This document shows, one piece after another, positions 1 to 64,000 of a stretch of DNA of 64,000 bases. How positions within the stretch are numbered: the first letter of the stretch is position 1; each line of letters begins with the position of its first letter. The stretch is from the NCBI GenBank assembly GCA_001662655.1, contig KV460210.1. The stretch is one strand, 5' to 3'. The notes under the pieces were generated by a model. That model saw nothing but the letters and a program-made list of their open reading frames with translations, did no database searches and was not told where the DNA came from. Made by a program: the position numbers and the translations under genes. Source of the DNA: Pseudogymnoascus verrucosus. Lineage: Eukaryota.

Positions 1-672
1 TGATGTATCGAGTAGCAGAGAGGCAACCTGCTAGGAACTTGTCGAAAGAAAGGGGGGGAAGGTCGGAAGTTGAAATTTGGTTAATACAGCCGGAACAGCG
101 CCGAGCGTGAAGACGAAGCAGAGGTGACCTGCGAGGGTTGCCAATAAAAAATAAAACGTTGCAGACGTGAGGACTGCGGACAACTTGTCGTGATGGGTTG
201 GTTGGCAGAGGTGACGAACCTGTTAGGAACTTGTCATGAGGGTGCTAGAGGTAAGTCAGTGGGAGCTTGTCATGTTGATGGCATTGCGAGGGTGACAGAA
301 GGAAGGTCGATAGGAAGATATAATGGATATACACCTACCTACCAGCCATCAATGATGTAGGTAGGTAGGTGCACGTTAGTGTTTCTGGTTGTGTCCAAAT
401 TTGTCAAGATTGTTGTGCTATGAATTGTTGTGAAGTGGAAAGTTGTGAAGTTATGGAAATTTATTTGTTTATATATAGGAAAATTATATTAGGTGTCTCG
501 CAAGGTACCGCGCTAGATAAAGGTATATGCAATAAAATAACAAACACCACTCTGTACTCGTGCCGCTAAAGGTTTGAACAAAGGCCGATATAAAAGCTTT
601 CCTTCAGGGAACGGTCACCCACCAAACCCGATCATTACATACACCACCTCCCCTTCCAACAAACCTATCCCT

Positions 673-2355
673 TCAATTCCCAACCTTCGTCTCCTGCGTC
701 TCCTCATCATCCCCAGAGTAGGCGTACTTGCTCCTGGCCCTGATCTCCGCTCCATAGAAGTAAAACAGGAACGGAATACCACAGCACGCAAGCGCCAAGA
801 ACGCAAGCAGCGAACTAGCCCACTGATACCCGAGGCGGGCATACATCTGGTTGGTGAAGAGCACCGTCGAGGCACCCCAGAAGGAACGAATACACGTCTT
901 CGCGGCGAGCGCTGAGGCGGCCTGGTGCTGGTACGAGTCGACGATGTAGTTGTTGGCGGCGTTGTAGAGGAAGATGAAACCGAAGCCGACGGGGAAGCCG
1001 GCGAAGGCGGGTCCGGCCCAGGAGACGTGTGGGTAGGAGGTCCAGGCGAAGATGAAGAGACCGATCGGGACGAACCAGCAGGAGACCATCATGGGGATTA
1101 AGCGGGTCTCTGCGGGAGGCTTGCCGTTGTGCTTTTTGACCAAGGTCAGGTAGTGCTTGTTGACAAGTGGGGCGCAGGCGGCAGAGCAGAGGACGCCAAC
1201 GGCGAGAGGGATGAACATTAAACCTGTCTTGCCGGCATCCCACCCCTTGCCTTGTTGGTAAACGACTGGGTAGGCGACGAAGAACATGTAAAGGAGACCG
1301 TAGAGAACGGACATGTAGACGGAGATGAGCAGGACGATAAGTTCGCCGAAGAGAAGCTGGAATGGTCGAATGAGGAAGTTGAGGAGGCGGTCAGAGAATG
1401 GGCGCATATCGAGATCTTGCTCGGTGACATATCTCTTTCCGGAAGATTTGGAGAGTTTCTCAGCACGGCGCTTGAGGATGGTTGGCGCGTATGTCTCGGG
1501 AACGGTGAAGGTGATCAGCACCCAAACAGTACCGGAAAGGATAAGCTGGATCCAGTAAAGCCAGCGCCAGCCCTTGGCGTCAGCCAAGTATCCTCCAACG
1601 AGGGGACCAATTGCGGGGCCGATGAAGGGAGCAGCCGAGAAGGCAGCCATAGGAACACCGCGCTCTTCGTTCTTCCAGCAATCAGCCAGGGTGCCTCCAA
1701 CAAGAGTCATGGGAGCAGAAAAGGCGATGCCGTCGAGGGCTCTGAAGACCATGAGTGTTGCTATATTCTTTGAGACGGCGCATGGAATAATGAAGATCAC
1801 GGCGACGAGGAGAGTCGAGCCGTATATGACACGACGGCCATAGATTTCCGAAAGAGGCGCGAATATCATAGGTCCAACACCGAAACCAATAACAAAGACG
1901 GTGATCGACAGGAGAGCGACCTCCTCAGAAACGTTGAATTCTTTTGCGAGCCCCTCGATATCAGCTGTGATAACGCTGGAATTGAAGGCTACCACGAAGC
2001 AGGTGAGAGCCACACACATCGTGCACCACCACTTCATCGCCTTGGACCAATTCTTTGGGTTGTCCTTGTCGTCTGGTGTGAAGGCGACGACGGAATATGG
2101 GGTGCCATCAGCGGAAACTCCAGTCTCTGTTACTCCATCCGGCTCGTCGTGGGTGTACTCGCGGAGGTTTGCATTTCGGCTCAATGTTCGATATGGCAAA
2201 TTGATATCCAAATTCGGATCTCTGACTTCCTTTTTCGACTCGCGGGTTGCAGAACGGCCTAGTCCTGATTGCCGTGTGTTGGTGCGGTCGATAGATATAG
2301 GTTCGAATGTGGTGGAGGCATGTTGCCCTGGCATTACAATACCTTCTGCCGCCAT
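673..2355 (-). CDS. MFS drug:H+ antiporter (DHA1 family, TPO/Caf5-like), intronless
   Basis: About 560 aa from MAAEGIV (ATG at 2355; the ORF track starts at an upstream TTG). Contains DNPKNWS..KW, GFGVGPMIFAPLSEIYGRR, GGTLAD and YIVDSY..AASALAA motifs with about 12 hydrophobic segments. Confidence 0.93.
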   Translation of the reverse strand: MAAEGIVMPGQHASTTFEPISIDRTNTRQSGLGRSATRESKKEVRDPNLDINLPYRTLSRNANLREYTHDEPDGVTETGVSADGTPYSVVAFTPDDKDNPKNWSKAMKWWCTMCVALTCFVVAFNSSVITADIEGLAKEFNVSEEVALLSITVFVIGFGVGPMIFAPLSEIYGRRVIYGSTLLVAVIFIIPCAVSKNIATLMVFRALDGIAFSAPMTLVGGTLADCWKNEERGVPMAAFSAAPFIGPAIGPLVGGYLADAKGWRWLYWIQLILSGTVWVLITFTVPETYAPTILKRRAEKLSKSSGKRYVTEQDLDMRPFSDRLLNFLIRPFQLLFGELIVLLISVYMSVLYGLLYMFFVAYPVVYQQGKGWDAGKTGLMFIPLAVGVLCSAACAPLVNKHYLTLVKKHNGKPPAETRLIPMMVSCWFVPIGLFIFAWTSYPHVSWAGPAFAGFPVGFGFIFLYNAANNYIVDSYQHQAASALAAKTCIRSFWGASTVLFTNQMYARLGYQWASSLLAFLALACCGIPFLFYFYGAEIRARSKYAYSGDDEETQETKVGN

Positions 2356-3536
2356 GCTGCCTATTGAGTTTGGAAGCTTGGATAGGGGGACAGAAAGAAG
2401 CAAATATATGAGAGTAGATTATATGCTGTATTGGAATAATAGAAAAGACTTCAGGAGTGGGTTGGGTGGAACCTTATATACCCAAAGGGTGAAAATATCA
2501 TAATGGTACGGAATTCTACTGTACCTGACACTTCGGACCTGAACCGCACTTGCTTCAGGGACAGTAAGATGCCTCATTGGCAAATATAAGTGGATATGAG
2601 AAATATCTAACAGAGATTGGTGAAGACATCGGTAAGACGGCAGCATGACCAGGCCTGGTTGTCCTTTAAAAGCGTCTAAAACCGGCATAGTGACGAAGAG
2701 AGACGCCCATTTATGGGCCCTCCGAAGCTCTAGTGCCACCGAAGAACGGGAGTGGCGATGGAAGTCACTTTCTGACATTACCGAATACTCCCGGCGCTCT
2801 ACTATCCAATAGAAGATGGTATCTCGGCGGCAAGGCTACTGCTCATTCTCAGCCTCATGAAGCTTATATAAGTCTTCAACCTCGTCGTTGCCTTCGCCAG
2901 CTGCTCCAAACTGCGGCCAACGCCAACTTACAACATTTGGCAGTATACAAGTGAACAAAAACCCTTTAAAAACTCTGATATACAAAGCACTGCCGTATTT
3001 TTCCGTTTTTATGGTAATGCAGGTTTTGTGATCAAAACTCTGTAACATAGCTGGTCCAGCCCTTTCGTAAACTTGACGACAGACATTTGATCTGCCCAAT
3101 CATTATCTCATATTCAGCATTAGCGCCGGCTCATAAATATTTTCGGAGCGGGTAGATTGTGGTCTGTGCTACTTGGGTCCCATAATTCTCGGTTCTGCTC
3201 CGGGCTACCGACGGGGTCAAATCTCGTGATATGTCCAGGCCTCCATCACGTGAATTGATGTCATACCTTTATGAACTTCAAAGATTGGTGCTGGTCTTAT
3301 TGGTGTATAAGACCGGCGGCGTTGAGTACTTCATATTCACACGAATTTACGTGCGGTATAGGTATATTTTCTTAGTGTGGAAGTAGTACTTGTTATGCCA
3401 CCATTTGATACTTTGGCCTCTCATAATGACAGGAGGGGTATACTTCTGCCACGCACAGTTTTGTATGACCTCAGAGGTATCTGTTAGGCCTGGGCCGAAC
3501 CCATACTTTCTGACTATTCGAAGCTATAGCTTAATA

Positions 3537-6500
3537 ATGGCCTCCATAGCTGTTGATAAGGGAAGCTCTGCTTCATCATTGCAGCCCTGCTCGACATGGA
3601 CCCTGTCCGTTGAAGAGATTCGAGTGCAGTATATTCATTCTCCTTTTTATAATTATAGAATGTTAAAACCATCACCTCAGGCAAGGCGACGTGTTCAATA
3701 TGGCTGACCAAAATATCGAGCGATTGATGAGCCGCATGTTCGGACATGGACGGCAAGAAACTTCCGAAGAAGAGAAGACAAGGCACGTTGGAGTGGTATT
3801 CAGGCACTTGACAGTCAAAGGCGTAGGGCTTGGGGCAAAGATACAACCTACAGTCGGCGATCTCTTTATGGCATTACCGCGAAAGATTGGAGCTGTTTTC
3901 AGCGGGAATAAGAAAGCCCATGGGGGACCGCCGATACGGACAATCATCAATGACTTTAGCGGTGTCATCAAGCCAGGGGAGATGGTCCTGGTGCTTGGTC
4001 GTCCAGGGAGTGGTTGCTCAACCTTTCTGAAAGTGCTTGGGAATCAAAGAGCTGGCTTCAAGAGCGTCGAAGGGGACGTGTGCTATGGAGGAGAGTCAGC
4101 AGCAACCATGGCCAAGGAGTTCAGAGGAGAAGTGCTATACAACCCCGAAGACGACCTCCACTATGCGACATTAAGCGTCAAGCGGACTCTAGAGTTTGCG
4201 CTCAGGACAAGGACACCAGGAAAAGAGTCGAGGATGGACGGCGAGAGCCGCGAACAATACATCAAAGTGTTCTTAAAGGCGCTCACACAGCTATTCTGGA
4301 TCGAGCATACACTGAACACGTTCGTCGGCAGCGAGCACGTCCGTGGCGTATCGGGAGGAGAGAGGAAGCGTGTTAGCATTGCCGAAGCTATGATAACGAA
4401 GGCTTCGACACAGATGTGGGACAATTCTACAAGAGGCCTCGATGCGTCTACAGCATTGGAATATGTGAACAGCATCCGGACATTGACCACAATGGCCAAG
4501 ATATCGACGGCTGTGGCCTTATATCAAGCTGGAGAAAGTTTATACAAAGCGTTCGACAAGGTATTATTAATCGACGAAGGTCGATGCTGCTATTATGGCC
4601 CAGCAGACGCCGCCGTCGAATATTTTGAAAACCTCGGGTTTGAGCGCCCCGAAAGATGGACAACAGCCGATTTCCTCACCTCCGTCACTGACAAGCACGA
4701 ACGGCGGGTGAGAGAGGGATGGTACGATAGGATACCCAAAACCCCTGAACAGTTTGAGGCCGCTTTCCGCGGAAGCGAGATCGAGAAAGCAAATTGGCGC
4801 GAACTGGATGGATATCAAAGTCTTGTTGAGGAGCAGATTCGCAGGAGAGCCGAGGCGATGACGAAGAAGACTGCGAAGAAGAATTATACGCTCCCATTCT
4901 ACCTACAAGTTTTGGCGTGCACAAACGAGCATTTCTTCGTTATGCTGGGTGATCGACAGACTTTGATTGGGAAATGGAGCGGTATCCTCTTCCAAGGTCT
5001 TATTGTTGGCTCGCTGTTCTTCAACATGCCGAAAACAACACAAGGTGTGTTTGAGAGAGGGGGTGTGATGTTTTTTATGCTGTTATTCAATGCTCTCCTT
5101 GCTTTGGCAGAATTGACTGCTGCGTTTCAAAGCAGGCCTATCATGATGAAGCACAAGGCCTTCTCGTTCTACCGTCCTGCGGCTTATGCCATTGCTCAAG
5201 TTGTTATTGATTTGCCTTTAGTTCTTATCCAGGTCTCTATATTTGATCTAGTGGTTTACTTTATGTCTAATCTCCAGCGCACACCAAGCCAATTTTTCAT
5301 TTCTTTGTTAATTCTTTGGACCTTGACTCTGGCTATGTACTCCTTCTTCCGTGCCATCGGGGCCTGGGCTGGTTCTCTAGATGTTGCAACTCGGTTTACA
5401 GGACTTGCCATCCAAATATTTGTCACATATACGGGGTATCTTATTCCCCCGAAAAAAATGCGGCCCTGGCTGTCGTGGCTTCGATGGATCAACCCGGTTC
5501 AATACGGCTTTGAGGGCCTAATGTCCAACGAGTTTTACAACCTCGAAGTCCAATGTGTTCCTCCAGTGCTCGTTCCAACTGGCCCCGATGCGCGGCCTCA
5601 GTTCCAGTCATGTGCGCTCCAAGGGTCGGAGCCAGGGAAGACCTCTGTTTCTGGAAAGAATTATATCATGACGGGTTTCGACTATACCAGGTCACACCTT
5701 TGGCGAAATATCGGAATCATTATCGGCTTCTGGCTATTTTTCGTTGCTCTCGCGGCGCTGGGAATGGAGCGACAGAAACCTAATGCTGGTGGTGGTGCAG
5801 TTACAGTCTTCAAGCGCGGCGGAGCTCCAAAAGCTGTTGAGAAGGCCATCAAGGAGAAAGACGCCAATGGGACCGACGCTGAAGCTGGAAGAGAGAGCTC
5901 AGACGACAACAGGGATGAGAGACCTCAAAATTCCGGTGGAGGAATGAGGGAGGGAATAGCGAGGAACGAAACGGTCTTTACCTTCCAGAACGTTAACTTC
6001 ACAATTCCTTACGAGAAAGGGGAGAGAAAGCTACTTCAAGGGGTTAATGGTTATGTAAGACCTGGCGAGCTAACAGCACTGATGGGCGCCAGTGGTGCAG
6101 GGAAGACAACTTTGCTCAACACGCTCGCGCAGAGAGAGGATGCTGGTGTTGTCACTGGTGATTTTCTAGTAGATGGGAGACCGCTTCCCCTGTCGTTCCA
6201 GCGTTCCACAGGCTTTGCTGAGCAGATGGATATCCATGAGCCTACAGCCACTGTTCGTGAAGCATTTCGGTTCTCGGCTCTGTTACGCCAACCAAAGGAG
6301 GTTCCGAAGAAAGAGAAATATGAATATGTCGAGAAGATTATTGACCTGCTGGAAATGCATGATCTAGCCGAGGCCATAATTGGAGAGATTGGACATGGGC
6401 TTAACCAAGAGCAACGGAAGAAAGTCACGATTGGAGTTGAGCTTGCCTCAAAGCCGGAATTACTACTTTTCTTGGATGAGCCGACGTCCGGACTGGATAG

Positions 6501-8006
6501 CCAGGCTGCGTTTAATATCGTGAGGTTTCTACGGAAGCTGGCTGATGCTGGGCAGGCAATCCTCTGCACCATCCATCAACCGTCTGCAGTCCTATTTGAG
6601 GAATTTGATGAACTCCTACTTCTCAAATCTGGAGGACGAGTTGTCTTCCATGGTACGCTGGGGAAAGATAGTAAGGATATGATTGAATATTTTGAAGAGA
6701 ACGGCGCCAAGGAGTGCCCGAAGGATGAGAATCCGGCAGAGTACATGCTGGAGGTAATCGGCGCAGGTGATCCCAATTACGACGGGCCTGACTGGGCGGA
6801 TATTTGGGAGAAATCAAAGGATGCCAAGGATAGGCAGGGTGAGATTCAGAGGCTGGTCCAAGACCGTCGACAGGCCACGGCAGGGCACGGAGGGGCCAGG
6901 AAGGATGACAGGGAGTATGCTATGCCATATAGCACGCAGATCTTGGCTGTGATTAAGAGATGCTTTATTGCCTACTGGCGAACCCCCCAATACTTCTTTG
7001 GGAAGCTGGTTCTTCATATAATTACTGGTATGCACCAACACACCCCAGTCCAACACTTTGCCATAAGCTAACACCACAACCCACAGGTCTCTTCAACACA
7101 TTCACCTTCTGGAAACTAGGCAACTCAAGCATCGACATGCAATCCCGCCTCTTCACCATCTTCATGACCATGACCATCGCCCCGCCCCTAATCCAACAGC
7201 TCCAACCCCGCTACATCTCCTTCCGCGACGTCTTCAAATCCCGCGAATCCAAATCCAAGATCTACGCCTGGCCCGCCTTCACCCTCGGCGCCATCCTCCC
7301 CGAGCTCCCCACCTCCCTCTTCTGCGGCGGCATCTTTTTCTGCTGCTGGTACTTTGGTGTCGGACTCCCGCTCGGCTTCCCCGCTGGGTATGTCTTCATG
7401 ATGATCTGCCTCTTCGAGATCTTCTACGTCGGCTTCGGACAGTTCATCGCTGCAATGGCACCAAACGCCATGTTCGCTTCCCTCCTCATTCCGTTCTTCT
7501 TCCTCTTCATCGTCGCCTTCTGCGGCGTCGTCGTCCCGTACCCGGCGCTGCCTAGCTTCTGGAGAAGCTGGATGTACTGGCTAACCCCCTTCCACTACTA
7601 CCTCGAAGGCCAGCTCGGCGTTGTCACAAACAACATCCCCGTCGTCTGCGACGAATCCGAGTTCGCGCGCTTCCCTCCTCCACCCGGCATGAGCTGCGCG
7701 TCGTACACTGACGAATTCGTGGCGCGGATGGGCGGCTATGTGCAAGTTGGTGCGGGGGGCTTGTGCGAGTACTGCCAGTTTGCGAATGGGAACCAGTTCG
7801 CGAAGGGGTTTAATGTGTTTTATCGCCATCGCTGGCGTGATTTCGGACTCATGTGGGTGTATGATGGATTTAACTTCATTGTAGTGTTCTTTGCGACGTG
7901 GATGTTTTTGGGGGGGGCGATGAAGATTAAGAAGGCGTTGAGTCCGAAGGATAGGAGGATTGCGAGGGAGCAGAAGAGGGCGGCGGAGAGGTCGAGTGAG
8001 GGGTGA
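3537..8006 (+). CDS. Full-size PDR/ABCG-type ABC multidrug transporter
   Basis: NBD1 GRPGSGCST and VSGGERKRVSIAE, NBD2 GASGAGKTT, LNQEQRK and FLDEPTSGLD, plus two TMDs. Intron 7028-7086 (GTATGC...CTAAC...CAG) joins the two ORF-track pieces in frame. A probable first exon 3537-3629 splices in frame at 3681; otherwise the start is ATG 3700. Confidence 0.93.
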
Positions 8007-8275
8007 GGGGTGGGATGTTTTGTAATTTTATTGTAGTTTTATTGTAATTTTATATAGCTCCATCTGGATCGAAATATTTATATTGTTTAATAATCATAAG
8101 CTTATTCAATATACCCCGCAGACTTCAGACTTCAACGATGGGTTATTATGGTAGTAAGCGATATAAATTTGTCTACGCAGCTTCATTCGCATCAATAAAC
8201 GCCGCATTATGCTCATTATGTATTATTAATATCCCATTCCACCTATTCACACACCCTCAAATCTTTTCAGAGCAT

Positions 8276-9842
8276 TCAAGCTCTTACCTTCCTACTCTCC
8301 CGCCGCCTCACCCACACAAACCACCCCGAACTGGCAAACGCCAGCGCGATGCCTACCCAGCTATACATCGGCATCCTAAACTTCGCCAGCACCGGGATGA
8401 GAAACGCATACGCCGGGATAGTCAAGAAATTCGTCGTCAACGGACTCGTCGCCAGCACGAGCAGCACCGTAGCAGTGAACACGCAGAATGTGCCTAGCGA
8501 GCCGCACAGCATCATGAACCAGTGCCACGGCCGGTCGAGGAAGTAGATATTGCGCGCGATATTGGGCAGCTCGCCTGAGATCAGGACGAAGGGGAGGGAG
8601 ACCATGATGGAGAGTAGCGAGACGTGGTGCAAGAGCGTGTATGTGGTGCGCGAGCTCGTAGGGTCACGAGCGCGCTCGGGCGACGGCGCAGAGAGGTTCT
8701 GGTAGGTTGAGTAGAGGAGGACGGGGAAGAGGGCGGCGCAGAAGGATGAGATGACACCGGCGAGCACGCTGTCCCAGGTTACGCGGATGTTAGAGCGGCA
8801 AGAGCCGACGAGGAGGTTCAGTGTTGCGGAGAGGGTGGCGGAGAGGAGGGGGATGGAGTGTCGGGTTCCTTTTAGGAGGGAGTCGGCGAGCGCGGTGAGG
8901 GGGACTATGCCGATGCGCGTGAGGACGTACATGGGGAGTTCGGAGTGGGCGTAGGAGATGGTGCTGAGGTGGATCTTGAGCACGTAGATGATTGCGAGGA
9001 GGATGGTTTTGCGTGCCACGGCGCGGTCGAATTCAAAGGGACCGCCGCCGGCAATGCCGGAGCCGGCTTTGGAGAAGATCTTGGAGATGAATCGGGGGAA
9101 GCGGCGAGGTGTGCGCTGCGTGTATGTTGTTGGGGGAGGCTTGGTGAGGGCGTACGAGGGCGCCACGAGAGCGGCCAGGCCAGCGTTGCTGAGGTACCGG
9201 CTAAAGAGCCTGGTGAAGCCAGCGAAGGCCCAGAGGAAGAAGTGGCAGCCGACGAGTTCGATAAATGTAGTCGTAAGCGGATACGGGAATTTGTAGACAC
9301 CGGCTGGACATAATAGTTAGTTTACTTGATCCAGCAGGACGAGATCATACAGAGGGGAACATACTGAGCAGGACCAGCCAGTTGATCACCATGAGCCCTA
9401 TGGCCGTCCCCATTAACCATAAACACATCAAGCTTATGTAGACACTCCATCCCCTCGTTGTAGCAAATAAATATATGCCCAAGCCACCCTGTGTCAAGAA
9501 GCCCTTCCAGCCGGTGGGCCGCTGCCGTTGCGACAAGAAGCCTCCCCCACCAGACAGGTCACCCAGGTCGTCTTCTCCCGAATCTGACCCCTCGTTGGAT
9601 GTCCAGCCCGTGGATATATGTGGAGATGGCGTCCTCGATATGTTTATTAGGGGCAACGAGCTGGGAACCAGCTCTGGCTGGTTATAATGTGCCATCCTGT
9701 CGCTTTCGTCAGAGCTTCGACGCCCTCGCTCGATGTCTGTGCCGGGTGTAGTCCAGGAACGGGTTCCCTCTGGTAAGAGGTACTGTATAGCAGGTCGGAA
9801 GAGTGTTGAACTTATTGTATTGTGCGCCGAGAAGGTGGGCAT
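8276..9842 (-). CDS. Nucleotide-sugar/triose-phosphate (DMT/SLC35) family transporter, GDP-fucose transporter-like
   Basis: Exon 1 (9842 to ~9365) splices through a GTATGT...CTAAC...CAG intron to TGVYKFPYPLTTTFIEL, continuing into the 8276 ORF. Multiple TM segments and a TSPLT motif. Confidence 0.78.
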
Positions 9843-10098
9843 GTGAAATTATATGTATTAGTACAGGATCATACCAAATAGGCAGAATTGAAGTTGAAGT
9901 TCATGATCGTCGTCACTTAAATTTCCCACTGTAGTCCCCTGAGCCCTTGTAAGTGGTTCGGTACCTAGGTACAAGCGCCGCGGAAACCTTAACGGTGCAC
10001 GAGCCACATGCCGAGACCTATCTTTGAAAAGTGTCAACCGCCTCCTTCCCTTCGATCAAGCCAGAAAAACTACCTCGCATGGGATATCAGCGACGCCA

Positions 10099-11658
10099 AT
10101 GGCTTCATTACTTACCCCGCTGCGGCGGGCTCTGCCCAAGTTAGGGAAAGACCTTTTCACCTGCCGCCAATGCCCCAAATCCGCTTCCATCCAAGCGCCG
10201 AAGCTCCGGACCAGCAAAGGCCTCTCCGCCTTCCAGCCCACGCGCTTCTATAACAGCTCTGCGCCGCTGCGCACAGCTGCTACGTTGCCAGGAACCCAGG
10301 CCACGTCTCTATCTTCTCTGAGCCAGACTATTGCGAATGCTCAGAAGGAAACGACGAAGAAATCCTTCTTCCCAGATACCAGCTCCCGCGGCGTGGCTTT
10401 CTGGCTTCTCGGCAGTGCAGCCAGTGTGTTCGGCATCGTCGTCTTTGGCGGGCTGACACGGCTCACGGAATCAGGGTACGCATCTCGTACTCTCTAGAAA
10501 TGTGCTTAAGCTAACCTATATACGTCCAGACTGAGTATTACAGAATGGCGCCCGGTAACTGGCACGCTCCCTCCCCTCTCTGCCGCAGACTGGGACTCCG
10601 AGTTCAACAAGTACCGCGCCTCCCCCGAATTCAAGCTGCTCAACCCCACCATGACACTTGACGAGTTCAAATACATCTACTTCATGGAATGGACGCACCG
10701 CCTCTGGGGCCGCGTGATCGGCCTCTCCTTCGTCCTCCCCGCCATCTACTTCGTCGCCCGCCGCCGCGTCTCGGCCCCGCTCACCGCAGGCCTCGCGGGC
10801 ATCTCGGCCATAATCGGAATCCAAGGCTTCATCGGTTGGTGGATGGTCAAGTCCGGGCTGAAGGACGACCTCTTCGCCCCCGGCTCCCACCCCCGCGTCT
10901 CCCAGTACCGTCTCGCCGCCCATCTCGGCACGGCATTCATCTGCTACGCTACCATGCTCTGGGGTGGTCTATCGGCTCTCCGCGACCGCGCTCTCCTCGC
11001 TGACGCCACTAGTGGGCACGCCTCGATCCTCGAGCGCTCTAACCCAGCCCTCCGCCACTTCCGCCGCTCCGTCGGTTTCATCGCCCTGCTCGTCTTCACT
11101 ACGGCTGTCTCCGGCGCTCTCGTCGCCGGTCTTGACGCTGGACTCATTTACAACGAGTTCCCGACCATGGGTCCTGGACGCATCGCCCCACCTGCCTCTG
11201 AGCTCTTTAGCGACTTCTACTCTCGCCGCGAGGACAAGGCTGATCTCTGGTGGCGCAACATCCTCGAGAACCCTTCGACTGTGCAGCTTGACCACCGCAT
11301 CCTCGCTACCACTACGCTGACCACCATCATCGCTCTGTGGGCATACTCTCGCTTCAACCCGCGCATCGCGGCGGCGATTCCCAGGAATGCCCGCAGGGGT
11401 ATGGTGGGTGTCGTCCACTTCGCATTGGCCCAGGTGGCGCTCGGTATCACGACTCTGCTGTACCTGGTGCCGCTACCGCTGGCGTCTGCGCATCAGGCGT
11501 GCAGCATGGGATTGCTTACTATGACTCTCGTTCTCGGGAGCCGGCTGTGGGTCCCTAAGAGGAGTTTGAGACTCGTGCAAAGCAGCATGGCACAGGCTGC
11601 GCAGGGTGGTTCGAAAGTGAGGGTCCCTGCTGCCGCGAGGGGAACACCAACTGCTTAA
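10099..11658 (+). CDS. COX15: Heme A synthase (cytochrome c oxidase assembly protein)
   Basis: Arg/Ser-rich presequence, VFGGLTRLTESGLSITEW across intron 10476-10529, EWTHRLWGR, VSQYRLAAHL and LDAGLIYNEFP motifs. Confidence 0.96.
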
Positions 11659-11953
11659 GTTGTATATTGAGAGGGGTGGATATTGTAGTATAGAATAGTG
11701 TGACGATAGTGTTCAAATATCGGGAATTAGGGGGCAGATAGCATCACAGCGGCGTTTCACGCAGGAATAGTGTATCAGTAACGGGATCTCAACTCGACTA
11801 ATAGACTCAATTTTTTTCCTCTCCTTAAAAGGCCTGTCTACATTTCTCGCATACATGCCGTCGTGCTTGTGCACAGTTGGCAGACGTATCCCCCATTTGA
11901 ATGGTCACACGCAGTATCCTGTTTTATACGACGCTCACTCTGGTAACATGCAT

Positions 11954-13891
11954 TTACTTGTGCGCTGTAAAAAGTTAGTGGTAGCCTCAAAATCACAGAC
12001 GGGAATTACTCACCAATACCCTCCTCAGGCTGTGCCTCAATGCCCACAACCTCAGCGGCCAACTTGGCATGCCCCTTCTGCTCCTCCTTCATAAACGGAA
12101 ACGCCAAAACCTCCTTAATACTGTAACGATCGGTCAAGAACATGACCAGGCGATCAATACCCATTCCCCATCCACCGGTAGGAGGCAGACCATACTCGAG
12201 ACTCATACAGAAGTTCTCATCGACCATCTGTGCCTCATCATCACCCTGCTCCTTCTGCCTCGCCTGCTCCTCGAAGCGCAGACGCTGGTCAAACGGATCG
12301 TTCAACTCAGTGTAGGCGTTCACAATCTCCTTCTTACACACGAACGCCTCGAAGCGCTCGCAGAGTCCGGGGTTGGCGCGGTGCGACTTGGCGAGTGGGG
12401 ACATCATCTGGGGGTGACCGGTGATGAAGGTGGGGTTGACGCAGGTCTCCTCGATGAAGTCACCGACCATTTTGTCGAGCATGCGCGCGTTGGTGAGCGG
12501 CGGCGAGCACTCGATGTTCATCCTCTTGAGGACGCCGCGGAGGAAGGTGTTGGTCTCATCGGTGTGCAGCTCGGGTCCGGGAGGGAACTTCTCGCCGGTG
12601 GCCTCCTCCAGGGCGGGGATCATCTCCACGCGGCGCCATGGGGCTTCCCAGTTGACCTCGTACTCCTCGCCGTGCTGGGTGTGGAACTTGGTGGTGTAGC
12701 CGCCGGTCAGCTCCTTGACGAGGCTGGAGACGAGCTCCTCAGTCATGTTCATGAGGTCGTATACGTCAGCGTAGGCCATGTAGAACTCAGCGGTGGTGAA
12801 CTCGGGGTTGTGGGTGAGATCGATGCCCTCGTTACGGAACTGCTTGCCGATCTCGTAGACACGGTCGAGGCCACCGACGACAAGCATCTTCAGGTAGAGC
12901 TCAGGGGCGATACGCATGAACATGTTCATGTTCAGGTCGTTGTGGTGAGTGGTGAAGGGCTTAGCAGTGGCACCTCCAGCAATGGCGTTAAGCATGGGCG
13001 TCTCGACCTCGGTGAAGTCCTTGTTGTCCAGGTACTTGCGGATATATGTGACGACCTTGGAGCGGGTGAGGAAAACATTCCTGGTGGGCTCGTTCATGAT
13101 CAGATCGAGATATCTCTTGCGGTGGCGCTGCTCCTGATCCTTGAATCCGTAGTACTCATCTGGTAACTGGTGCAGACATGGGGTTAACAGCTTAACCTCT
13201 GTCGCAAAGATCGACAACTCTCCCTCCTCTCCCTTCTCAATCTTGTTCTTTGGTGCCGTGCGGCCTGGGTATCCGACAATGCCAATAATATCTCCACGGC
13301 GGAGGTGCTCATGCTGGTTTTCGAACGGCGGGGCGCCCTCTGCAGACTCTTGCAGCTGGCACATCACCTGCAGCTTAACACCCTGGGATCGGACATCGTA
13401 GAAGACGAGCTTGGTTCCAGACGCACGCTTGTTGTAGATACGGGCACCCATGCGGACCTCCACCTCCTTGCGCTGCTCACCCGACTTGAGGTTCTCATGC
13501 GCCTTGACAAAGTCGCGGATATCAGTGTTCACCTCGAACTTATGCGGGTATGGGCTCGGGTCTTGCGAAGTGCGCAGCTTGTTGATGGCGCGCGAGCGAA
13601 TTTCGAAGTATTGCTGTTATACCCCGCTATTAGCCTCGTCATCGAGGGGTCGATGTACAGGGGCGTGAGACTTACGTTGGGGTTCAATTCCTTCTCATCG
13701 GCCTCGGCATTGCTCTTCTTCTCCTTCACTGGCTTAGGGGGAGCGGCGGCCTCCTTCTTCTTCTTCTCCTCCTCCTTTTGGCGCTGCTTTTGGCGCTTCT
13801 TGAGCTCAGACTTGGACACCTTCTCGCCGGTGACCTCGTCCAAGTGCAGGTTCGCGACTTGCTCCTCGATGGGAGCTGCTGCGTCAGCCAT
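11954..13891 (-). CDS. KRS1: Cytosolic lysyl-tRNA synthetase (class II)
   Basis: [11 protein letters not shown]-terminus, [24 protein letters not shown] and [15 protein letters not shown]. Intron 13614-13675 and a terminal intron give the C-terminus EEGIAHK*. Confidence 0.97.
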
Positions 13892-14296
13892 GATTGCGTG
13901 CTATCCTCTGTTTGTTGGAATAGTGGAGCGCAGAGCTGTCAAATTGTTGTGGGGGTTATTTGTGATTTTTCAAAGTTGTCGATTTTGATAGATTTATGAG
14001 ATGGTGGGGCAAGTGAGTCAAAAATGTACCGAGCGATTTGTGTGTCAACTCTAAATTAACGGATTCAGTAAGATAACGGTCAGAGACAACGGAGTATGAT
14101 ATTTTCCGTCCCGATAATCATAAATTGAAACTGTACCTATCAACACGTGCCATCGCGTTCCGACGCGTCTCAACACCACTTCCCAAACTTCCCCACCATC
14201 CATCCCACTTCACCAAACCCCGTCAACCAACAACTCTCACCAACTCCCTACCAAGTCCTCAGCCCAATCCCAAATCTCTCCCCAGAATTCACAACA

Positions 14297-14759
14297 ATGG
14301 CCGAATCTCTCTCCACCCCCCGCATAAACTCTACCTACCTCGACTCCTTCACCAACCGGACTGTCCGCATAACGGGGAAGGTTATCCAGCTGCGCGGTGA
14401 AGAGGCAACACTCGATTCCAACGGACACATTACCGCGCATTTGAACCGAGTACTTCCTCCCTCCACCTTCTGCCTGGGATCGTCACTAACTCCACCCAGG
14501 ATGCGCATCTCACGGTCGGCAATGCCGTCGAGATTGTTGGGAAGGTGAACCAAGACCTGTCTATCAAGGTCCTGCAAGCCACGGATATGGGCGCCGATTT
14601 CAGTGAGACTTTCTCTTTCCTCTCTCCATCCCCCGCCTCCCCAAGAGCTCTTATGCACACCCCCCAGAACAGCGCTAACGAATCACAGACTATGCAGCGG
14701 AAGCCGCCGTCGTAGATGCAACACACCGGTACAAGGATATCTTCTATGCAGAGTCGTGA
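14297..14759 (+). CDS. RFA3: Replication protein A small subunit (RPA14/Ssb3), 3 exons
   Basis: MAESLSTPRIN..TVRITGKV..VEIVGKVNQDLSIKVLQATDMG..VVDATHRYKDIFY; two GT-AG introns restore the frame. Confidence 0.88.
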
Positions 14760-15034
14760 CTCTATTTCGAGAGCGTATTTGCCGGGTTAAGTGTACAAGG
14801 AGAGAAAAAGGAAGTAAGGATGGATGAGGGCGGGCGGTGGAGGGTGGTTATGGGGAAGTAGTAGTAGAGATGTGAGAAGTCTAGGGGATTGACGAGAACA
14901 AATATGACATGAGATGAGGGGCTGGGCTGGTCGATAAGATGCGCCTACTCACTACGATACAATTACAAATACCAACTAAAATAAAATATGTGCATATTCC
15001 CTAGGATACACATCGTCCTTGCATCATGCGCAAC

Positions 15035-15619
15035 TTACTCAAATTTAGCCAGCAACCCTTTCAAAGCCTCCTCCGTATCATATTTCTCTAGAAGCTCCTT
15101 TTTCAGTGCCTGAACTTCATCTTTCTTCTCTGCCCTAACGCCCTCCAGCATCCCCGCTGCCGGCCCAATGAGCTGCGCATCACATAAGTCCATAGCCACC
15201 GCCATAAGCAACACACTATCCGCCAGCCCCGCCATCTTCCCATCCGCATGCAGTCCATTCATCACCATCAGCGCCTTCTCAAAATCCGCGTCGCCCGGCG
15301 TGATAATCACTCTGAGCTCCGTCTGTTCCGGGCCGACTTGGTACTTGTGGTACACCCCCGGCTCAACACTGGACGTTTTGCCGATCTCCAGAGGCGTGAC
15401 TGAGGCTTCCAAGACCTCGAGGTCGGGGGTCGTGCTGCTGTAGACGGAGATGGAGCCGCTGAGGAGATCGAAGGTCTCGGCGAAGCGGGTGTGGAAGTGA
15501 GGTGGGACGGTGGTACCGGGCGTCATGTGTTCAATGAAGATAGTGCGAGCTCCACCGTTTTGGGTGGTTGATTCTTCGAGATGGAAGTGGCGCTCGTCCC
15601 AGCGGCGTTCGGCGGACAT
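15035..15619 (-). CDS. Cupin-domain protein (194 aa), intronless
   Basis: Cupin motif 1 PPHFHTRFAETF and motif 2 VEPGVYHKY. Confidence 0.8.
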   Translation of the reverse strand: MSAERRWDERHFHLEESTTQNGGARTIFIEHMTPGTTVPPHFHTRFAETFDLLSGSISVYSSTTPDLEVLEASVTPLEIGKTSSVEPGVYHKYQVGPEQTELRVIITPGDADFEKALMVMNGLHADGKMAGLADSVLLMAVAMDLCDAQLIGPAAGMLEGVRAEKKDEVQALKKELLEKYDTEEALKGLLAKFE

Positions 15620-16410
15620 GGTGGTATTAGGGATAGTCGAGATGGAATTTAATAACTGAAGCGAGAGGTGTTCCTTGACGGCGTTTTAAAGCTCTTCAAT
15701 ACCCTACCAAAGGAATAAAGAAAGTATAATAGAGGATCTATATAGCAATACCCGAGGATGAACAAATATATATACAGACGATACAGTAAGCTGAGTGCGG
15801 GGTCGGCAAGTTCGACGTCGAATTATGAATAAACCCTGCTCTCACTGCATACTGAACACGTGCACATGCCACACAGAGCACCGCTACAAGTATAGAGCTC
15901 GTGTTGATTAGAATTCCATGCCTACTTACTATTTACTGAGTTCTCGTGCCCTACTTACCCTTACTTTGCGCTTGAGGCGGTGAGGGGATTGGCGAAGCAA
16001 GGGGCGGTATGGGCTAGAGGCGGCAAGGGGCATGGGGGCACTGGGCTTCAAATCCACGCCATGCTTATTGACACGACTGAGACCGGTAGCGTGCAGTGAT
16101 TCCAAATGTGGGCAAGATCTTAATAAAATAATTTATTACTCGCCATCATTCACCCCAAGGCGGCGAGGCATGCGGCAGCAAACGAGTTGGAATCCACGCG
16201 CTGTCCATTGGCGCGGTTGAGACTGTCATCCAAGTGCATCAAAGAAGGCAAGGGGCTTAGTTTAGAATACGGCACGACTGAGATCTCCATGTGATACGGA
16301 AGGGTTGCGAAATGTGCAGTTCCTTATATAAGGGAGGATTTGTCTGTTCAGTTTATAATCCACCCATATCTACAAAGACAAAATCCAGTGAAGCTTTAAT
16401 CAAACCCAAT

Positions 16411-16734
16411 ATGACGTTTCCTGTCGCCCTCCTCAGCATGGCCTTTAGCATCATCTTCGTTAAAGCCACTACCATCCCTAGGCCAGGCATAGGCTTACGA
16501 AATTTAGACTGTACCCCAGGCGAATATATATGCGCTCAGAAGGGTTACAGCACTAGGTGTGGTAATTATCCTGGCATTGTACGTATTTCAACGCCCAGCT
16601 CTTCGCTATTAGTCACAGACAATAACAGTACACTGTAGGTTATCTGTGACGCTTTAGGCAGCTTCTTCCAAACTGTGGCATGCTGCGGAGATGGGGGGTG
16701 CCAAGATATCGATGGGGCACCATACTGCATATAA
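16411..16734 (+). CDS. Small secreted cysteine-rich protein, array copy A (87 aa, 8 Cys)
   Basis: Exons 16411-16578 and 16639-16734 (GTACGT...TAG intron): MTFPVALLSMAFSIIFVKA-TTIPRPGIGLRNLDCTPGEYICAQKGYSTRCGNYPGI/VICDALGSFFQTVACCGDGGCQDIDGAPYCI*. TATA-like element near 16325. Confidence 0.85.
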
Positions 16735-17196
16735 AGTATGTATTGTAACCATTTGCTTGAAAAGGATAAAATACAGACATGTATCTGACATCAAGGGGAT
16801 AGAAAGGCATATCGAGCTATAAAATTACCACTTGGCAGTTAGAACAGAGGCTTTACGAGACAGGCACAGTGTGCGGCAGATAGTTACAATAGCAGATTTA
16901 ATTGAATTATCTACCACTCCAACGAGCGCCTAAAATCCCAGTGCTATCCGTGCTTCTGTCAGGTGTCCACGCCGCATGTCTAAATTCTCAACCGGAACAG
17001 AAATATTTCAAATTTTAGAAGGGTCTCCCGTTCTTGAAACCCCTTGGGACGGCAAGGGGCATGAGACAGCAAGTAAGGATGCCAAATATGAGCCAGAGCA
17101 TATAAAATGGAGGGTTTGTCTCCCCCTTCTCTCCGAAATCCAACACTTACCTACAAAAGCAAAAGCAAAAGCTCATTAATTTTTCGCCAGACTAGT

Positions 17197-17520
17197 ATGA
17201 AGTTTCCCCTCGCCGTCAGCGTGGCAATTGGTGCCACCCTCGCCCAAGCTGCCGCCGTCCCCACAGGCTTACTAGGGGAACGCTGTACTCCAGGTACATA
17301 TTACTGCAATCAGAGCCCTGTTTTTGAGTGTGGTACTTATTATGGCGCAATTGCATGTATTTTAACACACAGCTCTCTGCTGTTAATCGTACTAGATTAT
17401 ACTGCTAATCATGTGCCACAGGTTATTTGTGACGATACAGGCTACAACTATACCCCCATAGCATGCTGCGACCAAAAAAGGGGGTGCAGGGTTGTCAATG
17501 GCGAGCCGCACTGCATGTAA
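17197..17520 (+). CDS. Small secreted cysteine-rich protein, array copy B (84 aa, 8 Cys; GC-AG intron)
   Basis: Exons 17197-17352 and 17422-17520: MKFPLAVSVAIGATLAQAAAVPTGLLGERCTPGTYYCNQSPVFECGTYYGAI/VICDDTGYNYTPIACCDQKRGCRVVNGEPHCM*. The donor at the paralogous position is GCATGT. Confidence 0.82.
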   Translation: MKFPLAVSVAIGATLAQAAAVPTGLLGERCTPGTYYCNQSPVFECGTYYGAIACILTHSSLLLIVLDYTANHVPQVICDDTGYNYTPIACCDQKRGCRVVNGEPHCM

Positions 17521-18124
17521 AGTGCGTATCCCAACCTTTGCTCAAAAGGATTAAATACAGATATCTAATATTAAGGGAATAGAATGGCGTATCAAATTAT
17601 TTGGATATTCCGGGAATACATAGACCCAGGACTGATTTGCATGAGGCACTCGAACTGACTACGAGGTTCTCACATAGTAGTTTCAGCAGCTTCACAATCG
17701 GCACGGTTTATGGCACGTAGTTATAACGGTAGATTCAATTAAACTATCTACCTATCCGCTAGGTGCTTAAATCCCAGTGAGGGCTAATCGGGCTTTAGTC
17801 GGCCATCAAAGAGCTTCCCATGTACCATGCCTATATACCCAATAGATACAGAAGGGCCTCGCATAAGAATAGACCCACCATTTAGATCATGGTCTAACTG
17901 AGTGGTATGTAAGGCGGCAAGGGGTTAGAATCTACGCCACCCCCATCAGAATTACCACCCTTCTATGATCACCCAACATGTAGGCGGCAAGTAAGGACTC
18001 TGAAATATATGTCAGAGCAAAATAAGATATATGGCTCGTCTACCCGATCTTCTAAAATTCAACACTTAAACCCACATCGCCCGCAAAAGCAAAATAGCCA
18101 GTATAACCTCCCATCGAAACCAAC

Positions 18125-18443
18125 ATGACGTTCTCCCTCACCCTCGTCAGTCTATCTTTAAATGCTGTCCTCGTCCAATCAGTCTCCATCCCCAATAGCT
18201 TGCTACCCAGGTCCTGCTCCCCAGGCGGCTATGGCTGTACTTCAGGGTTTGGGTGGTGTGCTCGATATCAAGATTCAATTGTACTTATTTTCACACACGT
18301 CTCCCCTCTATTGATTATGCTAGGTTATGCTTCTAATAATATCTATAGGTTGTCTGCGATGCTTCGGGCTTAATTTCCACCTTGTGGCATGCTGCGGATC
18401 TGGGGGATGCGGTATCGTTAACGGCGCTCCACACTGCTTGTAG
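18125..18443 (+). pseudogene. Small secreted cysteine-rich protein, array copy C, with a 1-nt frameshift in exon 2
   Basis: Exon 1 18125-18280 MTFSLTLVSLSLNAVLVQS..RSCSPGGYGCTSGFGWCARYQDSI. Exon 2 from 18349 reads VVCDASG, then has 23 nt where copy A has 24 before VACCGSGGCGIVNGAPHCL*. Confidence 0.75.
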
Positions 18444-19080
18444 AGAGGTATGGTATATTCCAATTAAACGACAAATGAGTATCCTAACATTAAGCTGACT
18501 GAAAATTATACATACGATTTGGAATATGGGTATCAAGTTGTTGGGCTATTCAGGAATTCGGATCGAGACCTATAGCTCATTTGTATGGGATGCCTTGGTG
18601 ACAACAGTTCTCACTTAGCAGTTAGAGCATAGATATTTCAATCAATTAAATTAACTGCCCAAAGCCCCAGTGCTGATCCTTCTTCCATTAGCTGCTTGCT
18701 GTCACTTGTCAAACTGTCCGTCTAATAGCACTGGGGCTACCAAATCGAGAGGATTGATGGTGCCGCGGAGATTCCTCATCCCAGGCTAATGCAGAATCCC
18801 ACGCAACAAGGTTGAATCCTACACGGCGCCCAGACTCATGATACGTATAAAAGAATGCAATATATATGTAGAAGTATTCAAAGGGATTTTAAGATGGCAG
18901 TATTAAAGAATTTCACTTCGTATTGGGGGGTTTCTAAGTAGTATCCTCGGATTCTAATATTTTCACAAATAAAACCCCTTATAAAAAAGCAAGGACATCT
19001 ACTATCCCATTCTACATATATATATATTGAAAACGAACACTTAACTACGAGGTTAAAACCACCACCCTCACCAATCCAAC

Positions 19081-19410
19081 GTGAAGTTTCTTTTCGCCCT
19101 CCTCAACGTGGCCCTTAGCAGCACTCTCGTCCACGCCCTCACAGCAACCCCTCGCGATGGGGACTGCACACCGAGCGACTACTACTGCGCCAAAGACATT
19201 CTGCAGTGATGTGGCGCTGGTCTAGCAGTTTTACGTGTATTATTTTCAAGCGCAGTCCTCCGCTGTCGACTGAGTATGCTACAAAACAGTTGTCCACGTA
19301 CTGATCGTGTTCTATAAACTGTCTGCGATGCCCGGCAACAAATGCACGTCACGGCTTGTTGTGGAACGGGCAATTGCCAGTGGATCAATGGAGCGGGGTA
19401 CTGCGCATGA
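19081..19410 (+). pseudogene. Small secreted cysteine-rich protein, array copy D, pseudogene
   Basis: GTG replaces ATG (19081), in-frame TGA at 19207-19209, donor is TTACGT (19231) and acceptor is TAA (19315-19317). The remnant still reads DCTPSDYYCAKDILQ*CGAGLAV / TVCDARQQMHVTACCGTGNCQWINGAGYCA*. Confidence 0.85.
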
Positions 19411-19936
19411 GGGGGGGTAGGGACATGAGAGTGGCTGAATAGAAGGATAGGACGAAGGGTTGATACTTTATTCTTAGTAAAGTCTCAGATGGTGCGGAGA
19501 GAGTATACTAAGTTCAATCGCTACCCATAGCCAAGCCACTCAATAATACCTACAGCGTAATACAAACCACTCCTACAGGGACACCCACTCAAACAACCTG
19601 CCCATCACCTCCTCCCACCCCCCATCCTCAGCTTTAGTCGCTTAAGATCCTTCGCATCCGAGGCTAATGTAGGAGAATCCTACGCCGTAAGGCTGAATCC
19701 CAATTGGTACCAAAGGATGTAATATACATACAAATCTATAGAATGGATATGGGAGGGTGGTATTGAAGGATTCTGTGTGGTATTGAAGGATTTCAGATTA
19801 GTATCGACGGATTCCAATATTCGCTCAAAACTCCGATATAAACGGACGGCTTCCTCGCCCCATATTCTCAAACTCCACAACCTATCTACGAAGCAAAACT
19901 ATTACCCCATCATCAGCCAACACGTCATCCCTCACC

Positions 19937-20261
19937 ATGAAATTCTCCTTCACCCTCCTCTGCCTGTCCTCCACCACTCTCCTCGTTGACGCCCTTACAA
20001 CCCGCTTTCCATACTGCATCCGAGGTCTATATTACTGCGCTAACAACCGCTCCGACTGGTGCGGTGGTGGTCCTGCAATTGTATGTATCAATAGAAAACT
20101 CTCTGGTGTCACTCGAGCTTACTATAGTCGCGGCTCAACGTGCTGATTCGGTGTTATAGGCTATATGTGTTGACGGCAACGACGAGTATAAGCTTGTAGC
20201 ATGCTGTGGGACTGGCGGCTGCAAGTATATCGGTGATGATAATGTGCCGTACTGCGTGTGA
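19937..20261 (+). CDS. Small secreted cysteine-rich protein, array copy E (81 aa, 8 Cys in the mature part)
   Basis: Exons 19937-20080 and 20160-20261 (GTATGT...CTGAT...TAG): MKFSFTLLCLSSTTLLVDALTTRFPYCIRGLYYCANNRSDWCGGGPAI/AICVDGNDEYKLVACCGTGGCKYIGDDNVPYCV*. Confidence 0.85.
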
Positions 20262-21340
20262 TAAGGGATATGGGGAACAGGATGTAGTAGAAAGAAATGA
20301 ATAGGCAAGGTGCAAATGACTGCCATATAGTTTGTAGTGAAGCTTGAAGATCACAGAAATAGTGCACGCGGTTATGAACATTGCTTCTCGAAGTGTTCGA
20401 TTCACCTTCAAACCTGTGTGAGTGACATGCATGGACAGGCCAGGAATGGAAATGGATTGGCATAAAATGTGGTGGACTAAGGCCTCTTTATCAAAGGGTA
20501 TGCTAGAACTAGACCGATAACCACCTAAAAAACACTTCGGGGAGCAATGTGCATTACCGCGAGCACTGCGTTGCTTAGATTCTACTAAGGTCAGGACGTT
20601 TCGGGTGTAGCAGAACAAGTAAGAAGCTCGCAATTTGATTACCTCACATATTGATTTGATACCCGATGCTAATAATATGGGTGTTCAGAATCGTTGAATA
20701 CAGACCTGCTGTAATGGAAATGAATGAGCATCGGACACATTTCAATCTATATCACTCCTCTTAAAATTTGAATTATAGCACCCTATTTTGGAAGGATAGT
20801 ATTCGTTTTACAAGTAACTCGACACTTTTCCCCTGATCTCTTCCGTTTATGTATCCTGCCGACCATGGCCCAGGACGACTATTGAAAGTAATACAGTTTC
20901 TCAAGCCTCAGTTTCTGTTAAATACTTTAGTCTACTACGTTTCTTAATTAACGCGCCTATTCGACAATCTTAAAAAAGAAATCAGGCAGCTATACACATG
21001 CCCTGAAAATAACATCGAAATTGCCGAAATCTCAACGTGTAGAAAATACAGGGGTATCGGAAGGTCTAAGATGTAAAAAACATGGGTCGAGATCGAGATT
21101 AATCTATAAATATAATTACTAATCCATTTGGGCCTTTATTTAGCCTAATGGTACTACGCGTGACACTACTAGGAAAGAAGCTGCGGAGTATCGGAGCACC
21201 ATAATCAACCCCCGCTATGCTTTTTTTATAAAGACGTACCGAGATGTTCTTTTCGTTTCATCTGCCACAGATTCAACTTATCTTGCGTTTTCCTTCGATT
21301 TACTACTTACGTCCCTTGTCTTGACTAAAGTTAACCGGCT

Positions 21341-22652
21341 ATGGCGCCCATCAAAGTCGGAATCGTGGGCTACGGTTTTGCAGCCAAGAACTTCCATATC
21401 CCTTTCATTTCCGCCATTCCTGACTACGAAATAATCGCTATTTTGCAGAGAGCGGAGGCCCCAGCCAATCCTGAGTTATCTCCTAAGGGTTCCCATTGCA
21501 CTGTCGATTTTCCAGGAATCAAGCACTATAGATCTGCAGACGACTTCTTCGCCGATTCAGAAATCGCTTTTGTCGTAGTAGCTACGCAGACTGATACGCA
21601 TGCCTTGTTTGGGGAGATGGCGCTGACGGCCGGAAAGCACGGTACAGCGACTACATTTAACCCGCATGCGATGAGCTAATGTAACCACCAGTCATAATTG
21701 ATAAGCCTTTTGCAGAGTCAGCCGAGGAAGCAGACAAGATCATAGCCCTTGCTGAGAAGAAATCATTACTTCTTACCTGCTATCAAAACAGAAGATGGGT
21801 ATGATTAAGTCTTCTCCGCATTTGTTTTTAGAGACTCACTTATTTTTGATTAGGATGGTGGCTTTCAAACGTTGCGGAAGCTTATTAAAGAAGACGCATT
21901 AGGGGATATCAAGGAAGCAGAGATTCACTACGACTTCGAGTCGCCATCATGGATTTCTCAATTCCCTGCGAAGTATACGCCTGGAGCTGGGATGGCGTAT
22001 GGGCTAGGTGAGTGAGATTGCAGCGCCTTTAAATTAGCGTTTCGCTATGAAGATGGTCTTGACAAACGTATTTGTAGGAACGCACAGCATTGATCAGGCA
22101 TTGGTCTTATTTGGCCTGCCCAAATCAGTCACAGGTTTCTTCCGCGTCCAGCGCGGCATGGAGAGCGAAGTAGAGGACTCCTTCACCATAGTCATGCAGT
22201 ACGACGGACCACAGAAGGAGCTACTTGTAACAGTGAAGACATCTGTGGTAACACCAATGGCGCAGCAGCTTAAATTTCTCGTGCGCGGCACTAAAGGCTC
22301 CTTTATTAAGTTTCAGAATCGGAGTACGTGCCCACAAGAAGAGCAGATTGCTCTGGGAGCAAAACCTCTCGACGAAGGTTTTGGTTCCGAGCCAGAGCAA
22401 TTCCAAGGCATTCTCACGACATATGACAGTTTCGATAGTCAGGTCCAGACACTTGACAAGGAGACAAACAAGTATACTGGTAGGTATCCTACGATTACAG
22501 GTCGATGGCTAGGAATATACGAGAATGTTGCAGATGCCATCAATGGAAAGGGCGATTTAGAAGTCAAGCCAAAGCAATCGAGAGATGTGCTGCGTATTAT
22601 TGAGCTTGCAAGGGAGTCACACAACAAGGGTGTTGCAGTGCCATGGGCATGA
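21341..22652 (+). CDS. Gfo/Idh/MocA oxidoreductase (IolW/YdgJ-like), 4 exons
   Basis: IKVGIVGYG Rossmann start, GKH/VIIDKPF, YQNRRWD and LGTHSIDQALVLFG. Introns at about 21642-21690, 21799-21853 and 22008-22077. Confidence 0.9.
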
Positions 22653-22724
22653 ACGTTTTCACGGCCTGTTGGAATTCTTGGGAGTTATTTTGAGAATGAA
22701 GCCAATCCGCAATCACCACCTTTA

Positions 22725-22879
22725 CTAATTTGCCCAGTCAATGCCTGCATACTTGAACTAGTAAAAGTACTAGACCCGTCGAAATATATGGAGATTCATA
22801 CCTACAAGTAATTTCATCTTTCCGTCCAAGCTTAAGCTGTGATATGACATCTTCCACATCGAGTTGCCTTTTCTGCCAT
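22725..22879 (-). pseudogene. Probable N-terminal relic of a cytosolic GH3 beta-glucosidase
   Basis: With two +1 frameshifts it reads MAEK-QLDVEDVISQL-SLDGKMKLLVG, then a GTATGA...CAG intron, then IDWAN*. This resembles the (L/I)DVE..(I/L)..L.L.EK..L..G.DFW N-terminus I recall for signal-less fungal GH3 enzymes. Nothing further survives. Confidence 0.45.
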
Positions 22880-23198
22880 ACTGACGATTGCCGTGACAAG
22901 TTGATGAGAAAGATGCCAAGGAATAGGAGAGGAATCGGCAACGGATAATATATGTGGTTGTTCGAAATCTTGGGAGTGGAGGCTTAATCTTGAAGTGGTC
23001 TCAACCTGATGGCTTGAGGGTCTAAGGCAGCCGCCCGCGGCCCTGCCATAGCTGCCATACTCACCCCTACTATTTGGGGTGGGAAACCTCATTCTTGCTC
23101 CAGAGACTCTCCTAAAGCTCGAAACCTCTGATGATCATGACTCACACCGAGCGCAGAATATCGGGACTTAACTTGAATGAATCACAACAAGCCCTGAG

Positions 23199-23231
23199 GT
23201 GCGGGGTATTGGCCATGGACGAACCCCGCAC
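23199..23231. promoter_or_regulatory. Inverted pair of CreA/Mig1-type sites
   Basis: Perfect 9-bp inverted repeat GTGCGGGGT (23199-23207) ... ACCCCGCAC (23223-23231); each arm contains SYGGRG. Confidence 0.5.
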
Positions 23232-23458
23232 GTAGCCCACAGGCGCTAGAACGGGGAATATGGAGCATAATCCCCGATGAGTACTGCCAGCTCAACTTCC
23301 AACTTCGACACTCCCCACCGGGTACGGCGGATAAATTGACAGCGAGGCTGAATAAAATAAGACTCCTTCTCGCTTTAATACTTCGACTCTGTTTATGTGT
23401 GTGTTCTCACAACCCATCTATTTTCCATATTTCAATTATTTCAATACTACATGCCACA

Positions 23459-24523
23459 ATGACTTCCGTCCCAACCATTCGCTGGGGGATAATTGGTACG
23501 GGCTGGATCTCAACTGAGGTTGTCAAGGACTTGATTCTCGAACGCCCCGACGCAAAAGCTGTGCATGTAATCCAAGCCATTGGCTGCTCTTCCCTTTCCA
23601 AAGGCCAAGCGTTTGCTAAGTCCACGATTCCGCATCTATCGCCTACAGTCTATGGCTCTTATGCCGAGTGTTACGCTGATCCAAAAGTCGACCTCATTTA
23701 TATCGGAACTCCTCACGCATTCCATAAGGATAATTGTCTCGAAGCCATCCAACATGGGAAGCATATCTTATGCGAGAAGGCTTTCACGTTGAACGCACGA
23801 GAGGCACGCGAGGTATTTGCTGCGGCAAAGGCCAAAGGCGTCTTTATTATGGAGGCTATGTGGACGCGTTTCTTTCCGCTTATGCAGACCTTACAACGGC
23901 TGCTGCATGATGAGAAGATCATTGGTGATATTCTACGGGTATTTGCGGACTTTGGCCTCAACATGGATGTCAAATCTTTAGGGCCCGAATCCCGTTTGAA
24001 GAACAAAGCGCTGGGGGCTGGGTCTTTGCTCGATGTTGGTATTTATAGCTTAACATGGGGACTGCTATGCTTGGATCGAAATATTGCGGACAAGGCGGAG
24101 AAGCCAAAGGTCGTGTCCCTACTGAGTCTCGAAGAGGGTGTTGATATGACTTCATCATTTCTACTGTTGTACCCTTCGACAGGGAGGCAAGGAATCCTCA
24201 CTTCCACCATGAGTGTAAAGTCCGATGAAACATTCGCACGAATTGAAGGCAGCAAAGGAACCATCTTTGTTGAGGGCCCCGGAACTTCAATCCCATCGAG
24301 GTTTAAGTACGTCCCAAATAATAAAGATGAAAAGGAGAAGGTATTTGAGTTTGAGAAGCCGGGCGCGGGATATTATTACGAGGCGGATGCTGTTGCCATG
24401 GATATCCAAGCGGGGAGGACGGAAAATGCGGTCATGCCGTGGGCTGAGACAATCAGAGTTATGGAGATTATGGATGACATTCGGTATACAAACGGAGCGT
24501 TATTCCCTCAGGACGCAGAATAG
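23459..24523 (+). CDS. Gfo/Idh/MocA oxidoreductase (dihydrodiol dehydrogenase / D-xylose 1-dehydrogenase-like), intronless
   Basis: IRWGIIGTGWIS, YIGTPHAFH, KHILCEKAF, MEAMWTRFFP and GAGSLLDVGIY motifs; start MTSVPT at 23459. Confidence 0.92.
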   Translation: MTSVPTIRWGIIGTGWISTEVVKDLILERPDAKAVHVIQAIGCSSLSKGQAFAKSTIPHLSPTVYGSYAECYADPKVDLIYIGTPHAFHKDNCLEAIQHGKHILCEKAFTLNAREAREVFAAAKAKGVFIMEAMWTRFFPLMQTLQRLLHDEKIIGDILRVFADFGLNMDVKSLGPESRLKNKALGAGSLLDVGIYSLTWGLLCLDRNIADKAEKPKVVSLLSLEEGVDMTSSFLLLYPSTGRQGILTSTMSVKSDETFARIEGSKGTIFVEGPGTSIPSRFKYVPNNKDEKEKVFEFEKPGAGYYYEADAVAMDIQAGRTENAVMPWAETIRVMEIMDDIRYTNGALFPQDAE

Positions 24524-24722
24524 TTAGGATGAATGGTCTTTCTCATGAAGTAGCCGGAGCATCGATCTGCGTGTCATGGTGATTAGGTTATTATTAGATA
24601 ATTATACTGAAATTGTGCATAGCTATCAGACGGGTTCGGGAGACAGTGTCGCGCAAAGTGAGAGTTTTGTTAATAAGTATCATTAATAATAATACAGATT
24701 GATAGGGTTCCACCATTGCGAG

Positions 24723-27346
24723 TCAGTCATCTAAGTCTCCCCAGTATTCTTTGAGATCGTCAACCCTCCACTTTGTATCCCAGCCTGTCTCCTTCTCAAT
24801 CCGTTCCAGGATTCTCAAAATCGCAGAATGCTCGCTTGGATGGCTCATTACTTTTCCAGCTATCCACAGAGGTTGCACAGAGTTCGTCCAGGAGCCGTGG
24901 TGTGTATTTGACTCCGAAATAGCACAGATCTGCCGTGCGTGCCAGAGGATTGAACGCTAGAAAGAACCACACCGTATAATTAGCGACTGGTATAAATGAA
25001 AGAGTTGGACTTAATATAGACTGAATGAACTTACCGACTGTTTCCCAAGGTTTATACCTTTCGGTTTTACTTGAAGCATCATTAGTGTTGAGGTGTGGTA
25101 TAATTGATTTCCAGAGACTGCCAGATATTAGATTATAAAAATCGAGTCTTTGATTTCACATACTTGCTGAGCCGTTCCCATACAAGACTGTCGGAAATGG
25201 GTTTTGGAAGTCTTCTGCTACTACTGGAATGGCTAGAAGAGGCTTCATTTCTTCGGGTCTGTCAGTATACCAACTTTGTAGGATATCATACAACTTTTGC
25301 CATCGTAGAGCATAGCCATCTTGTTGGTTTTGCGGGCGTGATATATCAAAGTGGCTGGTCCTGTTAGAATTTAACAAGTGCAGAACGCTGGCGCAAATGA
25401 AGACTGAATAATTTGCCCAAACATCAAAAGTGTTCGATGGGTTGCGGAAGAGGTTGTGATCTTCCCATGCATCTCTACCGGAAGTCCAACGGTTAAGAGG
25501 AATAAGAGTTTCTTCTTGTGAGATTAGACCCCCACAGACATCTGTAATTAGAGTAGTTAGTAACTTATTAGACTGAATTAGAGCCGCGAAATACATACCC
25601 ATTCTAGCAAAGCACCAGAAAAGAGCCTGCTCAACCTCACCCACAAAGCCATGGATACGAATGGCTTCTATCAAATTTGCACAACCATCTAAGTGCCGCC
25701 TCCATTCCTTTGGAGAACCTTGTATTATTAGTCACAGCATCATTTTAGGTCAACAGTTACCTACAGCTCATCATCTCTAAAACGCATAGAATTACACAAG
25801 AAGCCATAACTTCTGTATTTCTGGTGTGAAGCTCTGGTAACAGGAGGTGTATTGCCTCCTGATATAAAGCAAGGCTCTCCGATGAGGGCAATAAGGGGTT
25901 TTTTCTTTCCAATTGTCGAGCTGACAATGCCAATATTGAATATTTAAGCTGTGGTGATGATTTTGCCATTATCGGGAGTTTGAACTCAAAATGGCGCTGA
26001 TTGTCGAACTTGTCAAGCTGAGCAGAGTTAGCAAACAGAGTATATTGTCTCTATTAATAATGATAGCGGATAAAGAACAAAACAAATCGGATTTAATAAT
26101 CGCGGACCTACCCATGGGGCCAATTCATCAATGTAGTTTTTCCATAATATATACTCGCGATTGGGCGTAAGTTCAGGTGGCTTATGAGTTTCGGAATACG
26201 ACAAGCAATTATCGTTGGGTAGACCATCTCCCTGCGGTCGTACCGTTTCCTGTGAGAATGGTCCTGGGTTTGGCTGAGATTCCGGAGTTCCAGACCTAGT
26301 GGCAGCGTTTGATCTTGCTGTATGTATTATGTGATTGCGAAGGGTAGTATGTAATTCCCGGTACGCTGAACCAGGAAGAAAAATGCCTTGAGATGAATCA
26401 AAGAGCTGGTTGTCAAAAATCGGCTCGTTGAAAATCCTCTGTCGGGCTTGTGGGTGCATGTTGTCATTCTCCGGTTGTCTGATATTGATGGGCAATGGTT
26501 CTTGATCTTGTTGAGAGTCTGGATGTCGGGTGTACCTCAACGCAAGTAATTCGGCTGCCACTTCTCCAGTGTGGAATATAGGGTCTGCTTCTGACAGGTT
26601 ACTGTGTTGTATATCACTATACATTGGCTGTGACTGAGGTGTTGAGCCATGAATAGTTGCATGTTCATGATTCGGAGTAAGTTCCGAATCAGACATTGTG
26701 TCCATGGGCATATAGCCATCTTCACATATTGCAAATGAAATGTTGTTATATGGGGATCTATGGAAGGAGTGTTGTGAGGTGGATGAATGAGCTCTATCTG
26801 TGCTTGCCATGTATTCGCTGCTTTGAGGCGTATCTTGATCTTGGTCTTTTGAAGGCGCATTATTTTGTTTGGCTTTTGATATCTCTGGCATAATATCTGG
26901 TATCTGAGTCTCTTGTTAGCAAAGAGCCTCTGAGAAAAGTATACGCTGGTTTAAGATCTAACAGACGCCATATTGCTAGAGGTATTTTCTAATACTAACA
27001 GGATGTCTTATAGACGGGTTCTCTATAGCCAGGCTATTTGGATGGACAGCTTTAAATCTAATATCTGTGCCCCATGCACACAATTCTCGGCGATGGTGAC
27101 AACTGTCACATTTCGGTCTTCTTTCATCACCTAAAAATATACTTTAGATTTAGATTTCTAGATTAATAGGCTCATTGTGCGTCTACCACAGAATCACTCA
27201 CATTTTTTGTGTCGTCGGCGACAGTTGACGCAGCCGGTTCTTGTCCGCCTTGGCTGATTTGGACGACTCCGAACGGAGCTTTCACCTTGTGGCACAATTC
27301 CTTCCGAGACTGGTTCGGGCCGAGTCTGCAATTCTATAATCTCCAT
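24723..27346 (-). CDS. Zn(II)2Cys6 transcription factor with C-terminal fungal TF domain
   Basis: RTRTGCVNCRRRHKKC/DERRPKCDSCHHRRELCAW binuclear cluster split by an intron. Later exons include APWLDKFD..LKYSILALSARQ..WTNSVQPLWIAG..LERIEKETGW..DLKEYWG. Confidence 0.9.
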
Positions 27347-27811
27347 GGCAAATAATATGCCATAGGTGAGTTCGCCAGGGTTTTTTTTAGGGTAGACCAA
27401 CGGAACAAATTAGTTCACGCATAAAGATTCACATATGGCGGGGAACGGCAGGAAGCCTGGGAGTTGGCGGCAAAAAGTGCCAGTTATGGACTAGTTCCGT
27501 CTAGTGGATTCCTGGCTTGTACCTCGACGTCTCGAGGCCCCCGTCGTCAACTTTAATTGCCGACCACTTCTATTACCTAATTGTCGGAACCAATCGTTCG
27601 TTCTACTGAAGTGGAATGAAAGGTTGGTTGTCATGATTAAGGTTAATTGCTTTCTTCTCACATAATCTTTAGTGTCTCAATCGAAGTAGGCTTCTTGAGA
27701 GATGGGCAAAAGTCATATTTTTGCTCCTTTCGGACTTTATGGAGGTATAGTATATAGTTAGGCGTCCATCTTATAAATATTTCTTCAGCTAGTCCAAATT
27801 TTGCATACCAA

Positions 27812-29859
27812 CTACAAAGCCTTGAGGTCGTCATGGCATACCTCTTGTTCTGAGATCTTGTCTCCATCTGTAGATCCGGCCTCGGGTGAATGCTCAGCAC
27901 CCGCAATAGAACCCATTGACGGATGCCAGTGAATTATGACCTTCTCTCCCGTGAATAGTTTGTCGATTTGCTCTAGTGAGAGATTCTGGGTCTCCGGATA
28001 GAAGAACCAGATCAGTGGGATGAAAAAGAAGTTGAAGACTGCGAAGTAGATGTATGTCTTCCATCCAATACTATTGATGCTCACGGGAGTAATCTCAACC
28101 ACAAGGAAGGTAAAAATCCCTAAAATGGAACATTAACATTCAATTTGCCGGAGAATAGCCGGATATGAAGAGAACTTACAGTTTGAAGCAGTTGCAAGAG
28201 AAGCGGCACGAGTACGAATTGCCAATGGTGCATACTCGGCCGGCACTGCATTTTATTAGGCAAGTTTCAAAACATTAAGATATAGAGGAACTTACAGAGC
28301 CAAGGGATCGCTAGTAATCCTACGGCGAAGAAAAAATTAAATAGAAACAGCATCACAATTGCAACAACTCCACCAGCTTTGGTACCCGAAGATACAGTTC
28401 CGGCAAGTATGGCCATGCAAGCACACTGACCAGCAGCTGCGAAAAGCATGAGCTTTCGTCGGCCGAGGCTGATTGAGCGTCAGTATTCACTTTAATTTAA
28501 TACCACTGGGAATTCTTACCGGTCTATAATCCATATTGGGATTAATGACGAGAAAAAGTATGCGACCCCTGTATATGTGAGCAGAAATTATCATTGGATC
28601 AAATCCATTACTCACCATTGAAGCCGGCAAGTAATAGGGCTAGATTGTGTGAAAGTTTGACAGAGTTTTCGAAGATTACAGGAGCATACTATTTCCTGTT
28701 AGTAAAAGAGCAAAAGAGGCACACCAGATCACAATAGCTTTGACTCACGTAAGTGATGAGGTTGATGCCAGACAGTTGTTGCATGAATTGTCCGCCGATA
28801 CCAAGAAGAACTCTGTGGCGAAACTTTTGTGGTCCGTTCTTTAGCAACGCTGTCTTGCTACGCCCCTCAGTAGCCGCTCTTTCTTCGTTGACGGCATTCT
28901 GGATTTCCAAAATTTGTCTGTTGATGGCAGGATCTGATTCAGTTATTGAGTTTGGGTCCATCTCCAATGCCCATAGGATATGGCGTGCTTCGCTGTGTCT
29001 TTCGTGCGCAATGAGCTGGGAAGTTTGTCAGTAAACTCTGGTCTTATTGTAGCAGAGCAGTAGAATACATACCCATCTGGGGGATTCGGGAAGAAACAGT
29101 ATGCCAGCAAAGGTTACAACTGCGAAAACAATCTGCAGAGCAAGGGGAACTCGGAATTGTGCACCACTGCTGACGTAGCTGAATCCGTAGTCTACCCAAT
29201 AAGCAGTCATGACCCCGAAGATGTTGATAGCCAACTCAATTGCCAGCTAAGATATATGTCAGTAGTATTCTCGAGATGTGATCAAATATAAATTACCCCC
29301 TTGCCACGCTTTTTTGCTTGCATCAATTCAGAATGCCACACAGGGATCGTACTTGTGTTCATCCCATTTCCAAGTCCTGCAACAATCCGGCCAACGATCA
29401 TGTGTGGGATGGTATATGCGGATGCCTGAAGCGCTGCCCCAATGCTGAGCACGATACATCCAAGCATGATACAGTTTCTTCGTCCCAACCGTTCACCAAA
29501 CATGAAGCAGAATATTGCTCCAAAGAAACAACCCTCCAAAAAATGTTAGCCCGCTGCAACATTAGATTTAAGAAGAGCACTCATACGATTTCGTAGATAG
29601 CAACGACTGTGCCTTGAAGAGATGAGCTTCCAGTACCGCTTGGAGTAGTGTCAATTTCCGGGAATTGCTTTATAAAAGCGGCTCCTGACAATAGCCCAGA
29701 CATTACTCCCTGGTCATAGCCAAATCTGAAAATCTAGTCAGTAACAGTATTCGCAATATGAGCGTGTGTGCCAAAGTGATTATGGACATACAAGAGAAAG
29801 CCGCAACCAGCAGTGGCTGTGATAGCCCATGACAGAGGACGACCAGTAAGGACCGTCAT
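27812..29859 (-). CDS. Sugar porter family MFS transporter (STL1-like sugar/polyol:H+ symporter), multi-intron
   Basis: FGYDQGVMSG, YEIGCFFGA, GERLGRR, GRIVAGLGNG, PESPRW, QQLSGINLITYY and FFYPET motifs across many short exons. Confidence 0.92.
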
Positions 29860-29985
29860 AGTAGCAACGGCTTGTTTTAGATGTTTGTAATTAATGCTGA
29901 TTGAGATGCCAATACGAGGTTGAAAATGGCAGCGTTGCAGGATATATACAGTTTGTTACTCTCACCAGCATTCTTCTAAGGGATG

Positions 29986-30005
29986 ACTGTGGGGTAACTG
30001 TGGGG
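29986..30005. promoter_or_regulatory. Tandem CreA-type sites (ACTGTGGGG x2) in the transporter/SDR divergent promoter
   Basis: GTGGGG at 29989-29994 and 30000-30005 within a 9-bp direct repeat, about 130 nt upstream of the transporter ATG. Confidence 0.4.
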
Positions 30006-30726
30006 CCCCGGAATCCAGTACGGCCAGTCTAGCACGACTAGGGTAGCCATCATTCTTCACATTTCACCTTGTACTCATTATAGCATGTCAGTATAGAGGC
30101 GCATGGGAATAGTTGTTGCCGATCCTAGCATTTACAGCGATGTCCAAATGGAGTGCATCCCTCCTTAGACGACGAAAAATGGGGTCGTGTTGGCGGTAAC
30201 CGGAAAAGGAAAGTTTACACGCAGTCATGCTTTGGACCAGTAAAAGGGTCGCTTGCAACTGGGCCATCCTAGCACCTAGGGACTAGAATGCCTGCCATTT
30301 ATCGACCCCGATTTCTCCGCATCGTATCCCGACCTATCCCCACTCTCGGACACTCTCCGCGCACCGAATAACAACTTCTTTCTCATCGCGTGGTTTGTCG
30401 CCTGGCGTGGGAAGAAAATCGCACTATTCGAAACCTTTACCATGACATCACGGAGAGGAGGGAGTTTGTTCCGCAGCGCGTAATCATGTACGTATAACTG
30501 CAGTCTTGCGGGTCAGTGGATACAGCGGATCTAGCAGTTCACTCTAGATGGGTCGTATCTATGCACTCTCACACTCTCACTTGAACCTAATAATGGCTGC
30601 CCTTCGTTCACATTTTAAACATCACAATTCCTTTCTTCATCTCTTCTCAACTTCAACATCATTGCCCAAAATATATTCAATTTTCTTCTCTTCCAATACT
30701 CCATTCTTCGTCGTCACATCTTCACA

Positions 30727-31705
30727 ATGGGCTCTATATCCATCAGTCCCGATACGGCGGTGCCCGCGCATATCCTAGAATCCAGGCAAACGCCAGCCAA
30801 TGCGGCCCTTTTCTCGCTGAGCGGGAAAACGGTCATTATTACAGGCGGAGGCAGAGGCTTGGGCATAGTTCTAGCCGCTGCTGTTCTCGAGGCCGGTGGC
30901 TGCGCAGCTTGCATCGACATTCTGCCCGCACCCTCGGGCGCCGAATGGAATGATCTCCAGGTTATCGCTAAGAAGTCCAACTTGCGCGCTACCTACCACA
31001 AATGTGACATCACGACAGAATCAGAGCTCTCGGAATGTTTCGATCAGATTGCCGCAGAAGGCACTCGCAATGGAGCGCCGTTGGGGGGGACAATTGCCTG
31101 TGCAGGGATCCAGCAGAAGATCCCCGCTGTTGATTACCCAGCTGATAGCTTCAGGAGAATTATGGATGTGAATGTCACTGGAACATTCTTGACCATCAAG
31201 CATTCGGCCAGGATTTTCATGGCGGAGCGCACAAAGGGGAGTATTGTCATGATTGCTTCCATGTCCGGCCAGGTTGCAAACAGGGTCAGTTTTCTTCTAA
31301 GGATTTCTCTGCATTGAAGAGGGCTAACTTCTGTAAAGGGCTTAACTTGCACAGCTTACAATACCTCAAAAGCTGCAGTTCAACAGATGTGCAGGTCGGT
31401 TGCTCAAGAATGGGGTCAGTTTGGTATAAGGGTCAACACACTATCACCTGGCGTAAGCTCATCTCGATCCCCATTTTTGGATAAGCCACTAATTAAATAA
31501 ACAGTATATCCGAACAGCCATGACTGACGAACTCCTCACCGCTGAGCCAGAAGTTGAGAAGACGTGGATGGCAGGCGCTCTATTAGGCAGACTTGGAACA
31601 CCAGAGGATTTCAAGGCTCCGGCGGTGTTCCTGTTGGCAGATGGGAGTTCTTTCATGACAGGGGCAGACTTGCGAGTAGACGGAGGGCACTGCGCTTCAG
31701 CTTAA
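30727..31705 (+). CDS. Short-chain dehydrogenase/reductase, polyol dehydrogenase-like (D-arabinitol dehydrogenase / sorbose or L-xylulose reductase group), 3 exons
   Basis: TGGGRGLG cofactor motif, IASMSG, catalytic YNTSK, IRVNTLSPGY and FMTGADLRVDGG. Confidence 0.92.
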
Positions 31706-32021
31706 TATACCGCGATTGATATAAGAAATAAAAATTAGAATTAAATGTTCCTTGTGGATATCTGTTTCCATTTGCTCTCTGCTATTAATCACTTATGAAA
31801 ATTATTATCAACTCTGTTTATATACTCTCAAATAACAATTCCTGGCTACTTACATTATCAATTAGACGATTCGACTGCCTGGAAACGAAATTTAACTCTT
31901 CATTATTCTATCATTTTTCCTTTTTATTTATTACCAACTTAAAACCCTCATAAACATTTTTGCATTGTAATTAATTGATTATTTTATTATACCGTTTAAG
32001 CGATTGCTTTTAACAAACAGC

Positions 32022-34117
32022 CTATTGAGAGATTATGCGCTCATCTTTCAAGCCCTCTAGTATTCCCTGGAGCACACTAACAACTCCCATCGCACCTGGA
32101 TCTGGAATACCTCCTTCCACCTCAAATATTTCCTTGCCCACGTAGCTCGCCCTTCCCAAAACGGCATCTAATTTCCGTGTCGCTTCGGCCCCGTTTCTGG
32201 CTTCCATGACTGCGGCCTCCAGGCTGCTACCGCTAGCGAAAGCCTCTGTAAATGGGATCAACGCATCCATCAATGTCTTATGTCCCTTCCTCGCAGACGT
32301 ATAGCGACAGAGCTGAGCAACTCCTGAGTTTAGAGCTAGTCGAATACGCATGCTTAAGAATCCGGGGTCACTGCCGTCAAAGGGTGATGACAGATGGTTA
32401 GTCACTGCGTTGAAGAAAATTGCATATATGGCGCCCGAGGTTCCTCCCATGGATGATTCAATTGTGTTGGATATTACCCTGAATATAGAGACAATGTCCA
32501 TAGGGGCCTCTGACGAAGTCTGTAAAAGTGCAGCGCAGACGGCTAATATCAACAAGTCAGAATATGCAAATGGAAAGTTTATAAGTTTTGGACTTGCTTA
32601 CATTTTACACCCTTGAGTAGCGTCTCTCCACAATCCCCATCTCCAGCAATAGTATCGTATCTTGTGATCATTGGCTCATCTGTCACGACAGATTTTAGAA
32701 CAAAGCCGAGCAAGGTATGGAGTATTTCGGTGCCTATCAAATCTTCTTTCTATTCGTCAGTACTTTAATTTAAGAAAGATTTAGACGAGAAGTTCTTACC
32801 TTGAATCGCGTACTCGATATGAATTGGTGATGCCTTTGCTAAGACAGAATCGTTCACGAGTCTCTGGTTCGTATTTTCTGCGATTCCCAAAGCAGGGCTT
32901 CCAGTTATGTTCGGCCAGGCAGGCGCGGTTGTCTGGTCGTTCAGAAGAGATTCTGTCAATGGGTCTAATTCCAGTATGGTAACTGAAAATCCAGGTCCAT
33001 TTAGCGATGAAACAAAAGTACCCACGAGCGTTCTTCGTATGTCGAAGCCAACTGCTTCCAGTTGGCCCATGACCTCGTTAGCAATAATGTGCAGCTCCAA
33101 AATACTTAAACCACCGAGGTTGTTTATCATGGTTGCGATTGGCTTTCCTTTGTCCAACTCTGATATCTTGAGAATCTCAAGCACATTTGCGACCGTCGAT
33201 GGCATCGATGGGATCTTTTCCCTCCTCGTCCCAGGTTCATTATGGATACCTTGTAAGATGTTAATAACTGCCTGTATGATATGTCTTTAGAGAGTAAAAT
33301 TACCCATTCCATATTCCAGAAGGTTGAACGGCAGGCTTTCTTGCTTCCCTCGCTTTGGTACACTGCATCGATCAAGGCTCACGCCTGCAGTAACCATGCG
33401 GTCTGAGACAGATTGTGCAACTTGGGTAACTTCTTCGAGGGATGAACTGGATAAATTAGCATTAGACGTTTGAACAAACTTGGACCGGACGAACGTACCC
33501 TCTACTCGCCATTGCGCCTGCTATCTTATGTACAAAGGCAACACCAGCGAGGCCTCGACGCCCTACAAGCTCATTGCCCTCCACCGAAACATCATCCCCA
33601 ACGAATACGACATTAACCTCCAATCCCTCCGATTTTGCTTTTTCAGCAGCAAGACCGAAGTTGAGTTTGTCTCCCGTGTAATTCTTGACGATCATGAGAA
33701 TCCTAGGCAGGATTTTGTCAGCGCGCGGTTTATTTCAGTTCGGATATTCACAGCTTTACCCTTTTGGCGACTTCAACGCTTTTAGGCCCGCTAAGACTTG
33801 AGAAGCCGATGGAGATGCGAATATGTCACCTGAAACGCAAACGTCAAGCATTCCACCTCCTAAGTAACCTGCGTGAGCTGGCTCATGTCCAGACCCGCCA
33901 CCAGATAGCAACAAGACTTTCTGTTGGTTTTGTTGATGATAAAGGACTGATACCAAATTAGTATTCGCTGACGACAGGCGAGCCTTCTAGCCTTTCGATG
34001 CATCTTACCTCTCTGCGATTCTATTAATCTGAGAGATCTGTCCTGGCGCAAGAAGCTCTTCAGAGCCTGGCCGACAGGATCCTCCACCGCATTTACGAAG
34101 TGCTTTCCTAGAGTCAT
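32022..34117 (-). CDS. Dihydroxyacetone kinase family (Dak1+Dak2 domain) kinase, cluster paralog, multi-intron
   Basis: MTLGKHF.., [62 protein letters not shown] and PDPGA motifs. Confidence 0.92.
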
Positions 34118-34922
34118 AATCGATCGACACTGGATAATAATTCTTGGATTGTAGAAAAAGCTTGCAGATCCTAAGGTCCAAGGTGTTGCCAATGATTCCG
34201 ACACCACGATGGAGTTCTTTCAAGGCCTTCTTCTACATTGTGCCCAGTCGATGGCATAGTCTTGAAAACATACTATGGGCGAGGCCCAGACTACGGCTAA
34301 AATTACTGATTATGGTTATTATGTGGCCAGAACATATAATCACTTGGGAAAGAAAAAAGGCGTTCGAAAGAAAATATAGAGACGGCAGGGGATTCACTTT
34401 CCTGGACGATGGGGTTGGTTGAATGGTGCGCCTTCAGACAGCTCCCGCATCTCCTATCTCTGGCCGACTTCAGCAACCGAACTTCAATAACATCTAGACC
34501 AATACCAGTGGATCGTGACACTCAAAAAACTGTCAGCGGATAGGAATGATTCGAGTAGATGGGAAAGATTGTGAATTCGGCCGTGTCTGTCGGCAGATCC
34601 TCGGACAGTGCGGGGAAATTGCCAGGCTGCGTGTATATATTCCATTTTAGGATAGCGCCACCCAACGCCAAGTTCTATACAACTCCACGAATCGCAGTCT
34701 AAACAATTATGATTGTACCAAATAGGTAATATTACTCGCTCTACGCGGCAGCATCTTGATCTTGCGTTATGGTAAGTCAGAGCAAAAGTAAGTTAGAGTA
34801 CCAAGGTTGCGGGCAAGATTTGATATACAAATTATTAGATTCTGCCCTGAAAAGGCTATATCAACCTTCAACCTTTGCGTGCTTTCGTTTTCTACTTCTC
34901 TATTACACTTTTTCCTATCACC

Positions 34923-37305
34923 ATGGCTCCATCGGCTGTTGTTAATAACGCCCCAGAGGTTTCTTCGAAGATGTTGACAAAGGCTGAGTTGAAGCTCGAT
35001 GGAGACCAGCAGCATGATATTGTGCTGCGGACGTTCCGCTGCCTCATTGCGGATCTGTGTGAGCAATTCAAGGGAGGCCATCCCGGGTAAGCTTTTTATT
35101 CGATTCTTGAATGAACATGATGTTGATGGGTTTTCAGCGGCGCAATGGGAATGGCAGCAATTGGAGTCGCATTATGGAAGTATGTTATGAAGTATTCTCC
35201 TACGAACCCGCTCTACTTCAACCGGGACCGCTTTGTCTTGTCAAATGGTAAGCCTTGAAAATCCGTATCTCAGGAAGCAATGGCTAACTCTCTTACAAGG
35301 TCATACTTGCCTGTTCCAATACGCATTCATGCATTTGGTAGGATACAAGAATATGACACTTGACCAGCTACGGTCGTATCATTCCTCGCGAACAGACTCC
35401 ATTTGCCCTGGGCACCCAGAGATCGAACATGAGGGCATCGAAGTTACCACAGGACCACTAGGACAGGGGATCGCAAACGCCGTTGGCATGGCTATGGCGT
35501 CCAAACACCTTGCCGCCACTTACAACAAACCCAACTATCCACTTGTCAACAACATGACATGGTGTATGATTGGAGACGCATGTCTTCAGGAAGGCGTAGC
35601 GCTCGAAGCAATTTCCCTCGCAGGCCATTGGAAACTGAACAATCTCTGCGTCATGTACGATAATAACCAGGTTACTTGCGATGGTTCTGTCGATTTGTGT
35701 AATAACGAGGACGTCAACGCAAAGATGGTTGCGTGCGGCTGGACCGTCATTGATGTGGAGAACGGCAATTATGATATCCGAAGCATCGTCAATGCTTTAG
35801 TCGCAGCAAGAGAGAGCAACGATAAGCCTACATTCATTAACATTCGCACAACAATAGGAATTGGTAGTAAATCGGCAGGAGATGCAAAGGCTCACGGCGC
35901 GGCTTTTGGACCTGAGGATGTTGCAAACATCAAGCGCAAATTCGGTATGGATGACACAAAGCATTTTAATATTACTGAAGAAGTATACGAATTCTTCCAA
36001 GATATCAAATCCAGAGGGCAGAAGCTTGAAAATGAGTGGGCTACTTTGCTTTCGGACTACTCTGAGGAGTTCCCAGATCTTCACTCCGAATTCAAGCTCA
36101 GGATTGCTGGTGAGATGACGAACGATTGGTCAAAATATATACCAGCAAAAGCCGATTTTCCCACCACCCCGACTGCTTCGAGAAAGTCGGCCGGACTCGT
36201 GTGCAACCCTCTCGCACAACATTTGAAGAACTTCATGGTGGGCACAGCCGACTTATCACCCTCAGTAAACATGACCTGGAAAGACAAGGTTGACTTCCAA
36301 CATGTAAGAATTTGACCACGCTTGACTGGCACTCTTTCTAACATCCCCGTAGCCTGATCTAAAAACCACTTGTGGAATAAATGGCGACTACACCGGTCGG
36401 TATATCCACTGGGGTATCCGGGAACATGCAATGGCGTCTATATCAAACGGTCTCGCTGCTTTCAACAAAGGAACAATCCTCCCAATCACATCCACCTTCT
36501 TCATGTTCTACATTGTAAGCTACACTACACAAACTCCGTCCGTCTTCACCGCTAACACAAATTTCTCTAGTACGCAGCCCCAGGCATCCGCATGGGAGCC
36601 CTCCAAGGCCTCCAGCAAATCCACATCGCAACCCACGACTCCATCGGCACCGGCGAAGACGGTCCCACCCACCAACCCATCGAACTAGCCTCTCTCTACC
36701 GCTCCATGCCCAACCTCCTTTACATCCGACCCTGCGATTCCGAAGAGACAGCCGGCGCCTTCATCTCCGCCCTCAACGCCAAATCCAGTCCCTCAATCAT
36801 CTCCCTCTCCCGCCAAAACCTCACCCAGTACCCTGCCTACTCCTCACGCGAAGGTGTTCAAAAGGGCGCCTACGTGTTTAAGGAGCAGGACGACGCGGAT
36901 GTGACGCTCATTGGCGTCGGGTCTGAAATGTGCTTTGCGGTCGATACGGCGAAGCTTCTTGAGTCGGAACACGGCGTTAAGGTCCGCATTGTTAGCTTCC
37001 CGTGTCAGAGGCTGTTTGAGATGCAGCCTGTCGAGTATAAGAGGGAGGTGCTGCAGTATCGCTCTAAGGCGCCGCGCGTGGTGATTGAAGCGTATTCGCC
37101 GCTTGGGTGGGAGCGGTATGCTGAAGCGGGGATATCTATGCATTCGTTTGGGCATTCGCTGCCGGGGCAGGATGCGTATAAATACTTTGGGTTTGAGGCT
37201 AAGAGTATTGCTCCGAAGGTGTTGGAGTTGGTTAATGATGTGAAGAGGGATGGGATTGAGAGTCTAAGGGGGGAGTTTAGGGATTTAAACCAGAAGGCTC
37301 ACTGA
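34923..37305 (+). CDS. Transketolase of the dihydroxyacetone synthase (formaldehyde transketolase) type, 5 exons
   Basis: [55 protein letters not shown] motif [11 protein letters not shown] and [16 protein letters not shown]. The GH.CLFQY and GHPEIE variants are those I associate with DAS rather than TKL1. Confidence 0.9.
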
Positions 37306-37364
37306 ATAATAGTGGGAGGTGTATTGTTAATAGAAGCAATTTATGAAAAATGTCTGAAATGCTA

Positions 37365-37530
37365 CCCTGCGATGAGTCGCGGTATCTTCTCTAGTTCTAC
37401 ACCAGCTTCTTTATTCCCAGGCCCTGCGATGGGCCCCTGTGTCTTCTCTGGTCCTACACCAGTTTCTTTCCTCCTAGGCCCTGCGATGGATCGCGGTATG
37501 TTTAGTAGCCCTGCACCAGTTTCTTTCCCG
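37365..37530. repeat. 57-bp minisatellite, about 3 degenerate copies
   Basis: CCCTGCGATG starts at 37365, 37422 and 37479, each followed by a ..CACCAG(C/T)TTCTTT core. Confidence 0.85.
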
Positions 37531-37778
37531 CCGTCTCCATCGCACTACTTGTAGAGAGAGAGGCATGGAGAGGTTATCACTATCTAGGATTGCGAGAGTG
37601 GTGAGATAGATCAGTATCTTAACCAACGAACAAGTTATATCTGTGAAAGTCACAGATGTGTGTGAAGAGGGTATTCTCAATTCAATCGCTCCACAATAGC
37701 TAAATAAGCCACTCGCTCAATGCTGTCTACAGCGCTATACAAATCACTCCCACAGTTACCCAAACACCCTTCCCCTAC

Positions 37779-40700
37779 TCAAACCGCCTGCACCCCCTCC
37801 CCATCCTCAACTTTAATCGCCACCCCACCCATCTCCCCCATCCCCTCCCCCGTATCCACACCCATACTAAAACTCGCCCTCCCCCCCCCATCAACCACCA
37901 ACCCGCCTACCCCACCTCCTCCCCCCCCAAACCCCTGCCCCAACCCATCCCCCCCAAACTCCCTCCACATCGCCTCCTCCATCGCCTCCAAACTCCCCAT
38001 CTCCATGCCCAACGGATCCTCATACAACTCAAACATTCTAGGCGGACTGCTCGGCATCGGCGCCGCGTCGGTGGAGAAGAAATCCCCTCCTCCTCCACCG
38101 CCACCGCCGCCGAAACCACCACCGTGGCCGAATCCGGCGCCGGCGAAGAGAAGAGCGTCGCTGTGCAGATCAGACGGGTGTGCGAGGTCAGGGAGGGCGG
38201 AGAAATCGAGCCCGAGATCTAGGTTGCGCGAGGGGGAGCGCCCGGTGTCGTAGCCTCCGTGGGTGGCGTGGCTGTCTTCCCCGGTCTCGCTGAGGAGGCG
38301 GTTTAGTGTCGCTGTGAAGGGACTTTCTTGCACACCCGTGCGATGGCGTGGACTGCGGCGTGTAGCGGGTGTGGAGCGCGTAGGTGTGCGTTGCGGTAAC
38401 ATATCCCCCCTTCTCGAGCGTGCCGATTTCGCCGATCTGGAAATGGAGCGCGTTATCGGTCTATGCGATGGCGTCGGGCGTGTAGGTGTTTTAAAAGGAT
38501 TCGAAGGGGGTAAACGGTTCGGCGTAGTAGGTCTCGACGTCCTCAACGGATCTTCCCCAAACAGCGCAGCGAGGTCATCATCATCATCCAGCGGATTCGG
38601 TTGCGGGGGGTGGTTCTCCTTATTACAATTCGTCGGTGGCGGCGGCGGGGCCGCGAAATCAGCAGAAAAGCCGGGTGGTAAGTCGTCGCCTAGGGATTTC
38701 GGGGAGTCGTCTTTGCGTGGGGAGGGAAAGAGGAGGCGGCGGGTGGCGCCGAGCTCGTCTTCGACCTCGATGGGGGTGTGCCGTGATGTACCCATCCAGC
38801 GCGCGGGACTGGATTGGATGGCGCGGCGAAGGGAAGCGGCGGCGGTGTCTTTTAGGGATGTTGTGTTCTTGGGTGGTTGCACGCTGCCGCCGCGTTGGGC
38901 GAAGCGGGACTGCGTTATCGTTGCTGCTGCGACGTGGAGGTCCTGCTGCGGGGCGGTAGTAGAGAGGTAGTTATCAGGCGGTGCAGGGGCGTCAGAGTAA
39001 AAATGCGCTTCAGACGTAGGCAACGGCGCCTGTCCCGCCACCGACTTCCTCGGTTTCGAACCCCCCCTCTTCTTCCTCTCGCCAGCATTCTGATTCGGGT
39101 CTTTCCCCCATCGATCCTCAGGACGCTGGGATTTATACTTCGACATCCAGATGCCACACGGATTGCACATCAAGATCTCCGTAAACGCCGCCTTATCATC
39201 CGCCGCAGCAAGCGACTTCTTAATCAATCGATACGCCACCGGCTTCCCGCTCTCATCCCTCTCCACAATCTCAATCGCCGTCACCCTGCCCGCCTCATCA
39301 GAATACTCATGGTACCCCGGATCACCCTTACATTCCTGGGCCCACGCCTTGCGCCAGGCGGGCGTCTCGATGGCGCCGCAGTTGCTGCAGAAGGGGGGCA
39401 TTTCGCCGCGCGAGATAGCGTCTTCGAGGCGGAGGCGGATAGTTTGTTTTTTGCCCATCGCGCTGCGTTTGGAGTACGGCTCTGCGACTGTGCCGTCGTC
39501 CATTTGGGTGGGGGCTTCAGTGGCGGGGTGAGGGGCGTCGGACCAGGTGTGTGCGTGTTGGAGGTTGCTAGGTGGAAGGGCTGGTTCGCTCGCGGCGACG
39601 GCAGGTAGGGTTAAGGATCCCAGTGATGCGGTTCGGCTCATAGACCTCGACGGGGGGCGTGAAAACGAATTATTCTGCGGCGCGTTATTCATCTGCAAAC
39701 TCGGCGGCGCAATCTCCGTCTGACTCTGCTCCACGCTCTGATTAGCCTCAGGGATAGCAGTAATCGGCATCAGCGCCATCGCCGACCCCGGCCTAGGCGG
39801 CGCAAACGACGCCGCGCTCCCCCTCCTCCCCCCATTCGCCAACCCATCCTCCGACATCATACTCTTACTCCTCGCCAGCGTGCGTTTCGTCTTCGGTTTC
39901 GGCTCTGCCTTCTGCTTCGCCTCCGCACGCGGCAGCATTTTCGTAGGCAGCAGTTCCGGCGGCCCCGGCGTGACCTCCTCGATCGCGAAGCCATGGTGGA
40001 CTTTCTCTGCGCGCGGCGCGGCGGGCTTGGTGGCGCGACGACGCGTGTACTTGTTGGCTGCGATGACGGGGTCCTCCTCAGCGGGTTGTCCTTCCTCGTT
40101 GTCTTCGAATAACTCACTGATGTCTCCGCTCATAAACCCCGAGTCTGTCCGCGGCATGGGTGGTAGGATCGGGCTTGATGGCGCGTGTGGGCTGGAGCGG
40201 GCGGAGGCGGTGCGGCGGAGCACGGGGGGGGAGGAGTTGATGTCTGGGGGTGTGTCGACGGGGCTGTCTTCTTTTTCGGGGGAGGTCATGGCGGATTCGA
40301 TGGAAAGGCGGATGTGGTCTTGGGGGTCGTGACCGGTGTCGGAGGGAGGGTAGGGAGAGTTATACTGCCGACGTTGCTCGCCGAACTGGGAGACAATAGA
40401 GTTGCGGCGGAGCATGCTCTGAGACGTGGCACGCGACCTATTGGCCTTCAGAGAAGGAAGTTGCGGGACAGGAGTCGGTGCTCTAGGCATCTCCTGAAGA
40501 TGAGAGCCAGCAGCGCCACCTGGAGCAGGTGCTATAGCAATAGGTCTAAATAGTCGGAGGGATCCCGCCGTGCTAGCAGCGACGCGGAGTGAGTCCGTTC
40601 CAGTGCCGAAAGAGGATTTACTATTCCAGTTGGTCTGCGTGATCTTAGCGCGTTTCTTCGTCGTAGGCGCCTCCTCGCCATCAGTCCCATCCTCATAACC

Positions 40701-41682
40701 CGACGTATTCCCACCAACAAGCGGCTTCGACGGCGCACGAGGTTTCCTTGGCCTCTTCACCGACGCCTGCGAAGCCGGCCTTGAAGGCGCCTTCTCCCTC
40801 GGACTCGGCGGCCGACTAGCACTCCCCACCACCTCCGTATTCATTGGGACATTAAACGGATCCACCGAAGTCTGCTGCAACGATGGACTGAGCAGCTGAT
40901 TCACAACCTCCATACTAATCCCACTCCTCTGACTCGGCATCGGCACCGGGGTATTCACCCTATTCGCCATTTGTCCCACACCCGGATTGGACTGCAAAAA
41001 CGCCAACCACTCGCCATGATCGAACCCCACCGGCATCGCCTTGCTAATCTCCCTATACGTCTCCATGCTCCTCACATACTCGCTCTGCAGCACCGTCGGC
41101 ACGGGAACAAGACGTAACTTCACCTCCAGCGTCTCCGCTACGCCGTTCGAGAACAGCCCCTGGATGTTCTTGCACACGCGGCCGGTGATGAGCTGGCGCG
41201 ATTGGCTGGCTGGTGCTTCGGGGGTGGGTGAGGAGGCGGCGAGGGCCCAGGAGAGCATTCCTTGGCCGACGAGCGGGTTGTCGTACTCGGAGTAGTCGTA
41301 GGCGTACACAGTGTAATCTTGACCCAGCTTGGCGACCAGCTCGGGGGAGCATTGGACGATAGCTTGGATGCAGGTTTTCAGCTCGATGACGCCGATGGTG
41401 GCGTTCTCGTCCATAGCCACAGCCTGGATCTGTAACACATGCGGCCATCTCGCCAGGCAATTCGTCTTATTCTGGTCGTCGAAGGTGTAGAGGACTTTCA
41501 CTGTTGGGAGCACACGCACGGTTAGCTGGGGTTGTTGAGCTGCTGAGCACAGGACGCATACGTCTCATAGGCCTGATTGTCACGCCGGCACTCTCGCCGT
41601 CGGTGGTCCCGGGTTGGCTGGCGGAGGGTGCCATAGGGGGGTGTGAGCTGGCGCCCCGAGCGGTCCGAGACGGCGACGACAT
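37779..41682 (-). CDS. Ams2/Spt21-like GATA-type transcription factor
   Basis: Short exon MSSPSR..IRPMR splices to LKVLYTFDDQNKTNCLARWP (Spt21/Ams2 N-terminal domain, with DYTVYAYDYSE..PLVGQGMLS). Split GATA finger CSNCGAIETPAWR...MCNPCGIW. Confidence 0.85.
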
Positions 41683-42684
41683 CGGGTACGGCACTGGCCC
41701 GCGGCCAGGATTGAGGAGATCTTATGAGCCAGGAAGCTTGCACATCGGTTGGGGAAGATGTCACGGTGTTGTGGGCATAGATAGGACTCGATCGCGGGGT
41801 GTCGAGTTGGTATGTTTCGAAGTGTCGTCCTGTTTATGGATTCGGGAACGCGTTGTTTGACCCTTGCCTGGTAGAGATCGGTGAGGAGGTAAAACAATTA
41901 TAAAGTAGTAGATGTGTCGAGGGTATAATAGAGTAGAATGGAGTATAATTGTAGAGAATAGTAAGAGTTGTGGGTGGAAGAATTGGAAGAATTGGTATGT
42001 GGAGATCAATCACGTCGCCCTCGATATCAAGCTTCACCAGACCGCGTATCGCGTTGTAAACCCGCTAAAGCTGAGAGCGGTTAACGCTAAACAGGGGCGT
42101 GCAGGGCCGCAAGATAGTGGACCCGAAAGCCTAAAAAGTCCCCGAACCGACAAATTCCAGCCTCTCGATTTTGGATGGGGGTTCGCTAAGGGTCACTGTC
42201 GGCCCGCCGTATTTTGTGGGATGGTAAGGTATGGCAGTAAGGTAATGTGATATGCCGTTCCTTGTGTGTCAGAACCGAACCGCCAACACACCAAAAGGCC
42301 ACACCGGAAGGAAATCCTTTAGAGTTCTTTGAAAGTTTTTCTCGGAGGGGGGATTTCATCGGCTATATATACTCGGCATTTTTGATGTTCTTCGATGATA
42401 ACATTCTGATGACTCAGCCTCACCTCGTCAGCTAAACTCAAACCCAGGGGCCTCCTATTAATCACATGACTCTTGCTGCCTGGAATAAGAATGAATTTAT
42501 TTTCCAACACCATCCATGCCGCGATGGCAATAGATGATCCGGTATGTGTAACTGGTGATATTCCTGTCAACCAAGGCGCCATCGTCGTATATTCCACAAT
42601 ATCGTACAACTACATCAACCCCTTATCCACAGCCCATCCACCCACCCCATCTACCCATCCATCTATCCCATCTACTCCATCTAT

Positions 42685-44171
42685 TTAGTCAATCCAGACA
42701 GCCTTTCCATCCTGAACAGTCGTCTTTCTCGACAGAATCTCCTCAACCACCTCCTTAATGCCCTGCTTCCCGCTCCTCATCTGCACGAAATCCCTGACGA
42801 TGGACTTCCTCGACTTCAGGTCGCTGCGGACATACTGAGCGACCTGGCTCTCCGTCGGCAAGTTGTACTTGGCGTGCGGGTAGCTGGTGTAGTCCTCCTC
42901 GCTTAGCAGGCCGAGCTTCTTCTCGCCCTCAACCTCGAAGAACGGCTCCGCGACGTTGTCGCTCGCCTTGATATCCTCAAGAGACGCTGGCTGCCACTTC
43001 GGTGGCTGGCGTGGCTGTCCAGGCTCCGGCTTGCGGATCAACAGCGCTGAGACACCCTCAGTGAAGTCGGGGTGGCGCATGAACTTGGCAGCGATCTGGT
43101 GCTCGCGTTGGAAGGTCTCCTTGATGCTCCAGGTCTTGCCGAGGCGCATCTGGCGGAGTGTGACGTAGACGCTGGTTGGCGAGCGCTGATGAAGAGTCTT
43201 GAGAGTCTTCTGGGCCCACTCTTGGGTCTCGCCAGTCTCAGCCTCGAGCGCCGCGATGATCTCGGGGACGCTGTTGGGGCTGAAGCAGCGGTCGATGGCC
43301 TCGCGCATTGCGCCGGCAATCTGGATTGGCTCATCGTGGGGTAGGCCGGTGGTGAACTCCTCGAGCGTGGAGTCAATGAGCTTTAGGCGGGTGTCGAGAG
43401 AGTCGTAGTCGTTGAAGCGGAGTTCAGCGAGACGAGCCTCGAGAGATGGTAGCGACGTGGAGTGAATGTAATGGGTCGCAATGCCAGCGTAGAAAACGTT
43501 GGCACCCTTTAGTCTGTCACTGGTAAGAGCGAGATATGTGCCGACAGAACCGTCCATCTTTGGGAGGAAGAACGAAGCTCCAACATCTGGGAAGAAGCCG
43601 ATTGTCGTCTCTGGCATGGCGAAGACTGTCCTCTCCGTAGCAATCCTGAGTGGTGTGTGAATGCTGAGACCCACACCTCCTCCCATGGTAATACCATCCA
43701 TCAGCGCCACCAACGGCTTCTTGTAAGTCGCGATCATATGGTCCAGCTTGTATTCGAGGCCGAAGTAGTCCGTTGATCGTTGCTGTCCCTCAGGTCCCTC
43801 CGAGTTCCATTTCGCCAACTCTGCCACGTCTCCACCAGCGCACATCGCCTTCTCTCCGGCTCCCTTCAGCAGAATGATGTTCGCCATGTCTGACTTCGTC
43901 CACTCCTGCATGCGCGGCACAATTTTTCGTACCATCGATCCATTCAGCGAGTTGAGCTTCTTCGGCCTGTTCAATTCGATGGTGCGCAGACCATATAATG
44001 TGTCGAACAGAACATCCTCTGCCTCGTCTCCGGGGAGCTCCTTAATAACAGCGCCATCTGTCGCCTTCGTAGCCATCTACATCCCATTAGTATCCATCTC
44101 CCATAAAAGTATTTCGGTCCTCGTACCTGCGCCCTGAAAGCTGGGTTCTGGATCTTCGAAGCGAGGGGCAT
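42685..44171 (-). CDS. EHD3: Mitochondrial 3-hydroxyisobutyryl-CoA hydrolase (crotonase superfamily)
   Basis: Presequence exon MPLASKIQNPAFRAQ, then LNRPKKLNSL, CAGGDV, DGITMGGGVG, AMPETTIGFFPDVG and DFTEGV. Confidence 0.9.
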
Positions 44172-44499
44172 CGTTGCGCGAGAGTTCCAGCTAACAGCTG
44201 CACCAGCTCTTCTATAGAGAGAACGTGAGATCATTGAGACTGCAATGCCAGGAAGAAAAGGCCTTTGATATGACTTTAAACCCCCCGTCTGTCAATAAAA
44301 ATGTAGCCGCGGCGTCCTCGGATACTCTCGGCTGCCGTACTACAGTGCTGAAATGCAGTGCACGTCCCACCAAATGTTGCTTGCTGGATATCACGCTAGT
44401 CGATTTTGAGGTGGTGCAGCCTTTAATCGCATCCAGACGTGAACTTCGCGACGGCCAAGAAAAGAACAAAGCCTCACCAAACCACTCTACACATTCACC

Positions 44500-45136
44500 A
44501 TGGCTGACACAGCCAAGATCCAGTATGTCTTTACCTCGACATCCCAATCATAATTCCAAAATGCTAATTCCCCACCAGAGAACTGCTGGCAAAGCCACGC
44601 AACGACCTCACGTACGTCCCTGCCCCTCCCCAGGCTACGAGCACCTATCCCCAGACCTCCACGCCTTCCACCCCCCATACGCCAGCCCAACTCCATGCTA
44701 ACAATCCGGCAGCGAATTTGAGGTCGCCGCTCTCGAGCAGCACGAATTCACCAGCGGCCCGCTCTCGATCCTGCAGACGGCAGTGCGCTCGCACTCGCAG
44801 GTGCTGATCTCGTGCCGCAACAACCGCAAGCTGTTGGCGCGCGTCAAGGCTTTCGATCGCCACTGCAATATGGTGCTTGAGAATGTGAAGGAGATGTGGA
44901 CGGAGACGCCGAGGTTGGCGGGTGGAAAGAAGGGAAGGCCGGTGAATAAGGATCGCTTTATCAGTAAGATGTGAGTTGGAGATTCTGTTCTGGTTTGGCG
45001 GTGTGATGGGAGGAGGTGCTGGCTTTGTTGATGCAGGGGAGGGTGCAGGGATGGGCAGCGTTGTTGAAAGCACTACTAACGTGTTTTTACTAGGTTCTTG
45101 AGAGGAGATTCAGTCATTCTCGTCCTACTCAGTTGA
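44500..45136 (+). CDS. SMD2: Small nuclear ribonucleoprotein Sm D2, 4 exons
   Basis: [70 protein letters not shown]. Confidence 0.96.
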
Positions 45137-45368
45137 GCGGAGAGTTTCGCGTCGGTGGTTTTGAAAGGTTCATATGGGTCTATTGGTTGGCTTGGGGTTC
45201 ATCATATCATAAGATTTCCGGGTTAGGACCAAACGGGGCGTTATACAAAAAGTTGATGAAATACAGTCCATGACAATTAAGATCCTTCCTCGTCTTTGTG
45301 AACGAGGTCCCCATATATCTAACCAGAAAGATCACCCCCACAAATCACCAAGCTATTCAAGCAGCATC

Positions 45369-47189
45369 CTACGCGTCTCCTCCGTCCGTCTCTTCCTCTA
45401 TCCCCGCAAATCCAAGGAAAAACTCACTCAATCCGTAGGCTCCTGGGTCAGGCACGTCCTTGAACCCCTGTCCTCCAACATACACCGTCCTCCCCAAACT
45501 GGCCTCCATACCCCTCGTCCCCTCCGCCCCCTTCTTCGCGGCCTCCGCCGCCTTCTTCAAATCCCCCGTCTCACCAAGCGTAACCACAAACGGCTCCAAC
45601 GCATCCACCAACGTCCTATCTCCAGGCTTAGCAGGCGTATACCTCTCGAGCGCCAACAACGCCTCACTCAGCGCCTTGGCCCACACCTGCTCTGTCGCCA
45701 CACCCTTCCCCTGTCTCCTCAAGGCTGCTACCAGCGCGTTCAGGAAAATTGTGTAAAGCGCACCAGACGTCCCGTCCATGCTCGCCTCCACCACAGCCGC
45801 CACGGACCGCACATCAACCACGACGTCGCCGGAGGGCCGGGCACGCACCAGCATCGCCTGCACAGCCTCTGCACCACGCTTGAGTCCGATTCCGCAGTCC
45901 CCATCGCCGACGACAGTATCGTAGCGCGTGACACGTGGCTCAGCGGCGATTATACGCGCGAGGCCGGCGTTGAGGCGGTGCCGCGCGGAGACCTCGTCCA
46001 TGGTCAGTCCGGTGGGCTGAGCGGCGGAGGCGGTCTGGTGCGTCTTCTCGCGCGTGGCGGTATTATCTGCAGTCCAGGTTTTAGCGAGGATTGGGGCAGC
46101 CCAACCCGTAGCTTGGCTGGGAGCGTCAAGCAGGGAGAGGAGGGTAGGTGGGAGGCCGGTGGGAACGGTGTTGAGGAGCGTGATGCTAAAGCCTGAGCCG
46201 TTGAGGCTGGTCATATATGTCCCAGCGAGGATGCGACATGGCTCAATCTGGTAATTGCGTCGAAGTTGCGCAGCGACTTCGGTTGTGATGCCGCCCATTT
46301 CTAGGGGGCTCACGCCACCGAGGTTGTTGACCAAGAGGACAACTTCCTTGGAGTTGACCTTGAGATAGGCGCGGTCCTTGTCGCTCTGGTCGAGAAGTTG
46401 CTTTAACATCGTCTTGACCAGCTCTTCGATGGTGACGGCTAGGCGTGCAGAGCCAGCCTCGTTATGGATTCCCATCCCGACTTCGGTTTCTTCGTACTTC
46501 AAGCGGTCGGAGTCATTTTGGTCGACTACATCGCGGCCAGGAACATGGACGTGATCAAGACTGGCGCCAACGCTGACAAGATTCGAGGCCGTCAGGTTCG
46601 CAATCTAGTTTTTGTTAGCATTATCACCACCAAGGGGATAGCTAGTACATACCCTCGTCACATCCTCCAAGCTATAACCCAACTCCGCCAACGCGCCCGC
46701 AATCTTAACAACTAACACCGTCCCCGCAATTCCTCTTCTGCCCACCTTCCCGGCCTTTGCCCTTCCAACACCAACATCGTCTCCCACGACCACCATATCA
46801 ACCTTTACGCCCGCAGACTTGGCCTTCTCGACCGCCATCCCGAAATTCAGGACATCGCCCGTGTAATTCATGATGATGGCAAGTACGCCCTTGTCTGTGT
46901 CAACGCGCGTCACGATGCCAGCGCTGATCTGCTCCGCAGACGGCGAGGCGAAGATTGTGCCCGCGACAGACGCAGTGAGCAGGCCCTGGCCAACGAGCCC
47001 AGTGAAGGAGGGCTCATGGCCGGAGCCGCCACCAGAGACGAGAGAGACTTGGGAGGGGGCATCGGAGGGACGCAGGTAGACAATTTTGTGGTGCGAGTCG
47101 ACGGCGAGAGCGGGGTTGGTGAGGGAGGCCGCAAGTAGAGCGCTGTTGACGAGGTGGGTGGGGTCGTTGAAGAAGTGCTTGGTCGACAT
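45369..47189 (-). CDS. DAK1: Dihydroxyacetone kinase, canonical type, 2 exons
   Basis: [65 protein letters not shown] and PDPGA motifs. Confidence 0.93.
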
Positions 47190-47893
47190 TGTGTAGATGT
47201 TGCGGTCGACTACTTGTAGGTTTATTATATGCTTGAGGTAGTAAATAGATGGAAGAGTCGATTGTGAAGCTCAAGTAAAGCAAGGTAAAGCCAGAGTGTT
47301 ACCACGATGCCTAGCTACCTGTTTCTCCGCAGGAATATGCACGTATGCCGATCAGACCACGAATTCGGTCTCACAAGAGTTGCGCAAGGTTCCAGCCGAG
47401 CTATTTTGTAGGTCTTAAGAGCTCCGATTTGGAGAGCTTCTTTGTGATTCCGAACTGGAGGTATCAATGTTATGTGCTGTGTTTCTGTTGTGTATCCATC
47501 AGTTACTCGTTCTCTCATATTATCCGCCCAGGTAACCCTCAGCAAGTAGACACCCGAGATGAATATTGCGCGAATTGAGTGGAGGTATGGTCTAAAAACT
47601 CACGGAAATTTTTCTACTATTTATTCCTTAACCCTATGCAAAATCAATCAATATAATATACAATAACTATCCTTTAATGTCCTCCGATCCCGCTGGTTGA
47701 AGTTGAACCCCTCATGACGTCGGAGCTCCCCCCCCCACTCACCGCCTAAATTCTGCCGCCTCCACCTCAAAACAACCTAGCTCAGCCTTCTCCAGAATTT
47801 CCAAAATTCACTTTCTCGACAACACCACACCGATCAACATATCAACAACCTCACCATAACCCCTCACAACACTCCCACAAACAAATACCAACA

Positions 47894-48758
47894 ATGGCGA
47901 CTACCCCTCCATCCATCGCCATCCCAGGCCAGCCCCTCGGCGCCTCAACCAAATACATCCCAGGCCCAGGAACGCACCTCCACCTCTCCCAAATCCACGC
48001 ATCCATCCTCGGACCCATTCACCTCACCCACCCCCCCAAGCCAGTCGGTCCTCAGAAGCGTCTCACCAAGATCACTCCCTCGGCGCCGACACCCCTACCT
48101 ACCATCTCTGTCCTGCGCAGCCCGGTACTCGACACCAAACCCGGCGAGGTGCAGACGGCGAAGCGAGAGGCTATTCCGGAGGTCGGCAGTATTGTGCTGT
48201 GCCGCGTGACGAGGATCACGGCGAGGCAGGCGAGCGTGGCAATCTTGGTTGTGGGTGAGACGGTTGGGGAGGGAGAGTGGCAGGGCGTTGTGAGGGTGCA
48301 AGATGTGCGGGCGACGGAGAAGGATAGGGTGAAGATTGCAGAGAGCTTCAGACCGGGGGATGTGGTTAGGGCTATTGTGGTATGTCTTTTTTTTCTTTCT
48401 CGTTTCTACGAGATTTCAGTTTTCCTTCTTTGCTTCTATCTTACTACTTCGGCGTCGTTTCCCGGCTCGCCCCTTTTCCCTTGCCCCTCACCCTACCCCT
48501 TTCCCTCCCCCTTTTTCCATCCCACTCCTAACTTCCCTCCCCCTCAACCCCCTATCCACCCAAAACCACATTCTAACAATCAACTAGATCTCCCTTGGTG
48601 ATCAGTCAAACTACTACCTCTCCACCGCCCGCAACGACCTCGGCGTCCTCATGGCCACCAGCGACGCCGGCAACGCCATGCACCCCGTCAGCTGGCGCGA
48701 GTACCGCGACCCCGTGACCGGCACCAGCGAGCTGCGTAAGGTCGCTAAGCCTTTCTAG
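47894..48758 (+). CDS. CSL4: Exosome complex component Csl4
   Basis: IAIPGQPLG..PGPGT, PEVGSIVLCRVTRI, DVRATEKDRV..SFRPGDVVRAIV, intron, then ISLGDQSNYYLSTARNDLGV..ELRKVAKPF*. Confidence 0.95.
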
Positions 48759-48950
48759 AGAGGTCTATCTATCTACCTATCCCCTCTTATTCGCCTTATC
48801 TATATTCACTGGGAGGGAGGCAAAAGGGGAAACGGGCGCTCTGCCAATGGTTTGCAAGCGGCGAAAGGGGAGCGCTGGAAATGATTTGCCCGCGGCGAAA
48901 AGGGCGCTGCCGAAGTCCTTCAAGATGGTGGGAGGCGACAGATTACCTAT

Positions 48951-49182
48951 TCTCCCTGCGCCTGGCTCACGGGTTCAATTCAATCCGTTGAGTCACCTAT
49001 CGTCAGCAGGCCGTTGGCAAGGGGAAGGGGGTAGAGGGGTCGAGGCGTAGAGGCTTACACGGCGTGTTCCGCGAGGTTGTGGGAGACGACAAACCACCTC
49101 TCTCCATGTGCCTGGTTCACGGATTCAATTCGCAGTCACTTATCTTCAGCGGGCAAGGGGGGAAAGGAAAGGGGTAGAGGGG
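48951..49182. repeat. Imperfect direct repeat of about 85 bp (2 copies)
   Basis: TCTCC..CCTGG(C/T)TCACGG(G/A)TTCAATTC..AGTCAC(C/T)TATC..TCAGC..GGCAAGGGG..GGGGTAGAGGGG at 48951-49040 and 49101-49182. Confidence 0.75.
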
Positions 49183-52100
49183 TAGGGGAAAGGGGTAGGG
49201 GGGTAGGGGGTTAAAGGGATGGGTGTGCGCCGCGCGTTTCGCGAGGGGTGCGTGTGTCTGCTGCGCATGTTCTGCAAGGGGGCTGGGGTGGGTGGGTGTG
49301 GGAGGTGCCAAACTACCTATTCCCCCCTTCCACTCACCAACCCTGTATACGGCCTACAGTCCCCCTTCCAGTCACCAACCCTGTCTGCGGCCAACCCTCA
49401 CCCTCTACCAATCCACCCAGTCTGCAGACCTAACGCAGGGACACAACCTCGGCAATCGCATATGTCCACCAAACCCATCATCGGGCTTGGCAGCAATCAC
49501 GCCGGCGGTCCGACTCTCCTCTCACTACTCTCTCACTACTCTCTTATCACTGCTCTACTTCCCCATTACCCGGATCCGGAACAAGAACGAAAAAATCACC
49601 TCAGCAGCCTCACAACGTTACACCCCCCATCTCACCCAAGGCTTCCATCGGCCCAACTCACCCGCTGATGTGAGCCCGCCGCCCCAACCAAAGACCGCTC
49701 TAGACTATACCCCGTCCGCGATAGGGGTGTGGACCCAGTGGACCCCCCCCCCCCCCCTTCGCCTCCTCGTCCCCGCTGTCATCGCCACCACAACCACCAC
49801 GTCCGTGCGTCCGGGAAGGTCCAAGAATTAGGGAGCGGGTCGGTCGGTCGGTCGGTCGGTTGGCAGAGGGAGGGAGTCTTCCGCCGTCACTGCCAACTTT
49901 CTTCTCTCTATCTCCGGTTCTGCTCTAGCTCGGTGCGGCGGGGGGGGTTTAACATGTGTGTTGGTTGGTGTGGTGGTGGTGGGTGATAGTGCGATCTGAG
50001 ATCGGGAGAGGGACGCCGGGGGGGGTGAGGTGGTGGTACTGTATCGGCGAGGGGGAGAGCGTCAGTTCGGCGTCACCGTTTTATTTCGCCACCTGGCTTG
50101 CGTGATCTTGAGAGTGACGGGGGGAAGGGAAAGTTTAGACGGGGGGGGAATAAAGTTGGGATGGATGGGTGGCGAAAAGCAGGATTGCCGTCGTCGTTGG
50201 CGATGTACTTACTGTGCAGTACGCTACAAGTAAATACAGTTACAATGACAATAACAAGTTTTCCCTCTCTCAAACCTATCCAAAGATTCCCCCAACATCC
50301 GGATGCAGCAACTCCTCCGCGCCCAGTGACGTTCCCAAGTACCACTCGTGTACATTCCTCTTCCTCCTCCTCTACTTCTTCTTCCATCGTTCTGCAGAAA
50401 CAATTACCCAAGATTCAAGATTCCAAATCCTCTACAACGTCGTGGGAAAACGGGTTTTCAGTTTCCAGGTCCCTGGGAATTTTTACGTAGGGTGCGAGTC
50501 GTACAAGACCAAGGATTGGATGTGGAGGGGAGGGGAGCCGGGGAGCCGAGAGGTGAGAGGGTGTGATCATGGAATTTGCCTGAGGGGGTGATGGGGTGAT
50601 TGATTGATGGATGGGTAAACGCCGGGGAGTTTGGGGGGGGGTGGTATTGCAATGGGAGGGAGCTGGGGTCAGCCCTATGCCCCTCCCCCTCCTCCTGCCC
50701 CTCTTCCCTACACCTACCTACCTATAGACCAGGAGGCACGCGTGCACCCCCCTAAGCGTTCATGCTTACAAGCAAATCAGTCATCCGAGCCAAGAAAAAT
50801 CCAGCCAGCTGCCCACTTCTAACCCGTCCTCCCTCCCTGCCCAGTAAAACGCCCAGCTACTACTACTACTTACTACTGCACGGAGAACAGGTCCGTCCAT
50901 TAATCACTCACGCACGCACGCACCACCTTTCGATCCTTCGATTGCCAAGGCAAGAACAAGACAGGAAGGTACGGAGGCAGACGATCAACTCACTTGCTTA
51001 GTGGACGATCACGGCTCGCACGTCCAGCGCTCTTAGTATGGTATGATAATCGCGTTTCGCACGTCCGCTGTTCTTAGTATGGTGATCAGAGCAGCCAAGG
51101 ACGACGGCGTGCTTGGTGACTGCGCGCGTTTCCGCTGTGCGTTCCGCTACGTTATGATAGGAGTAAAAAGGGAGGAGGGGGGCCCCGCTGTCTGTCAGCG
51201 TAGCTCTGCAGTTGCTCTAGACCCTCGCCGCAGGCGGCTGTTATGTTCGCGCGCGGTGCGGTGGAGAGCTGGGAGGGGGGGAGGGGGTTATCCACTGCCC
51301 CTCCTGCCCCTCTATCAACCACGAAAATAGGAAGACAGCTGTATGGATGGGGAGTTCATGAGGCGGGATGGTTTGGCTTGGCTTATCGTTTATCGTTTAT
51401 AGTGGTGTATCGATCAATCCACTTCCTCACAATCACTCCTGGGCATCTGTAAATCCACTCATAACACTCAACCATAGCTCTCATACCCACTGTCCAGTCT
51501 GTCTATTAACTAGCAAAATAGAAAGACAGATGGGGAATCTTCGGGGTAGGTTGGAGTATTGGGAGGATACCTTATCGATTCATTGTCTATTGCCACTCCT
51601 CTCCGGAGGCGTGTAAATCCACTTCTCTCCCCATCAACCCTCTGCGCATCCCCCCCCTCCGCCCCGTCTATCACCCACAACTCCCTTGCCCAGCCCACTA
51701 CCCCCGTCTATCACCAACAGCTCCCCCCAGCCCCTCCCCCTTCTCACCCACCACTCCCCCCTCCCTCCTCCTCCCTCAACCCATCCACCACCACCCAAAC
51801 CCACTTCCCCGCAAACCTCAACCGCAACATCACACCATGTCTCACCCACCCCCCCGTCCGTTCCTGCATGCATCTCATGCACAGCGGCTGTCTCGGCGCG
51901 TGGTGTGTCACCCACCTGCCCCTTCCACACGCCCAGCTAAGCCACTGCACACGCCCGCGGAGAACTTCAGAATCCACTGCACCCACCACATCCACTCCCT
52001 GAAGCAAACGCCGCCGCGCCGCACGCAGGTCCAGCATCGTGGGCCACACACACACTGCACTCCACCACTCCACCACCTAACACTCCACTCCACTACACTC

Positions 52101-54506
52101 CACCACCCTACCTTACTACAGTAAACTACACACCACACTACATCCCGTCCCTCAGGTGCACACACCACCACCCCCGTCGATCGATCGATCTCCCACCGCC
52201 CCAAAAGTGCGGGGAACCCAGTCCAGTTAGTTCGCTTGCGAGGTCGTTGACGGGCTGAGTGGTTCGTTAGGCGGTGGTAGGCGGTCTTAGTGGGTGGTAA
52301 GCGGTCTTAAGTGGCTGCTTAGACGGTCTTAGTGGGGATAGTGGAAAGCTTGGCCTTTTGGGTGTGGGTGGTGGGGACGGCTTGGGTTAATCGATAGTTA
52401 AGGGCGGGTTTGGAGGGTGAGACAAGGCTGTTGTGCTGGGAGAGCTGGGGGGGAGGGTGAGTGAGATGGGCGCGGTTTTGCGCGGTTTGCGCGGCAGATG
52501 GTAGATCGTAGATCGTAGATCGTAGATGGGATGAGATGGGTGCGGATGGTATTTGAGATTTGGGATTTGAGGGAGTGGGACGGAAACAGGGGGGTTGTTT
52601 GGGATTGGGATTGGGATTTTGGTAGAAGAGGGGGGGGTAAGGTGAGCGGGTGGAGAGTACACCAAGGAGACAGGAGACAGGAGAGAGGGGAGCGAGGAGA
52701 CGCCGCCAGAGCTCTTTGTTTATCCCCCACCACCTCAGTAATGTATCCCCAGCGACCACCTCCTCGCCACCATCCTCTCTGCCACTTCTAACACTTCCAC
52801 CATCTCAACCACCTCGCTTTCCCCCTCCCGCCGTTGCCTTACTCGCATCCCTCGCATCCATCCCTCGCAGATCCAGATCCATAACCCGTGTCTACATCTA
52901 CATCTACTCACTATAGAATAGTGGGTTTTGCGGGGTAGTGAGGTGAGGTGAGTAAGTGTGGTCTGATAATCTGAATCTTGCATGTAACTGTACTGTACTG
53001 TATGTCTGATATTGTACTGTACTATACTGTGGGTTTTTGTGGTCTGGGCGGTGGCTGAGGAGGGGGTGGATAGAGTGAGGAGGGGACGGGAGGTGTGAGA
53101 TGAGGTTGATTGAGAGTGATATGAGGCAGTTACGCGTGTAAAGACGTGGAAGTGGCGTCTTATTGCGTGTATGCGTATACGCGTCGTTACTCCCTACAAG
53201 TCATACTGTATCCGTTATATCCGAACTATATTCAGCGGTAGAGTATCATCTCCATTGTCTACAGCAGTACCGAAATCCCCATATCAAATCCTGAGACGGG
53301 GTGAAGAAGTCCGGTTCCCCCACCTAATTGGCCCGATAAGCAATCATGGGAATTCAAACAATCCCCTCTCCCATCGATCCTGCGATTGCGATTGCGATAT
53401 CCAAACCCATACCCATGGATACCATCCCATCCAGCAATGGTGTGTAGACACGGACTACACAGCTCCGTTGCTAAGGGTCGCCGTCTGGGTCGTGAGGTCT
53501 CGTTTGGTACCATGAACCCAACTTACCACCACAGTAAGCTCAACTACACAGAACAGTCAGCGGACGGGATGGGGATGGATACCTTGGACGTGGGATACCC
53601 ATTCCTCCCCCCGTACCGTCGTCGTGGAGCTCACATCCTATAGCTTGGACCCTTGGTCTTGGAGCATGGGTAGGCGCTTTGATAACTCTGGTAAAGACAG
53701 CGGAAAGGAGGGGAAGGGGGGCAAAAGAGAGGTAAGGAGGGGCAAAAGAGAGGTAAGGAGGTTGGTAACGAAGGTAAGGGAGTCGTCGATGGGGATAGAT
53801 GGGTAAGCTCGCTCTCCCAACTCCGGTAGCGATGCGGAAACCCCCCAGTCGGACCAGATGTTATAAGAGTGAGCAAGTGAGTGAGTGAGGAGAGGAGGGG
53901 TGACTGATCATCTGTCATCCTCTTACTACTCCTACTGCAGTTGTTAGCAACAATAACTGTGTCATTCACCTACTAGCTAACCAACCAGCTTACCTACACC
54001 AAACCAAACAATTGCCGCGTGTGGGTGCGCCGCCATCACCCCTCGCCGTCACTTGCCGCTCACTCAATCAATCAATCCCCTTGCTTGGCGGATACGATAA
54101 ACGAACCTCAACCTCGCATCGCATCAATCGGCATAAACGAGAGCACGGACTGTACGTACAAGCGGGGAGGGGAGTAAGCTGGGAACCACAACGGGAGGTC
54201 ATAGCCGTGGCCACGGCCATGGCCAAGGGTTATGTCTGTGCGGCTTACTGTACCTCCGTCCTAGCTGTAGGCTGGACTGGCCGGCCTTGATTCTGGCCTC
54301 AACTCCTACTATTGTGGGCTTGTTATCCAATTCTATAGCGCGTTGAAGGAGGGAGGGGGGAGAAGGCTGGGTCGTGGACGGGGATGAGGTTGGTAGGTTG
54401 GGTGGTATGTTGGTAAGGGGCAAGGATGCAGATTACCCTGATTACTATCCCCCTCTCGAGAGGCTGATCAATGTGTGTCCTCCAGGCTTTCCATGTGATA
54501 TTCGGA

Positions 54507-54575
54507 GGACCACCATCGCTGAGTATCTATCAGTATCTATCATACAGTATCTATCATAATCAGCGATGGTGTTCC
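54507..54575. repeat. Inverted repeat enclosing three AGTATCTATCA copies
   Basis: CACCATCGCTGA (54511-54522) and TCAGCGATGGTG (54560-54571) are perfect 12-bp complements. Confidence 0.85.
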
Positions 54576-57500
54576 GTCCACGTTCAGGGATCTTCGGTGA
54601 AGAAGGGGAGGGTACTATGGTAAAGAGACGGAGGGACGGTTTGATATCTGGTATCGGTATCAGATGATGTGTATTATCCCGGTTTGTATCGAGATAGATA
54701 CGTGTTTGAATCTTTGGATATCACCACAATCACTCTATACCCATTCATCTCCCTCTCCCATCCCATACCCCCATTGCCGCCGTCTATCAATCCAACCCCC
54801 CCCCAACCCCTCTCATCCATCACCAACACGTGTTCCCCCCCCCCCCGTCTCTTCCCTTCCCATCTCGCCACATCCACATCGCCATGCAGACAATCCCTAA
54901 TCCCCAATCCCAACCCCCAGCTCAAGCCACCATCCACCACCACCACCCCAGTCCCATGTCTCTATCCGCACTTTGCCACCACCTTGAAAAGCCACAACCC
55001 ACCACACCACCTCAAGCCACGCAAGCCACATCCACTCTAAACTCCCCTCCACCACGCAGGCTGCGAAGGCTGGACTGTTCGATGGACCAGGTGCCTGGAT
55101 GGAGATAGCCACGCCCTCTTACCCCTCCACACATACACACCAGCCAGCCAAGCCATCGACAGTGCCCCTCCACACCCCTACATACCTGCCATTACAGCCA
55201 TCTACCCCCCCTCCTACCCCTCCTACCCCTACCCTCACACGCACACCAGAAAGCAAGCAGGCAACCCAATCGAGCCTCCTACCTCCCACTACTCCCAAAC
55301 CACCCTAAACCACCCTAGCTCCACTTCCCACCACCCACCACCTCCCGCCTCCTCCCACCACCTTTCACCACCAACCAACCACAGCACCCATACCACCACA
55401 GCACCTTCCCAAACACTAAACCTTACGCGGTTTAACGCCCAACGTTCAGATCATGGCCTGGCCAGAGCGTCTTTCGCCTCCTCCCCTCACATCCCTTCCA
55501 CCAACCTTGCGCGGTTTTGTTTCGACTTGCGGATGCGCGGGGGATGGGATGGGGGGTGTGTAACAGTCGGTGGGGGCTTGGCGGTGGTGGAGGGGTACAG
55601 TAGTCGTATTTCGTACACAGGGTGCGAGGGTGCGAGGAGGGAAGGGGAAAAAGGGAGGTCGGAGATAAAATAGTCTACAGCTACGGAGCAGGGAGGCAGG
55701 GCAGGGTGTATGGGAGGGATAAGGGCGGATATGACGAGTTTGTTCGGGGAATAAAAATATATGGAAATGGACAGGGAGGTGTGTCAGTTCTTGCGACGCG
55801 TTGCCCGTGAGTGTGAGATGGGTTGAGCTGTGAGATGCAAAGTGAGGAGGGGTAGAGGGGTAGAGGGGAGGGGAGCTATCAACCACAACCACAACCACAA
55901 TACTGTAACAATATCGCGCACCAGATCTCAGGATATCCCTCACTCACTCACAAAACGGAGATTCCCAGCGCCCCAAACTATAGAGCAGGCTCACTATACA
56001 TTACCACCACACACACACATGGCACTCACGATATCCCGCACACAACGGAGATTTCCAGCGCCATAAGCTGCACCCCTCACTCCTCACTGTCTCTCCTCTC
56101 TTCCTCTCCCCTTCTCCTACCACTCTCTAACCACGAATAGTCGCCATTCGTAGCAGCGCGGCGTCGCATTGTAAGACCAGGTAACGCCACCACCACTGCA
56201 GCCACACTCACTCTTTCCGCATCGTACCTCCATGCCCACTACTCTCACACCTCCCTCTTCACACTCATCGCCAAGGTGTGGTTCTGCACAGCATATGCCA
56301 CAGGGTTTCATCGCCACATGCACGATTACGTCCTTTAGTGATAGTCCAGCAAGCAATCCAAGAATAGAAGGGATACACAACCATAGGCAGCGCTCAGTCC
56401 CCCCCTTGGCCTCCGTCGCGCGATATGACATCGGGAGGCCGGATGGGGCTTGGTAGTCCATTTCCCTACCCTACAGAGTAAAAGTAGAGACGGAGTGTCC
56501 GTGCTTGGTAGTGAGTGTCCTTGTGCGTGCTTGGTGCGTGCTGGGAGCATGGTTTTGCTTCCTTGCTTAGCCGTTTGAAAAAGCGCTAAGACTGCTACAG
56601 TAATACTGCTGATACTGCTAACACTCGCGGTCATGGTGCAGGTAATGTGAGGGAAGTAGAAAGTAGAGTTTTTCCAACGGTTGCTGCAAGGACATGCCTA
56701 TATAATTAGTTGGCGTTTAGTAAGGAAGGGGCAAGCAAAGGATGGATTCGACTGATGTTGCCCGTTAAACAAGGATATGTCTCGCCTTTGTCGTGAAAAT
56801 CCCATCCTACACAGCAAAACGCCGTTTTGTTCTCCCATCCTCACGCACTTCCACCTCAAATCCCACCACCTCCGAAACGAAGCCAAAGGGTTCCACGCCG
56901 CGGCGGTGGGTGGGTACGGTAGACGGGCAGAAAAAGCGGTAGTCGCAAAGGTTGGAAATGTGAGAGGTGACAGGGATACCGGAGAGATTGCCCGCTTGCG
57001 ATGTGGTTGGTGCATGGGGGGTGTGGTTGTGGCGTTTGGTCTGTGCGTTGGTGGGAGGAGGGGTTGAATTTGGTTTGGTGTGTGGTGGTGGTGGTGGTGG
57101 TGGTGGGCGCATACAACTACCCTATGTGCGTATAGTGCTATAGCTGTCTGGAGTTAAGGTGCGTGGCTGTTTCTGTACTGCTATACGGACGGTGGTATGT
57201 ATGTATACAAAAGCAGAAAAGCACATAGGGTCGAGTCGAGGGGAGGTATGCAGCTGTTTCGGTATACATACATAATCAACGCAGACACGCACGCAGGGTA
57301 CGATATCCCCATCGCCCTCGTGTGCAGGGAACTCAGTGCATAACATAACGAACAGAAGCCCTCCTCGGCTCTGCATTCCGTGTGGGTTGCACAGAAGGAG
57401 GACTGTACCCTGCGTCTGTCTGTGTATCCGTATTCAACGGCGGGCATCCTGATTCATCTATCCATACATATCACAACCCACCGATCCCATCTCATTCATC

Positions 57501-57764
57501 CCGTCTCCCAGGCCCTTCCCCTAAGACGCAGTTGGAGCCGAGAGATGCCACCATCACGCCGAGCCAGCCAACGTTCTCGCTGGGGATGGTTTGGTTAGGA
57601 GGCTTAGTCCTCTGTCACACCCACCACCACCGCACGCATCGAGATCGCGGAGGGTGGGTTACAGATGCGGCGGTGGAGGTGCACGCATAAGGTAGGGTGA
57701 GACATGCAGGAATTGTCTCGGCAGCATTTGAGTGACGGTTGGGGAGTGTAGCTGTGTAGTTCCT

Positions 57765-57896
57765 TAGTAGTGGTAGAATGTTAGTAATGTTAGTAGTGTT
57801 GGCAGTAGTAGCGGTGGTAGTAGTGATGTTAGTAGTCTTAGCAGTCTTAGCAGTCTCAGCAATGTTAGTAATGTTAGTACTCTTAGCAGTCTTACC
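57765..57896. repeat. Degenerate 9-bp / trinucleotide tandem repeat
   Basis: Runs of TTAGTAATG and TTAGCAGTC. Confidence 0.7.
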
Positions 57897-58199
57897 ATTC
57901 ACTCCAACTAGTAGTAGCAACAATGCAAGCTAACCGTTGAGCATCAGAGACAAGACAAGACAAGACAAGAGAGCCCCCATCGATCGATCGGCAGCGGCGG
58001 CCAGAGGTGGTGTGTGGTCAACACTCCCTCCCCTCCCTCCCACCTGTCTCCGAAGACGTGTGTGGCGGCCGATCGGGGGCTACAACTACAACCGAGCTCC
58101 TCTCCAAACATGGGATTTCACATAGTAGAGTAGTGAGACATTCAAGAATCCCATCCCACTCTTTTTCTTCCTTCTCTTTCGCCGTTTGGTTTCGCTTGT

Positions 58200-58260
58200 C
58201 TTGCTTGCTCCTTGCTCCTTGCTCCTTGCTGCTTGCTGCTTGCTCCTTGCTCCTTGCTCC
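58200..58260. repeat. Heptamer microsatellite CTTGCT(C/G)
   Basis: About 8 tandem units visible. Confidence 0.8.
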
Positions 58261-60657
58261 CTGTTCCAAGTGTGTAGCGCTGTGTACAGTATAAGTGGGT
58301 TGGTAGTTTGGTTAGTAGAGCGAACCTTCTTGTTGTTCTTGTCTCTCTTCCGGCAAGGCCGCTTTGCCTGTGCGCGTTAGTGGCTTGGTGGTTGGTGGTC
58401 TTGGTGGTGGTAGTGGGTATTGGCAATGGACTAGCGTGGCGGGATTACTTGCCTTGTTCTATTGTGGTGCTGCTTGCTGCTTGGCCTTGCTGCTTACTGC
58501 TGTTTGTTGTTGTTGTTGTTGTTGTTGTACTATTCCGATTCCCGCATTTTGAACATGGAATTAATTGTACGACCGTGCGTTGTGGCGCCGGCTAAGGTGT
58601 GGTTAGAGACTGTGAGAGCATTTTCTTGTTTTGAGGGTGTAGAGGGGGTACTGGTTACTTGTGATGAGTGGTGGGATAGGCGTGTGGGATTGGGAAGGTG
58701 CGAGTGGGATGGCGGGGATGGTAGGAGATGGCAGGAGATGGCATTAGATGCTAGAGATGGGAAAGTACACGATACTCTCGGCAGACTCGATGGGAAACAC
58801 AAACCTGGATCTGCCATGCTATGCCCTGTGGCGGTTGTGGGTTTATGGGTTCATGGGTTCATGTCGTCGTTCCCTTGCTTGTCTTGATCTTCCCTGTCCT
58901 TTCCCTGCCTTTCTTTCTTCCCTCCTCCTCTCCTCCCCTCTCCTCCAATTCCCTCTTACTAACCTTACTAAACCTTACTAACTGGAATCAACTCTACACT
59001 ACTACTACATACTTCCCCCTCCTTGGCAAAAGACCTTGGATACTGCACCTCCCTCCTGTACTCACTCACACACACAGACACATTAACTGCATCAGCCACT
59101 AATGTATCCACCACTACCCACTTATCCCACTCCATCCACTTATCCACAATCCACAAATCCATAATCCATTATCCATATCCATAATTCCCATCCATATCCA
59201 CTAATAACTTATGTAGCACTATACTGTCTACTGTCTATACCCAATCCACCTCCAATCCACCACTCCACCACCCATCCCTAATGCAGCTCCAATGCACCTC
59301 CAATGCACCTCACCTCACACCCCAATGCATCTCCCCAACCAGCCAATCAACCAACCATATCCCATTGTTCCTTTCTCCCCCAAGACCCCCCTGGTGAGTC
59401 CAGAACAAACAATACAGAAATACAACAGGATATACTATACATACCATAACAGAATGCAGAACCATCTCCGGCCTTCCCTACCACTACCACTACCACTACC
59501 ACTTTTGCCCCTACCCATCTTCGGCCAACAAGTTGTTGTTTACACTAGACTGCATACACACCAACCTGTATACACTTCACTACACTACACTACAAACAAA
59601 CCACCATACAAAACCAAACATATCCATACCTGTCTACTACCTACCCTTTGATACGTACCTCTTGCCTATGTTCCCGGCTTCCCAGCTTTCCCATGTCCCC
59701 TTCCAAGCTTTATCGTGCTTTTCCGACCTTCACGTTCACGCTTCACGCTTGCTGAAGACCCAATTCCCCATTCCCCATTTCCTCCAAATTCCCCCATTCT
59801 CCCAATCCCGGCCATTTCATGCCTCGAGGGTCAAAAAAAAAGGGCAGAAAATTCAAAATAGCCCATCATATCCAACATCCAAGGGAACACAAGAAGAGCA
59901 CGAACGCCACTTCTCCCCCAAATCCCTTCCCCCCCCCCGGCCCATCACCCCTCCTCTCCGTCCTTATCTTCGGAAATCCCCAAACTTCCTCGTCCCCCCT
60001 CCTCCCCTCCTTCCTTCCCCCTCTTTCCAATCCAGAATCATACACACACACACAAACGAACTTTCTGTACCAAAACCCAATCCACTACCGCCGAAACACA
60101 AATACAATCCCGAGCTTCTGCCTTCCCCGAGCGAGCTCTTCCCAATTCAATCTTCCTCGACCAAGATCCTCAACCGCAAGACACTCGGCCTTACCGACTA
60201 CACGCCACTACTCTCACTACTCAACAACTACTACTACTACACTACAACTACCACTACACCACACTACTTAATTACGTACCGCCCCCCCAATCCACCGCGG
60301 CTCGGCCTCCAATCGCCCCAACTCTCGTCTCCAAGCTTCAACCACCCTCTCCTTGCCGCCGCCCACCCAATCAGCCGCCTCGATAAGCCCAACCCATCAC
60401 CAACAGACGGGCAGTGCTCCGGGTAACGCTTGTCTCCTGGGTCTACAGTACACCACCACGCCGGCCGATTTCCACTATAGCCCTTTCTTGCCCTTCCGCC
60501 CGGCTCGTGCTAGGCCGATCGAGAGGAGATCGAGACAGGTTCAGAAGCAAAGGTCCAGAACCGTACCGCTAAAAGGCTGGGAACTAGAACCGACTAGCGA
60601 CGGACGGAGCTGTCTGGCTTGCTTAGCCCGCTGCTTACCTACCTACATACCTTTGCG

Positions 60658-60916
60658 TATATATAAGACTGTTGTGGGGTGCCAGGTTTTCAAGGGACGT
60701 AAAGAGCTGAGCTTGAATTAGTGAAGGTTATTATAATACGACGCAGCATTACTTAGCTGTGGGAACATACGCGTGGAGAGAACACTTGTGGTATGTTATC
60801 ACTTTGAGATGTCGTGCTTTCTTGCTTCATTTTCTCAGTTGTTGACAGCAGCAACTGGACGACGTTGGCGTCGATTATGAGAATAACATGCTGACCTTGT
60901 TTCTTCTTGCGCTTAG
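60658..60916 (+). promoter_or_regulatory. Probable TATA box and 5' UTR intron of the bZIP gene
   Basis: TATATATAAG at about 60658-60667, donor GTATGT 60791, branch GCTGAC 60890, pyrimidine tract, acceptor TAG 60914-60916. Confidence 0.55.
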
Positions 60917-61268
60917 AATAACAGTTGATTGTTGATACATATTAATCTGGTCGAGCTTGCTCTCATTACATACATAACCACAAAGGACGAAGGCGACGAT
61001 TAAATACGGCCTTGCTCCGATACATTACATACCACCTACTTGCACAAAGGACGAGGCGGCTTTTTGTTAATACGATTCGAACGGAGAGATAATAACTCTT
61101 CAACATACCATTATCATATTCTTACTCGTCGCCGGATTCGACGGGGATTCCTCAAGAGGCCTACAATTATCAGCCCATTACCCAGAGTTGCTCAAAATCG
61201 AAGCAATCTCATTATCACATACACCATCCAACATTACCACATAACAAACCACCAACATAACCGCAAAC

Positions 61269-62798
61269 ATGGAAGACCCACTAACCATGTCCGCCACCGA
61301 CGCCTTCCACATTCTCGACCCCGAGATGCCCTCCTTCTCCTACCCAGACGCCTACATGGACTACCACCAGGTCCCGGACTTCTTCAACCCCTCCTACCTC
61401 TCCGGCGCGCACCTCACCACCACAACCACCAGCGCTGCCCCGACGTCTTACCCCTCAGACGACACCGCACCGCACAGCGCACTCTCAGCCACCGCGCCCC
61501 CGCTCGACTTCCCCAGACCCCACGACGACCTGTCCCATTTCTTCGCTGACTCGCCGTTCTCGTCACCGGTGCCTAATCAGAGGTTTGTTCCTATGAAAGG
61601 GCAGGGCGGGCAGACGTATTCGCCTGTTTGGGGGGTGCAGCAGCAGCAGGATGGGTGGAGTCATGGGAATGCCAACAACAACAACAACAATAATAATAAT
61701 CAGATTAATAGCAACAACAACAACAACAACAACAACAATAACAATAACAACCAAGCCTCGTCATCCCAACAAGCGGCACCACTCGCAATCCTCACATCAG
61801 GCTTTGAACCGGGGTCGGATGCGAGGACGGTCGTGCACCATGGACAAGTCACCCCGGGTGACTCGCCCGAGACGACGACGAGTCCTGGGCCGGGGAAGGG
61901 GAGGGCGAGTCGGAGGGCGAGTAGGAAGGGGAAGGAGAGTATCTCCTCCATAGCCACTACTTCCTCGACGTCCACCCGCGACAGCGGTCGTGACAGCAGC
62001 AATCGCAACAGCACCACCCAACCCTCCCCCCCCGCCGAAACCGCACCCGCGAAAGTCAAGAAACCGCGCAAACCTCGCCGCTCCTCCAAGAAGACCACAA
62101 CCGCCGAGCAGGCCGCGCTCAAGCGCGAGACATTCCTCAAGCGCAACAGGGAAGCTGCTTACAAGTGCCGCGTCAAGAAGAAGACGCAGACCGAAGAGGT
62201 TGTGGAGAGGGTTAAGGCTCTGGGAGAGGATAATCGCGCGAAGGCGGCGGAGGTGGAGAGGCTGAGGCGCGAGGTCGAGGGCCTGAGGGGCCTGCTGTTG
62301 CCGCATTATAGGGTTTGTGGCGATGAGAGGGTTGTGGCGTATCTTGATGGGCTGGGAAGTGTGGGGGGTGCGTGGGGGGGTGGGATGGCGGCGAGGGGGA
62401 GCGTGGGGAGTGCGGCGCTGGCGGGGTTGAGTTTGGGGTTTAATGGTGGGGAGGATGAGGAGAGCTTGGCGAGTTTGAATGGGGGGAGTAGGAGGCAGAG
62501 CGTGGGGAGTGAGGGGAGTGGAGGGAGTGAGGGGTTTGAGGGAGAGGAACAGCGGGAGATGATGGATGAGGAGGAGGAGGAGAGGGAGGAGGAGGAGAGG
62601 AGGAGGAGTGCGGATTTGGAGGATCTGTTTGCGGGGTCTGCGGGGGGTGGGAGTTTCGATAGTGGGGTTACGCCGGTGGTGGATGGGATGGGGGGGTCTA
62701 TGGGAGGGGAAATTGGGATGAATGGGATGGTTGATGGGGGGATGGATGGGATGATGGGGGGGATGGATGAGGTGTTGGGGATGGGGATGGTTGTTTGA
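61269..62798 (+). CDS. ATF/CREB-like bZIP transcription factor (509 aa) with poly-Asn tract
   Basis: KRETFLKRNREAAYKCRVKKK basic region and heptad zipper ending ..LLLPH..C; HHGQVTP motif; AAC/AAT repeat about 61672-61750 encodes poly-N. Confidence 0.9.
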   Translation: MEDPLTMSATDAFHILDPEMPSFSYPDAYMDYHQVPDFFNPSYLSGAHLTTTTTSAAPTSYPSDDTAPHSALSATAPPLDFPRPHDDLSHFFADSPFSSPVPNQRFVPMKGQGGQTYSPVWGVQQQQDGWSHGNANNNNNNNNNQINSNNNNNNNNNNNNNQASSSQQAAPLAILTSGFEPGSDARTVVHHGQVTPGDSPETTTSPGPGKGRASRRASRKGKESISSIATTSSTSTRDSGRDSSNRNSTTQPSPPAETAPAKVKKPRKPRRSSKKTTTAEQAALKRETFLKRNREAAYKCRVKKKTQTEEVVERVKALGEDNRAKAAEVERLRREVEGLRGLLLPHYRVCGDERVVAYLDGLGSVGGAWGGGMAARGSVGSAALAGLSLGFNGGEDEESLASLNGGSRRQSVGSEGSGGSEGFEGEEQREMMDEEEEEREEEERRRSADLEDLFAGSAGGGSFDSGVTPVVDGMGGSMGGEIGMNGMVDGGMDGMMGGMDEVLGMGMVV

Positions 62799-62959
62799 AG
62801 ATAAGGGGGGGGTTTTGGGGGATGAAGGAGAGAGAGTGTGTGTGTAGTGTGTGCAGTGTATGTATGCGAGTAACATTCGTTCTGTATATTTTTTTTTACT
62901 CTTTTGTGTGGGTTGGGGGTTTTTTCTTTGGTGTGTGATGTGTGACTGGGATGACTGAT

Positions 62960-63506
62960 TGGGGTGTGAGAGTGTGTGAGTAAGGTGTGAGAGTGTGCGA
63001 GTAAGGTGTGAGGTGTGAGATGAGTGTGTGTGAGATGAGTGTGTGAGATGAGTGTGTGTGTGAGAAGTGGATGAGAAATAGTGGTTGTCTTATTTTCTCG
63101 GACTCGGAGGACATCTTTCTTCTTTTCTTTTCTTTTCCTTACTTCGCTGTTTTGTTTTACTTCTACGAATTTGTTTTAACTTCCGGTGGTGTTTTCGCTT
63201 TGCTGCGCGGTGGTTATGTTTTTTTTTTTTTTTTTTTTTTAAAGGTATCTAGGGGGGTGAAAAGGGGGGGGGGTTATGAGGGGTGGTTAGCTGTTTTGAA
63301 ATTAAAGGGGGGGAAATAGGACGGAATGGGATGGGATGGGATGGGATGGGATGGGGAGGCTCGGGCGTAGGGAAAACAGGACTACGTGTGAGAGCTGGGA
63401 ATGGGGATGGGGATGGGGATGGGAAAATTATATATATAGTGCATATGACGGAGTTATATAATTTATAGGATGGATATATGGAAATTAAAAGTATGAGGAT
63501 ATTTAC

Positions 63507-63542
<36 letters not shown>

Positions 63543-63650
63543 GGGATTTTGTTTATTTTTTTGCGGGGTGGATTTTTTATTTTATTTTGGAAAATATCAT
63601 AAGATGGACGGACGTATGGACGGATGGATGGATGGATGGATAGATGGATA
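62960..63650. repeat. Microsatellite cluster downstream of the bZIP gene
   Basis: GTGTGAG-type repeats 62960-63063, poly-T about 63218-63240, (GGGAT)n about 63328-63352, (ATT)n about 63508-63537 and (GGAT)n about 63622-63640. Confidence 0.85.
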
Positions 63651-64000
63651 AGGGAGATAAATGATGGACTGTATTGTTGGATGATGGGATGGGAGAGGAT
63701 GGTCTAGGAATGGGAAGGTGTTAATAGACAAAGATAGAATGCACACATCTATCACTAAATTACCATCACCGCCGCGGGATGGATAATAAGACACTATTAG
63801 GAGAAGAATTTCCACTGTTATTTCCCAAGTAATTATAATCATAGCTATATAATCACAAACGACGAGGAACACACATCACCCACCTACGATCTGTTTTGCC
63901 CACATATCATCATCTATATCCATCATTCCTCCCTCCCCTCCGTCCCTTTTTTTCCCTCATATCTTCCTCATCTGGCGAAGAGATGCGACAACGAAACACC

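Follow-up and report, generated by a model that had tools for sequence, protein, structure and literature searches.

A conserved five-gene core with a DAK-family kinase and a DAS-like transketolase in Pseudogymnoascus verrucosus: a candidate polyol or sugar pathway

Within a 64,000-nucleotide stretch of P. verrucosus contig KV460210.1 (hereafter, the window), five of seven adjoining genes form a conserved unit, namely those for a sugar porter, an SDR, a Zn2Cys6 regulator, a DAK-family kinase and a DAS-like transketolase (TK) (Table 1). Its gene content, intact catalytic residues, synteny and common promoter motif were all observed directly. An earlier note on this DNA had described seven contiguous intact genes, and the spliced models were indeed stop-free with GT-AG introns; its family calls agreed with a Pfam search of the window genes, and the head-to-head pairs (transporter/SDR and kinase/TK) were arranged as claimed. 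Synteny across Pezizomycotina classes and the common promoter motif likewise bore out its idea of a co-inherited catabolic cluster, but not that of a single seven-gene pathway, as the conserved core leaves out both Gfo/Idh/MocA genes. No description of the five-gene cluster was found in the open literature, locus-tag searching included. Two features had been overlooked by the earlier note: an ordinary DAK1-type kinase at 45369-47189, the second DAK of the window, and a paralogue of the cluster at another site in the genome.

Table 1. Features of the cluster and its neighbours in the window.
Feature	Position	Strand	Description
Gfo/Idh/MocA ox1 (PRK11579-like)	21341..22652	+	4 exons, 378 aa; neighbour, no evidence of membership
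Gfo/Idh/MocA ox2 (dimeric dihydrodiol / D-xylose dehydrogenase-like)	23459..24523	+	single exon, 354 aa; neighbour
Zn2Cys6 + Fungal_trans_2 TF	24723..27346	-	7 exons, 730 aa; core member, presumed regulator
Sugar porter	27812..29859	-	10 exons, 517 aa; core member
Candidate regulator site GCG(C/T)N7TTCC	30208..30224	-	transporter/SDR divergent promoter
Polyol-dehydrogenase-type SDR	30727..31705	+	3 exons, 290 aa; core member
DAK-family (Dak1+Dak2) ATP kinase	32022..34117	-	7 exons, 585 aa; frequent but variable member
Second candidate regulator site	34627..34643	+	kinase/TK divergent promoter
DAS-like TK	34923..37305	+	5 exons, 724 aa; core member

All five core genes were found together on one unrelated fungal contig (L076), and subsets of them in loci L064, L036 and L054 and on contig C82 of the source genome (G000). 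Three- or two-gene subsets also adjoin in annotated genomes from four classes of fungi (Leotio-, Dothideo-, Sordario- and Orbiliomycetes), where 1-4 accessions separate kinase, SDR and TK; SDR and TK are the tightest-linked pair and the kinase is the loosest member. Each of the four DAS-like TKs of the source genome adjoins an SDR or a zinc polyol-type dehydrogenase, and only one adjoins a sugar kinase. A. niger TktC (NRRL3_00895) is numbered beside the LadA-like NRRL3_00896 (PMC6231085). The C82 paralogue has a PFK2-type gene in place of the kinase, a gene not needed by the five-carbon scheme set out below. Locus L036 combines the same transporter, TF and SDR with a kinase that falls among the ordinary DAK1 enzymes, albeit on a long branch, and this pairing suggests an ordinary DAK substrate; no TK was present there within about 10 kb on each side. 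Horizontal transfer was considered because the GC3 of the cluster (0.41-0.58) lies below that of three flanking genes (0.69-0.72), but it was not supported, since in quick trees the kinase and the TK mostly group with other Leotiomycete sequences.

As for the regulator, its Zn2Cys6 domain was identified in the spliced model and through fused homologues with PF00172. Counterparts 43-49% identical to it occur in loci L006, L036, L064 and L076 and in annotations that fuse kinase and TF (P0029, P0034), and the same four loci hold copies of the porter at 57-70% identity. The porter was assigned by PF00083 alone, has one intron with a weaker GAG acceptor and presumably resembles Stl1-type glycerol/polyol symporters. 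Both divergent promoters of the core carry GCG(C/T)N7TTCC, a motif derived from other clusters with the window left out. A matrix trained on no sequence from the window ranked the transporter/SDR site first among 127,960 window positions; the kinase/TK site, outside the top 20 of that scan, agrees with it at 14 of 17 bases, under a pattern made after both sites were known. Genome-wide, the pattern gave 4 matches against 1 in the control, including two extra sites away from sugar genes, and a looser version gave 11 against 8, so that no wider regulon was found; ungapped 7-9-mers showed no enrichment either.

The window TK has the length of database protein P0073 and is 100% identical to it over the searched exon. 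It keeps all catalytic residues (H30, H69, H103, D157, N187, H263, E418, H481) and the whole phosphate-binding site (R359, S386, H469, R528), and its predicted model (pLDDT 91) aligns to yeast TK with a TM of about 0.9. As the earlier note had anticipated, it fell in a DAS-like clade apart from housekeeping TKL1 (quick tree, SH-aLRT only, no named yeast DAS included), and many of its homologues bear the database label dihydroxyacetone synthase. In yeast DAS, however, Asn replaces Asp477, and peroxisomal targeting (PTS1) is a feature of the methylotroph enzyme. Here, Asp477 is present in the window TK and in 119 of its 120 top homologues (the paralogue on C4 carries Asn), and the C-terminus is not a PTS1, PTS1-like ends being seen in 1/92 full-length TKs, 0/30 kinases and 0/50 SDRs. 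Judged by these testable features, the window TK is probably not a methylotroph DAS. The substitutions I191C, G158A and P34A lie next to the donor site throughout the TK clade; I191C is common to the Asn477 clade as well and is therefore not specific for a branched donor. An ESM Atlas search with the TK returned generic transketolase clusters only, and a representative search, in which names were checked for only 2 of 150 matches, yielded no nameable yeast DAS.

The kinase, identical to database protein P0001, has both Dak domains and the substrate residues His57, Asp110 and His217, and scores 576.8 against TIGR02361 (cut-off 574.95). A quick tree (SH-aLRT only; no named EYK1 included) placed it in a clade of its own, apart from the ordinary DAK1 clade and also from P0066, which we take to be EYK1-like. 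The SDR, of which Penicillium rubens has an orthologue (Pc13g05100), has TGxxxGxG, Ser and YxxxK and the features of the polyol dehydrogenase SDR group (mannitol, D-arabinitol and sorbose reductase enzymes); the nearest solved structures are mannitol, polyol and galactitol dehydrogenases, and Asp64 points to NAD(H) as its likely cofactor. Scanning prokaryote genomes with an alignment of the SDR gave 80 loci at 27-40% identity, with a neighbouring DAK in 1, a partial TK match in 2 and a Gfo in 1, and was uninformative.

From these sequence features we infer the reactions, their order and the substrate. A sugar or polyol is more likely than methanol, as the earlier note had argued, and we consider the chances evenly balanced that the cluster encodes a cytosolic, regulator-controlled pathway that consumes a five-carbon polyol or the corresponding sugar by NAD oxidation, TK split and triose phosphorylation. 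The porter would bring in the C5 polyol, which the NAD-dependent SDR would convert to a C5 2-ketose; the dedicated TK would then transfer a two-carbon ketol unit to glyceraldehyde-3-P, so that xylulose-5-P forms and a triose, either dihydroxyacetone or D-glyceraldehyde, is set free, and the DAK-family kinase would phosphorylate this triose, regenerating the TK acceptor. The net reaction would be ketose + ATP to xylulose-5-P. Phosphorylation before cleavage, the only order envisaged earlier, no longer stands alone: no other enzyme is as dispensable as the kinase, and cleavage first is therefore favoured, although a kinase-first order (apulose-4-P, then release of DHAP) would give the same net result. 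It counts against this scheme that transketolases usually accept free ketoses poorly as donors and that the window TK retains every phosphate-binding residue.

As to the substrate, we tentatively favour apiitol or apiose, which would make the cluster a possible fungal D-apiose/apiitol pathway, convergent with the bacterial route; cleavage of apulose by the DAS-like TK would leave dihydroxyacetone. Apiitol/apulose is the best fit, given that the source genome has separate genes that we take to be xylulokinase-, ribulokinase- and glycerol-kinase-like and that would serve xylulose, ribulose and glycerol. D-arabitol or xylitol via D-xylulose fits the chemistry, but the xylulokinase would be duplicated. 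Against this choice, apiose would have to rely on a general aldose reductase, since the cluster encodes none, and free apiitol is rare. The bacterial D-apiose transketolase route, reportedly described by Carter et al. in 2018, relies on a split TK together with an isomerase and a kinase of the FGGY family. Like the pathway proposed here, it involves C2/C3 cleavage of apulose by a TK to a triose and xylulose-5-P; in contrast, the window cluster combines a single-chain TK with a DAK-family kinase and an SDR, lacks an FGGY gene and would therefore be a functional analogue at most. The existence of such a bacterial route is stated in PMC13753588.

A tetritol route is unlikely: erythritol or threitol would be oxidized to erythrulose, phosphorylated to erythrulose-4-P by the DAK-family kinase (DerK/EYK1-like), isomerized by the unlinked RpiB to erythrose-4-P and used as TK acceptor to give fructose-6-P and triose-P. 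Erythrulose kinases of the DAK family are known that occur with an SDR and a Zn2Cys6 regulator, and the Yarrowia lipolytica erythritol cluster (EUF1, EYD1, EYK1, YALI0F01584, YALI0F01628) resembles the window in joining regulator, polyol dehydrogenase and DAK-family kinase; sections of the source list TPI-like and RpiB isomerases for it, and neither transketolase nor transporter (PMC5992420). The window cluster, in contrast, has TK and porter, no isomerase and a kinase probably of a separate clade. Asp477 and the phosphate sites of the TK would suit erythrose-4-P, the PFK2-type gene of the C82 paralogue would fit a fructose-6-P output, and the source genome does hold one RpiB (C6). However, an isomerase is absent from the window cluster, L076, L064 and L036; only one TPI was found in the genome (C10), neither isomerase gene lies in the window, and that for RpiB already has its own head-to-head SDR. 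Moreover, this route depends on the kinase, the variable member, and its last step is already within reach of the housekeeping TK.

That all seven genes serve one pathway, with Gfo/Idh/MocA oxidation first, is improbable. The genes are contiguous, and all 6 of the named orthologues of ox2 are two locus tags away from the SDR, a linkage confined to Pseudogymnoascus genomes; yet no ox1 or ox2 homologue was found in 80 kinase loci (L036 covers ~10 kb per side, and L076 and L064 end near the core), the regions upstream of both genes lack the motif (154 and 180 window sites score equally high), and there is no lactonase or dehydratase near them. The GH3 relic reported beside ox2 likewise dissolved into a best match some 15 residues long (E 0.009, search space 0.9 kb), in a region with no Pfam match and no DNA paralogue.

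Glycerol/DHA catabolism, with Stl1-type uptake, the SDR as glycerol dehydrogenase, DAK and an ancillary TK, is very improbable: the assumed Stl1 likeness of the transporter and a kinase score above the glycerone-kinase cut-off agree with it, but linkage is tightest for SDR and TK and loosest for the kinase, and a glycerol-kinase-like gene and two further DAKs are already in the genome. Most improbable of all is formaldehyde fixation by DAS and DAK (XuMP) as in methylotrophic yeasts, which the database labels, the DAS-like clade of a TK paired with a DAK and a GMC gene of alcohol-oxidase type on C17 would favour, but which the scarcity of PTS1-like ends and probably the retained Asp477 oppose and which leaves the linked porter and polyol SDR unexplained. 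No oxidase occurs in the cluster, and, as noted earlier, no GMC/alcohol-oxidase match in the window, a weak argument given the gene on C17. In the sections of PMC6231085 concerned, A. niger TktC and NRRL3_10165 are given as assigned DAS enzymes, with no assay cited and no cluster function described. Both would belong to the same Pezizomycotina DAS-like group as the window TK, a placement made without sequence comparison. In PMC9781776, an A. niger expression table has NA for NRRL3_10165 on eight sugars, and AN8935 and AN8551 are listed only in the table of orthologues.

Thousands of mould proteins with a dihydroxyacetone synthase-type sequence are modelled as formaldehyde fixers by annotation alone, and the cluster offers them a testable alternative role, along with a defined unit of five genes and candidates for the regulator and its binding site. 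A TK that accepts free or branched ketoses would be of interest to biocatalysis as well. If the apiose/apiitol reading is true, it would tell how fungi dispose of a plant cell-wall sugar, for which no fungal fate was found in open-literature searching, and hint at where yeast methanol assimilation came from. Jointly with that reading, and as speculatively, the mould 'dihydroxyacetone synthases' may be a family of ketose-cleaving enzymes, each tied to a polyol dehydrogenase of its own, and the DAS-DAK pair of methylotrophs may have been recruited from that family.

All seven genes that the earlier note had described as intact, namely a five-gene core (sugar porter, SDR, Zn2Cys6/Fungal_trans_2 transcription factor (TF), DAK-family kinase and dihydroxyacetone synthase (DAS)-like transketolase (TK)) and the neighbouring Gfo/Idh/MocA oxidoreductase genes ox1 and ox2, gave stop-free spliced models from the window (7/7), with families agreeing with those stated and with the transporter/SDR and kinase/TK pairs head-to-head as described. 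The kinase model was identical to database protein P0001. The window occupies positions 558001-622000 of contig C5, and its nearest named proteins come from the genus Pseudogymnoascus. The proposed GH3 relic was rejected, as the match behind it covered about 15 residues (E 0.009 in a search space of 0.9 kb) and neither Pfam nor DNA searches supported it. A second DAK, 41% identical to the cluster kinase and from a different clade, was located among housekeeping genes only 11 kb from it. GC content climbed again inside the 3' third of the TK gene, at the end of a low-GC stretch. Four short ORFs in this stretch apparently belong to one small family of paralogous secreted peptides; no Pfam match was obtained for the three scanned.

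Positions and contents of features in the source genome (window, or contig C4, C5, C6, C17 or C82) and of loci from the metagenome scan
Feature	Position	Content
Low-GC stretch	window 15-36 kb	GC 0.41-0.52; flanked by high-GC housekeeping genes
Four short ORFs	window 16.3-20.2 kb	signal-peptide-like starts, Cys-rich ends
Top motif site	window 30208-30224	
Near twin site	window 34627-34643	
Second DAK	window 45369-47189 (-)	ordinary DAK1-type
L006, L007	C82, 65.5-77 kb	transporter 57%, SDR 61%, TF 49% to window; PFK2/FBPase2-type gene; TK
L008, L009	C5, 400-415 kb (405 kb)	TK, xylose-reductase-like AKR, zinc dehydrogenase, Sde182 nucleoside-hydrolase-like gene, porter, two TFs
L010, L011	C4, 82-92 kb	SDR head-to-head with TK (Asn477); zinc dehydrogenase
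L204, L205	C6, 156-162 kb	single RpiB gene head-to-head with arabinitol-dehydrogenase-like SDR (55% over 136 aa to window SDR)
L103, L104	C17, 431-448 kb	third DAK, DHDPS-family aldolase, ApbA-like reductase, SDR, zinc dehydrogenase, TF, GMC oxidoreductase
L076 (12.3 kb)		identity: transporter 66%, kinase 54%, TF 46%, SDR 68%, TK 72%; gene order differs from window
L064		transporter, kinase, TF
L054		TK, kinase, more distant transporter (38%)
L031		too short
L036		transporter, TF, SDR adjoining kinase of ordinary DAK1 clade; TK match absent

A metagenome scan was performed with the kinase alignment, and the best 80 of 195 loci were kept; four of the 26 loci from this set that were placed in the tree carried the window-clade kinase. 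Synteny outside the window was supported by L076, with all five core genes, and by accession neighbours across several fungal genera. These accession-number pairs, which were chosen by matching names and therefore show breadth of linkage, not frequency, placed kinase and TK 2-4 numbers apart in Lophium, in three Fusarium genomes and, with the SDR in the gap, in Phlyctema, Aulographum and Leptodophora; they placed SDR adjacent to TK in Cadophora, Botryotinia and Arthrobotrys. Furthermore, the kinase and the core TF were fused in gene models from Fusarium (P0028, P0029) and Parathielavia (P0034), the last of which also includes the SDR end in antisense. The TK listed for one Pseudogymnoascus assembly was on a different contig from the SDR. 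No ox1 or ox2 homologue was present in the best 80 of 195 kinase loci; ox2 lay two locus tags from the SDR in all six named Pseudogymnoascus members. An independent TK-DAK pairing occurred in a further fungus (L049, L050, L052), where a housekeeping-clade TK lay immediately upstream of a kinase related to DAK1.

Five TK genes were identified in the source genome, that on contig C3 being the housekeeping TKL1 and the other four falling on the DAS-like side of the tree. The window TK was accordingly separated from TKL1. No window protein, and nearly none of the homologues whose C-termini were compared, had an end resembling the peroxisomal signal PTS1. The TK retained all catalytic and phosphate-binding residues of yeast TKL1, plus Asp477. 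This residue reads the 2-OH of aldose acceptors, and yeast DAS presumably has Asn there. I191C and G158A occurred in 37/37 clade members, and the protein is predicted to adopt a transketolase fold.

A polyol-type dehydrogenase accompanied 4/4 DAS-like TKs, a sugar kinase the window TK only. In the C82 cluster, the porter was head-to-head with the SDR, and the PFK2/FBPase2-type gene, which has an intact Walker A and RHG, with the TK; a second porter was also present. The C4 TK shared a clade with F. verticillioides FVEG_09977, which tables in PMC10512309 give as induced, together with its SDR neighbour, by benzoxazolinones. The C5:400-415 kb cluster resembled the TktC/LadC type; PMC6231085 numbers A. 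niger TktC next to a LadA-like gene and describes the DAS reaction as assigned.

The candidate regulator site in divergent promoters, GCG(C/T)N7TTCC, was first spotted in a search including window regions. A later search excluding window sequence found GCGC-N7-TTCC in 6/7 intergenic regions of other clusters, the best word of 60 shuffled runs reaching 4 (50 times) or 5 (10 times). Both C82 promoters contained sites. A matrix from non-window sites ranked one site top of 127,960 window positions; its near twin (14/17 bases equal, with a post hoc chance figure) fitted the looser pattern, outside the matrix top 20. One C5:400-415 kb site outscored every window site. Scores upstream of ox1, ox2 and the TF were at background, and genome-wide pattern scans revealed no wider regulon. 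The five-gene unit is probably co-regulated.

The kinase passed TIGR02361 narrowly and retained the substrate His/Asp residues. Its clade (21 rows, SH-aLRT 97, five classes) was separate from DAK1-type, yeast-type and P0066-type kinases in a quick tree; of the DAK1 versus EYK1/LerK/DerK comparison suggested earlier, the EYK1 side was represented only by the P0066 type, which we take to be EYK1-like. The best solved relatives of the SDR, whose Asp64 was invariant (50/50), were mannitol, polyol and galactitol dehydrogenases, and the porter presumably resembles Stl1.

Since dehydrogenase and TK form the constant pair, the TK probably acts on a ketose formed by the dehydrogenase. A triose kinase would fit a three-carbon leaving group, so this would be a C5 ketose, with xylulose yielding glyceraldehyde, or apulose dihydroxyacetone, and the triose then being phosphorylated. 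Other genes of the genome presumably resemble separate xylulose, ribulose and glycerol kinases, which would favour a substrate that lacks a dedicated kinase and so apiitol/apiose. This is the preferred candidate substrate, though at rather low probability; against it, the cluster has no reductase and no linked glycosidase, and the C82 paralogue contains a PFK2-type gene. The C5:400-415 kb cluster is itself a candidate for use of an aldose such as apiose because an aldose reductase is present there. The main rival to apiitol/apiose, a tetritol route, is weakened by RpiB, which is present in the genome but unlinked to the window and paired with its own SDR. The C17 cluster resembles a route for keto-deoxy sugar acids with a triose kinase as its last step.

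No description of the five-gene cluster was found in the open full-text literature, the scope of this search. By the features tested, the cluster lies outside the erythritol, xylulose-monophosphate and bacterial apiose systems. The five-gene catabolic unit is real and old and appears to work like a polyol-utilisation cluster.
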